A stretch of 37,679 bases of DNA from a virus (Duplodnaviria; Caudoviricetes), in the IMG/VR virus record IMGVR_UViG_3300032335_000058, positions 1-37,679 of that record; one strand, written 5' to 3'. Shown here in pieces: positions 1 through 37,679 of the stretch. How positions within the stretch are numbered: position 1 is the first letter of the stretch; each line of letters opens with the position of its first letter. The position numbers were made by a program, and so were the translations under genes. The notes beneath the pieces were generated by a model. It did no database searches. It saw only the letters and a program-made list of their open reading frames with translations, and was not told the origin of the DNA.

Positions 1-123
1 AGCAGCGGACACATAATTTTTAAAAGTATTTGCCATGTTTTATCCCAATGCAATTGCCAAGGCCACAGCAGTACCTGCCGGGTCAGCGTCTAAAGTTACA
101 TACTCAACATCTGTCGCACCACT
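1..123. repeat. Terminal direct repeat (circular assembly overlap), left copy
   Basis: 1-123 is identical to 37557-37679, and gene order runs continuously across the junction (the stop of 40..2070 is followed by the ATG at 36/37592). Confidence 0.97.
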
Positions 124-2070
124 GTTTACCCGCACATACTTGCCGCCGTTAGTAGCAAATGCTGGCAGCAGCGCAGCCCTGGCCGCAGCCGCTGTCGTAG
201 CGCTTGTACCGCCCTGGGCAATCGATAGCGCCGTGGTCAGACCAGACAGAGAAGTGATGTCGCTGTTGGCCCCGGCATTGGCCTTAGTATTTAATGCGCC
301 AATGTTGTTAGCAACCGTAGTAATGTCAGCAGAAATCGGCGCAAGTGTCGAGACACCAGCAGACACCCCGGCCACCGTGGTCACATTGCTAGAAATACCG
401 GCAACAGTAGTGACATTGCTGCTAATACCTGCAACGGTAGTCACATTGCTAGATATGCCAGCCACCGTAGTGACATTGGCTGCAATGCCTGAAACCGTTG
501 ACACGCTGGACGAAATGCCAGACACCGTACTAACGGCTGACGATATGCCTGCCACCGTGGTGACATTGGCGCTGATCCCAGCAACCGTGTTTACATTGGC
601 AATGTTCGTGCCAACAGTATTGATGTTGGCAATGTTATTGGCGCAAACCTCAATCTCAGATACGGCCTCATTGAGATCATTGGCCGTGGTGATAATCTGA
701 GCAATGTCGGTAGCGCAAGTATTGACGCTGGCAATGTTCGTTGCCACCGTGTTGACACTTGCTATGCTTCCAGCAACCGCCCCAATATCTGCTCCATCCG
801 CTGCAACTGTCGTGACATTTGCTGCAATTCCAGCGACTGTCGTGACATTTCCAGATATGCCAGCAACTGTGGTGACATTGGCTGAGATTCCTGCAACGGT
901 AGTGACATTGCCTGAAATACCTGCAACTGTTGTGACATTAGCCGCGACCCCAGCAACCGTGCTGACATCTGCAATGTCTCCAGCAACGGCTGATACATCG
1001 GCAATATCGGCAGCAACTGTGTTGACATCTGCAATATCTCCCGCAACTGTGTTGACATTGGCAATCGATCCACCAACAGAATTGACATTGGCAATCGATC
1101 CACCAACCGCATTGACATTGGCAATCGATCCGGCCACCGTCCCAATGGTATTAGTGCCACCAAGATTAGACGCTACTGTGTTGACATTGGCAATGTTAGT
1201 TCCAACAGAATTGACATTGGCAATGTTCGTTCCAACGGTTTCAATTTCAGAAACCGGCTCGTTCAGATCATTGGCTACCGTGGTGATGTTGGCCAAGTTA
1301 TTGTAAACCGTGACAATGTACCCATCTGGCGCAGCGCCAGAAGCCCCAGACGCAACATCGGCCACCGATCCAAAATCATAGGCCCAGCCAGTACCGGCCA
1401 GATCATCGCCAATTGTGCCAATCTCCGTGGCCTTGGCGGCCAATGTAGAGATGTCGCTGCCAATGGCATTAAGATCCTCAATGTCCTGCTTAATGTCATC
1501 CAGATCCTCAATGGCCTGGGTAATCCCTGATAAGGCAACTACCTGTTCGGCAATGTCCGCCACTTCCTGAACGCCAACCAGGCTATTGCTGACATCTAAT
1601 TCGCCATTGGCATCAAATCCTAAAACTTTGCCAGCCCGCACACTTGATGCCGGTAGCACGGCGCTTAGTGATGTTGAATCGGTTTCGGCAAACTTGATTG
1701 ATCGATTAACAGCGGATTGCTGCTGCTGCACAATCTGTGTCAACTTATCCAGCGCTTCCTCATGGGTTTCTGCTGGGAACGGGTCATTGCCCTGATAGTC
1801 AACTTCCTGGGTAATCGGGACATTACGGACAATCACCAGGCTTGTGCCTGCTGCTGGGGCTGTCAACATAGTCACCGTGCCACCAGCAGGGTTTCCGGCC
1901 CCGGTAACCGTGTAGTCTGTGGTTATGGTTTTGACTGTCTCAGTACCATTGGCCGCCCTGGATATGACCTTTAAATGGTCATTGTCCAAAAAGTAATAAG
2001 TGACCGAAAAGGCCGTAGTCGAGCCATTGCCCGAATACGAAACCCTGGATGTTGAACTTGATACGGTCAT
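40..2070 (-). CDS. Tail fibre protein (T7 gp17-like N-terminal anchor, long 10-aa repeat shaft)
   Basis: N-terminus MTVSS..YSGNGSTTAFSVTYYF...FPAETHEEALDKLTQIVQQ is typical of podovirus fibre anchors. Tandem (I/G)SxNVTTVAG decad repeats, C-terminal AVALAIALG, and position right after the largest internal virion protein. Confidence 0.85.
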   Translation of the reverse strand: MTVSSSTSRVSYSGNGSTTAFSVTYYFLDNDHLKVISRAANGTETVKTITTDYTVTGAGNPAGGTVTMLTAPAAGTSLVIVRNVPITQEVDYQGNDPFPAETHEEALDKLTQIVQQQQSAVNRSIKFAETDSTSLSAVLPASSVRAGKVLGFDANGELDVSNSLVGVQEVADIAEQVVALSGITQAIEDLDDIKQDIEDLNAIGSDISTLAAKATEIGTIGDDLAGTGWAYDFGSVADVASGASGAAPDGYIVTVYNNLANITTVANDLNEPVSEIETVGTNIANVNSVGTNIANVNTVASNLGGTNTIGTVAGSIANVNAVGGSIANVNSVGGSIANVNTVAGDIADVNTVAADIADVSAVAGDIADVSTVAGVAANVTTVAGISGNVTTVAGISANVTTVAGISGNVTTVAGIAANVTTVAADGADIGAVAGSIASVNTVATNIASVNTCATDIAQIITTANDLNEAVSEIEVCANNIANINTVGTNIANVNTVAGISANVTTVAGISSAVSTVSGISSSVSTVSGIAANVTTVAGISSNVTTVAGISSNVTTVAGISSNVTTVAGVSAGVSTLAPISADITTVANNIGALNTKANAGANSDITSLSGLTTALSIAQGGTSATTAAAARAALLPAFATNGGKYVRVNSGATDVEYVTLDADPAGTAVALAIALG
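300..1310 (-). repeat. Degenerate 30-bp (10-aa) tandem coding repeat in the fibre shaft
   Basis: Recurrent (G/T)TGACATT(G/T) units every 30 nt encode ANVTTVAGIS/ANVNTVAGSI. A longer NDLNE(P/A)VSEIE unit occurs twice. Confidence 0.9.
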
Positions 2071-5000
2071 CTTATTACCTCACTAGGTTTAATCAGGAAT
2101 GTCTGGTCATTCTCCCTTTCAATCCTACGCTCCATTCTACGCAAGTACCCAGGATTCAGCCACTCCTGTACCCGGTAAAGGATTAAATAGTCCAGCGCCA
2201 TCCTGGTATAAAACAGGTTCATAAACGGCGTATTTGCAATGACCAGGCGGAATGTCTGCGCGGCTGCGTCATCCCCTGATTTAAGCCTTCCCCATAGATC
2301 AGCCAGGTCATCCATAGTGCCAAATGTTGGGCCTGCTACGGTGGCTAAAAACCCGCCTCCGTGGCGATTCTTCATCTCGCCAAACAAGAAGTCACCGTAA
2401 ATACCAAACGCCCCGCCCTGCAACATTGAGGCTGCCCAGGTAGATGGTGACAGCGGATCGCGTGGTGACCGGCCCTTAATCAGATCCTTGATAGCCATTG
2501 CGCCATACCCAAACAAACTCATCCACAGGATCATGTTAGCCATGCCCAACATGTCACCTTTTCCGTTTTTCAGGTAATCGCCCAGGTTGTCATAACCACG
2601 GCCATAAATTTCCCGGCCAATTGTGCGCTGCAAAATGGCTACTGGGAAAGATTTAAACTGAGCAAAGAACCTAGCAATCTCACCCCAGACCGTGCCAGGA
2701 TTTGTGCCGCGCAACAAAAATGCTCTTGTTCTAGCATCCGGCTCAATTACAGCATGCTCTCCACGGTCAATAAACATTGAGCGCATTGCGCCCTGGATGT
2801 CTTGAATCAGGTTAGCAACAGACGCATCATTGACCTGGCGGCCAACGCCCACAATGTAATTTTCAAGCGCTTCACGGGGTAAAGATGCAATGCCCTCCGG
2901 GGTCATGTATGTCCGGCCATCGGCTTCTTTGGTAGATGCCATGCGGATTAGATCCCATTTGCCTTCATCAATGTTGTAAAGGCTAAACAAATTTTGCAGG
3001 TCTGGGCGCAGGTCAATAAACCTAGTGTTTCTATGGAATGCGAGGTTAGCCGAAAGACTGAGCGCTGCCGACTTCCGCAAAGTTTCCGTCCACCAGGTCA
3101 AACCATTCCATTTAAAGAACTGGTTTTGCAACTTGGTCATTGTGCCGCCCATGTTCTGCTCACCATCAAACCGGCGCAGCACGCCATTACGCATGCTGTC
3201 AAAGAACACGCCCAGGCTGTTCATAATCTCTTGCTGCTCCTGGCTGCCACGGCCTTGCAGCAGGCCATTGATAGCATCGGCCATACCGGAAAACAGGGTG
3301 CGTCCCTGGAACCGCTGCTCTGCTGCGTATACCGGAATGTCGGTTATTGAGGAAATTACAGCGCCACCCAACTTAGACATTGACTGCCAGGTACGAACAC
3401 CGGCAGAAATCCTGGCGGCCATTTGGTTGGCAGGTATGTTGGCCGTGCCATCCACATGCGACATCAGATCCATGATTGCTTTGCGGCCTTCGTGCAATTT
3501 GATCCTGGCCTCTGGATCGCCGCGCAGATTGTTTTCCATCTCATCCAGCATGCGGCCAATGGCGGCCTCTGGATTTGTGCCAAAAATTTTCATCAGGCCA
3601 GCAGACCTGGCAGACCGCTCTAGCCCACCCAGCACAGCATCGGCAAACCTGGCAGATCCAAACTTGTCGTTATAGTCATACCAGGCATCACCGTCCCTAA
3701 AATACAGCGTCCTAGACTGCGAGGCTTTGCGGGCCAATGACAGACCCTGACCACGAAATGCGGCCATTGTGTCCTCATCAGGATCAAACTTCATATGCTG
3801 GCCGGACGCAAAATTGCTATACATCTCGCGCAGGCCAGCCTCGATGTCGGTCACGCCACGGCTGATAAAGGTCTTATCAATGTCAATTCTGGGCAGCACA
3901 AAATCGCGCCACTCGTTAAATGATGCATTGCGTACCCGGAACGGATCATGCGTCTGGCGGACAATGTATCCCTTTAAATCACGAATCCATGCGCCAAATC
4001 GATTCTGGGTATTGCGGGCATCATTTTGATACTTGTTAATAATCTCAGCCATCTGCACGGCTTCGCGTGGCATCCGGCTCATGTCGGCATTAGGATCAGC
4101 CATCATGTAAAGCGCCCTGGCTGTATCGCGGGCCATTGCCTCAGAGGTAAACAACTTCCACAGACCGGCACGCTCCATGTCGGCAATGATGCCGCCCATC
4201 CATTGGCCTAAGAATTGATTGATTTCAGCCTGGGCAGATGCCCGTGCGCCACGGCGCTTCATCTCAGACCCGGCAATCAGGGCTTTAAAGCCCTCAACTT
4301 CCATGCCCTTAAACTCGCCTTGCACAAACGACAGAGCCTTCATTCTGGCAGCCAGGTTAAGCGCTGCATTACGCTTTTCAATTACCGCCGCCATCATTAG
4401 GTTATTAGCCAATTCATTGGCTGCCTGCATAGCGTCAGATTGCAGGCTGGATGCCATGTCCTGGGCCATTGAGGATTCGCGGATCTTCCGCAGCCGGTTA
4501 CGCACAGATGCATTCTGAGACCGCAATTGTGCCAGCAGGTCATCAATTTCTTGCTTAGTTAGCGTGCCGCCAGATGCCGATTGCATGGCCGACTGTGCCG
4601 CTGCGTCATCACTAATACGCTCTGCTGCCGCCCGGATTGCTTTACTGTAAACCTCGGCTTTAGCAATGGCATCATCAAACAATCGCATTTCTGCTGCCAT
4701 GTCATTAGATTGATCAGCGCCACGGGAATACTGGAATTGAAACTCCATATCCAGCCCCATGCGCTCACGCCTTGCCACAGAATGCAATGACGATACGGCC
4801 AGCGCCCGGATGTCTGCCTCAGTCAATTCTATGTTGTCGCGCACCAATTGGAATGTACGGTACGCCCAGGCACGCACGGCTGCAATAATCTGCTTGACCA
4901 GGCTTAACTCTGGCGCATTCTCGATCAGGTAGGCTAATTGCTCAGATGCCACATGCTGGCTAGGCGTATCCTTTGGAACATTGCTGGCAGCCTCTACAAA

Positions 5001-8000
5001 CTTGGCATCACCACGGGCAATGCCTTCGGCCACCTGGCCCAGCACATCCTTGTAAATTGCTGCGCCAAGTAATTGCTCCATGCCCACATGCTCACCCACT
5101 TCGTGCAAAATTAAGCCACGAACTTCTGATGGGCTGACATTTTCAGCAACAATGTAAACCGTGCCATCTGGCCCGGTCATGCCGCGCACATCTTGTGGGT
5201 GCGGGCCATCAGGTAGGTTTTCTACCTTATTGACAATCTTAATCCGTCCTGCATCAAGCAGGGTTTCTGTTGATCTGCCAAATGCTTGGCGTAAAGATTC
5301 TACTAACTGAACATCCGCAGTTGGCCCTGCCTCATCTGTGGCTCTAGAGTATCTGGCTCCGATACCATCGGCAGATTCTTTGCCCTGAATAGCCGCTTGA
5401 ACAAGGCGCTCTCCCTCGCCCGTGCCGCCTTGTCTGTCTGCCCATCGCTTGGCTGCGTCAACGAGGCGCTCTTGATTGACTTCTGGTCTTGTGTACCACG
5501 GGGCATTGCCGCTCTCCGATACTTTAAAGTCTCCAGGGACTACCCTGTTTTTGCCCTTTTTGGAAATCTCCGTAAGGAACTCTCTAAATGCCGGGACAGA
5601 AAACTGAAACTCTTGTCCGTTAGGTGTATTGTAAACAAAATACGGCGTTCCGTCAGCATCCCTGCCATACATTGCGCCATATTCATAAGCGCCATATTCG
5701 CCTTGTTTGGCTGTCACTCTAGCAATAGCCAGGTCATCACCTTTGGCATCCGGCAAAATTGCGCCTAGCGTTCCGTGGCTGGCTTCTTGCTGGCTATCAG
5801 CAACCCAAGATTCCCAATGAAATCGGCCAATGCTTGCATCCTTTGGCCTGCCAAGTGCTTTATATATGCCAGCAATCTTTAACTCTAACGCCCGTTCTAT
5901 TGCTTCATAAATAAGCAAGCCACGAACACCCATTGTTAAATCAGCAAGTGATGTCCCAGCAACAGTCTTTTTATCTTCTTTGCGGCCATCATATAAATTT
6001 CTATTATTAAACCTTCCGTCATCCCACAACTGTCTTACTTGAACCCGATCTAAAACCATCACATCATCAAAGCCAACAACTAACAAAGAAAACGAGACAA
6101 CTTTATTGTCAATTCCAACACCTTCGCCAAATTTTTGAAATTCACGGCGAATCATTTTTCCGGTAGAGTTTGGATCTTCTAGCATGCTGTGTAAGCGCTG
6201 CAAATAAGATATGCCTGATTCGTCTTTTGCGCTCATCTTTAGCAAAAACGATTTGCCAAAAGCATTTAAATTATGGGTTGATCCAGCGCCTGGGAATCCC
6301 ATGCCTGCTGGCGCAACTGTTTTTACCCAGGCTTCGTATGCTGGAAAATCAGCAGTAGTAAATTGACCAGCCGCTGCCTTACGAATCCATAAATCAGCGC
6401 CTTCAAATGCATCAATAAACAATGATTCTTGAACATACGGGCTAACACCGCGAGACAAGAATGACCACAAAAATAACTTGCCTGTTGTAACAACATCTAA
6501 TTCTTTTGCAAGATACGCCTTACGAAATTCTGCGGCATTTTCAAAACCGTGCGATGCGTCAGCAATTTGACCTTTTGTCAAACGAGATAGTTTGTTTGCA
6601 GCATTGTCACTATTTATGTCACGCAAAAATGCATAAGGAGGAACGGGAACTTCTTCGGATGCAAATGCATAGGCAACCATTTTTGCCCATTCTTCTGGGC
6701 TGTCTCCAGCATTTGGAAACTTTTTCAAAATTGCATCAAGAGCATCAATTTGTTTGGTTGCGTTTTTGTTATTTGTCCCGGTTAAAATTAGTGGCTTTTC
6801 AGGCAATACCATCCGGCCCAATTTAGCCATAACCCGCAATGCAGGTTCAAAACCCAATTTATTTCCAGCGCTTATGCCAACGCCAGGCTTATCAGGGCCA
6901 CCCTGCGTCCTGGAATACTTGTACGCATCATTGCCCCGCTTAACCACCTCATCGGCCTGGAATAGCGCGTCATCCAGCGACTGTTGGGCATCGGTCACGC
7001 CTTTGGATCTTAAATCCACAGCAACCGCAGCGTCAGCGTCAGCAGAAATTAGGGCATCAATACTTTGCTGCTCATTGGCAGCAGCAAGCGCAGAATCCTT
7101 AGTAGTCGTGCCAATGGATTGATCTGCCCCAATAATTGGATCAACATTGACTTTTTGCCCTTCGGCCAATTGGGCCACAGACACACGCAACGCTGCCTCA
7201 CGGGTTTCAGCGGATACCCGGTTAATCTTGGCCGAGGCAGACGGATCGTTCATCATTCCGTCCATTGCCTGGTCAATCAGATCCATCTTGGTAGGCGCTG
7301 CAACGCCACCAAAAATATCACCCTGGGTAGGATCACCAGCGCGATCTAGGGCTGCATAGTATTCGTTAATAAAGCCAGAAATGGCACGGGCAGACCGGAT
7401 GTTGTCATCCAGGAATCTCAGAATCTCTAACTGCTCTGGTGTCATGTCACGGCCAAGAATGTCACCCTGGCTCATGTAGTCATCAAAATCCATGCCCTTG
7501 GAGCGCAGGTCAGTCAACTTAGCAACCGCTGCCTGCAGATCATCAGAAATGTCGGCATCAAATAACCGGCCTTCTGCAATACGCGCACGGGCATCAGCAA
7601 TCACACCGGCAGACCGGATTAGCGCCGTGGACAAATTGGCCGATGCATCATCAGTAGATTCAACCAGGCGCTTTAGGATTGGGCTGTCACCATAAGCACG
7701 GTACAGAATTGCATTCCGCAGCCGGGTAAGACCTTCTTTAGACAAATACCCTTCGGATGTCAGCAGCGCCGACTGTTGATTGACCGGAAATTGACCAACC
7801 CATTGCTTGATTGCGCCTCGATTGCCAGCCGTATTTAAATCTCCATTTTCAGGAATATCAAACCCACGAAAATCTTTTAAGCGCTCCGAATCCACTCCGG
7901 CCTGCTCAAGCGCCGACATGCGGGCAGCGCCCCCTTCGTTAGAAATAATGGCCGCCTGCTTGATGTCTACATCCTCGCGCAGCACCCGCACCAGCATGGG

Positions 8001-9341
8001 TTTTTTCATGCCATCAATGGCCGTGGCATCAACGCCAAATTCGTCCAACTGCGCCAGCAATCTGGATCGATAATTGCCCACCTTGCCAATGTCATACGAT
8101 GTCGAAATGCCCATCACACGGCCATTGCCGCCAATGACCAGACCATCCTTAGATAATGTCGGTGCGCCATAGTCCATGACGGGTGACCATTGCAATTGGT
8201 CATAATCAGGGTTATTACTAATCTCGCGGATCTGGGCGCTTGATGCCTGGCGTGTACGGTCTCGCCATTGATTGTCAGCCTTAGTCATTGCAGCCTCGAC
8301 ATCCACCAGGTCAACAACGGCCCATTGCGCGGCCACCTTGGTCTGACCAATAGTGACTTGGGTATCTTCGCCATAAATAGTGCCACGGGGTAGCGCTACA
8401 TCCTGGCCTTGGCGATCAATTGATCCGGTATCACGGATCAGCCCGGCAGCACGCAGCACCGATTGCGGATACTTCTGGGCAATCTCAATAACCTGCTCTG
8501 GACTATTGATGCCCTGGGCAACCAATGCGTCCACCTCATAAACCTGCTTTATCTGGTCAGTAGACAGCCCTAACAGCCGATTAAACGGATCAGGCTTGTT
8601 GCGGTATGCCCGATAAAAATCAGCCCCGCTGCCGCCCAATACATGCAGCCCACCGCCAAATACAGCACCAAATCCAATGTTAAGCGCTGAATCCAACATG
8701 CCGTAGTCGGCCTGCTCAAACTTGGCAGACCCATAGATGATTGGCTCAACCAGCGCAGCGCCAGCCAAACCTTCGGCAGCGCCAACGGCCAGGCGCGGCA
8801 GCACCCGTGAACCGGTAGTTCCAGCCCTAGCCAGCAATTGAGCATAGCGGGCCTGGCCCACAATCGGCACAAATGCCGTACCCACATTGATTGGATCTAG
8901 GATAGACGCAGCAAACGCAGTACCAAACTTGGCCGTGCCAGCCACAAACCCACTAGGCCCGCGCTGGATAATGTCATTGCGGCGCATCTCGTCTTGCTTG
9001 CGCTCAATCAAAATATCTAGCGCTTTGACATTGATGCCATCATCCGGCACTTCTAACTTGACACCGGATTCTTTAATCTTTTGCCTAGCAGTCAAAGCAT
9101 CCAATCTGTCTGGCGCTGCCACCGGCTGGACACCGGCCATTGCCTCTTCTGGGCTAATCTCTTCTGGCCCGCGCCCCGCTTCCATTGCCTGGCTTAACTC
9201 ACCAGCCCTAACAACTGACAGCGTGGGTGACCGGATTAGCGCTTCGCGTGCGGTCTGGTAAAGGGTTTCGCCTAGACCAGCCGAGTATTCGTCCAGGGTA
9301 GTGTTGCGTCTTGTCGGTAATCCATCGGTATAAATTGGCAT
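2067..9341 (-). CDS. Large internal virion (DNA ejection) protein with inserted polyvalent-protein domains: ddrB-like ParB, HhH-glycosylase-like, zincin metallopeptidase
   Basis: 2424 aa at the T7 gp16-equivalent position. Motifs QWRDRTRQAS..GAP..DGLVIGGNGR..PMLVR (ddrB-ParB), GIDNKVVSF..GFDDVMVLDR (HhH-GPD-like) and LILHEVGEH..SEQLA (zincin). The C-terminal half is helical and hydrophobic like podovirus ejection proteins. Confidence 0.8.
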   Translation of the reverse strand: MPIYTDGLPTRRNTTLDEYSAGLGETLYQTAREALIRSPTLSVVRAGELSQAMEAGRGPEEISPEEAMAGVQPVAAPDRLDALTARQKIKESGVKLEVPDDGINVKALDILIERKQDEMRRNDIIQRGPSGFVAGTAKFGTAFAASILDPINVGTAFVPIVGQARYAQLLARAGTTGSRVLPRLAVGAAEGLAGAALVEPIIYGSAKFEQADYGMLDSALNIGFGAVFGGGLHVLGGSGADFYRAYRNKPDPFNRLLGLSTDQIKQVYEVDALVAQGINSPEQVIEIAQKYPQSVLRAAGLIRDTGSIDRQGQDVALPRGTIYGEDTQVTIGQTKVAAQWAVVDLVDVEAAMTKADNQWRDRTRQASSAQIREISNNPDYDQLQWSPVMDYGAPTLSKDGLVIGGNGRVMGISTSYDIGKVGNYRSRLLAQLDEFGVDATAIDGMKKPMLVRVLREDVDIKQAAIISNEGGAARMSALEQAGVDSERLKDFRGFDIPENGDLNTAGNRGAIKQWVGQFPVNQQSALLTSEGYLSKEGLTRLRNAILYRAYGDSPILKRLVESTDDASANLSTALIRSAGVIADARARIAEGRLFDADISDDLQAAVAKLTDLRSKGMDFDDYMSQGDILGRDMTPEQLEILRFLDDNIRSARAISGFINEYYAALDRAGDPTQGDIFGGVAAPTKMDLIDQAMDGMMNDPSASAKINRVSAETREAALRVSVAQLAEGQKVNVDPIIGADQSIGTTTKDSALAAANEQQSIDALISADADAAVAVDLRSKGVTDAQQSLDDALFQADEVVKRGNDAYKYSRTQGGPDKPGVGISAGNKLGFEPALRVMAKLGRMVLPEKPLILTGTNNKNATKQIDALDAILKKFPNAGDSPEEWAKMVAYAFASEEVPVPPYAFLRDINSDNAANKLSRLTKGQIADASHGFENAAEFRKAYLAKELDVVTTGKLFLWSFLSRGVSPYVQESLFIDAFEGADLWIRKAAAGQFTTADFPAYEAWVKTVAPAGMGFPGAGSTHNLNAFGKSFLLKMSAKDESGISYLQRLHSMLEDPNSTGKMIRREFQKFGEGVGIDNKVVSFSLLVVGFDDVMVLDRVQVRQLWDDGRFNNRNLYDGRKEDKKTVAGTSLADLTMGVRGLLIYEAIERALELKIAGIYKALGRPKDASIGRFHWESWVADSQQEASHGTLGAILPDAKGDDLAIARVTAKQGEYGAYEYGAMYGRDADGTPYFVYNTPNGQEFQFSVPAFREFLTEISKKGKNRVVPGDFKVSESGNAPWYTRPEVNQERLVDAAKRWADRQGGTGEGERLVQAAIQGKESADGIGARYSRATDEAGPTADVQLVESLRQAFGRSTETLLDAGRIKIVNKVENLPDGPHPQDVRGMTGPDGTVYIVAENVSPSEVRGLILHEVGEHVGMEQLLGAAIYKDVLGQVAEGIARGDAKFVEAASNVPKDTPSQHVASEQLAYLIENAPELSLVKQIIAAVRAWAYRTFQLVRDNIELTEADIRALAVSSLHSVARRERMGLDMEFQFQYSRGADQSNDMAAEMRLFDDAIAKAEVYSKAIRAAAERISDDAAAQSAMQSASGGTLTKQEIDDLLAQLRSQNASVRNRLRKIRESSMAQDMASSLQSDAMQAANELANNLMMAAVIEKRNAALNLAARMKALSFVQGEFKGMEVEGFKALIAGSEMKRRGARASAQAEINQFLGQWMGGIIADMERAGLWKLFTSEAMARDTARALYMMADPNADMSRMPREAVQMAEIINKYQNDARNTQNRFGAWIRDLKGYIVRQTHDPFRVRNASFNEWRDFVLPRIDIDKTFISRGVTDIEAGLREMYSNFASGQHMKFDPDEDTMAAFRGQGLSLARKASQSRTLYFRDGDAWYDYNDKFGSARFADAVLGGLERSARSAGLMKIFGTNPEAAIGRMLDEMENNLRGDPEARIKLHEGRKAIMDLMSHVDGTANIPANQMAARISAGVRTWQSMSKLGGAVISSITDIPVYAAEQRFQGRTLFSGMADAINGLLQGRGSQEQQEIMNSLGVFFDSMRNGVLRRFDGEQNMGGTMTKLQNQFFKWNGLTWWTETLRKSAALSLSANLAFHRNTRFIDLRPDLQNLFSLYNIDEGKWDLIRMASTKEADGRTYMTPEGIASLPREALENYIVGVGRQVNDASVANLIQDIQGAMRSMFIDRGEHAVIEPDARTRAFLLRGTNPGTVWGEIARFFAQFKSFPVAILQRTIGREIYGRGYDNLGDYLKNGKGDMLGMANMILWMSLFGYGAMAIKDLIKGRSPRDPLSPSTWAASMLQGGAFGIYGDFLFGEMKNRHGGGFLATVAGPTFGTMDDLADLWGRLKSGDDAAAQTFRLVIANTPFMNLFYTRMALDYLILYRVQEWLNPGYLRRMERRIERENDQTFLIKPSEVIR

Positions 9342-9354
9342 TTGCTCTACCCGG

Positions 9355-11898
9355 TTAAGGCATCATTGGGACTGAAAACATTGTTTCAATCGCTGATCTT
9401 TGATTCTCCCCAGCAGATTTTAACTGACCCCAGGTGTAAACAATTGGCTTTCCTGCTTTGTTTAAAACAGGTGAGCGCGAATCAGCGTTAAACAGCACCA
9501 GGCCATCTTCGCTAGGCGATGTCACCCAATAAGAATTTTTTCGAATGCTCTTGGCGTAATCTTTTGAAACAAAAGAATCCCTACGCATTGTCTCTGGGAT
9601 AGCCAAATCATCAGGGTTTATATTTTGTAAAAAGTAATTTGCGCCCTCTTGCACCCCGGCAGCGCCAACAGACATTGGAACCCGGTAAGTATTGGAAAAC
9701 ACATACCGCCCCATTACTGTAGACTGCGCCGCTTTCTTGGCTGCGTCAGATTCATTCATGCCCTGGGCGCGGTAATAAGATGCCAGGCGCACGGTCTCAT
9801 CATAAAAAATGTTGAATTGCTCAATGCCGCCAATAGTGCGCGGAGACCCGTCAGATCCAACCATTGAAAATTTAAAATCTTCTAATTCTGCTGCTACTTT
9901 TTCACCAATAATCTTTTTAGTGTCAGATGGCAGGCCAACTAAAATGTCATCAACTTTGAGTTTAGATGCAATCGCCATGTCGGCTGCGGCTGCGCCGGTC
10001 ATGCCAGACCCAATCACAATTGCCGATGGTGGCAATGCCTTGCTCTGAATCAATTGGCGGTACACCACCGGCCAACTGTCACCCCAGATTTTTGACATTG
10101 CGTCAATTTTTACGGCAATCGATTCGCCATCCTGTGCGCCAATAAACTGCTGCTGGATATTGTCAATTGCAGACTTGGACAGAATCTTAGGCGATCCAAT
10201 GCCCAGGCGCGTCTGCTCTGCAATCGATGCACTAGCGTAATTCCTTGCCGCTGTCTTTTGCTCATCCAATGTCGCACCAGCCTTGCCGGTAACATCAATA
10301 AACGCCTTGTAAGATGTCTCTACGGTTTTGCTTGATGACAGCGCAAACACGGCAGGATCATCCTCGCGCATTTTTAGCACCCGCCCAGCGGCAGCGGACA
10401 TAATCTGGTGGCGCTTGGATGCCATCTCATAACCCTCGCCAGGCACGGGCTGCTTAGACGCAACAAACGCATTGATTGCCTCATTGGGCATTGTTTTCAT
10501 GGTGGAAATGTCACCAGCCAAAACCTGATTGTCTTGGTATTCCTGAAATTTGCGCGTGCCATCTTGCGGGCCATAGGCACGGATAAACTGATCTTGTGCC
10601 AATTGCGTAGGATTCGTTATTCCATTGACCGCCATTGCATTGGCATCGCCCACCTGGCGCTCTAATTCTGCACGGTAAACTGACCGCTGCTGGCTTGCAT
10701 ATGTATTGGCAGCCCGGATATAGGTATCCCATTTTCTGGCATCAACCATATCCAAACCAGGGTTTCCGCTTGCCGTAGCCTGCATTTCAGACGGTTTCAT
10801 CTCTTTGACAAATGCCTGCAATTTGTCAACACGGTTCATCCAACCTTTTAAATACTTGGCATTTTCAGGATCTTGGGCCAGACGGTTATATTCGTCACGG
10901 CGCAATTGCAGCAATGTATCGACATTGCCATTTGATTGGGCAATTAACTTTTTGGCCGTACCCACGCCCATGTTGACAGCGGTATCAAATGCCACGGCAG
11001 CCAATTGTGGCGGCAGATCACCAGCATTGATCGCGTCCCAATAGCGCTGCCGGTAAATCTTGGCTGCGCCATCTTTAGTTAAATTCTTAACATCGATGTC
11101 TGGATTGGCTTTTTGATTGATTCCAAAATTGGCTGGCGCTGCGGTCTTTCCGTCTTTTTCGACATATCCGCCTTCCATCTGAAACACAAAATTTAGCGCT
11201 GGCTCAAATGCTGGGCCACCAGATTTCATTCCAACATCATCTAAAAACTTTTCTGGATCACGCCTAATTGTCGCTTCTGCGTAAGATCCACCAATTGTTT
11301 CTTTCAGTAGCGTCCGCAATTCCTGCTTTTTGCTCTCAGGCATATTGGATGCATTGATGCCATCCATGCCAGCCGTAAATGTGCGGTTCAATGTTTCAGG
11401 TGTGGGATCAAGCGCCACGCCCTGGCCGTATTTCAAAATGCTGTCTTTGTGCAAATTGAAACGATAGTTGACACCCTCTGTGGCCTCAAAACTAAGGGAC
11501 GATCCAAGGATAGACTTCCGCATGCTGCTCATGTTGGCAGCCAGCATCCGGCGAGTTCTAGGATTTGCCGTGGCTTTTAAGGTCTGATCTGACCAGGTAT
11601 CAAATTCTGATGCAACATTCTTAGTAAAATTCTTAGCGCCTGGCTCTGCAGAATTCTGCATGTCATTGAGTTTTTGCTTCCACTCAATTTCGCTAGTGGC
11701 AAACACATTATTGGCTTCGGCTTTGGCATTTTCCTCTTCAACATCATGCATGACCTGGGCGGTCTGCTGCATGGCCTGGCCGACATTGCCCAAAGCCTTA
11801 CCCATTGCGCCCAGATTGGCATCTGGCACGCGCATTTCAGGAATGCCACGGCCACCTGATACGGTCTGTCGCTCTTCGTAGATTGGAATTCTCGCCAT
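9355..11898 (-). CDS. Internal virion protein with glycoside hydrolase family 108 (lysozyme-like) domain
   Basis: EGGY..NFGI..NLTKDGAAKIYRQRYWD..LPPQLAAVAFDTAVNMGV..GWMNRV matches the GH108 plus PG-binding pattern; gp15-equivalent position. Confidence 0.82.
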   Translation of the reverse strand: MARIPIYEERQTVSGGRGIPEMRVPDANLGAMGKALGNVGQAMQQTAQVMHDVEEENAKAEANNVFATSEIEWKQKLNDMQNSAEPGAKNFTKNVASEFDTWSDQTLKATANPRTRRMLAANMSSMRKSILGSSLSFEATEGVNYRFNLHKDSILKYGQGVALDPTPETLNRTFTAGMDGINASNMPESKKQELRTLLKETIGGSYAEATIRRDPEKFLDDVGMKSGGPAFEPALNFVFQMEGGYVEKDGKTAAPANFGINQKANPDIDVKNLTKDGAAKIYRQRYWDAINAGDLPPQLAAVAFDTAVNMGVGTAKKLIAQSNGNVDTLLQLRRDEYNRLAQDPENAKYLKGWMNRVDKLQAFVKEMKPSEMQATASGNPGLDMVDARKWDTYIRAANTYASQQRSVYRAELERQVGDANAMAVNGITNPTQLAQDQFIRAYGPQDGTRKFQEYQDNQVLAGDISTMKTMPNEAINAFVASKQPVPGEGYEMASKRHQIMSAAAGRVLKMREDDPAVFALSSSKTVETSYKAFIDVTGKAGATLDEQKTAARNYASASIAEQTRLGIGSPKILSKSAIDNIQQQFIGAQDGESIAVKIDAMSKIWGDSWPVVYRQLIQSKALPPSAIVIGSGMTGAAAADMAIASKLKVDDILVGLPSDTKKIIGEKVAAELEDFKFSMVGSDGSPRTIGGIEQFNIFYDETVRLASYYRAQGMNESDAAKKAAQSTVMGRYVFSNTYRVPMSVGAAGVQEGANYFLQNINPDDLAIPETMRRDSFVSKDYAKSIRKNSYWVTSPSEDGLVLFNADSRSPVLNKAGKPIVYTWGQLKSAGENQRSAIETMFSVPMMP

Positions 11899-11900
11899 GA

Positions 11901-12488
11901 TTACGCCAGATTAGATGATTGATACGAAAACCCGCCTTGCATCGGCGTGCCACTTGGGGTGGTCATTGTTTTAAGACCTGTAGAACCCGTTCCAGCCATT
12001 GTGTAAGACTTGTACGCCATTGCAGATCCAGACAAGATGTCGGCCCCGGCGCTGATATACGATGCCCGCACGGCATTCTTGCCTGCAGCCCGATTGACCT
12101 TGGCTGAGTATTGATCCATTTCGGCTGATGCCAATAATCCCCTGGCTTTTAAATCGCCTTCGTAGCGAATTGTCAACGAATCCAATTCCGCCATTGTTTC
12201 TGATTGTTCGGCAATATCGGCCATCGATCCGCCCAGGCCAGCGCCAGATTGAGCAATGGCTGCCCGCTGCTTGCCAAGTATTGTCCTGGCCTGGCGGCGC
12301 TGCTGTTCTTCCCGTATGTTGGTCTGCTGCCGGGTGATGTCTGCTTCCTGGCGCTTGATGCCTGCATTGAAATCTTCAGCATTGGCCCTGGCATCGGCCA
12401 TTGCCTTGTCAGCCTGGCCTTGCTGCAGCGTGCCAATAGCCTTCATGGCCGTAGCGGCCACAAGCATTATGGTTACTGGATCAGCCAT
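11901..12488 (-). CDS. Internal virion protein (T7 gp14-like)
   Basis: MADPVT start, hydrophobic N-terminal helix, Ala/Gln-rich coiled coil, GKQRAAIAQSG motif; follows the GNAT-like gene. Confidence 0.72.
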   Translation of the reverse strand: MADPVTIMLVAATAMKAIGTLQQGQADKAMADARANAEDFNAGIKRQEADITRQQTNIREEQQRRQARTILGKQRAAIAQSGAGLGGSMADIAEQSETMAELDSLTIRYEGDLKARGLLASAEMDQYSAKVNRAAGKNAVRASYISAGADILSGSAMAYKSYTMAGTGSTGLKTMTTPSGTPMQGGFSYQSSNLA

Positions 12489-12909
12489 GTTTTATCCTTG
12501 CGTACAAAATACAGTCCTTGCCTAGTGGACTAAACGCCCGCATGTACCCTTCGCGCTCAAAGCCCAACATTTGAATCCAGCGGTGACCAGCCTCAAAATC
12601 AGCGTCTACAAATGCCTCAACACGATTGAAATCTGTCGTGTCCAAAAACCGTTTTACGGCCTTGTGTATCCGCACAAACTGTTTGCCAGCGTATTCAGAA
12701 ATTAAGCCCCACGCAATGGCTCGATTATCCCATTGCTTGACCACTCCTGCACATGCTAAAACCTCGTCACCATCCATTGCCGTAAAACACGGGCCAGCGG
12801 CCTTCAATGCCGGGCCGTATTCCTCATCAAAAAACACGGACACGGCTGCCTGGCTAGGTTGCAGCACCAAAATCTCAAGATGACGGGATTGAAATGGTTC
12901 AATATGCAT
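12481..12909 (-). CDS. GNAT-fold acetyltransferase-like virion assembly protein (T7 gp13-like position)
   Basis: RVEAFVDADFEAGHRWIQMLGFEREG resembles the GNAT C-terminal motif; lies between tail tube B and the internal proteins. Confidence 0.7.
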   Translation of the reverse strand: MHIEPFQSRHLEILVLQPSQAAVSVFFDEEYGPALKAAGPCFTAMDGDEVLACAGVVKQWDNRAIAWGLISEYAGKQFVRIHKAVKRFLDTTDFNRVEAFVDADFEAGHRWIQMLGFEREGYMRAFSPLGKDCILYARIKHG

Positions 12910-15263
12910 CAGCGATCCTGTGTCTGCAATTGCGGCATCAGCGCCACCAATGTCATGGGCAGCGGCTGATCCTGCTCGACAATCATGTACCCGTCAAAAT
13001 CATAGCCACCAGGCCATTCCATAATTTTGTCACCAGTAAACAGCGGCACGGGCGCGTCCATCAGCGCCGATCCACTACGGAATTGGATCTCGTCCAAGTG
13101 ATCAAGATCAGGCCCGGCTTTAGCGCCAACCGTAGCCAAGAACCTAATTACCATCTTATTGATGCGCTTGGTCTTGCCCTGGGCCGTACCATCGCCTGCG
13201 CCAGCCTCTGGGCGCATGGTCTGCAATCTGGATGTATACGGCAGCCCAACATGAACCACGCTAGATGCCCGCTGCAATGTCACAGACCCACTTTCAACCG
13301 TCCGGTTAGGATGCGCTGCACCATCGGCCAGAATTGACACAATCTTGCCTTCCAGGTGATCCAGGCCGCTAATTGTGCTGACCGCTGTGCTGTCATATGT
13401 TAGGCCGCAATCCACACAAAATGCGTCCTCAATGTCGTTATTGTCAACAAAATCAGGCCACAAATACTCAATGTATCGCTTGGTCTGCCCATCAATAGTC
13501 CGGCGCACAATCATCCATAGGTCATCCTGGTCACCAAACGGGCTAGGAATGGTCTCTACACACTCGACTATGCCATCCCCTCCCAGCGGGTGACGATGCC
13601 AACCAAGGACATCCTGCTCACGATTAAAGGTAAATCCCAGCAACTCGCCATCTGAGCGGACGCACCACACAATTGAATGCGGTTCCTGTTGATAGCAAAT
13701 ATCTACCAATCCGCCGTAGGTGATATGTTCTGACAATACCGTCAAGTCAGATGATTTGTAGCCGTTATTGGCAAAATCAAACACCAACTCGCGCAATTTC
13801 TGGCCGGATCGCTGCACAAACAGCACCGATTCGCCCACCAAAACAGGGATCACAGACTTTGACCCATAGGACGATTGCGGCACAATTTTCACATTGTCTG
13901 GGCCTAGCGGCTGGTCTGTTGTCACCTCTTGGGCCACAAACTCGCCACCGGCTGTCCCAATTAGCAGGCCATCAGATGCGGCCAGCCACTCAATTTTGTT
14001 GACCTGATCGCTTGATACCTCAATGGCAATTGCCATGTCAGCCACAACCTGGCCGGATTCGTCACGGTCTGCAAAGTTCTCATAATCGGCAGCCACCGAC
14101 ATATCAATTTTTTGCCCGCTGGCAAATACCAGGCGCTCACGGAAAAACGCTACCTGGCTGGGCCAACCACGGACGGATGACCAGCGACTAAATGCCCAGC
14201 GATTGGTGGCATTGCCAGACCCAACAGCGCCAGATGGCAGGCGAGACACAACATCAGCGGTAACCGTGGTGCTGTTAGTAAACCCGGTAATCTTTACATA
14301 GCCATAGCCAGGATCGCGGAATTGCCATTGCACCCCGCTGTCACCATCATAGACAGCGCCAATGCTGTGGATGGGCTTTACCGTGCCTGTGGTGGCCGAA
14401 TTAAGCGCCTCATAGGTCTTGCCATCAGACCGGCGGCGTGCGCCGCTGCTGATCGATTTGCCAACTTCCCATTGGGTAATTCCATCAACACTTTTTTGCT
14501 CTAGCAAAAATGTGCTGCCGACATCGGTAGACGCAAACAATGCGCTTGATGCTGTTAGGGTAATCCCTGTGCCGGTCTGCGCGGACGCATAAACCGTGAT
14601 TGCTTCGTCTGGATCGACATCCTCAAACGGGCCGCCCAAAAAATTGATGTCCTCCAATATCCACTTAGTAGCGGAATACCTGGACAGTTTTTTTGGCGCA
14701 TAAGACGGATGCACAATGTAAACCACATCGGCAGATTGAACCGTCCTCAATTTCAGCGTGTTATTGCTGTTAGTCAGATCCGCAGCCGTGTACGGGCTAG
14801 GAATCTCGTATGTTGTCCCGGTCAATGTGTGCCACTTGCCAGCAGCCAGGTCTGTAGAAAATGTCCCAGAAGTGTGGGCCACCTTGCAATAGTAATTTGT
14901 ACCGCCATTGGATCTTAGGTCACCAACCGCATAGGCCGTGCTGGTCAGCCAGGCCGTAACCGATCCGGTCTGCACCTGCCCATAATTGGTGTAAAACCGA
15001 ATGTATTGGTTACCAAACTCTAGGATGTACGCCTGGCTTTCGGAAAACTCAAAGCGCAGCAGCCAGGATCTATTGGCAGAATTTTTGACTTCCTCGACAA
15101 AATAAGTACCAGACCGGCGGCGTGCCGGGCCTTGCACCATCGGTATAAAGTTCTCTAGCGTGCGGCAACCACTTGAATACTTGTTAAGATCCGTGCGGCC
15201 TTCCAGGGTAGGTGACAACTCCCCGGTGTTAAATGAATACTGTATCGGGCTGGCTTTAGGCAT
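12909..15263 (-). CDS. Tail tubular protein B / nozzle (T7 gp12-like)
   Basis: SFNTGELSP..GRTDL..LENFIPMVQGPARRRSG, QSADV, WPSQVAFFRERLVFA and GWHRH motifs. Start placed at the ATG at 15263 (TAATG overlap). Confidence 0.88.
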   Translation of the reverse strand: MPKASPIQYSFNTGELSPTLEGRTDLNKYSSGCRTLENFIPMVQGPARRRSGTYFVEEVKNSANRSWLLRFEFSESQAYILEFGNQYIRFYTNYGQVQTGSVTAWLTSTAYAVGDLRSNGGTNYYCKVAHTSGTFSTDLAAGKWHTLTGTTYEIPSPYTAADLTNSNNTLKLRTVQSADVVYIVHPSYAPKKLSRYSATKWILEDINFLGGPFEDVDPDEAITVYASAQTGTGITLTASSALFASTDVGSTFLLEQKSVDGITQWEVGKSISSGARRRSDGKTYEALNSATTGTVKPIHSIGAVYDGDSGVQWQFRDPGYGYVKITGFTNSTTVTADVVSRLPSGAVGSGNATNRWAFSRWSSVRGWPSQVAFFRERLVFASGQKIDMSVAADYENFADRDESGQVVADMAIAIEVSSDQVNKIEWLAASDGLLIGTAGGEFVAQEVTTDQPLGPDNVKIVPQSSYGSKSVIPVLVGESVLFVQRSGQKLRELVFDFANNGYKSSDLTVLSEHITYGGLVDICYQQEPHSIVWCVRSDGELLGFTFNREQDVLGWHRHPLGGDGIVECVETIPSPFGDQDDLWMIVRRTIDGQTKRYIEYLWPDFVDNNDIEDAFCVDCGLTYDSTAVSTISGLDHLEGKIVSILADGAAHPNRTVESGSVTLQRASSVVHVGLPYTSRLQTMRPEAGAGDGTAQGKTKRINKMVIRFLATVGAKAGPDLDHLDEIQFRSGSALMDAPVPLFTGDKIMEWPGGYDFDGYMIVEQDQPLPMTLVALMPQLQTQDR

Positions 15264-15850
15264 TATTCGTACCAATCCAATGAAAGATATGCGGTAGCCG
15301 ATCCAGTTCCAACATTGGTCATGCGGATCAGATACGACACATTATCTTGAAATATGTATTCAAAAGAAAATGCCCCAGATCCGGCAGCCTTTTTAGAATC
15401 ACCGGCAGAAATATATTCCCGGTGAAACTCCGTGCCTGTTGCGGTCACGGTAGGGTTTACAAGAATCCCCGCTTGGCTGATTCTGGTTGATTCTCTGTTG
15501 CGATTGATGGGTGTAAAGATTGTCCCGCCAGATGCGGACGCACCCTCAAACCAGGCGATCTCGCAGTCCTGGCTACAAGATGTCTGGATAGTGACATGAG
15601 CGCTTGTTCCGACATTTGTTGTGAACACCATATTGAGACTTGCACCAGCGGCCAATCCAGCGCTTGGCGGGTAATACTTGTATGCATTAAAAGCCCGGCC
15701 TTCATGCATCCGCAAATGGTTGATGTCCAAAATTGGCATGCCGTAATCAGACCCAACCACGCGCTGTGCGTCATTCGTGTCCTTTGCGGTTACGGCAACG
15801 AACCTGGCAACGGTCTGATCTGATTCGCGCTCGACATATACGGCGGTCAT
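15263..15850 (-). CDS. Hypothetical beta-rich protein inserted between tail tube A and B
   Basis: Coupled ORF (ATGA overlap with tube A, TAATG with tube B); ends in an aromatic-x-E strand (LDWYE). Confidence 0.6.
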   Translation of the reverse strand: MTAVYVERESDQTVARFVAVTAKDTNDAQRVVGSDYGMPILDINHLRMHEGRAFNAYKYYPPSAGLAAGASLNMVFTTNVGTSAHVTIQTSCSQDCEIAWFEGASASGGTIFTPINRNRESTRISQAGILVNPTVTATGTEFHREYISAGDSKKAAGSGAFSFEYIFQDNVSYLIRMTNVGTGSATAYLSLDWYE

Positions 15851-16446
15851 AATCTTGACAGTACCCAACCATCATCAGGCAGATCCTGTGGCGGCTGCTC
15901 GATGCCATCAGATCGGATCGCAGCAATCAATGCCTCGCGGTAATCCTGCCTGGCAGAATCTTTTTTAGTATTAGATTGCGTCAAATCCTCGCACATTTCA
16001 AACGCCAAGCGCGAGGCAATTGCTTCTACAAATGTTGCGTCCCATTGAGTAGTGTCCTCAATGCGGGCCATATAACGGATATTTAGCGGCGCGGTGAGAT
16101 TCGTAAGAATCTTGCGACTTTCGACCACATATTCTGCAACGCTGGCATTACGGTAATCGTCCAGACTTGGGCCAGGGTAGACATCATTGACCTGAACCAG
16201 GCGGAGATAATCGCTAGGTAATTGGTACTCATAATCAAACCCCCATGTCGGTGTGGTTGACAAGGCAGCCAGGCTTACGCGCTTGACAGAAAATGACCAT
16301 AAGTGCGCCCGCAACTCTGCGTCACGCACAATCTCAAACATAGACTTAACTGCGCGGGCCTGCTTATTGTCATCATCAAAAGAGATGATGCGGGCAGCGC
16401 CCAACTTGGTCAGCGCCCTGTTGGCAATCTCAACCTGCGATGCCAT
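15847..16446 (-). CDS. Tail tubular protein A / adaptor (T7 gp11-like)
   Basis: MASQVEIANRALTKLGA..LRAHLWSFS..YQLPSDYLRL pattern of podovirus adaptors. Confidence 0.88.
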   Translation of the reverse strand: MASQVEIANRALTKLGAARIISFDDDNKQARAVKSMFEIVRDAELRAHLWSFSVKRVSLAALSTTPTWGFDYEYQLPSDYLRLVQVNDVYPGPSLDDYRNASVAEYVVESRKILTNLTAPLNIRYMARIEDTTQWDATFVEAIASRLAFEMCEDLTQSNTKKDSARQDYREALIAAIRSDGIEQPPQDLPDDGWVLSRL

Positions 16447-16456
16447 TGCTTACCCC

Positions 16457-16645
16457 TTATGCCGGAGGCCAAGCGTCTTGCAGGATGTAATTCTTGATGT
16501 TCTCGATGCACTCCAGAACCTGATTGCGATTGGCGTTATCGGCCAGATCAATAGCAATCTCAACAGTCTTAGATTGACTAGACGATCCTTCCGCAACTTC
16601 GGTCATGTTGTTACCGATGTCTAATGCGTAATAGCGTGATGCCAT
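16457..16645 (-). CDS. Small hypothetical protein, probably virion-associated
   Basis: 62 aa with an AGGAG RBS, inside the structural operon. Confidence 0.65.
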   Translation of the reverse strand: MASRYYALDIGNNMTEVAEGSSSQSKTVEIAIDLADNANRNQVLECIENIKNYILQDAWPPA

Positions 16646-16656
16646 AATGTTCTCCT

Positions 16657-16686
16657 AATAACGACAGGGGGCTTTCGCCCCCCGTC
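16657..16686 (-). terminator. GNRA-capped hairpin after the capsid/cement genes (weak terminator or mRNA stabiliser)
   Basis: Minus strand GACGGGGGGC-GAAA-GCCCCCTGTC followed by a poor U-tract (GTTATT). Confidence 0.65.
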
Positions 16687-16693
16687 TTACCGA

Positions 16694-17119
16694 TTAAGGT
16701 GCGCTGAAGTAAAGGTCAACAACAGCCGTTCCAGATGAGGGCAAAGCAGCCACAGCAATCGTGAGAATCACGGTTTCTTCGGCAGTTAATGCATCATCAT
16801 CAGCAGCAGTCGAGACACCAAACAGCGTGGGAGCAGCAGCCGTAAAGACCGCAGCAGCACGATATTTGCCAGAACTTGCAGCAGTACCAATTGCCACCGT
16901 GGCAGATGCGCCTAGCGTAGCAGATGCGTTGATAACTCCATACGCAAATGCATAGCCAGCCGGAATCTTAGCCAGGGTAATCGTGTCACCAGATGCCTGA
17001 GAAGCCAGGGTAAAAGATGCACGAAAACGGCGGATACGGCCACCAACTACACCACCATTAGCAAAGCCAGCGGGGGTGTCATAGAGGGTAGATACTTCGT
17101 TAGCATAAGTGTTAGCCAT
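16694..17119 (-). CDS. Capsid cement/decoration protein (Bbp16-like position)
   Basis: 141-aa Ala/Thr-rich beta protein directly after the major capsid gene; SGDTITLAKIPAG motif. Confidence 0.7.
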   Translation of the reverse strand: MANTYANEVSTLYDTPAGFANGGVVGGRIRRFRASFTLASQASGDTITLAKIPAGYAFAYGVINASATLGASATVAIGTAASSGKYRAAAVFTAAAPTLFGVSTAADDDALTAEETVILTIAVAALPSSGTAVVDLYFSAP

Positions 17120-17131
17120 GATTTATCTCCC

Positions 17132-18016
17132 TTACTCTTGGCAAAGAATTTCAACAACTTTTTTCTCTTCGGTGCGAGTAGCGCCAAAAGTACCCTTACA
17201 GTAAACCTGTGTCGAGTAACCCTTGTCTGCACGCTCAGAGATCTGAGTGTTGATGTCGTTCCACATACCAAGATGCACGCCGCTCTTCGCATACACCGGA
17301 ACACGGCGATATGAAGATGCGTCTACACCAAGGCGCTCACAATGCACAAAGTTAAATCCCATGAACGCTGTGATGCGCCCATCTACAAGCACCGGACGGG
17401 TGTTGTAATCAAGGGAGATAGCCTGTGCTTCGTTTAACAGATCATCATGCTGCTCGGCGGTAATGACGCAGAACAACTGCTCATTGTCAATATCCACTTC
17501 GTTTTCCATAAGGATCTTTTTGGCTTCGCGCAATTTGGCAATGTTCAGGCCGGTTGCGCCGGTTGAACCAGTAGCCACGGCAATTTGCTGAGTACCTGTA
17601 GCAAATGATGTGTTGGTTGAACCATTCTCGCCGGTCTTGGCTGTGCCAAAGAAAGCGCTGATGATCTCGTCATCCATTGCACGGCCAAGCGCATAAGCGC
17701 CGTTCTGAGCATAGGATGATTGGGGATCGATCAGCATACGCAGTTTATCCTGGTCATCGATGAGATCAGCCCACTCATAGTCCACGGGATAAATCCAGCG
17801 GGCATCCGAGGGAGTAGAAATCAGCGGTGTATCACCGTGACGCTGCGTGCGCTTTTGCGCGTTGACTGCTCCAACCTGCTCGACAGCCTTGGCAGCCTTA
17901 CCAGAATAAGATCCGGTGCTTACCGTGCCGCGCAACTTGGAACCCTTTTGCTGCAACAACAATTGCACATTTGTCGTATATTGTTGGACAAAGTGCGTAG
18001 TGACATTGAATGACAT
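17132..18016 (-). CDS. Major capsid protein
   Basis: FVQQYTTNVQLLLQQKGSKLR..DKLRMLIDP.S.Y..ALGRAMDDEII..FMGFNF..GATRTEEKKVV; follows the scaffold gene; GGAGG RBS. Confidence 0.92.
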   Translation of the reverse strand: MSFNVTTHFVQQYTTNVQLLLQQKGSKLRGTVSTGSYSGKAAKAVEQVGAVNAQKRTQRHGDTPLISTPSDARWIYPVDYEWADLIDDQDKLRMLIDPQSSYAQNGAYALGRAMDDEIISAFFGTAKTGENGSTNTSFATGTQQIAVATGSTGATGLNIAKLREAKKILMENEVDIDNEQLFCVITAEQHDDLLNEAQAISLDYNTRPVLVDGRITAFMGFNFVHCERLGVDASSYRRVPVYAKSGVHLGMWNDINTQISERADKGYSTQVYCKGTFGATRTEEKKVVEILCQE

Positions 18017-18110
18017 GATTCAAGTCCTCCACAAAAAGTTAAAAGAAAAAACAACCATTTGCAAAAGGCTTGTCCAAAATTCTGGGGCCGTTCTAACCAT
18101 TAAAGCCGGT

Positions 18111-18299
18111 TTAACGCTCGGCGGTCTTTCCCGCCTGCCCACCAGGCCGCTTGGGAGTGCGGTTCTCTGGTATTACTTGCTCCCGCTGCACGACATATTG
18201 CTCGTACAGTACCGCCCGACCTACCACCTCATTGGGCGGTAGATCAGACCGATGCGCTAATTTTAAACACTCTAGCCTAATTTGTGCAATATCCATCAT
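18111..18299 (-). CDS. Small hypothetical protein between scaffold and capsid
   Basis: ATGA-coupled to the scaffold gene; IRLECLKLA motif. Confidence 0.6.
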   Translation of the reverse strand: MMDIAQIRLECLKLAHRSDLPPNEVVGRAVLYEQYVVQREQVIPENRTPKRPGGQAGKTAER

Positions 18300-19129
18300 C
18301 CTGGATACCCAGCACGCATTAGGCGCTCCATTTCAGCCCTGGCATCAGCATCGCCGCCCAGGTACTTAGCAGTCCAGCCCGGATCGTTTTTCAACTGACC
18401 AATGCGGACACGGGCAGCCTCTGGTGACATGCCAAACCGGCCAGCCCCAGCGCCATCGACAAACGAATCCTCGCCCATGCCACGGCCAATCTTGGCAAAG
18501 AATTGCAGCATCTGCTTAGTGCCTAGTGCGCCTTCCATCTTTTCCAGCATGTCCTGCTCTACCCCAAACTGCCGGGCAGCGCGGCGGCCAGCCTCGATGT
18601 TCAGGTCATAATCCTTGCCCCATTCCTGGCGCAATGTCATCAATTCTGCCTCTGCGTTGACAGCAATTTCCTCTTGCTGGCTGCTTGACATCATCTGCTG
18701 CTGTGCATTCCACCACTCAGCCAGACCCTGGGCCTGCTTGGCATTAAGGCCCAACTTGTGAAATTCGCCTGCAGCCATCTTGGCAAACTCGCCAGTATCG
18801 CCATCAGGCACGGGCAATTTGTATTCGTCCGGGCTTTTTGGCCTGCCTAGCCGGTCATAGACCTGGCCCCACTCATCAGCGGCTGCATCATCCTTTGGCA
18901 GCACCAGACCTCGGCCAGCCTTATCAGCCCCCAGGAATTTTTCCAGATTGATATACCCGGTAATTGCGTCACCCGGATCTTTCCAGCCCTTGTTTTCTAC
19001 AAACCCTCTTATGTCCTCTGCGTAGCCCCCGTACCAAGATTGCTGTTGACCATTGGCTTGAGCGCCTTCGCCTGCGGGCGCTGTGCCTGCAGGGTTGCCA
19101 GCGGGTGCTGACCCTGTACCTTGATCCAT
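18296..19129 (-). CDS. Capsid scaffolding/assembly protein
   Basis: Low-complexity N-terminus, YINLEKFLG, YDRLGRPKSPDEY and LRQEWG motifs; sits between portal and capsid genes. Confidence 0.8.
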   Translation of the reverse strand: MDQGTGSAPAGNPAGTAPAGEGAQANGQQQSWYGGYAEDIRGFVENKGWKDPGDAITGYINLEKFLGADKAGRGLVLPKDDAAADEWGQVYDRLGRPKSPDEYKLPVPDGDTGEFAKMAAGEFHKLGLNAKQAQGLAEWWNAQQQMMSSSQQEEIAVNAEAELMTLRQEWGKDYDLNIEAGRRAARQFGVEQDMLEKMEGALGTKQMLQFFAKIGRGMGEDSFVDGAGAGRFGMSPEAARVRIGQLKNDPGWTAKYLGGDADARAEMERLMRAGYPG

Positions 19130-19130
19130 A

Positions 19131-19418
19131 TTATTCCTCTTTTTCCTCTAGGTTAATGACTGCCCGATCCTCCAGGTGGAGGTGGGCCATTATTCGCAAC
19201 CAGACTTCCCGCCTGCCTTCGGCCATAGCCGTGGCAATTGGATCAACTGAACGCGAAACGGGTGACACGACCACCGTGGATGCGGTGGCCCTGCAGAATT
19301 TTTTAAGGTCAGCCAGGACAATCTCACCGTCCGGGCTTAACTGCCCACTTTCAGCCAGAAACATCCGGCGGTAGGCGTACTTTCTTTTGCGTATCCGTGC
19401 CAGTAATTTTTCAATCAT
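19131..19418 (-). CDS. Bbp19-like small protein
   Basis: YRRMF..GEIVLADLKKFC..TAMAEGRREVWLRI pattern, found after the portal in BPP-1-like phages. Confidence 0.75.
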   Translation of the reverse strand: MIEKLLARIRKRKYAYRRMFLAESGQLSPDGEIVLADLKKFCRATASTVVVSPVSRSVDPIATAMAEGRREVWLRIMAHLHLEDRAVINLEEKEE

Positions 19419-21058
19419 AAGGGCAACGGAGCAGGTACTTGACCGGACATTGCTTGAGTTTCAGCCAAAGTCTTAGCCGATTGCGACAGAACCGGCGCTG
19501 CGGCCAGCAACTGCTGCGCCTGGGATTCTTCGGCCTGGGCTTCTTTCATAGCACTAATTTCTTCCTTAGTACGCAGGATCTTAGCCGGTACGCCATTGAT
19601 CTCGCTTAACTCACGGGCAATCTCTTCTGGCTTAAAGATCATCATTACAGACGGATCGATCTGGGCCAACGGTGCAACAGCCTCCAGGGTACGCAAAATC
19701 GCCACACCCTCTTCAGCCCGCTGCGCCCGGTTCAATGGTGACACATACTCAATTTCAATCTCGCCACCCATTTCAGCCAGCGCTTCGGGCATAGCAGGCA
19801 AAATGCCAGCCCGTGCCAGGATGTCCAGTTCCCGCTCAATCATTGGGCCAAGCATCTCAGACTGTTGGCGGCCCATTGTCGGAGCCAGCAATGCCCCCTT
19901 TTCCTGGGCGCGGAGCATGGCCTCTGTTGCTGTCATGTTGGGCGCTTCTACCAGGATCTGGAACAGGGTAATCAGGAATGCGTCATTGATAACCTTGCGG
20001 CGCTGCTCCATCATGTCCATGCCAATGTCAACACGCGCTCCGGTCTCAAGCGGGCGCACCATCTGCTCACCGCGCTCGTTTACTCCACCGTAGTTCAATG
20101 CGCCTGGCCGAGTGTTAAACGCCTGCAGCACACCATCTTCCTGCAACAGCAAGGGTGGATCAACAATTTTGTGCGCTGCACGCATCACGGTCTTGCTCAT
20201 CTCGTTGATCATCTTGATGTCCGGCAGCACAGTCATTGCCGGGCTGCGTCCATAAATCTCTTTTGGCGCGGTGACATACCGGCTTACGGCATATGGAAAC
20301 GATTGATAGCCACCGGCAGACAGGATCTCGCGGGTGTCGGTGCTGATATAGTAGGACGAAAACGGCATACCCATGTAATCCTTGCGGCCAGCCATCCGAT
20401 CCATGTTGGGCTTGACGCAATGAATAAACTCAAACTTCTGCTCTGGATTCTTTTCTAGGGCTGTCCGTACCTTTTCTGGCACTTTGTCATAGCCCCAGCG
20501 CTGCGCTGCCTGTCTGGCAGTAAACTCAAACTTCCGGTTGACCTTATCAATCACCCCGGCATGGTTCTCAGCAAAGTAAATTTCAGACAGATGTATTGAT
20601 TTGTACCGAATGCCAACGCCAACAATGTCATCAATCAACAGCGCTCCGCTGCCAAACGCGCCCAGCGACATGTAGTTCTCATGGGCCTGGCTGGCAAAGT
20701 TAGACTTTGGACTGTACCGAACCTGAAACAATATCTCTGTCACTTCGTCCAGATATGCCTGGATCTCAGGATCATCAGACAGACCTGGCGTAGTGACTTT
20801 CAACTTGTGCCAACGCTGCGTCCTGGGTGTCAGCATGGATTCCATTGCGGCAGCAAAGCGCTCCAGCGCCAAACCAGCCGTGGCATCAAATACTTTTTCG
20901 GTGCGCTTCTCGCCTTCGGTCTTATCTGTTGCGGCAAAGTAATTCTGCCTGGGCAACACTCGCTCCGCTATTTCGCGCCAATGCTCTTCCCATACTCCAC
21001 GGGCAGATACCATCTGCTCATGTTCCCGGATTATCTCGTCAGCGCGTGAATCGGCCAT
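19415..21058 (-). CDS. Portal protein (head-to-tail connector)
   Basis: 547 aa; FDATA..LERFAA, EIYGRSPAMTVLPDIK, MTATE and IEYVSPL motifs of T7/BPP-1-type portals. Confidence 0.93.
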   Translation of the reverse strand: MADSRADEIIREHEQMVSARGVWEEHWREIAERVLPRQNYFAATDKTEGEKRTEKVFDATAGLALERFAAAMESMLTPRTQRWHKLKVTTPGLSDDPEIQAYLDEVTEILFQVRYSPKSNFASQAHENYMSLGAFGSGALLIDDIVGVGIRYKSIHLSEIYFAENHAGVIDKVNRKFEFTARQAAQRWGYDKVPEKVRTALEKNPEQKFEFIHCVKPNMDRMAGRKDYMGMPFSSYYISTDTREILSAGGYQSFPYAVSRYVTAPKEIYGRSPAMTVLPDIKMINEMSKTVMRAAHKIVDPPLLLQEDGVLQAFNTRPGALNYGGVNERGEQMVRPLETGARVDIGMDMMEQRRKVINDAFLITLFQILVEAPNMTATEAMLRAQEKGALLAPTMGRQQSEMLGPMIERELDILARAGILPAMPEALAEMGGEIEIEYVSPLNRAQRAEEGVAILRTLEAVAPLAQIDPSVMMIFKPEEIARELSEINGVPAKILRTKEEISAMKEAQAEESQAQQLLAAAPVLSQSAKTLAETQAMSGQVPAPLPL

Positions 21059-21061
21059 GAT

Positions 21062-21586
21062 TTATCGTCCTAGTAACTGTCGAACACCAACATCAACATC
21101 GCTGCTCAACTCACCGGCCAGGATATTAGATGCCTTTGCACGGCGGCGGCGCACCATATCCAAAGATTCTGCTGCAGCGCGGGCTGTGTCTATTTGCGGC
21201 CCTTTGGCAATGTCGGCTTCTTTTTGAAGTTCTGCTGCTGATTTTTGTGGTGGCGGAGGTGGAGGCTCAGGCGGCTTGAGGCCAAGAGCGCCAGCAACCG
21301 TTCCCACCACAGACTTGACCACCCCTGTGACTGCGTTAAAGGCTTTTTTGAGGAAAAATTCTGGGTAACCGGTTTCGGGGTTAATTTTGTTTTTCTCGTG
21401 ACCAACGGTGAATTCCTCCATGTCAACATCATAGGATTCAAACAATGCCTTGATCACCTTTTGTGCGTCCGCATTGTCAGCAATCTGTCGAGGAATAACA
21501 ATCTCGCCAGCCGTTAAATGCCCAACCAGGCTGTCGGTATCGCGGCCAGCCTCTTCAATCTCTTCAAGCATATCCTCGTCTGGCAT
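21062..21586 (-). CDS. Small virion protein paralogue 3, with an extra N-terminal domain
   Basis: ATG at 21586 with GGGAG RBS. N-terminal GRDTDSLVGHLTAGEIVIP..INPETGYPEF, C-terminal RRRRAKASNILAGE..LLGR. Confidence 0.7.
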   Translation of the reverse strand: MPDEDMLEEIEEAGRDTDSLVGHLTAGEIVIPRQIADNADAQKVIKALFESYDVDMEEFTVGHEKNKINPETGYPEFFLKKAFNAVTGVVKSVVGTVAGALGLKPPEPPPPPPQKSAAELQKEADIAKGPQIDTARAAAESLDMVRRRRAKASNILAGELSSDVDVGVRQLLGR

Positions 21587-21587
21587 C

Positions 21588-21896
21588 TTATTCTCCCAGT
21601 AAACGCTTTTGACCAGCATTAGTATTACCTGCTGCCTCACCCATTAGGATGTTGGCTGCACGGCCACGGCGGCGTGTACCTGCCATTGCGCCAGTAGCGC
21701 CAAGACCAGCGGCCTGCGCTGCTGTTGCTGCTGCTGCCTGGGCTGCCGGTGCTGTTGGTGCTGCAGGTGCTGTTGGTGCTAATGATGCTAATTTTCCTGG
21801 TTCAGGTTGAACAGTACCGCCACCAGATGATTTTCCCGTAATTACCTGGGCAACCGTTTTAGGAATGTTCGCAACTGCTTTTGATACTCCACCCAT
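21588..21896 (-). CDS. Small virion protein paralogue 2 (T7 gp6.7/gp7.3-like position)
   Basis: Ala/Pro-rich; ends RRRGRAANILMGE..KRLLGE; GGAGG RBS. Confidence 0.7.
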   Translation of the reverse strand: MGGVSKAVANIPKTVAQVITGKSSGGGTVQPEPGKLASLAPTAPAAPTAPAAQAAAATAAQAAGLGATGAMAGTRRRGRAANILMGEAAGNTNAGQKRLLGE

Positions 21897-21897
21897 A

Positions 21898-22107
21898 TCA
21901 ACCTCCCATTAGTTTATTTGTGTCCCCACGCTCAACTAATTCGCCTGTGGGTTCATCAGAAAGAATTGTCGCTGCGCGACCTTTGCGCCTTCTCAACATT
22001 TTGTCGCGCTCTTGCTGCGCCTGGCGTGCAGTATCAACTGTAGGTGGCGGTGGCGGCGGCTCTGGTGGCGGCGGCGGTGCTGGCATCTTGGGCTTTAGAA
22101 ATCCCAT
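21898..22107 (-). CDS. Small virion protein paralogue 1
   Basis: MGFLKPKMP, poly-Pro, RRRKGRAATILSDE..KLMGG; AGGAG RBS. Confidence 0.72.
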   Translation of the reverse strand: MGFLKPKMPAPPPPPEPPPPPPTVDTARQAQQERDKMLRRRKGRAATILSDEPTGELVERGDTNKLMGG

Positions 22108-22116
22108 GTTCTGCTC

Positions 22117-23346
22117 CTAAGAAAAAATCTCATACTCACTAACAGCCTGGCGTGGCCGGGCCTCAACCCGTCTGTTCGCCCTGCGTGCGTTCTCTAATGC
22201 ATAGCGCAGCGCATCGATGACATGATTTTCTTTGTCCTCTAATTGCGGCAGCACTTCCCCTGTCATTTTATCCACCTTATAGGAATAAAGCGATAGTTCG
22301 TCAATTGTATGCTTACAGCGCGGATGCACAACTATTTCAAAAGATTTTAGCCATTCGATACCATCTTCGACTGACTTTGGCCCTTTAATGGCTGCATTGA
22401 TCCTGGGGAACCCGTTCTTTCTCATGTGGCTGATGGTCTCTGGCCTGGCTGAATCAGCCGTAATCGGCCACTTTTCGGCCTCCGGCACGGTCATAAACAG
22501 GTCTGGCGTGTTGACAATCTCGCAGCCAACCATGTACGCCTCATAATCCACATACAGTTTACGGCCCGTTATGTAGCAACGCACCAGGACTGTCGGATCT
22601 GTGGCAAACCCCCAATCAGCGCCAAAGCGCAGCACGGCATTGACATCGGTCTCAAACTCTTCAATCCGCCAATTGTGGAAAACTTTGGCCTCGCTGTTGG
22701 TCAGGTAGCCGCCCATCCAGACATGGTTAAATTTATCTGGATCGCGCCCCCGGTCATACTCCATTTCTTCCCGCAGCACATCAGGAAACCAGGGATTGTC
22801 CGAGTAATTGACTTTGACCACGGATGCATCTGGCGGTGGATTGTCACCGCGCAGCAGCATGTCAACAGGATCTGTGGCCTCGCGTGGGTTCCATGAGAAC
22901 CACAACTCGCTGCCTGGCTTACGGATGGTGGGCCGCAGCAGGTCAATCGATACCTGGCTCATAGATTGCGCCTCTTCCACCCAGGCCCGGTCAAACCCTT
23001 CCAGCGACTTTATGGAATCCGCTGTGTGGTTCTGCATACCCTGAAAGATAATCAGGCCAGGCCCGCGCTTAGACTTGATCATTGAATCCTGGACATCAAA
23101 GTAAGCGCCAGCATTCAGGTCTTGGATCTTGTTTTCTAGCAGCCGCTTGACCGATTGGTTCAGGGTACGCTGGATCTCCCGGACGCAGACCGAAGATTGA
23201 GCCTGGTTCCGGATATGTTCCTCGATCATCATTTCAGCAAAGAAATGGGACTTGCCCGAACCCCGGCCACCCCATGCCCCCTTGTACCGGCTGGGACTAA
23301 GTAACGGCAGCGCCCATCTAGGCGTATCAATGTTTAGGATCGACAA
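22117..23346 (-). CDS. terL: Terminase large subunit, PBSX family
   Basis: Walker A GGRGSGKS, Walker B WVEEA, coupling motif SWNP, nuclease GADWG and NHVIDALRYA; TTG start. Confidence 0.95.
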   Translation of the reverse strand: MSILNIDTPRWALPLLSPSRYKGAWGGRGSGKSHFFAEMMIEEHIRNQAQSSVCVREIQRTLNQSVKRLLENKIQDLNAGAYFDVQDSMIKSKRGPGLIIFQGMQNHTADSIKSLEGFDRAWVEEAQSMSQVSIDLLRPTIRKPGSELWFSWNPREATDPVDMLLRGDNPPPDASVVKVNYSDNPWFPDVLREEMEYDRGRDPDKFNHVWMGGYLTNSEAKVFHNWRIEEFETDVNAVLRFGADWGFATDPTVLVRCYITGRKLYVDYEAYMVGCEIVNTPDLFMTVPEAEKWPITADSARPETISHMRKNGFPRINAAIKGPKSVEDGIEWLKSFEIVVHPRCKHTIDELSLYSYKVDKMTGEVLPQLEDKENHVIDALRYALENARRANRRVEARPRQAVSEYEIFS

Positions 23347-23707
23347 TTGTCCGCTTTACTTCCTCTACCTGCAGAGGCCCGCCATCTTTACCCGTTATTT
23401 CTGTCTCTTGCTTGTCGCTATAACCGTGCTTGCTCAACAGCAACTTGGTAATCGTGCTATTCAAATTTCCGGCGAGACCACCATTTATCAATCGATTTTC
23501 CTGAATCGATAGTAATTTCCTAATAATGTCAGAAAATTCCTCGTGTTCTTTGGCCCAGGCATACATTGTTTCCCGGCTTTTGCCCAGATAAATAGCCAAT
23601 CCGGCCACCGATGGGATGACATCCCCGGACACCTTATAGTCCCCGGCAATGTATTCCCTAGCCTTGTCAACACATTGCGGCCACTCTGGCGGTCTGCCTG
23701 CTCCCAT
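23327..23707 (-). CDS. terS: Terminase small subunit (P22 gp3/Sf6-like DNA packaging protein)
   Basis: AGRP start, HTH PSVAGLAIYLGKSRETMYAW, C-terminal EITGKDGGPL; overlaps the terL start. Confidence 0.88.
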   Translation of the reverse strand: MGAGRPPEWPQCVDKAREYIAGDYKVSGDVIPSVAGLAIYLGKSRETMYAWAKEHEEFSDIIRKLLSIQENRLINGGLAGNLNSTITKLLLSKHGYSDKQETEITGKDGGPLQVEEVKRTIVDPKH

Positions 23708-23895
23708 TACTTCCCTCTCAATTTCTTTGCGCCTGGGCTGCGCTCTCTCATAGCCCGGCTTAATATCTTGCTGCCAGTATCGGCCTTGTTGTAATCCTTG
23801 GCTACTGACTGCGGCACGCCAACCTTTTTAGCAAACTTTGGGTCATGGGCGGCAGCGGCCATTAGCCTGGCCTGGGCTGCTGATTTGCTTGGCAT
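23707..23895 (-). CDS. Small basic phage protein (MPSKS..QARLMAAAAH type)
   Basis: GAGG RBS and TAATG coupling to terS; resembles small proteins often seen near terminase genes. Confidence 0.75.
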   Translation of the reverse strand: MPSKSAAQARLMAAAAHDPKFAKKVGVPQSVAKDYNKADTGSKILSRAMRERSPGAKKLRGK

Positions 23896-23896
23896 C

Positions 23897-24085
23897 TTAT
23901 CCTCTCAGTCTTTTAGCGCCTGGATTCTTTTCCCGGCCTATGATTTCGGCTGCTGTCTTGGCTGATTCCCTAAATGCTTTGGCTGTCGGCGCTCCAGGAT
24001 CACCCGGTGATCTCATGCGCTCCCCAGACCCAGCCTCGATCCTGGCTCTTTTTTTGTGGATATTGGCATACAAACCTGGTTTCAT
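23897..24085 (-). CDS. Small basic phage protein (GLYANIHxKR type)
   Basis: ATG at 24085 with GGGGG RBS. The longer track ORF runs through the tRNA and is not credible. Confidence 0.75.
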   Translation of the reverse strand: MKPGLYANIHKKRARIEAGSGERMRSPGDPGAPTAKAFRESAKTAAEIIGREKNPGAKRLRG

Positions 24086-24100
24086 AGTTCCCCCATTATA

Positions 24101-24158
24101 TTTGGAGATGACCCGGCACACGGTAAAATCCGTGTCTGGCTGAAGCCGGGCCACCAAA
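24101..24158 (-). ncRNA. Candidate structured RNA directly 3' of the tRNA
   Basis: TTTGG/CCAAA, TGGCCCGGC/GCCGGGTCA (G-U pair favours the minus strand) and ACACGG/CCGTGT stems, with a 9-nt bulge. Confidence 0.5.
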
Positions 24159-24159
24159 C

Positions 24160-24235
24160 TGGTAGCGGGTGATGGACTTGAACCACCGATCTCCGGTTTA
24201 TGAGACCGGCGAGATAACCACTTCTCCAACCCGCG
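24160..24235 (-). tRNA. tRNA-Met(CAT), initiator (fMet)-like, CCA encoded
   Basis: 76 nt: CGCGGGT TG GAGA AGTGGTTA TCTC G CCGGT CTCATAA ACCGG AGATC GGTGG TTCAAGT CCATC ACCCGCT A CCA. C1:U72 mismatch and A11:U24. Confidence 0.93.
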
Positions 24236-24577
24236 CTAGTAAATCGTTACCTTGACCATCCCCCCAATGCTGTCAGCAATGTCAACTAACCCATATCTGA
24301 ACCGCCGGTCATTAGCGTCCAATGCGTCTGCCAATCCGTCCAGCCCAGACTTGATCGATGCCATCATGTTGTCCAGGTCTCGCGCCCGGCGATCAGGCGG
24401 CACAAACAAAATATCCAGCAGCACCTTGTCTTGATGCTCAATTTTCGGAACCTTTGCCTGCAATGTCAACATGTGCCATTCGTACCGATAAAGTTTCTTT
24501 TGCCTTGCCACCGCTGCCCAATGCGCCCTGGCGTTAGGACTTAGTATTGCCCTGGGCCACGGGTAAATTATTTGCAC
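24236..24577 (-). CDS. rusA: RusA-like Holliday junction resolvase
   Basis: LSPNAR.HW and PPDRRARDLDN..K..LDGLADAL..ND catalytic pattern; GTG start. Confidence 0.85.
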   Translation of the reverse strand: MQIIYPWPRAILSPNARAHWAAVARQKKLYRYEWHMLTLQAKVPKIEHQDKVLLDILFVPPDRRARDLDNMMASIKSGLDGLADALDANDRRFRYGLVDIADSIGGMVKVTIY

Positions 24578-24831
24578 AGCGCCTCAATAGTCTTAGCCAG
24601 CATGTCCAATTCTGTCATTTTATTGATTCGCATCATGGTCTTATCGCCATGCACACCCAGCGGCCCGGTGTGACAACTAGGACAGAGCGGCACGACCAGC
24701 CAATTACTGGCCCGCTGCGCCATCCCCTGCCCTTCCCGGATATGGTGAACCTGTACCCCATGTTGTCCGCATAAAACGCACGGCAAATCGGCCACTCGCC
24801 CCATATGACGGATCTCAGGTCTTGTTGCCAC
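24568..24831 (-). CDS. Ref-like / DUF968-type Zn-binding HNH nuclease
   Basis: LPCVLCG..VHHIR.GQG...PLCPSCH..G..GVHG pattern. Confidence 0.78.
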   Translation of the reverse strand: MATRPEIRHMGRVADLPCVLCGQHGVQVHHIREGQGMAQRASNWLVVPLCPSCHTGPLGVHGDKTMMRINKMTELDMLAKTIEALCK

Positions 24832-25003
24832 GCTTTTCCTTGCATTCCTTGCATATCCACCTGTATCTCAGCCCGCCTGGGAACACTATGTCCATGCCAT
24901 CCTTGTTATTTCTGTCAATTTTGCAATTGCTGCAATACCTAACTCCAAAATCTGACGCAATCTTATGCGTGATTTTCGCTAACTTCTTCTGGGTACTGCT
25001 CAC
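24815..25003 (-). CDS. Small Zn-ribbon protein (start uncertain)
   Basis: CSNC..WICKEC; fills the gap between ninB and the HNH gene; GTG at 25003 has GGAG upstream. Confidence 0.55.
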   Translation of the reverse strand: MSSTQKKLAKITHKIASDFGVRYCSNCKIDRNNKDGMDIVFPGGLRYRWICKECKEKRGNKT

Positions 25004-25367
25004 TAAATTGCACTCCCTTGGTTGATCCAAAATGATAGATGAATTCAATCAATTCGTTCATCTCCAACTTTGTCATTTTGCTGGTTGATGTCCCCAGCAC
25101 CACAAACCCACCCTCAATACCAGGCACAACATCCTGGCGCTTAAGCGCTGCCGTACAAACATCCTTCCAATTTTCCGCTGTCAACTTGCTGCCGTGCCAG
25201 TTTACCTGTTCCGCCAGGTCTGTCAGCAGCGCCCACATTAAAGCATTCTGGGCCAGGCTGCGCTTTGGTTCTTGAACCGTAACCACATACCCATCGCCTG
25301 CCAGGCGCACCGCCTCAATCGCCCGGTCTCTGGCTTGCCGGTGATTCATCACAAATATCTGTTTCAC
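24963..25367 (-). CDS. ninB: NinB/Orf-family recombination protein
   Basis: KRSLAQNALMWALLTDLAEQV.W.G..L..ENWK..VPGIEGGFVVLG.STSKM..EM.ELIE; GTG start with GGAGG RBS. Confidence 0.88.
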   Translation of the reverse strand: MKQIFVMNHRQARDRAIEAVRLAGDGYVVTVQEPKRSLAQNALMWALLTDLAEQVNWHGSKLTAENWKDVCTAALKRQDVVPGIEGGFVVLGTSTSKMTKLEMNELIEFIYHFGSTKGVQFSEQYPEEVSENHA

Positions 25368-25438
25368 TTGCCCCTCCACATTCCAATGCCCACCCAGACC
25401 AACGCAATTCCCACCACCCATATTGCAATGTCGATCAT
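25364..25438 (-). CDS. 24-aa single-TM microprotein (not in the ORF track)
   Basis: MIDIAIWVVGIALVWVGIGMWRGK; GGAGG RBS, ATGA overlap upstream and GTGA overlap with ninB. Confidence 0.65.
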   Translation of the reverse strand: MIDIAIWVVGIALVWVGIGMWRGK

Positions 25439-25731
25439 TTTTGCCTCCGTTTTATCTCGTCCAACACTTGCTCCCTGGTAAAAGACCTGTGTTTTTCGAT
25501 GCACCACAACATGCCATTGGCTGCTTTTTTATTTGGCCTGGTTGATTCCACCAGGGTCACGCAGCACTCTAGGCAACTCAATCGGTATTGCCCCCACTTC
25601 CTACCCGCCCGGCTTTCGCAGCCTGAACAAATTCTCTGATCATCTGCCTGGCCCGCTCCGCTGCTGCCGGGTCTGCTGGTTTCTCTGGCGGCGCTGGCAG
25701 CGCTGTCATCGGCTCCGGTATCTCCGGCCAT
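25435..25731 (-). CDS. Small Cys-rich (CxxC..CxxC) protein; start uncertain
   Basis: CSGC..CLECC in the C-terminal ~65 aa; stop coupled to the next ORF; 5' part overlaps the P-like gene. Confidence 0.45.
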   Translation of the reverse strand: MAGDTGADDSAASAARETSRPGSSGAGQADDQRICSGCESRAGRKWGQYRLSCLECCVTLVESTRPNKKAANGMLWCIEKHRSFTREQVLDEIKRRQK

Positions 25732-26216
25732 TGATTCTTTTTGATCTCCCGATCCAGCGCAATTTCCCACCGGCTTTTGATCTGCGGGTAACTGCTGCTC
25801 TTTAACTCCCATTGCAAATAGGTCATCGCCCAGAATATCGCCGGGTGCGACCACTCCCCTTTTTCTCCGCATTCCCTGCTCCTGATTCCAACTATGGCTT
25901 CGTGATATGCCCTCTCCGGCTCTATTTCGGGCCTACACGCCGCTAAAAATTCTGGGAGAGATGGGGGCCAAGGGTACTTCCTACGAACGGCAGCAAGGCC
26001 CGTTTGGATGGCCGTAGGGGTAATTCCGTCCTCAATGAATGCCTCTGCCCACACTTCGCGCCAATTCTGGATCTGTCCCTCGCTGCTAAATGCGGCCCGC
26101 CACCTGCTTGGATACAGCCCTTCCAATCGGTTGAACAGATGATCCATCAAACTGATGCCTAATTTCGGGTGAACAGCCAGCCAATTACTGGCCTGGGGTG
26201 ATGTCAATAACGACAT
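25578..26216 (-). CDS. Replication protein P-like (helicase loader)
   Basis: LFNRLEGLYPSRW..W.EAF.EDGIT...GL...WPPSLPEFLAACRP..WSHPAIFWA; follows the initiator; GGAGG RBS before the ATG at 26216. Confidence 0.75.
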   Translation of the reverse strand: MSLLTSPQASNWLAVHPKLGISLMDHLFNRLEGLYPSRWRAAFSSEGQIQNWREVWAEAFIEDGITPTAIQTGLAAVRRKYPWPPSLPEFLAACRPEIEPERAYHEAIVGIRSRECGEKGEWSHPAIFWAMTYLQWELKSSSYPQIKSRWEIALDREIKKNQWPEIPEPMTALPAPPEKPADPAAAERARQMIREFVQAAKAGRVGSGGNTD

Positions 26217-26874
26217 TTTGTTCCCTCCCTTTGTTGACAAATGCAAATGGATCAAACTTTTCGGCCTTGCCATTGGCCTTGTTTACCCACTCCGCTTTGA
26301 ATCCTTGCCAGCCCCTAGCCACGCATTCGGTAATTGCCTGGTTCAATGTCCAGCCCGCTTTATTGGCCTCGCGCTTGATGGCCTCCAGGGCCGTGCTGGT
26401 CAATGGTGACCTCTTGGCTTTCCTGATTGCTAAAAAATCCTCCCAGACTTTTGCATCAACTTCACCAGGCGCGTTAGCGCCTATAGGTTTTACTTGTTTA
26501 TTGGTTATTGGTTTATGGTTATTGGTTGGTTGAACGACTGTTGAACGCTCGTTAGACCGCCGTTGAGCAGAAACCTTCCCAGCCCTAGACGCTGCCTCAA
26601 TCTTATGGTGGTAGCGCTCAATCTCCTGTTGGCCTCTCTCACTCACCCACCCCCCACCCCCCGCATGAGAAAAAAATTCTTGGAGGATGGCGGCCACTTT
26701 CTTTTCGTGGCCCCTGGCGTTGATCAAACGCGCAACGACTGTTGGACATTCGTCCAACGGTTGTTCGTGTAAATAGTAAAGATCCAACAGCCTGCGATAG
26801 ATAGCATCCTCAATTAAGGACAGATGCTTCGTGTGACTTGTATAGTCACCGATGTTGAATTGATAGTAATGCAT
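26185..26874 (-). CDS. YdaU/DUF1376-family replication initiator (lambda O analogue)
   Basis: MHYYQFNIGDY..HTKHLS..ED.IYRRLLDLYY N-terminus, PTNNHKPITN linker, C-terminal W.DFL..RKAK...RGWQGF. Confidence 0.88.
   Translation of the reverse strand: MHYYQFNIGDYTSHTKHLSLIEDAIYRRLLDLYYLHEQPLDECPTVVARLINARGHEKKVAAILQEFFSHAGGGGWVSERGQQEIERYHHKIEAASRAGKVSAQRRSNERSTVVQPTNNHKPITNKQVKPIGANAPGEVDAKVWEDFLAIRKAKRSPLTSTALEAIKREANKAGWTLNQAITECVARGWQGFKAEWVNKANGKAEKFDPFAFVNKGREQNVVIDITPGQ
26488..26572. repeat. Putative replication origin (iteron-like repeats and strand-asymmetric tract) inside the initiator gene
   Basis: 11-bp period GTTGAACGACT GTTGAACGCTC GTTAGACCGCC GTTGAGCAGAA next to TTATTGG-type repeats. 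Confidence 0.55.
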
Positions 26875-27006
26875 ACAATCTCCATAGGTGCTGGCCTATC
26901 CGGTGGAAATTCCGGCAGGTCAGCCCAGTTAAGGGTTTAGTTCGGTCAGATAGACCAGCCCAATGGAGACTGAATATCTGACCCGCATTGCGCTTTCCAC
27001 AGCGCG
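26875..27006 (-). promoter_or_regulatory. Structured 5' leader RNA of the initiator gene
   Basis: Three hairpins, complementary loops GTGGAA/TTCCAC, and an alternative ~21-bp helix that covers the GGAGA RBS. Confidence 0.7.
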
Positions 27007-27010
27007 TTGA

Positions 27011-27214
27011 TCAAGATTCTAACTGCTCATTAAATCTCATGGCAACAATACCAAAATGGCGCTGCATTTCAATGGCATGCACATACGGCACATGATTGCG
27101 CCTGACCCATTGGCTGATGTTGGATTTGTGAATGCCCAGCATCATTGCCAATTTGGTCTGGCTGCCCGCCATCTCAATAGCCTCGCGGAGCGCTGCGGGT
27201 TTTTCTCTTTTCAT
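27011..27214 (-). CDS. Cro/YdaS-like HTH transcriptional regulator
   Basis: LREAIEMAGSQTKLAMMLGIHKSNISQWV; upstream of the initiator as in lambdoid phages. Confidence 0.85.
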   Translation of the reverse strand: MKREKPAALREAIEMAGSQTKLAMMLGIHKSNISQWVRRNHVPYVHAIEMQRHFGIVAMRFNEQLES

Positions 27215-27316
27215 TTCGGATGTCCCTAAAAATCACTAAAGCAAGCATTGTCAACATTATTAGCAAAAAAATCCAGATCTGTTGCGCCACAATATGTTCA
27301 ACAAAATAGGTCATTT

Positions 27317-27529
27317 TCAAACCTCCTTTATCGTTAAAACAATCCGCACCGGAAAGGTGTCCTTGTAATAATTCCCGCTGGCCGTATTGGCCTGGGCCAA
27401 ACCTTCCAAGGCCGCCTTCCTGGTTCGGAATAACCAGGTTCTGGCCGGTTCACCCGGCTCAACCTGGGGCTTCCAGACTAGATTGCCATATCTGTTCTTT
27501 AATGCCCAGCACTTAATTCGCGCAGCCAT
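27317..27529 (-). CDS. Hypothetical protein
   Basis: 70 aa, TGATG-coupled to ssb; LFRTRKAA motif. Confidence 0.65.
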   Translation of the reverse strand: MAARIKCWALKNRYGNLVWKPQVEPGEPARTWLFRTRKAALEGLAQANTASGNYYKDTFPVRIVLTIKEV

Positions 27530-27936
27530 CAGAACGGAATGTCATCATCAAGGTTATTGATCGACTTCTGCGGCTGGTATCCGTCCGCTTTAGCCTTCTC
27601 ATGGGGTGTCTGCTCAGACCGGCCACCAATCAACTCAACATCCATGACCTTGGCCCGCAACGATGTAGCCTGGCCGCTGCCATCCTTTTTGTCATAGGTC
27701 TCAATGTGCGGCTCACTTAGCACGACATGCACCTGTGATCCCTTGGTCATGTAGGGCAGCAACTTTTCTGCCCGGCTGCCCCAAAATGCCGCCTTAATCC
27801 ATTGTGTCGGGCGCTTGCCATCCTGCTCCCGCTTGCCGTAATTGAACGCCAGGCTTAACTCCACCACGACATCTCCCTGTGGGGTGTGCCGCGCCTGGGC
27901 ATCATTTCCTACTCGCACAACTCCAGACATCATCAT
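27529..27936 (-). CDS. ssb: Single-stranded DNA-binding protein
   Basis: OB-fold pattern (RVGNDA..R.TP.G..V.ELSLA..TQW....WG.RAE.L..Y..KGSQV) and acidic DDDIPF tail. Confidence 0.92.
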   Translation of the reverse strand: MMMSGVVRVGNDAQARHTPQGDVVVELSLAFNYGKREQDGKRPTQWIKAAFWGSRAEKLLPYMTKGSQVHVVLSEPHIETYDKKDGSGQATSLRAKVMDVELIGGRSEQTPHEKAKADGYQPQKSINNLDDDIPF

Positions 27937-28271
27937 TATCCAATCTCCTTTAGTTTATGAATTCCTGCTTGGGTAATTTGCCAGGCAACAGCCAGGCGGT
28001 TCGACTTCGTTTTCCGTACCATGCCAGCGTCCTCAATGTAGCCATGCCGCATCAGGGTGACCCGCATGGGCCTGTATGAATTGCCATCTATTGACATCAG
28101 CGCTTGGCCTTCCTCATCTGTCAGCCCTGCCGGATACTGCCCAATCACAGCCAGCAACCCATGCGTCCGAGTAGAAAACTTTGGCGCTGCGGCTGCTGCA
28201 GATGCCCGGCTAGTGGCCGAATGCCGCTGGTGTGGTGGGTAGGTAGCATTAAAATCAATTGCAATCTGCAT
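27936..28271 (-). CDS. Winged-helix DNA-binding protein
   Basis: TSRASA..GLTDEE....SYRPMRVTL...GYIEDAG..RKT.S.R.A..W; AAGGAG RBS before the ATG at 28271. Confidence 0.7.
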   Translation of the reverse strand: MQIAIDFNATYPPHQRHSATSRASAAAAAPKFSTRTHGLLAVIGQYPAGLTDEEGQALMSIDGNSYRPMRVTLMRHGYIEDAGMVRKTKSNRLAVAWQITQAGIHKLKEIG

Positions 28272-28281
28272 GGCCCGCTCC

Positions 28282-29055
28282 TTATCTGTGGTCATTTTTA
28301 ATCTGCCAGAAATCAAGCAGCCTGGTAAACATCTTCCAACCCTTCTCAAGATCCTCCGCAGCCCATTCAACAATCTTGACCACGCCTGGGTTATTGCGCG
28401 AGACAAACACATTGGCGCAGCGGGCTTTGGGCATAAGCAGCCCCATGCGGTAGGCAGCCAACTGCATCATGTGTTCGTCAAATCCCTGGACATCATCATC
28501 CGGCCCAAACTCTTTGGTCTTGATGTCAATGATCACGCCATAATTTCCCTCAATGCTGACTGCGTACATATCGCACTTGCCGCCATATCCCAATGGGTGA
28601 CCAAAAGATTTTTCGCAAATCCACTCATGCTTTCCAAAATGTTTTGCTACAGCCTTTTCAACTGCGTCAACATAGGCAGCATATTCGTCACCATATGACT
28701 TTCCTTCAAACCCCATTTGAACCGCTGCATGGATTCGCGTACCTTCCTCTGCTGCTTTCTTGCCGGTCTCGCGTGAATCTTCCATGATCCGATCCAGATA
28801 ATCGTCCTCTGTCTCGCCATCTTTTCTGGGCAATGTCATCGCGGCCAGCAATACCTGCTGCTGCTTCCAGCGCTCCAGGCCAGGCGCTGCGGCCACCTTC
28901 ATAATGGTTGTGACACTTGGAACAAGGTCTTTTGTCCTAGCATCGCGCAGCGTGGTGTTGCGCTCTTTGCCATTCTTGCCGGTCACCGTGTAGCACGGCT
29001 GGCCTGCACGGGTGTACCAATGACCTGCCTCGCTGGTGTATGTCTTTTCGCTCAT
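28282..29055 (-). CDS. PD-(D/E)XK exonuclease (recombination partner of Sak)
   Basis: PSVTTI, GTRIH, E....YGGKCD, IIDIKT and QLAAY motifs. Confidence 0.88.
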   Translation of the reverse strand: MSEKTYTSEAGHWYTRAGQPCYTVTGKNGKERNTTLRDARTKDLVPSVTTIMKVAAAPGLERWKQQQVLLAAMTLPRKDGETEDDYLDRIMEDSRETGKKAAEEGTRIHAAVQMGFEGKSYGDEYAAYVDAVEKAVAKHFGKHEWICEKSFGHPLGYGGKCDMYAVSIEGNYGVIIDIKTKEFGPDDDVQGFDEHMMQLAAYRMGLLMPKARCANVFVSRNNPGVVKIVEWAAEDLEKGWKMFTRLLDFWQIKNDHR

Positions 29056-29630
29056 GCTGCCCCCAGTTCTTGTTTTTTGTTTTCGTAGATTGTTTTAAAT
29101 GCTTCCATTGCATCCTGGTCACCGGCAGTCTGGGCCAAACGGTAGGCAGCCGCAAATGCTTTCTTGGCTGATTCCATGTCCGCTGCGCTGTCAATGGCTG
29201 CTAGGTTATCGGCCACGCCTTGCTTGCTCATAACCGGCTTTTGCTCATGCTGCCCATCTGATTCTGAGGGCAGATCCTCACCCGCAAAAACTTTGATGCC
29301 CAAACCGTGGCAGGCAATCGCCTTGACCAGGCAGCGCATCATATTTTTATTGACAATAAATGCGTCAGGATTTTTAACAGCCTTATTAGTGTGATCCATA
29401 ACCGGCAGGTGCATAGTCATTGGCTTGCCAAATGCTGTCACCGTGCAAGAAACCATTAAGGTCTCAGCAAACGCCACGGGCGCGTGAAACTCCCAGGTAG
29501 CAGTAGGATCTGCCTGCATCAAAAAATCTACAGCAATGGGCCAGGATAAATAGTCCAACTTATGCGGGCCTTTTTTTTCTACCCACTTGCTGACATCGAT
29601 AGCGGCCAATTCTTTATAGTGATTTGTCAT
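29052..29630 (-). CDS. Sak-family (DUF1071) single-strand annealing protein
   Basis: IDVS..VEKK...L.YLSW..A, LPVMD..N, NKNMMRCLVKAIA.HGLG...FAGEDLP. Confidence 0.88.
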   Translation of the reverse strand: MTNHYKELAAIDVSKWVEKKGPHKLDYLSWPIAVDFLMQADPTATWEFHAPVAFAETLMVSCTVTAFGKPMTMHLPVMDHTNKAVKNPDAFIVNKNMMRCLVKAIACHGLGIKVFAGEDLPSESDGQHEQKPVMSKQGVADNLAAIDSAADMESAKKAFAAAYRLAQTAGDQDAMEAFKTIYENKKQELGAA

Positions 29631-29639
29631 GTTGATCTC

Positions 29640-29726
29640 CTACAGTAAACACATTAGAAAAATAAATCCGTACACAAATGGCGCTGCAATAATTGCGCCC
29701 AGCAATGCTTTGGTATCTTCGCTCAT
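29640..29726 (-). CDS. 28-aa single-TM microprotein (not in the ORF track)
   Basis: MSEDTKALLGAIIAAPFVYGFIFLMCLL; GGAGG RBS, ATGA overlap with the upstream gene; its TAG is part of the sak RBS. Confidence 0.65.
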   Translation of the reverse strand: MSEDTKALLGAIIAAPFVYGFIFLMCLL

Positions 29727-29995
29727 AGTTCCTCCACAGTAATTTTGTATTGCTTGCCATTGCGGTCAGCAACAAATATGGTTTTCATAGTGCTGCGTAA
29801 CGCACCATCTTCGTCCAGATCAAACTTGACAGATCCACAACCGGCGATGATGTCGTTATCTGGCGTGTTGATAGCCTGCTTGATCTTGCGGGCAATAAAA
29901 TCGCAGTATGCTGGCTTGATCTGATAGACCTTTAACTGCTCTTCTAATTGCTGTTGCTGCTCTAACTGTTGCTGATGAAATTCTGCTGCTGTCAT
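29723..29995 (-). CDS. Early hypothetical protein with Gln-rich N-terminus
   Basis: AAGGAG RBS before the ATG at 29995; MTAAEFHQQQLEQQQQ. Confidence 0.7.
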   Translation of the reverse strand: MTAAEFHQQQLEQQQQLEEQLKVYQIKPAYCDFIARKIKQAINTPDNDIIAGCGSVKFDLDEDGALRSTMKTIFVADRNGKQYKITVEEL

Positions 29996-30005
29996 GGCTG
30001 TCTCC

Positions 30006-30215
30006 TTAGATAAGTGCTTCAATGTCACGGGTAATGGAATCAATCAACTTTGACAAATTGTCATATTGATCTTCTTGTTCTGGTGTGTAGTCACCGGGCA
30101 ATGCCTCAAGTGCATCGCGCTGCTTGTATAGCGCTGCCCGTTGATCTTCTAATTTGACAATGGCATCGTTATTAAGATGCACATCGGGTGTGGTGTAGTA
30201 ATCTGGTACAAACAT
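30006..30215 (-). CDS. First early gene, small acidic helical protein
   Basis: GGAGG RBS; directly downstream of the sigma70 promoter. Confidence 0.72.
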   Translation of the reverse strand: MFVPDYYTTPDVHLNNDAIVKLEDQRAALYKQRDALEALPGDYTPEQEDQYDNLSKLIDSITRDIEALI

Positions 30216-30267
30216 TTAAACCTCCAGGTCTGCCGACAAAGTTTAGAAAAGTTAAACAACAGGTGTC

Positions 30268-30297
30268 ATTGTAGTCCCACCATAAAATCTGTGTCAA
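30268..30297 (-). promoter_or_regulatory. Sigma70-type early promoter
   Basis: TTGACA (30297-30292), 18-nt spacer, TACAAT (30273-30268), AT-rich upstream sequence. Confidence 0.8.
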
Positions 30298-30338
30298 CTA
30301 TTTTCTAGGTACTTTCCCTAATACAAAATAATCTGGGT

Positions 30339-30366
30339 AAAAAAATCCCCGGCACTAAGGCCGGGG
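30339..30366 (-). terminator. Rho-independent terminator ending the late/lysis transcript
   Basis: CCCCGGC-CTTAGT-GCCGGGG followed by ATTTTTTT, downstream of the endolysin. Confidence 0.88.
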
Positions 30367-30407
30367 CAAAGGCCCAAAGGAATAGGGCGAGGAGACAACA
30401 AAGGAAA

Positions 30408-30872
30408 CTAGGCAACCAGGCCAGGCAGGTAAACGGTCTTTCCGTCCTTTTTAGTCGCGGTCAGGTTTTGTTTTTTAAGGTCAGCCGGGTTGTACGATAC
30501 ATGTACCCAGCCAGAATCTAGGATTCCTGGGGTGTAAAACTCTAGGATCAATTGGGTGTAGTCCAGGTTCTCCATGATCCACACGGCCAGATCAGCATTA
30601 GCCACGCCTGGGATCTCAATGTCGGCAGCCTGGCCCTTGCAATGATCGCTGGTCTTAGACCCGCCCACGGCTGCATTGACATCCGGGTGACGGAACCCGC
30701 TATTGACCTTCACGCCCGTGCCATAGTGGTCACGGACGGGCTGCAACACCTTTTCGCATAGTAGGCGCATGGCAGCAATTTCGGCCTCGCCTGGCGTGTT
30801 TTCTAGGCCGTGGCGCAGGGCTGTCTCAGACTTGACCATTTCGGTCAGGGAAAAATTAGGACTTAACTGCAT
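30408..30872 (-). CDS. Endolysin, peptidase M15 family
   Basis: LSPNFSL.E...SETA.R.G..N.P, VNSGFR...N.AVGGS.TSDHCKGQAADI and WVHVS zinc-ligand motifs. Confidence 0.92.
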   Translation of the reverse strand: MQLSPNFSLTEMVKSETALRHGLENTPGEAEIAAMRLLCEKVLQPVRDHYGTGVKVNSGFRHPDVNAAVGGSKTSDHCKGQAADIEIPGVANADLAVWIMENLDYTQLILEFYTPGILDSGWVHVSYNPADLKKQNLTATKKDGKTVYLPGLVA

Positions 30873-31269
30873 CTTTCTTTCCCTTCATGTCGATGATCTT
30901 TTCTAGCGTCCGGCCACCAAAATAAAAAGACATGATCAACATGCCCCATTGGCCCAGCAATTCCACATAGTTATTGTTTACTTCAATGTCCCAGGCGGAC
31001 ATGGCAGCAAATACGGTATAGACCGTCAAAATAAATACCAGGGTCATAGGCCGGATATTTTTGGACAGCCAGGAATCCGATTTCATGTCGGCTTCCAAGC
31101 GCTTGGTCAACTCTTGGGCTTCGATGTTGTCGGCCTGAAGTTCCGCCAAGCGGCCCTCTTGCTGAACCTTGATCAATTCCGCCTGGGCTTTAGCCCGTGC
31201 CTCTGGATCTGGCAATACCTTGTCCAGAACCTTTTCTCCAATACTCATAATTGCAGCCAATGGGATCAT
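30856..31269 (-). CDS. Holin (3TM / GTA-type)
   Basis: KVLDKVLPDP, D.KSDSWLSKNIRP, hydrophobic helices, FYFGGRTLEK; adjacent to the endolysin. Confidence 0.8.
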   Translation of the reverse strand: MIPLAAIMSIGEKVLDKVLPDPEARAKAQAELIKVQQEGRLAELQADNIEAQELTKRLEADMKSDSWLSKNIRPMTLVFILTVYTVFAAMSAWDIEVNNNYVELLGQWGMLIMSFYFGGRTLEKIIDMKGKKDAVKS

Positions 31270-31541
31270 GCTTTCACCTCATCCTTCCTTGTTAAATTTG
31301 CTGCAGCATAAGCGCCCTTGCGTCCAACAATCCCGCCAATAGCACCAATGCATAGCAGCATTATGTCTTTCATAATTGCTAAAAATGCCTCATCAATTGG
31401 AGCAATTTTTTCCATGTCTTGCTCAACGAAAATTACAGCCCCAAGAATTGCACACACAGACAGCAAAAGAATTCCGGCAAGTGTCATCACAATCCATGCC
31501 CACACGCGCACTTCGATTTCTTCGGTAGTCATCCGTTCCAT
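31266..31541 (-). CDS. Two-TM membrane protein (lysis-associated)
   Basis: Two hydrophobic segments; overlap-coupled on both sides. Confidence 0.7.
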   Translation of the reverse strand: MERMTTEEIEVRVWAWIVMTLAGILLLSVCAILGAVIFVEQDMEKIAPIDEAFLAIMKDIMLLCIGAIGGIVGRKGAYAAANLTRKDEVKA

Positions 31542-31993
31542 CACCACGCCCCCGTTGCTTTTAAGATTCCATAAATAACTGCAGCAAATGCAAAGATCAG
31601 CAGCCAGGTCAGGCGCTCTTCGGCACGCAATTTTTGAAATTCGTGATCAAGTATCTTGCGCTCTTTCCGCATCTGGGTGACCAATGCTTTAACCTCTGTC
31701 ACCGCCTGCTTGCCAAACTCCCGTTCCATGTCATCGTACATACCCTCTTCGGCAGCACGGATCTTTCTGACTTCGCGGTATTCAGCAGCAGCGTCAACAA
31801 ATACCAGGTCACCCCGGCGCTGCAATTGCAATTGCTTTTTCTTCCAGGCCACACGAGCGCGGGCCTCTTCGTCTAAAAAGTTATTGACCTCTTTGCCGGT
31901 CTCTTTGATTTCACGGCCAACCTTGATGGCTTCTTTAATGCCACCTAGCGCTTGCCGCGCTACATCGGCTGGATTACCTGGGTCTGGCAGCAT
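31541..31993 (-). CDS. Coiled-coil protein with C-terminal TM helix
   Basis: Charged helical body followed by WLLIFAFAAVIYGIL; GGGG RBS. Confidence 0.72.
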   Translation of the reverse strand: MLPDPGNPADVARQALGGIKEAIKVGREIKETGKEVNNFLDEEARARVAWKKKQLQLQRRGDLVFVDAAAEYREVRKIRAAEEGMYDDMEREFGKQAVTEVKALVTQMRKERKILDHEFQKLRAEERLTWLLIFAFAAVIYGILKATGAW

Positions 31994-32096
31994 CGCGCCC
32001 CCCTGTTGATTTTTTATTAACCCTGGGGCTGATTCGGTAGCCTATCTTTTGCAGCCAAATTCCTACGGCTAAAAAGATGGCTGCCAGGAGTTTCAT
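31974..32096 (-). CDS. Possible 40-aa hydrophobic/basic microprotein (not in the ORF track)
   Basis: MKLLAAIFLAVGIWLQKIGYRISPRVNKKSTGGRDAARPR; ATGA overlap with 32093..32302; no clear RBS. Confidence 0.4.
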   Translation of the reverse strand: MKLLAAIFLAVGIWLQKIGYRISPRVNKKSTGGRDAARPR

Positions 32097-32302
32097 AATT
32101 TCGCTACTAATCCAATCAATAAATTGATTGCCCAGCCCATAGCCCCAATCAATGCAACGGCAGCGCCAACCAGGCCAACCTCAATGCGCTTTAACCTGGC
32201 ATTGCTGGCACGGAATTGCTGCTCAATGCCCCTATATCTCTCAGCACAGACTTGCTCATGCGAGATCAGTTTTTGCTCCATAAGTTCAAAGTCTGATTTC
32301 AT
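32093..32302 (-). CDS. Small coiled-coil plus C-terminal TM protein
   Basis: SHEQVCAERY..I...LKRIE followed by a TM helix; first gene of the lysis region. Confidence 0.75.
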   Translation of the reverse strand: MKSDFELMEQKLISHEQVCAERYRGIEQQFRASNARLKRIEVGLVGAAVALIGAMGWAINLLIGLVAKL

Positions 32303-32305
32303 CTT

Positions 32306-33217
32306 TTACTCGTAAAGAATGTTGACATAACCGGCATCAAAAGTATTAGTGCCAACCAATGTTGTGATTCTAATTTTAGTCAAAGTATCTGCAATCTGTT
32401 TATGTCCGGCAGCGCTAATTGTGCCATTAGGAAACGCAAACATTCCATTAGCCACCCAACGATCATCATCCATCAATGTCAACACCATTGATCCGCCAAG
32501 TGTATAAGACGGATTGCCGTTAGATATGACAAACCCTGTAGTCGATGTGCTGCTTGACATCGATGACGCGCCCAGGCTGCTGGTACTAGCCACATATGCG
32601 CTGGTCTCAAACCCCGTGGCCGTACCCAATTGGACAATGTAATTGTTGCTGCCATTGGTACTTACGCCAAAAAACATTACGGTCAATCGTCTGACCCAAG
32701 ATGGCAGGTCTGTAAAATCAATGTATGTACCGCTGACCGCAGACACAATTGATCCCGTAGTCATGGGATTTGCTAACTTGGCCGGTGTTACAGAAGAATT
32801 GTCAATCGTCCAGGTAGCGCCAGTAGATGACACAACAATGTCACCCTTGTCACCATCGGTCACGCCGACAATGGTGCGGTACTCAATATCTGTTGCGCCA
32901 GAGTTTACAAACAGCGCCTTGTTTCCATTAGTGGCAAATGCTGGCAAAAGATTGGTACGCGCACCGGCAGCCGTACTTGCACCCGTGCCACCGTCTGCCA
33001 CGGCCAGGTCTGTAATTCCAGTAATAGCGCCGCTGCTGATCGTGACATTGGTAAGTGTCGATCCATTCTCTTTGGCAAGGGGAAATCCACCGGCAGTCGA
33101 TCCATCATGGACAACGGCTGTGTCTTTTGTAGTGTCAACAGTCACTTCGCCAAGAGCGCCAGCAAATGACGAATGCTGAACAGTCGTTCCTCGTCTTAAT
33201 TGAAGTGCAATTGCCAT
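32306..33217 (-). CDS. Fibre/receptor-binding protein with major tropism determinant N-terminal (Mtd_N)-like domain
   Basis: LQLRRGTT.QHSSF.GALGEVTVDTTK.T.VVHDGSTAGGFPLA N-terminus, LAVADGGTGAST shaft, beta-sandwich C-terminus ending NILYE. Confidence 0.78.
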   Translation of the reverse strand: MAIALQLRRGTTVQHSSFAGALGEVTVDTTKDTAVVHDGSTAGGFPLAKENGSTLTNVTISSGAITGITDLAVADGGTGASTAAGARTNLLPAFATNGNKALFVNSGATDIEYRTIVGVTDGDKGDIVVSSTGATWTIDNSSVTPAKLANPMTTGSIVSAVSGTYIDFTDLPSWVRRLTVMFFGVSTNGSNNYIVQLGTATGFETSAYVASTSSLGASSMSSSTSTTGFVISNGNPSYTLGGSMVLTLMDDDRWVANGMFAFPNGTISAAGHKQIADTLTKIRITTLVGTNTFDAGYVNILYE

Positions 33218-33225
33218 AATGTGCC

Positions 33226-34152
33226 TTATGCTGTGTATGTACCGCTGCTAGTAAATGTATGAATGGTGTAGCCGCCAGATGAGGTAACCGTTCCTCCGGT
33301 TCCTCGTTGTGCGCCAAGGTAACGGATAATTACAATTCCCGAACCCCCATTTGCTCCAGTACCACCAGATACTCGTCCACCACCGCCGCCACTACCACTA
33401 TTAGCAGACCCAACAGTTCCATTGTAAGAACCAAAAAAACCTCCGTTGCCACCGCCCGCTTGCCCCAAACCACCAACCTGTCCTGAACTTTCATAGCCGC
33501 CTGCACCCCCACCACCACCACCTGCACGGGCAGTTGCAGTTCCGTTAATAGAGGACGAAACGCCTATACCACCGTTAGCACCATCATCATAGCCCCGTCC
33601 CGGAGGGTAGTTTTGCCCAACACCACCCGCACCACCTCCACCGCTTGCTGCGTTTCCGTCATTTTGTGTGTCGTTTGCTGTGATATTTCCACCAGCATAT
33701 CCTTGATTAGCAGTACCAGCACCACCAGATTTAGGCGCACTTGTTGTATAAGATGAACCTCCTCCAGAACCGCCGCTCGATCCAGTTCCACCAGCATTAG
33801 CACCGGCTCCACCACCGATAGATGTAATAGAACCAAAAACAGAATTATTACCGTTGCCACCATTAGCAGTACCGCCTGCACCAACCGTGACTGTATAAGA
33901 ACTTGCTATTGTAAGCGGTAACGCAGACTCAGCAGATCCACCACCACCTGATGATTCGCCAGCGACAGAAGATCTATAACCGCCTGCACCTCCACCTCCA
34001 CCATAAGTATTTCCACCACCACCGCCACCAGCAATAACAAGATATTCAACAGAATAATTCTGTATAGGCCAATTGCTTCCTTTTAAAGCATTGCGGACAT
34101 CATTAAGTTTCCAAATGCCATTGGCATCGGATGTACTTGGAAATTGTGCCAT
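33226..34152 (-). CDS. Glycine-rich domain fibre-associated protein (paralogue 3)
   Basis: VEYLVIAGGGGGG...GGSGIVIIRY...GYTIHTFTSSGTYTA. Confidence 0.8.
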   Translation of the reverse strand: MAQFPSTSDANGIWKLNDVRNALKGSNWPIQNYSVEYLVIAGGGGGGNTYGGGGGAGGYRSSVAGESSGGGGSAESALPLTIASSYTVTVGAGGTANGGNGNNSVFGSITSIGGGAGANAGGTGSSGGSGGGSSYTTSAPKSGGAGTANQGYAGGNITANDTQNDGNAASGGGGAGGVGQNYPPGRGYDDGANGGIGVSSSINGTATARAGGGGGGAGGYESSGQVGGLGQAGGGNGGFFGSYNGTVGSANSGSGGGGGRVSGGTGANGGSGIVIIRYLGAQRGTGGTVTSSGGYTIHTFTSSGTYTA

Positions 34153-34511
34153 TACGAAATCTCCTCGTAAGACACAATGATTTCAAGATCACCTGAAGCA
34201 GAGGCCAGCGCTGTAATTTTGTCACCTTCCTCAAGGTAAATCGCTTTGCTCATCACATCTAGTGTTGCATCGGCTGGTACTGTGATCGTGTGTGCAATCT
34301 CGTATGTTGTTGTATTGTCAGCGTTGTAGAACCCAACAGTCACATCGGCGTTGTTTGCGCCATCCACATTGGCTACCAAAATTGCATTGACTTTGAACAC
34401 CTTACCGCTGCCTGCAGAATTGGTCACAATGTCTGCGCTTGAAGTAGTTAAAGCAGCGCCAACGGTTCTGCCTGTAATAGTTGCCACATTGACGATATTA
34501 GGTGCTGCCAT
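34152..34511 (-). CDS. Small beta-rich fibre adaptor-like protein (MAAPNIVNV type)
   Basis: ILVANVDG...IYLEEGDKI.A.AS...LEIIVSYEEIS; paralogous pattern to 37272..37592. Confidence 0.75.
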   Translation of the reverse strand: MAAPNIVNVATITGRTVGAALTTSSADIVTNSAGSGKVFKVNAILVANVDGANNADVTVGFYNADNTTTYEIAHTITVPADATLDVMSKAIYLEEGDKITALASASGDLEIIVSYEEIS

Positions 34512-34514
34512 GTT

Positions 34515-34820
34515 TTATCCTCCGAAAACCACGGCCATAGCGATGGCCTTGCCTGTTGATGCTGTATTAGCCAGGGTCACCGGCTGATATGACAGCGCTT
34601 GAAATTCGTCATTAAGTGCAGCGGCAGATGTCAGCACCACAGTCAATCCATTTGATGCCGTGTAGTCTGATGGTGTCAACAATACCCCGTTGAGAAACAC
34701 ATCGACATAGCCAACCACATACCCGCCAGTAATGTTAAATGTTGTCTGGCCGCTAGTGGCTGTGACATTAGTCACCGTGCGGATCGTATTGCCAAATGGG
34801 GGAACGCCAAGATAACTCAT
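34515..34820 (-). CDS. Short fibre-linker protein
   Basis: MSYLG.PP start, ATSGQTTF..Y..G.VDVFLNGV.L...DYTA.NG domain, C-terminal GKAIAMAVVFGG. Confidence 0.75.
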   Translation of the reverse strand: MSYLGVPPFGNTIRTVTNVTATSGQTTFNITGGYVVGYVDVFLNGVLLTPSDYTASNGLTVVLTSAAALNDEFQALSYQPVTLANTASTGKAIAMAVVFGG

Positions 34821-35821
34821 GCTGTGAATGTCCCGCTTGATGTAAATGTATGGTATGTATAACCACCGCTACTGGTTACTGTGCCACCGGTTCCTCGTTG
34901 AGAGCCAGAGTAACGGATAATGACAACACCTGAACCACCAGCGCCGCCTGCACCTTGATTGCTTGAGCCATTTAAATGCCCACCTCCACCACCACCGCCG
35001 CCTCTGTTTGCTGTTCCAGAAGTGGCGGGATTACCACTAGATGCGCCACCGCCTCCACCACCAGAACCACCAGCACCAACAGTTCCAGTACCACGAACCC
35101 CACCTCCACCACCACCGGCGTATGTAGTACCTAAAGATTTCCAATTAGTGCCAGCACCTCCGGCTCCAGCAGTAGCACCACTTGCAGACCCACCGACAGC
35201 AGAGGCCCCACCACCACCGCCAGCACCCGCATCACTTAAAGCGGCATTAGCACCATTACCGCCGGAGTTACCTTGACCAGAAGTACCAGCGTACCCGGTT
35301 GCATAAGTATTATTGCTATGAGTTCCTCCACCACCTGAGCCTCCTGATGCTCCAGCACCAACTTCAGATGCCCCAGCACCGCCAGCAGTTGCTGTGTTAG
35401 ATGCAAAACCAGAATTTGATCCACTTGTGGCTACAGTTCCAATTCCACTACCGCCACGATTTACACCACCACTTCCACCCGACCCGCCAGCGCCAACTGT
35501 TACTGTATATGCTGTGAGCGTAGTAACATTTTGTGTGCTGTCTAAAAGACCACCCGCACCACCGCCACCTCCAGCAGAACCGCCACCACCACCTCCAGCA
35601 ACTATAAGATATTCAACAGAATACTGTACTGTTGCAACTATAGATGCCCAGTTAGTTCCATCATAAACTTCATACTTTGAGTCTGTGGTGTTATATCTAA
35701 CCATGCCAGTACTGGCCGTGGCCGGACGCTCTGCGGTAGTACCCGCAGGCAGATCAAATGCACCAGTACCAGCGCTGCTTGTATCTTGCGCGGTTCGGCC
35801 TAGGTTTCGCGCTTTACCCAT
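34817..35821 (-). CDS. Glycine-rich domain fibre-associated protein (paralogue 2)
   Basis: MGKARNL start, DLPAGTTAERP..GMVRYNT unit, Gly-rich domain ending YTYHTFTSSGTFTA. Confidence 0.8.
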   Translation of the reverse strand: MGKARNLGRTAQDTSSAGTGAFDLPAGTTAERPATASTGMVRYNTTDSKYEVYDGTNWASIVATVQYSVEYLIVAGGGGGGSAGGGGGAGGLLDSTQNVTTLTAYTVTVGAGGSGGSGGVNRGGSGIGTVATSGSNSGFASNTATAGGAGASEVGAGASGGSGGGGTHSNNTYATGYAGTSGQGNSGGNGANAALSDAGAGGGGGASAVGGSASGATAGAGGAGTNWKSLGTTYAGGGGGGVRGTGTVGAGGSGGGGGGASSGNPATSGTANRGGGGGGGGHLNGSSNQGAGGAGGSGVVIIRYSGSQRGTGGTVTSSGGYTYHTFTSSGTFTA

Positions 35822-36201
35822 TATGGCTGCTCTACTTGTACCCAGGATGTCGTTGCCTCATCCCAGCGATACATATTTGCATCTTCAGGATAAGGTACTG
35901 GCGATTCCCACAAGCACGATGTCTCGTTAAGATTCCAAGACGCATACGGCTTTGGAGGAATAAACGCATCACGCTGTGCGTCATAAGAAAAGCCAATGCC
36001 AGCATAATTCTTACGCAGCGCTTTGGTCTGATCGGCAGACGGTTCGTTAGTCTCTGGATTGTAGTGAACCCCACCGCGAGTGTTATAGGATGTCTGAATC
36101 CACGCACCAGGTGAAGTGTCTACAAATGTCTGAAAAAATTCTGGTTCGGCAACAATGACCTGTTCCACGATTCCATTGTTTACTTTTGCAAAATGTGCCA
36201 T
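35821..36201 (-). CDS. MAHFA-type protein accompanying Gly-rich fibre genes
   Basis: MAHFAK..WIQTSYN..LRKNYAGIG..YD..RDAFIPPKPY.SW.L.E..C.W..PVPYP; GGAGA RBS. Confidence 0.8.
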   Translation of the reverse strand: MAHFAKVNNGIVEQVIVAEPEFFQTFVDTSPGAWIQTSYNTRGGVHYNPETNEPSADQTKALRKNYAGIGFSYDAQRDAFIPPKPYASWNLNETSCLWESPVPYPEDANMYRWDEATTSWVQVEQP

Positions 36202-36210
36202 GTATATCTC

Positions 36211-37272
36211 CTATGCTGTATAAGTTCCAGATGATGTAAAGGTATGGTAGGTGTATCCACCAGATTGTGTAACTGTCCCGCCAGATCCTTGTTGTGCTCC
36301 AGCATAGCGAATGATTACGATGCCGGAACCACCGGAACCACCATTGGCTGGCACACTTCCTGTCCAACTGCCTGCACCTCCACCTCCACCTGTATTTGCA
36401 GTTCCTGAAATGCCATCTCTGCCGCCACTAATACCATATCCACCATTTCCACCACCGCCTGATCCACCAACGCCGCCAACAGTTCCACTTCCGCTGAGTC
36501 CGTAATTACTACCGCCACCGCCGCCAGCGTAAAAAGTTCCTAGTGATTGCCAATTAAGACCAACGCCACCATTACCCGGAATAGTAGATGTTGCATTATT
36601 ACCCGTTGCCCCAGCACCGCCACCACCTCCACCAATGTATGGAGAGCCACCATAGGCTCGTCCACCAGCGTTACCTTGCCCTGATGTTCCTGATCCACCA
36701 GCACCTGTTGTTGTTGTAGTTCCACCGCCACCACCACCGCCAGAGCCACCAGATCGTCCAGTTTCATAGGTGGCGTTACCAGTCCAATATGTACCACCAC
36801 CGCCACCACCAACGGATGTTATAGAATTAAAAACAGAGTTAGAACCATCTTTACCATAAGAAGAATTTGACTCTCTTGGCGCAGTTCCACCAGCACCGCC
36901 TGCGCCAATTGTAACGGTGTAGGAATTAGTGGCAGCAAATGTGATTGATGCTGTTCTATATCCACCAGCGCCACCGCCACCGCCAAGGTCTGCGCCACCA
37001 CCGCCACCACCAGCAACAACAAGATAATCAGCGGAATAATTTTGCGCTGTAGTTGTTACATCACGCCATTGTGTTTCAACATACATTTCATATTTGTCAT
37101 TATCTGTGTTGTATCTCACCATGCCATTAGCCGGTGACCCTGGCCTTTCGGCAGTAGTACCCGCTGGCAAATCAAAATACCCCGTGCTACTGTTAGCCTG
37201 GTCAGATACCTCAGTAGGCGTTACCTCAACGCCTGCAATGTTCGGTGCTGGGGGCGATCCAATGTAAGACAT
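36211..37272 (-). CDS. Glycine-rich domain fibre-associated protein (paralogue 1)
   Basis: MSYIG.PP start, FDLPAGTTAERP..GMVRYNT, Gly-rich domain ending YTYHTFTSSGTYTA. Confidence 0.8.
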   Translation of the reverse strand: MSYIGSPPAPNIAGVEVTPTEVSDQANSSTGYFDLPAGTTAERPGSPANGMVRYNTDNDKYEMYVETQWRDVTTTAQNYSADYLVVAGGGGGGADLGGGGGAGGYRTASITFAATNSYTVTIGAGGAGGTAPRESNSSYGKDGSNSVFNSITSVGGGGGGTYWTGNATYETGRSGGSGGGGGGGTTTTTGAGGSGTSGQGNAGGRAYGGSPYIGGGGGGAGATGNNATSTIPGNGGVGLNWQSLGTFYAGGGGGSNYGLSGSGTVGGVGGSGGGGNGGYGISGGRDGISGTANTGGGGGAGSWTGSVPANGGSGGSGIVIIRYAGAQQGSGGTVTQSGGYTYHTFTSSGTYTA

Positions 37273-37592
37273 TAGGTAATCTCCAGAACAGATGCAATGA
37301 CATCGGCAGACGATGATGCTGACGATAAGACCTTAAGCGCATCACCTGATTCCAGCACCAGTTTTTGATCACCGCCAATCGGTACTAATGAACCGCCGCT
37401 TGGTATCACCGCGCCCTTAACAATGTAGTAGTTAGTGCCGCCAATTGTGGTGTAGACATCCACATTGATAGTCGATGCTGTGATGTTAGCAACGGTCATA
37501 CCGATCACCGTGGTGGCCGCTGATGCCGTTACAATGGTCGCTGCAGATGTACCAACAGCAGCGGACACATAATTTTTAAAAGTATTTGCCAT
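37272..37592 (-). CDS. Small beta-rich fibre adaptor-like protein (MANTFKN type)
   Basis: TTVIGMTVAN..IVKGAVIP.GGSLV.IGGDQKLVLE.GD..S.LEIT; directly follows the fibre gene across the circular junction. Confidence 0.78.
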   Translation of the reverse strand: MANTFKNYVSAAVGTSAATIVTASAATTVIGMTVANITASTINVDVYTTIGGTNYYIVKGAVIPSGGSLVPIGGDQKLVLESGDALKVLSSASSSADVIASVLEIT

Positions 37593-37679
37593 GTTTTATC
37601 CCAATGCAATTGCCAAGGCCACAGCAGTACCTGCCGGGTCAGCGTCTAAAGTTACATACTCAACATCTGTCGCACCACT
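37557..37679. repeat. Terminal direct repeat (circular assembly overlap), right copy
   Basis: Identical to 1-123. Confidence 0.97.

What the first reader, a model, noticed from the sequence alone, without database searches (positions are those of the whole stretch)
5352..6908. Helix-hairpin-helix DNA glycosylase-like module (Ogg2/Nth-type K-x17-D) inside a virion protein
Seen at ~6010-6130: GEGVGIDNKVVSFSLLVVGFDDVMVLDRVQVRQLW. Established: bifunctional HhH-GPD glycosylases use a Lys and an Asp 18 residues apart (E. coli Nth K120/D138), and Ogg2-type enzymes read roughly G-I-G-x-K-x-A-S-x-F-L-x-x-x-G-x-x-D-V-A-I-I-D-R-H. The phage motif matches this pattern with both catalytic residues retained, in a much larger (~520 aa) module. 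Inference: an injected glycosylase/AP lyase that repairs damaged incoming DNA, removes a host-added DNA mark, or attacks modified host DNA.
Basis: partly seen in the sequence, partly recalled or inferred. Interest (0 to 1): 0.85.

Follow-up and report, generated by a model that had tools for sequence, protein, structure and literature searches.

The report
Swappable DNA-glycosylase cassette in phage virions
A large virion-cluster protein of an aquatic bacterial virus carries a swappable cassette predicted to fold like an Ogg2 DNA-repair enzyme, with both catalytic residues kept but the 8-oxoguanine sensor rebuilt; it is likely injected with the genome and likely cuts out some other abnormal base, a kind of phage cargo not found in the papers searched.

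Summary
Observation confirmed and extended. Window 5352-6908 (minus strand) is aa 812-1330 of a 2424-aa ejection-type polyvalent protein in a complete 37.7-kb phage genome. K1080 is kept in 349 of 349 and D1098 in 348 of 349 aligned proteins. The AlphaFold2 model (pLDDT 89.6) superposes on four Ogg2 structures (Z 14.5-15.7, rmsd 2.9-3.5 A, nearly full length), though sequence similarity alone is not significant. It is not an Ogg2: the C-terminal Lys that senses 8-oxoG maps to an internal invariant His1189, and the residues that clamp it and the base-reading Asp are replaced. The family has 488 clusters at 50% identity, rides in unrelated carrier proteins, and has no Pfam, PHROG or NCBIfam match. 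The cassette is bounded by Tyr-Ser-Arg linkers, and near-identical phage genomes carry a different, weakly GP88-like Cys-motif cassette in exactly that slot. Most likely an injected glycosylase/AP lyase that removes an abnormal purine from the incoming phage DNA; attack on modified foreign DNA (Dag-like) is the main rival. Injection, activity and substrate are untested.

The parts
2067..9341 (-). 2424-aa ejection-type polyvalent virion protein (P0001)
   Evidence: C-terminal phrog_684 'virion structural protein' E 1e-184; homologues annotated 'internal virion protein'
5352..6908 (-). Exchangeable cassette, aa 812-1330, between two Tyr-Ser-Arg linkers
5775..6635 (-). Ogg2-like HhH-GPD core, aa 903-1189 (predicted)
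   Evidence: model residues 84-370 superpose on Ogg2, Z 14.5-15.7
6102..6104 (-). Lys1080, predicted Schiff-base nucleophile, start of predicted helix 260-269 of the model
   Evidence: 349 of 349
6048..6050 (-). Asp1098, predicted catalytic Asp, cap of predicted helix 280-287
   Evidence: 348 of 349
5805..5819 (-). His1175-x3-Trp1179, inferred counterpart of Ogg2 Asp194-x3-Trp198 (base-reading and stacking)
   Evidence: H 347 and W 346 of 349, rest gaps; register inferred
5775..5777 (-). His1189, at the place of the Ogg2 C-terminal Lys207 but inside the chain
   Evidence: last aligned pair 370/207 in four Ogg2 superpositions; H in 346 of 349, 3 gaps
6636..6854 (-). Conserved N-terminal extension, aa 830-902
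5412..5774 (-). Conserved C-terminal subdomain, aa 1190-1310, no clear fold match
   Evidence: best Z 3.7
6909..6917 (-). Tyr-Ser-Arg linker 1 (aa 809-811); exact swap point
5343..5351 (-). Tyr-Ser-Arg linker 2 (aa 1331-1333)
4722..4730 (-). Tyr-Ser-Arg linker 3 (aa 1538-1540), after the peptidase domain
5088..5105 (-). HEXXH-type motif (aa 1413-1418) of a likely zincin metallopeptidase (MPTase) domain; no library hit, read from the motif
   Evidence: PMC5512222 passages
7980..8342 (-). DdrB-like ParB domain, aa 334-454
   Evidence: PF18763 E 7e-26
2076..4589 (-). C-terminal chassis of the ejection protein, aa 1585-2422
   Evidence: phrog_684; 126 phage records
9355..11898 (-). Upstream virion gene with glycosyl hydrolase 108 domain
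11901..12488 (-). Upstream T7 gp14-like internal virion protein
   Evidence: PF24072 E 1e-8

Best explanation
Residues 812-1330 are an exchangeable cassette, predicted to fold like Ogg2 with an invariant Lys-Asp pair, that is likely ejected into the host inside the virion protein, likely freed at its Tyr-Ser-Arg linkers by the neighbouring metallopeptidase, and likely excises an abnormal purine from the incoming phage DNA so that host repair can restore it. Shown: sequence, conservation, linkers, swap with another cassette, virion gene context. Predicted: the fold and the placement of Lys1080, Asp1098, Trp1179 and His1189. Inferred: ejection, proteolytic release, Schiff-base glycosylase/AP-lyase chemistry, and the target. 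The base is probably not read the Ogg2 way; candidates are a host-added adduct (such as ADP-ribosylated guanine) or a lesion gained while the particle waited in the water, 8-oxoG being only one of them (about 0.15 on its own). That it is an active, virion-delivered Lys/Asp N-glycosylase of some substrate: about 0.7.
For: Fold: Z 15.6, rmsd 3.0 A, 207 of 209 residues to T. maritima Ogg2, next hit 10.4, and 22 top rows all HhH-fold enzymes; four Ogg2 chains Z 14.5-15.7; top 7 Foldseek rows Ogg2. Dyad K 349/349, D 348/349 at 33-89% identity to the query; an Asp-Lys dyad marks bifunctional HhH enzymes (PMC13490550 passages). A second invariant shell (W959, S963, E972, N1024, H1175, W1179, H1189) points to a selected pocket. 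Delivery: ORF sits between gp14-like/lysozyme genes and the tail fibre; 7 of 8 annotated loci of 33 lie clearly among virion genes; polyvalent proteins are proposed to be delivered with DNA and cut by their MPTase (PMC5512222 passages). [YF][SA]R flanks the module on both sides in 15 of 15 carriers of this chassis. Own DNA looks canonical: no base-modification gene among 45 window ORFs scanned and 0 of 26 carrier contigs (7 at least 90% complete) match QueC, PurZ-type synthetase, thymidylate synthase or N6/N4 methylase, so the target cannot be a normal base. Packaging an enzyme makes most sense if it must act before the genome can be expressed (inference).
Against: No substrate evidence at all. 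Hosts normally have their own oxidative-repair enzymes (recalled), which weakens selection for a packaged one. Nicking one's own incoming genome is risky. Swapping within a population and hopping among 13 carrier types look like arms-race dynamics, which fit an offensive role equally. The hairpin is non-canonical, and no conserved Arg-Phe wedge is seen before predicted helix 200-217 (by eye), so duplex DNA binding is not assured. The linker motif is chassis-specific: across all carriers [YF]S[RLIK] lies upstream in only 26 of 314 and downstream in 29 of 220 (background 243 of 6383 windows). Residue mapping to Ogg2 has one residue of slack and rests on end-points, not a printed alignment.
Confidence: 0.42

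Rival explanations
1. Offensive, Dag-like effector: the injected enzyme excises a modified base from DNA that is not the phage's own (a rival phage's 7-deazaguanine-type genome, or a host chromosomal mark) and fragments it.
For: Dag1 is an HhH enzyme with Lys118, Asp132 and Asp184-x3-Trp188 that cleaves 7-deazaguanine DNA (10.1101/2025.10.29.685425, Results read), so this layout can be retargeted. Carriers lack their own modification genes. Fellow cargo is conflict-type: ART-PolyVal in 7 of 25 carriers scanned, GNAT, an anti-CRISPR match. Allelic swapping.
Against: The Asp essential in Dag1 is His here. Host marks would also be written on phage DNA grown in that host (inference). No integrase was found, so a packaged enzyme could meet a rival only in a brief co-infection. 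0 of 35 members match PADLOC (the library predates Dags).
Confidence: 0.25
2. N-glycosidase of a free nucleotide, RNA or single-stranded substrate (for instance a defence signal or a modified nucleotide), in the manner of the queuine-salvage enzyme.
For: DUF2419/QNG1 aligns over 252 residues including the N-terminal extension, Z 9.6. Altered hairpin and no evident wedge. Both extensions are family-wide and could close the cleft.
Against: Ogg2 scores 6 Z units higher at lower rmsd. R1065, G1076, R1099 and the HhH-GPD spacing are invariant. AGOG binds DNA with a non-canonical hairpin (PMC3397491 passage).
Confidence: 0.15
3. Not a hydrolase: it forms a lasting Lys adduct that shields abasic sites made by host glycosylases, or transfers a group onto DNA as the HhH-fold amino acid:DNA transferases do.
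For: The Glu after the catalytic Lys, implicated in Schiff-base hydrolysis in AfOgg1 and invariant in 14 of 14 Ogg2, is Val in 348 of 349. HhH-fold transferases exist in phages (PMC8989533 passages).
Against: No conserved Cys (at most 4.7% in any column), which clade-2 transferases need; no 5-hmdU pathway gene found. Human OGG1 also has Val after its Lys (recalled). Invariant E972 could supply the acid.
Confidence: 0.12
4. A structural or inactive domain, or one removed before packaging.
For: P1 DdrB is processed before packaging. No virion proteomics exists for these uncultured phages.
Against: Invariant catalytic-type residues; phages with the same chassis lack it (126 records hold the chassis, 0 the module) or hold another cassette, so it is not structural.
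Confidence: 0.06

Closest known systems
OGG2 8-oxoguanine glycosylases (MjOgg 3FHF/3KNT, TmOgg 3N0U, SsOgg 3FHG)
   Same: Predicted fold over the whole Ogg2 length, Lys/Asp at 18 residues, likely stacking Trp, invariant Glu in the following helix.
   Different: 12-16% identity; about 80 residues of insertions plus two extensions; C-terminal Lys replaced by internal His; His/Arg/Asn clamp replaced by Phe/Leu/Val; Asp194 by His; fused into a virion protein.
Dag defence glycosylases (10.1101/2025.10.29.685425)
   Same: HhH fold with Lys, Asp and stacking Trp, used in conflict rather than housekeeping, mobile.
   Different: Dags are stand-alone host genes in integrons and defence islands acting against phages; Dag1 needs Asp-x3-Trp, here His-x3-Trp. 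No Dag sequence was compared directly.
Phage polyvalent proteins (PMC5512222)
   Same: Large late-gene protein with DdrB-ParB and HEXXH peptidase; family members carry ART-PolyVal, LPD22/23/38, InPase, GNAT.
   Different: The paper's main text has no 'glycosylase' and one unrelated 'HhH'; short linker motifs marking swap points were not seen in the passages read.
Amino acid:DNA transferases (aGPT-Pplase/AADT, PMC8989533)
   Same: Phage-encoded HhH-like fold acting on DNA bases.
   Different: They need Cys/Glu and a 5-hmdU kinase pathway; neither is found here.
Queuine salvage enzyme DUF2419/QNG1 (7UGK, 7U07)
   Same: Enlarged HhH-like fold, Z 8.9-9.7.
   Different: Poorer superposition (rmsd 4.8-5.0 A); cellular enzyme on a mononucleotide (recalled).

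Membership tests
HhH-GPD superfamily | Two-domain helical fold with HhH motif | tested here: met
   predicted model
HhH-GPD superfamily | Catalytic Asp after the HhH and, in bifunctional members, Lys on the second helix | tested here: met
   D1098 348/349, K1080 349/349; helix positions; no 3D distance was measured
HhH-GPD superfamily | Canonical G-x-G hairpin | tested here: inconclusive
   G1074 301/349, G1076 349/349, D1078 322/349; two registers
HhH-GPD superfamily | Base excision / Schiff-base formation | not testable with these tools
   needs biochemistry
OGG2 | Strictly conserved C-terminal Lys whose carboxylate reads N7-H of 8-oxoG (PMC3397491) | tested here: not met
   position maps to H1189; chain continues at least 46 residues in every carrier with that His; K is terminal in 14 of 14 Ogg2 controls
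OGG2 | His, Arg, Asn at Lys+4, +7, +8 that hold the C-terminal carboxyl (PMC13490550) | tested here: not met
   F 347, L 344, V 315 of 349 against invariant H, R, N in 14 of 14
OGG2 | Asp194 reading the guanine edge | tested here: not met
   H1175 in 347 of 349; register inferred
OGG2 | Trp198 stacking on the base | tested here: met
   W1179 346 of 349, 3 gaps; register inferred
OGG2 | Arg84/Phe85 at the estranged base | tested here: inconclusive
   no conserved Arg or aromatic at aa 1008-1023, mapping by eye only
OGG2 | Pfam PF22175 or NCBIfam PRK01229 over cut-off | tested here: not met
   (6 of 35 members, best E 0.025)
Dag defence glycosylases | Essential Asp-x3-Trp (Dag1) | tested here: not met
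   His-x3-Trp (paper)
Dag defence glycosylases | Cleaves 7-deazaguanine DNA, restricts such phages | not testable with these tools
   needs plating and in vitro assay
AADT / aGPT-Pplase clade 2 | Conserved catalytic Cys with nearby Glu | tested here: not met
   no column above 4.7% Cys
Phage polyvalent proteins | Large multidomain late-gene protein with DdrB-ParB, MPTase and variable effectors | tested here: met
Phage polyvalent proteins | Packaged and delivered with the genome | not testable with these tools
   gene context only

The most novel reading that the evidence does not exclude
Aquatic podophages inject a cassette-built ejection protein whose linker-bounded slot is reloaded, within a single population, with alternative base-chemistry enzymes; this one is a new glycosylase family with a His-lined pocket that strips a host-installed defence mark (or a rival's modified base), revealing an unrecognised host defence and a new DNA-modification reagent.
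Probability: 0.3. Interest if true: 0.88.

Novelty: new variant of a known kind. Interest (0 to 1): 0.72.

Why it matters
Glycosylases were recently shown to be host weapons against modified phage DNA; a large, unnamed family on the phage side, placed to act at the moment of entry, would be the counterpart. Its rebuilt pocket predicts a different base from Ogg2, and finding that base would expose either a lesion that limits phage survival or a host defence mark. The exact Tyr-Ser-Arg swap point, with two alleles in one population, makes both the cassette-exchange and the peptidase-release ideas for polyvalent proteins directly testable, and gives clean construct boundaries.

Tried and rejected
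No family match for the module in Pfam, PHROGs, NCBIfam or PADLOC. tblastn of the module against 50,697 phage records: no match. Profile-profile comparison with 14 Ogg2 sequences gave only E 0.094-0.13 and no usable full-length alignment. ESM Atlas: feature scores 0.90-0.95 to unnamed and partly Ogg-HhH clusters, a lead only. C-terminal subdomain folded alone: pLDDT 64.7, best Z 3.7, no assignment. Apparent second HhH copies in 11 carriers checked were noise. A first conservation count dropped 31 of 348 hits by a length filter (13 of them full-length); it was redone on all 349. Idea that carriers have modified genomes: 0 of 26 for four marker families; C5 methylases and unknown pathways were not tested. 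RNA runs held only small shares, so expression was not assessed. Earlier findings of the scan: none. The alternative cassette has no PHROG or PDB sequence match and was not folded. No complex prediction was run: DNA cannot be the partner.

Full report
Setting. The window is a complete 37,679-base phage genome with terminal repeats. Its virion genes are podovirus-like (portal, nozzle, gp14-like protein, tail fibre) and its replication genes lambdoid; no integrase appeared among 45 ORFs scanned. Of 16 runs holding at least half the module's words, leaving out the possible source, 8 are labelled freshwater, 1 aquatic, 6 fungus metagenome and 1 soil. The finding lies in ORF 2067-9341 (minus, 2424 aa), which has a DdrB-ParB domain, an HEXXH-type motif at aa 1413 and a C-terminal region shared with annotated internal virion proteins: a polyvalent protein in the sense of PMC5512222 (passages read; supplements not seen).

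Observation. The motif and the 18-residue K1080/D1098 spacing are present. By itself this is weak (5 such pairs in the protein; best PDB sequence hit MjOgg at E 0.67). Homologue searches gave 408 long and 146 short relatives and 488 clusters at 50% identity. Over all 349 proteins held, K1080 is invariant, the only one of 33 lysines to be so, and D1098 is kept in 348.

Fold. AlphaFold2 on 35 sequences gave pLDDT 89.6, pTM 0.88. Foldseek's top 7 rows are Ogg2, with E only 0.005-0.05 but probability 1.0. The independent wide search ranks T. maritima Ogg2 first at Z 15.6, rmsd 3.0 A, 207 of 209 residues, then OGG1, EndoIII, MagIII and DUF2419 at about Z 10; four Ogg2 chains give Z 14.5-15.7. The core is aa 903-1189; the family-wide extensions have no assigned fold.

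Not an Ogg2. OGG2 enzymes read 8-oxoG with the carboxylate of a strictly conserved C-terminal Lys, with Asp194 and Trp198 in the pocket (PMC3397491 passages); His, Arg and Asn hold that carboxyl (PMC13490550 passages). All are invariant in 14 Ogg2 controls (14 of the 18 full-length loci). In all four superpositions Lys207 pairs with model residue 370, His1189, after which the chain continues. The clamp positions are Phe, Leu, Val, and Asp194-x3-Trp198 reads His1175-x3-Trp1179. This mapping is inferred from end-points, helix limits and spacing, with one residue of slack. A backbone carbonyl at 1189 could still accept N7-H, as Gly42 does in OGG1, so 8-oxoG is not excluded.

A cassette. Among 143 carriers of at least 2000 aa only 14 share this protein's termini; C-termini fall into 13 unrelated groups (5 with several members; singletons may be fragments). 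126 of 50,697 phage records hold the chassis and none the module. Tyr-Ser-Arg occurs exactly three times in the protein, bounding the module and the peptidase region; [YF][SA]R flanks the module in 15 of 15 carriers of this chassis but seldom in others. Contigs from four studies show a joint 5244-6909 in 2 of 4 runs, loose ends at 6909 in the other 2, and lower depth over the module in X2 and X3 (depth is no share of cells). Four of four loci fetched with the upstream flank (three distinct; flanks 91-98% identical in DNA) carry, from exactly nt 6909, a different 464-aa cassette ending in Tyr-Ala-Arg, with a Cys-x6-Cys-x3-Cys motif and a below-cut-off GP88 match (E 0.003). The tools withhold near-identical records, so 4 of 4 is no frequency. 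The core's GC3 is 0.28-0.34 against about 0.5 elsewhere in the ORF, in keeping with recent gain.

Mechanism. Fold, dyad and pocket argue for Lys/Asp N-glycosylase chemistry; gene context argues for ejection (7 of 8 annotated loci clearly among virion genes). No modification genes were found in the window or in 26 carrier contigs, so the substrate should be a base absent from normal DNA. I put rescue of the phage's own incoming DNA first (0.42), because packaging pays when action must precede expression, and marks on the host chromosome would tend to be shared by phage DNA. DarT-type guanine ADP-ribosylation is one candidate mark (PMC11543638, PMC11125620: listing and abstract start only). The Dag precedent (10.1101/2025.10.29.685425: abstract, Results parts 1-2 of 3 and section 8 read, supplements closed) keeps an offensive role close (0.25). 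A non-DNA substrate (0.15) and a shield or transferase role (0.12; PMC8989533 passages) remain.

Novelty. No library names the family. Seven paper searches aimed at a prior description listed none, judged from titles and abstract starts; the library lacks most subscription papers, and Iyer's supplementary domain lists were not seen. It works like an HhH bifunctional glycosylase, fails OGG2 membership, and belongs to the polyvalent-protein kind: a new variant of known kinds. Interest 0.72.

Noticed in passing
L054:6934-8391 (also L055, L056, L057; relatives L060, L061): Alternative cassette in the same slot: about 464 aa, Cys-x6-Cys-x3-Cys motif plus further Cys pairs, weak GP88 match; 71-74% relatives sit in unrelated large proteins. 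Possibly a radical-SAM-like virion cargo (motif reading recalled); none of 349 HhH carriers has it.
   Followed up: partly
window 4722-4730, 5343-5351, 6909-6917: Tyr-Ser-Arg linkers; relatives with extra domains have extra copies, and other chassis seem to use other motifs such as Phe-x-Gln. Candidate peptidase sites and recombination points.
   Followed up: partly
BFVD hits (A0A6J5LC27, A0A6J7WE55, A0A6J5M5X4, A0A516LH12): Weaker structural matches (probability 0.87-1.0, E 0.01-0.04) in other uncharacterised phage proteins of 426-859 aa: perhaps further, more distant HhH cargo families; also stand-alone phage proteins of about 200 aa such as G8EYE9.
   Followed up: no
P0106 residues 1430-1465: A carrier protein has an anti-CRISPR AcrF31 match (E 9e-8, over cut-off) just after the module.
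   Followed up: no
L030:12409-13032: Gene directly after a carrier, labelled 'DNA endonuclease V' by PHROGs but matching 2OG-Fe(II) oxygenase weakly in Pfam.
   Followed up: partly
window 5518-5677 and 2718-2755: A 158-base joint inside the module's C-terminal subdomain in 2 of 4 runs, and loose ends at 2718/2755 in 3 of 4 runs; may come from relatives.
   Followed up: no
window 32306-37272: An Mtd_N gene and three related glycine-rich (PF21722, phrog_2295) genes in tandem, probably a receptor-binding array.
   Followed up: no
P0333: The single homologue with Gly in place of the catalytic Asp.
   Followed up: no

Follow-up and report, generated by a model that had tools for sequence, protein, structure and literature searches.

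A family of phage RNA leaders with two exclusive, covarying folds before replication initiator genes: a putative self-closing switch

What limits the synthesis of a replication initiator in a phage whose initiator gene is preceded by a structured RNA? Control of lambda-like initiator genes normally falls to protein repressors. The window, by which is meant the whole stretch of 37,679 bases analyzed here, is the complete virus record IMGVR_UViG_3300032335_000058, which has direct terminal repeats and is rated 100% complete. The minus strand carries nearly all of its genes, and those for structural proteins are podovirus-like. Between a YdaS/Cro-like helix-turn-helix (HTH) gene and the DUF1376 initiator gene is a gap that holds, on the minus strand, a leader that the first-pass annotation had read as an RNA switch acting on the ribosome-binding site of the initiator. 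Judged by comparison with related loci, this leader belongs to a real and well-supported family of RNA switches, as yet uncharacterized, for which we infer the functional step.

The leader and its setting in the phage genome

The genes and the promoter-like site around the leader are the following.

25578..26216, minus strand: lambda P-like helicase loader gene, next gene of the operon (Pfam PF06992; phrog_109)
26185..26874, minus strand: DUF1376/YdaU lambda O-like replication initiator gene, the controlled gene, 229 aa (Pfam PF07120, E 6e-21; PHROG primosomal and O-like; ATG at 26874)
27011..27214, minus strand: YdaS/Cro-like HTH gene upstream of the leader (Pfam search), a context not conserved family-wide
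27016..27045, minus strand: sigma-70-type promoter, -35 at 27045-27040, spacer of 18 nt, -10 at 27021-27016 (10/12 consensus match)

The promoter-like site is contained in the 3'-terminal part of the upstream HTH gene, its -10 element ends 10 nt before hairpin 1, and the +1 of the leader transcript is predicted near 27010. A TAnnnT hexamer stands directly 5' of hairpin 1 in 50/59 leaders of the family, against a background of 5%, so that the leader RNA likely begins at +1 and forms the very start of the message. The elements of the leader, in the order of transcription, are listed below; four segments (a to d) can each pair with two partners, and two boxes (x and x') are complementary to each other.

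26990..27005, minus strand: P1 (hairpin 1), 4-bp stem and 8-nt loop (99.6% of cells paired; two invariant pairs)
26994..27000, minus strand: box x, 7-nt loop sequence, partner of x' (12 types in 59 leaders; double changes at 5/7 pairs)
26975..26986, minus strand: segment a, whose early partner is b (P3, the outer stem of hairpin 2) and whose final partner is c (P2) (cognate versus noncognate duplexes, a-b z -6.6, a-c z -10.8)
26963..26972, minus strand: anti-Shine-Dalgarno strand, forming outer helix B from the 5' side; early on, part of it lies in the inner stem of hairpin 2 (outer helix z -12.1)
26943..26959, minus strand: segment b, pairing with a early or with d in the final fold; its terminal CCG can pair with CGG before x' (P5) (b-d z -12.7)
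26924..26935, minus strand: P4, small variable hairpin (54.8% paired as counted; poorly aligned in the MAFFT alignment)
26912..26923, minus strand: segment c, joined first to d (hairpin 3) and finally to a (P2) (c-d z -4.4, a-c z -10.8)
26903..26909, minus strand: box x', complement of x, after A, AA or TAA (full pairing with x in 139/141 loci)
26890..26902, minus strand: segment d, which supplies the 3' strand first to hairpin 3 and in the final fold to inner helix B (duplex test and folding)
26876..26885, minus strand: 3' strand of outer helix B, with the Shine-Dalgarno (SD)-like GGAGA at 26883-26879 (paired in the minimum-energy fold in 59/59 leaders)

Three hairpins, complementary boxes and a long helix over GGAGA had been noted from the letters of this DNA, and all of them are present on the minus strand of the window, with hairpin 2 at 26983-26944, hairpin 3 at 26924-26890 and the long helix formed by 26972-26947 with 26902-26876. 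Hairpin 1 was found as claimed, although its fifth pair (T-A) is possible in only 18/59 leaders; the conserved hairpin therefore has a stem of 4 bp and a loop of 8 nt, 7 of which pair. A 151-nt stretch of the window folds at -58.8 kcal/mol (z -4.7), and none of 200 shuffled sequences did as well. The long-helix fold of the leader is calculated at -59.4 kcal/mol versus -54.0 to -56.1 kcal/mol for the three-hairpin fold. In stepwise folding of the window leader, the three-hairpin fold leads from about 26944 until the SD strand emerges, except for one interval with a-c pairing.

Elsewhere in the window, a tRNA gene with a CAT anticodon lies at 24163-24235 (minus strand) between a RusA-like gene and the packaging genes; such a gene is also present in locus L004. 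Three paralogous glycine-rich tail genes (Pfam Gly_rich_2; 33226-37272, minus strand) adjoin an Mtd_N gene, and RNA contigs with joints between these paralogs may reflect shuffling or misassembly. Two open reading frames of 200 to 221 aa on the plus strand (35-1306) overlap a minus-strand tail gene, match neither Pfam nor PHROG and are probably shadows.

The leader family and its covariation

Related leaders were collected with several patterns. This leader was found at 7 of the best 80 of 595 DUF1376 loci in IMG/VR. When two loop bases per side were unspecified, there were 46 pattern matches, all complementary at those bases (4 dinucleotide types, near-duplicates included), and a pattern with both loops unspecified had 70 matches and added new loop types. 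A third pattern with five free bases had 83 matches in GTDB genomes and at least 120 in metagenomes (49/64 parts); 42 of its matches were confirmed by profile, all of them metagenomic, and all five free bases were paired in 41/42 of these versus 0/161 chance matches. The family set of 142 matching loci was reduced, after one truncated locus was dropped, to 141 (among which one contig occurs twice) and then to 59 distinct leaders. Pairing of x with x' is incomplete in two loci, L167, which is one base short, and L301. The latter (L301:527-664) has the only plainly mismatched boxes in the family, each of which fits a different co-occurring type, and it is likely a recombinant or an assembly chimera of two such types. 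Weak extra covariance-model matches were observed at L409:3698-3842 (minus strand; 26.2 bits) and L423:2892-3025 (17.7 bits), the former about 440 nt upstream of the main leader of the same genome, where it could be a degenerate second copy.

The searches run found no cultured carrier or host of the leader. None of the 83 pattern matches in bacterial genomes fit the profile (the pattern misses members with a GTGC stem), blastn of GenBank phages with two leader types gave no match, the best plasmid match (37 nt, E 0.4) was a chance one, and a covariance model applied to 6 of 121 DUF1376 phage records scored 8.8 bits at best.

A long open reading frame starts 24 to 48 nt 3' of x' in 58/59 leaders. 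The 58 genes that follow the leader comprise 28 of DUF1376, 4 HNH, 3 Lin1244_N, 2 HTH_36, 1 SNF2, 1 Crp-HTH and 19 without a family; the 11 in named families besides DUF1376 are of initiator or nuclease type. Among the 41 genes scanned of the 49 called before the leader, there were 10 YdaS/Cro-like genes, 8 CHC2 zinc fingers and 3 short DUF1376 genes; the suggestion that the leader stands where lambda has cII thus suits the window, whereas for the family it is only partly correct. Since the neighboring genes vary on both sides, the leader is, by its genomic context, a mobile promoter-plus-UTR module. In loci L090, L102 and L189, a short gene (105 to 119 aa) with DUF1376 only lies directly 5' of the leader and of the full-length initiator-type gene that follows.

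The final fold together with the loop pairing accounts well for the MAFFT alignment of the 59 leaders: 92.8% of cells are paired and double changes occur at 24/31 pairs, versus 39 to 45% paired in slid controls. The 7-base helix x-x' is paired in 99.5% of cells, with double changes at 5/7 pairs, bearing out the proposed complementarity between the loops of hairpins 1 and 3. In an alignment-light test, cognate duplexes were compared with noncognate duplexes among 30 representatives under 85% identity, a cut that reduces relatedness among them and leaves some in place. The resulting z-scores were -10.7 for x-x', -10.8 for a-c, -12.7 for b-d, -12.1 for outer helix B, -6.6 for a-b and -4.4 for c-d, the last being the weakest signal among the helices tested. 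Seven of eight control segment pairs gave p>0.15; the eighth, b-c, gave p=0.01 at the 85% cut but not at 75%. Both of the mutually exclusive helix sets therefore covary, and by this evidence the four segments exchange partners between an open arrangement (a-b with c-d) and a closed one (a-c with b-d), both of which are conserved. The fold that buries the ribosome-binding site, which had been put forward as an alternative to the hairpins, is thus one of the covarying pair.

Further details agree across the family. P2 (a-c) has 5 to 10 bp in 58/59 leaders and 3 to 10 bp overall. P5, of 3 bp, is possible in 59/59 leaders, as CCG/CGG in 55 and as CCA/TGG in 4, the latter representing one compensated change in a clade of four. 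Only 11 of 164 columns are invariant, most of them explained by pairing with several partners; the invariant bases include G3, C4, G13, C14, A17 and A18 and two further A's. Helix B is followed by a U-run in only L099 and L327 and by none in the other 57/59.

The counted pairs include 111 G-U cells versus 16 A-C cells, an excess that fixes the strand and indicates RNA, and in 56/59 leaders the better fold is that of the sense strand and not of the complement; the G-U pairs had earlier been taken to favor a minus-strand RNA in the window. A DNA-level role for single-stranded DNA hairpins was rejected on the same counts and the strand asymmetry. Template switching as the source of the paired loop changes was set aside by reasoning, the 7-bp arms being short and G-U pairs persisting in helix B.

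Predicted folding order and alternative explanations

The two folds suggest an order of events during transcription. In the nascent RNA, segment a would pair with b in hairpin 2, hiding the anti-SD strand, and c would pair with d in hairpin 3, leaving the SD free. Box x would then dock on x' and bring the unpaired 5' end of a beside c at the top of hairpin 3, and this docking would nucleate the four-strand exchange from a-b and c-d to a-c and b-d. Helix B would zip over the SD, the RNA would finish as a doubly pseudoknotted OFF form, and ribosome loading would be confined to the interval before closure. In L099 and L327, where the same helix is joined to a U-run, the decision would instead be one of transcription termination. 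We give an even chance to a self-closing kinetic switch of this kind, which would resemble the MS2 maturation leader and in which loop docking would likely drive closure. The leader would then likely be a built-in timer that limits initiator synthesis, and from this we infer the timing or limiting of replication that had been proposed for it.

Folding predictions with ViennaRNA, which ignores pseudoknots, are largely consistent with this order. The final fold is the minimum-energy fold and buries the SD in 59/59 leaders, at a cost for opening the SD of 4.8 to 24 kcal/mol (mean, 15.4). Once b is made, a-b is the predicted fold in 58/59 truncated transcripts, and immediately before emergence of the SD strand, the prediction has a-b in 48/59, c-d in 46/59 and b-d in 10/59, counts that describe stepwise minimum-energy folds and not a folding pathway. 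The a-b pairing is presumably under selection of its own because it does not follow from the final fold. Several predictions fit an open intermediate less well: a-c is already predicted in 29/59 leaders once c is made, b-d is predicted before the end of the transcript even without a trigger in the terminator-type leader L099, and closure could win at once if x-x' were counted. A 23-bp helix crossed by two others may also be sterically doubtful.

The pairing of x with x' is taken to belong with the closed fold and to drive closure, because it is compatible with a-c and helix B, its geometry is like that of an H-type pseudoknot, leader L112 keeps it, and docking would place the strands suitably. 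L112 has neither a-b nor c-d in any predicted intermediate and retains x-x', a-c and helix B. An H-type pseudoknot is a known geometry that the arrangement of x-x' would fit, with 1 nt before x, none after it, 7 bp and invariant A's in the linkers.

A purely internal timer leaves one feature of the family unexplained, namely, that change at the two central loop pairs is as frequent as at linker bases that do not pair. These pairs show 0.21 to 0.29 double changes per pair versus 0.004 to 0.017 in helix B, a rate close to the 0.18 to 0.21 single changes per site in the unpaired linkers (closeness was judged from columns outside those tested). On the 59-leaf tree, 26 changes of loop type are counted, where the minimum is 11, and L135 and L155 differ by a swap of three loop pairs with zero substitutions in the body. 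Fast turnover of this sort is the pattern expected from selection for new specificities. The main rival, possible though in our view unlikely, is that the same pairings act in trans, as in seqA/CI of P4: an accumulated or processed leader RNA, either the domain closed by helix B with c and x' free or a 5' piece with P1 and a, would bind new transcripts, block a-b and force the OFF fold. Replication would thereby come under negative feedback, and phages sharing the loop letters would be excluded. The layout, in which two 5' targets precede a helix-closed domain that holds their complements (x-x' and a-c covary), is as expected for it. Also on its side, no tyrosine integrase was detected in 15 carrier records or among the 46 scanned open reading frames of the window, and no S24 repressor, resolvase or ParA over cut-off was detected in 16 carrier records, 9 of them at least 90% complete, in line with the idea that the leader replaces repressor control.

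Against a role in trans, the excess among 17 disjoint close pairs was 4/119 versus 2/289 (Fisher p=0.06), and helix B is slowed by its two partners and the SD. No terminator follows helix B in 57/59 leaders, and a CCA tail is present in 0/59. A search of 15 genomes, cut into 20-kb pieces and in three cases minus the last 0.4 to 1.8 kb, turned up neither a second copy nor a second target; the cognate 7-mer had no excess of matches there and no consistent second match. Boxes x and x' also hold each other in the final fold, so that a free RNA would need an extra processing step. A bolder extension, which we hold to be doubtful, is an RNA-only self-recognition in phages without a repressor or integrase: early transcripts would make the initiator, and the accumulated leader would silence transcripts with the same loop code, whether its own or those of a coinfecting relative. 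On that view, each of the 12 loop codes would define an exclusion group, diversifying selection would act on these groups, and the slot before the gene could be served interchangeably by this leader, int-alpA or a third leader family.

The remaining alternatives are less probable. In one of them, which is improbable, a protein or small ligand would bind the doubly pseudoknotted core and set the ratio of ON to OFF, as in a riboswitch or in autogenous control such as that of T4 gene 32. The two expression platforms of the family, SD burial and the U-run of L099 and L327, would suit such a regulator, as would the invariant bases named above and the int-alpA-like element that stands in tandem with the leader in L084 and L088 (pattern match only); the scarcity of invariant columns, mostly accounted for by multiple pairing, would not. 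Loop type shows no link to the protein encoded downstream and the neighbors vary, so no phage-encoded binder is evident.

It is hardly likely that the loop-loop kiss stabilizes the open three-hairpin fold and activates translation, as does the pseudoknot of IncI/IncB plasmids. Box x' does lie in the loop of hairpin 3 behind A's, c-d covaries, and in the 24 TAA-type leaders the T before x' and the A after it co-occur and extend the stem of hairpin 3, which is why a kiss in the open fold is probably also real; in the self-closing switch it is read as the first step of the exchange. The closed fold is nevertheless lower by a mean of 15 kcal/mol, compared with -7.7 kcal/mol from the cognate x-x' duplex, and x-x' is possible in the closed fold as well. 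L112 retains x-x' without predicted a-b or c-d, and a leader peptide is not conserved.

A cis-encoded antisense RNA from the opposite strand, competing for x like the Inc RNA of ColIb-P9, is very unlikely indeed. Incompatibility within the I-complex plasmids is set by loop changes, according to the account cited (PMC10724649), and a promoter-like site on the plus strand of the window (26817-26846) is directed into the leader; it is one of 4 found versus 1.5 +/- 1.2 expected and so within chance. In a search confined to -10 elements of the TAnnnT type, no antisense position was common to at least 6/59 leaders, and unrelated downstream genes leave no place there for a common antisense promoter. 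The phage or a close relative is present in two freshwater metatranscriptomes, with the capsid region deepest; RNA contigs in both stop inside the leader (26915 and 26925), at a depth of 3 to 4 with many holes that deprives these ends of evidential weight.

At DUF1376 loci, structured RNA leaders contrast with the usual protein repressors. Three leader types, defined as pattern classes, take the place of the upstream coupled gene at 66 of the best 80 of 595 loci, and no integrase or S24 repressor is seen in the complete genomes checked. The leader family is a compact test case of 130 nt in which both folds covary and natural loop variants permit cognate to be compared with noncognate pairs, so that the means by which such phages ration replication or keep out relatives in the absence of a repressor become directly testable. 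If it works as proposed, a four-strand exchange that closes by itself, on either an SD or a terminator, could also serve RNA engineering as a useful part.

Comparison with known systems

No Rfam family matched the leader at gathering score or, in 26700-27600, at E<=10, the best hit being a chance 18-bit microRNA hairpin. For the C4-type models, which the first-pass annotation had singled out, there was no window match at gathering score, none at E<=10 in 26700-27600 and none at E<=1 for L086, L099 and L327. The topology is partly similar to that of an HDV-like ribozyme, which has a fixed 7-bp P1, a P3/L3 hairpin with the P1.1 strand and a catalytic C in J4/2; it was rejected because a-c has 3 to 10 bp, no enclosing P3 is present in the alignment and Rfam gave no match. 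No description of the leader was found in the literature, the supplement of PMC5737381 and the alignments of PMC10690425 lying outside the scope of the search. The candidate list of PMC10690425 includes DNAVirus_4653, an entry of 124 nt with 43 sequences, 37 of them from freshwater, and no terminator call. It gives 13 of them within 25 bases of YdaU/DUF1376 genes and lists 3 covarying bases and no mechanism (PMC10690425), and the main text mentions neither 4653 nor YdaU nor DUF1376. Compared by length, count, habitat and downstream gene only, DNAVirus_4653 may be this RNA, its switch and pseudoknots being undescribed in that source.

Among phage leaders, IsrK of Gifsy-1 is described as a terminated short RNA that activates in trans (PMC4825925). 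That account makes it alike in having two alternative folds, of which the stable one is translationally silent, and a leader part able to act on it; the present leader differs by having no U-run after helix B in 57/59 members. In related phages, the int-alpA RNA (RF02996) stands in this slot ahead of DUF1376 genes, at 5 loci over gathering score and at 43 of the best 80 of 595 by pattern, and one of its loops, likewise variable, is complementary to a different part of its leader. Its sequence and fold are different, with a three-way junction and a length of about 70 nt, and its model does not match the window leader.

Some observations on the other leaders of this slot stand apart from the family. 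In L084 and L088, the tandem int-alpA-like element lies 70 nt upstream of hairpin 1 with a -10 element upstream of both (seen by pattern only; Rfam gives no score at E<=0.5). In int-alpA-like leaders (L011-L079, e.g., L027:2909-3000 and L062:1843-1931), one or two boxes just before the start codon are complementary to the loop of the second hairpin, with a cognate energy of -7.3 versus -4.8 kcal/mol when permuted (0/10,000; 39 leaders), which suggests a pseudoknot or antisense target beyond the Rfam model. The third leader family, without an Rfam match, was found by pattern at 16 of the best 80 of 595 loci, its members (L008, L016, L045, L048, L049, L070, L072, L074, L075, L077 and L080) lying about 110 nt before the DUF1376 start, and it is also present in GenBank record MW202520 and at L431:575-690. 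A three-way junction, closed by a long helix and a U-run, here contains two sites to which the loop of a 5' hairpin and another 5' box are complementary; the letters covary by eye, and several members carry the UUGGCG loop known from ColIb-P9.

In repZ of ColIb-P9 and repA of IncB, a pseudoknot activates translation, a leader peptide is needed and an antisense RNA blocks the pseudoknot (PMC4705826, PMC10724649). The analogy drawn earlier with these plasmids extends, as far as they are described there, to a long-range pairing from a 5' hairpin loop, a leader of a replication initiator and a buried SD. It fails in the control: the leader has no conserved peptide or antisense -10, an upstream ATG is present in the 5' part of only 14/59 leaders, and not one of the 12 loop types has the GGCG/CGCC pairing. 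The pairing of the loops apparently belongs to the closed fold, to which the predicted energies and L112 point.

C4 RNA, which as a discrete processed RNA confers immunity in trans, has a second target (a2-b2) and a tRNA-like 3' CCA tail for processing by RNase P. In the present family, no CCA occurs within 7 nt after helix B in any of the 59 leaders, no consistent match to a second downstream target was found in 15 genomes, the ribosome site lies inside the closing helix and no integrase is detected in the carriers. The c4 antisense RNA is Rfam family RF01695 (PMC2864571), and in P4, the CI RNA is described as pairing with seqA upstream and seqC downstream to stop expression of the replication genes (PMC4825925). 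The likeness to seqA/CI/seqC of P4 and C4 of P1/P7, so far as these sources describe them, is one of layout, with a promoter, 5' targets, a helix-closed domain whose two segments are complementary to the upstream targets, replication genes next and variable loop letters; it is this part of the earlier analogy that stands, while membership in the C4/CI group does not.

The closest parallel to the self-closing switch is the maturation-gene 5' UTR of levivirus MS2, in which a metastable hairpin delays the SD-burying helix and leaves a brief window for translation (PMC4615214). In its predicted manner of working, the leader would combine this MS2 timer with the layout of P4. There is no homology between the leader and that of MS2. 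MS2 is a single-stranded RNA phage with a 7-bp long-distance helix and no loop-loop trigger in the description cited (PMC4615214), whereas the present leader has a helix of about 23 bp and a predicted four-strand exchange with two crossing helices and belongs to a replication initiator gene of a double-stranded DNA phage. The two are alike, within that description, in that a 5' hairpin is present, the upstream anti-SD strand is at first sequestered by a metastable hairpin and the SD ends up buried in a long-range helix, so that translation has only a brief opening. Of these features, the leader family shows the SD buried by a covarying long-range helix, predicted in 59/59 members, and an earlier, excluding hairpin, a-b, predicted in 58/59 truncated transcripts and covarying (z -6.6), whose inner stem in the window lies over the anti-SD strand.
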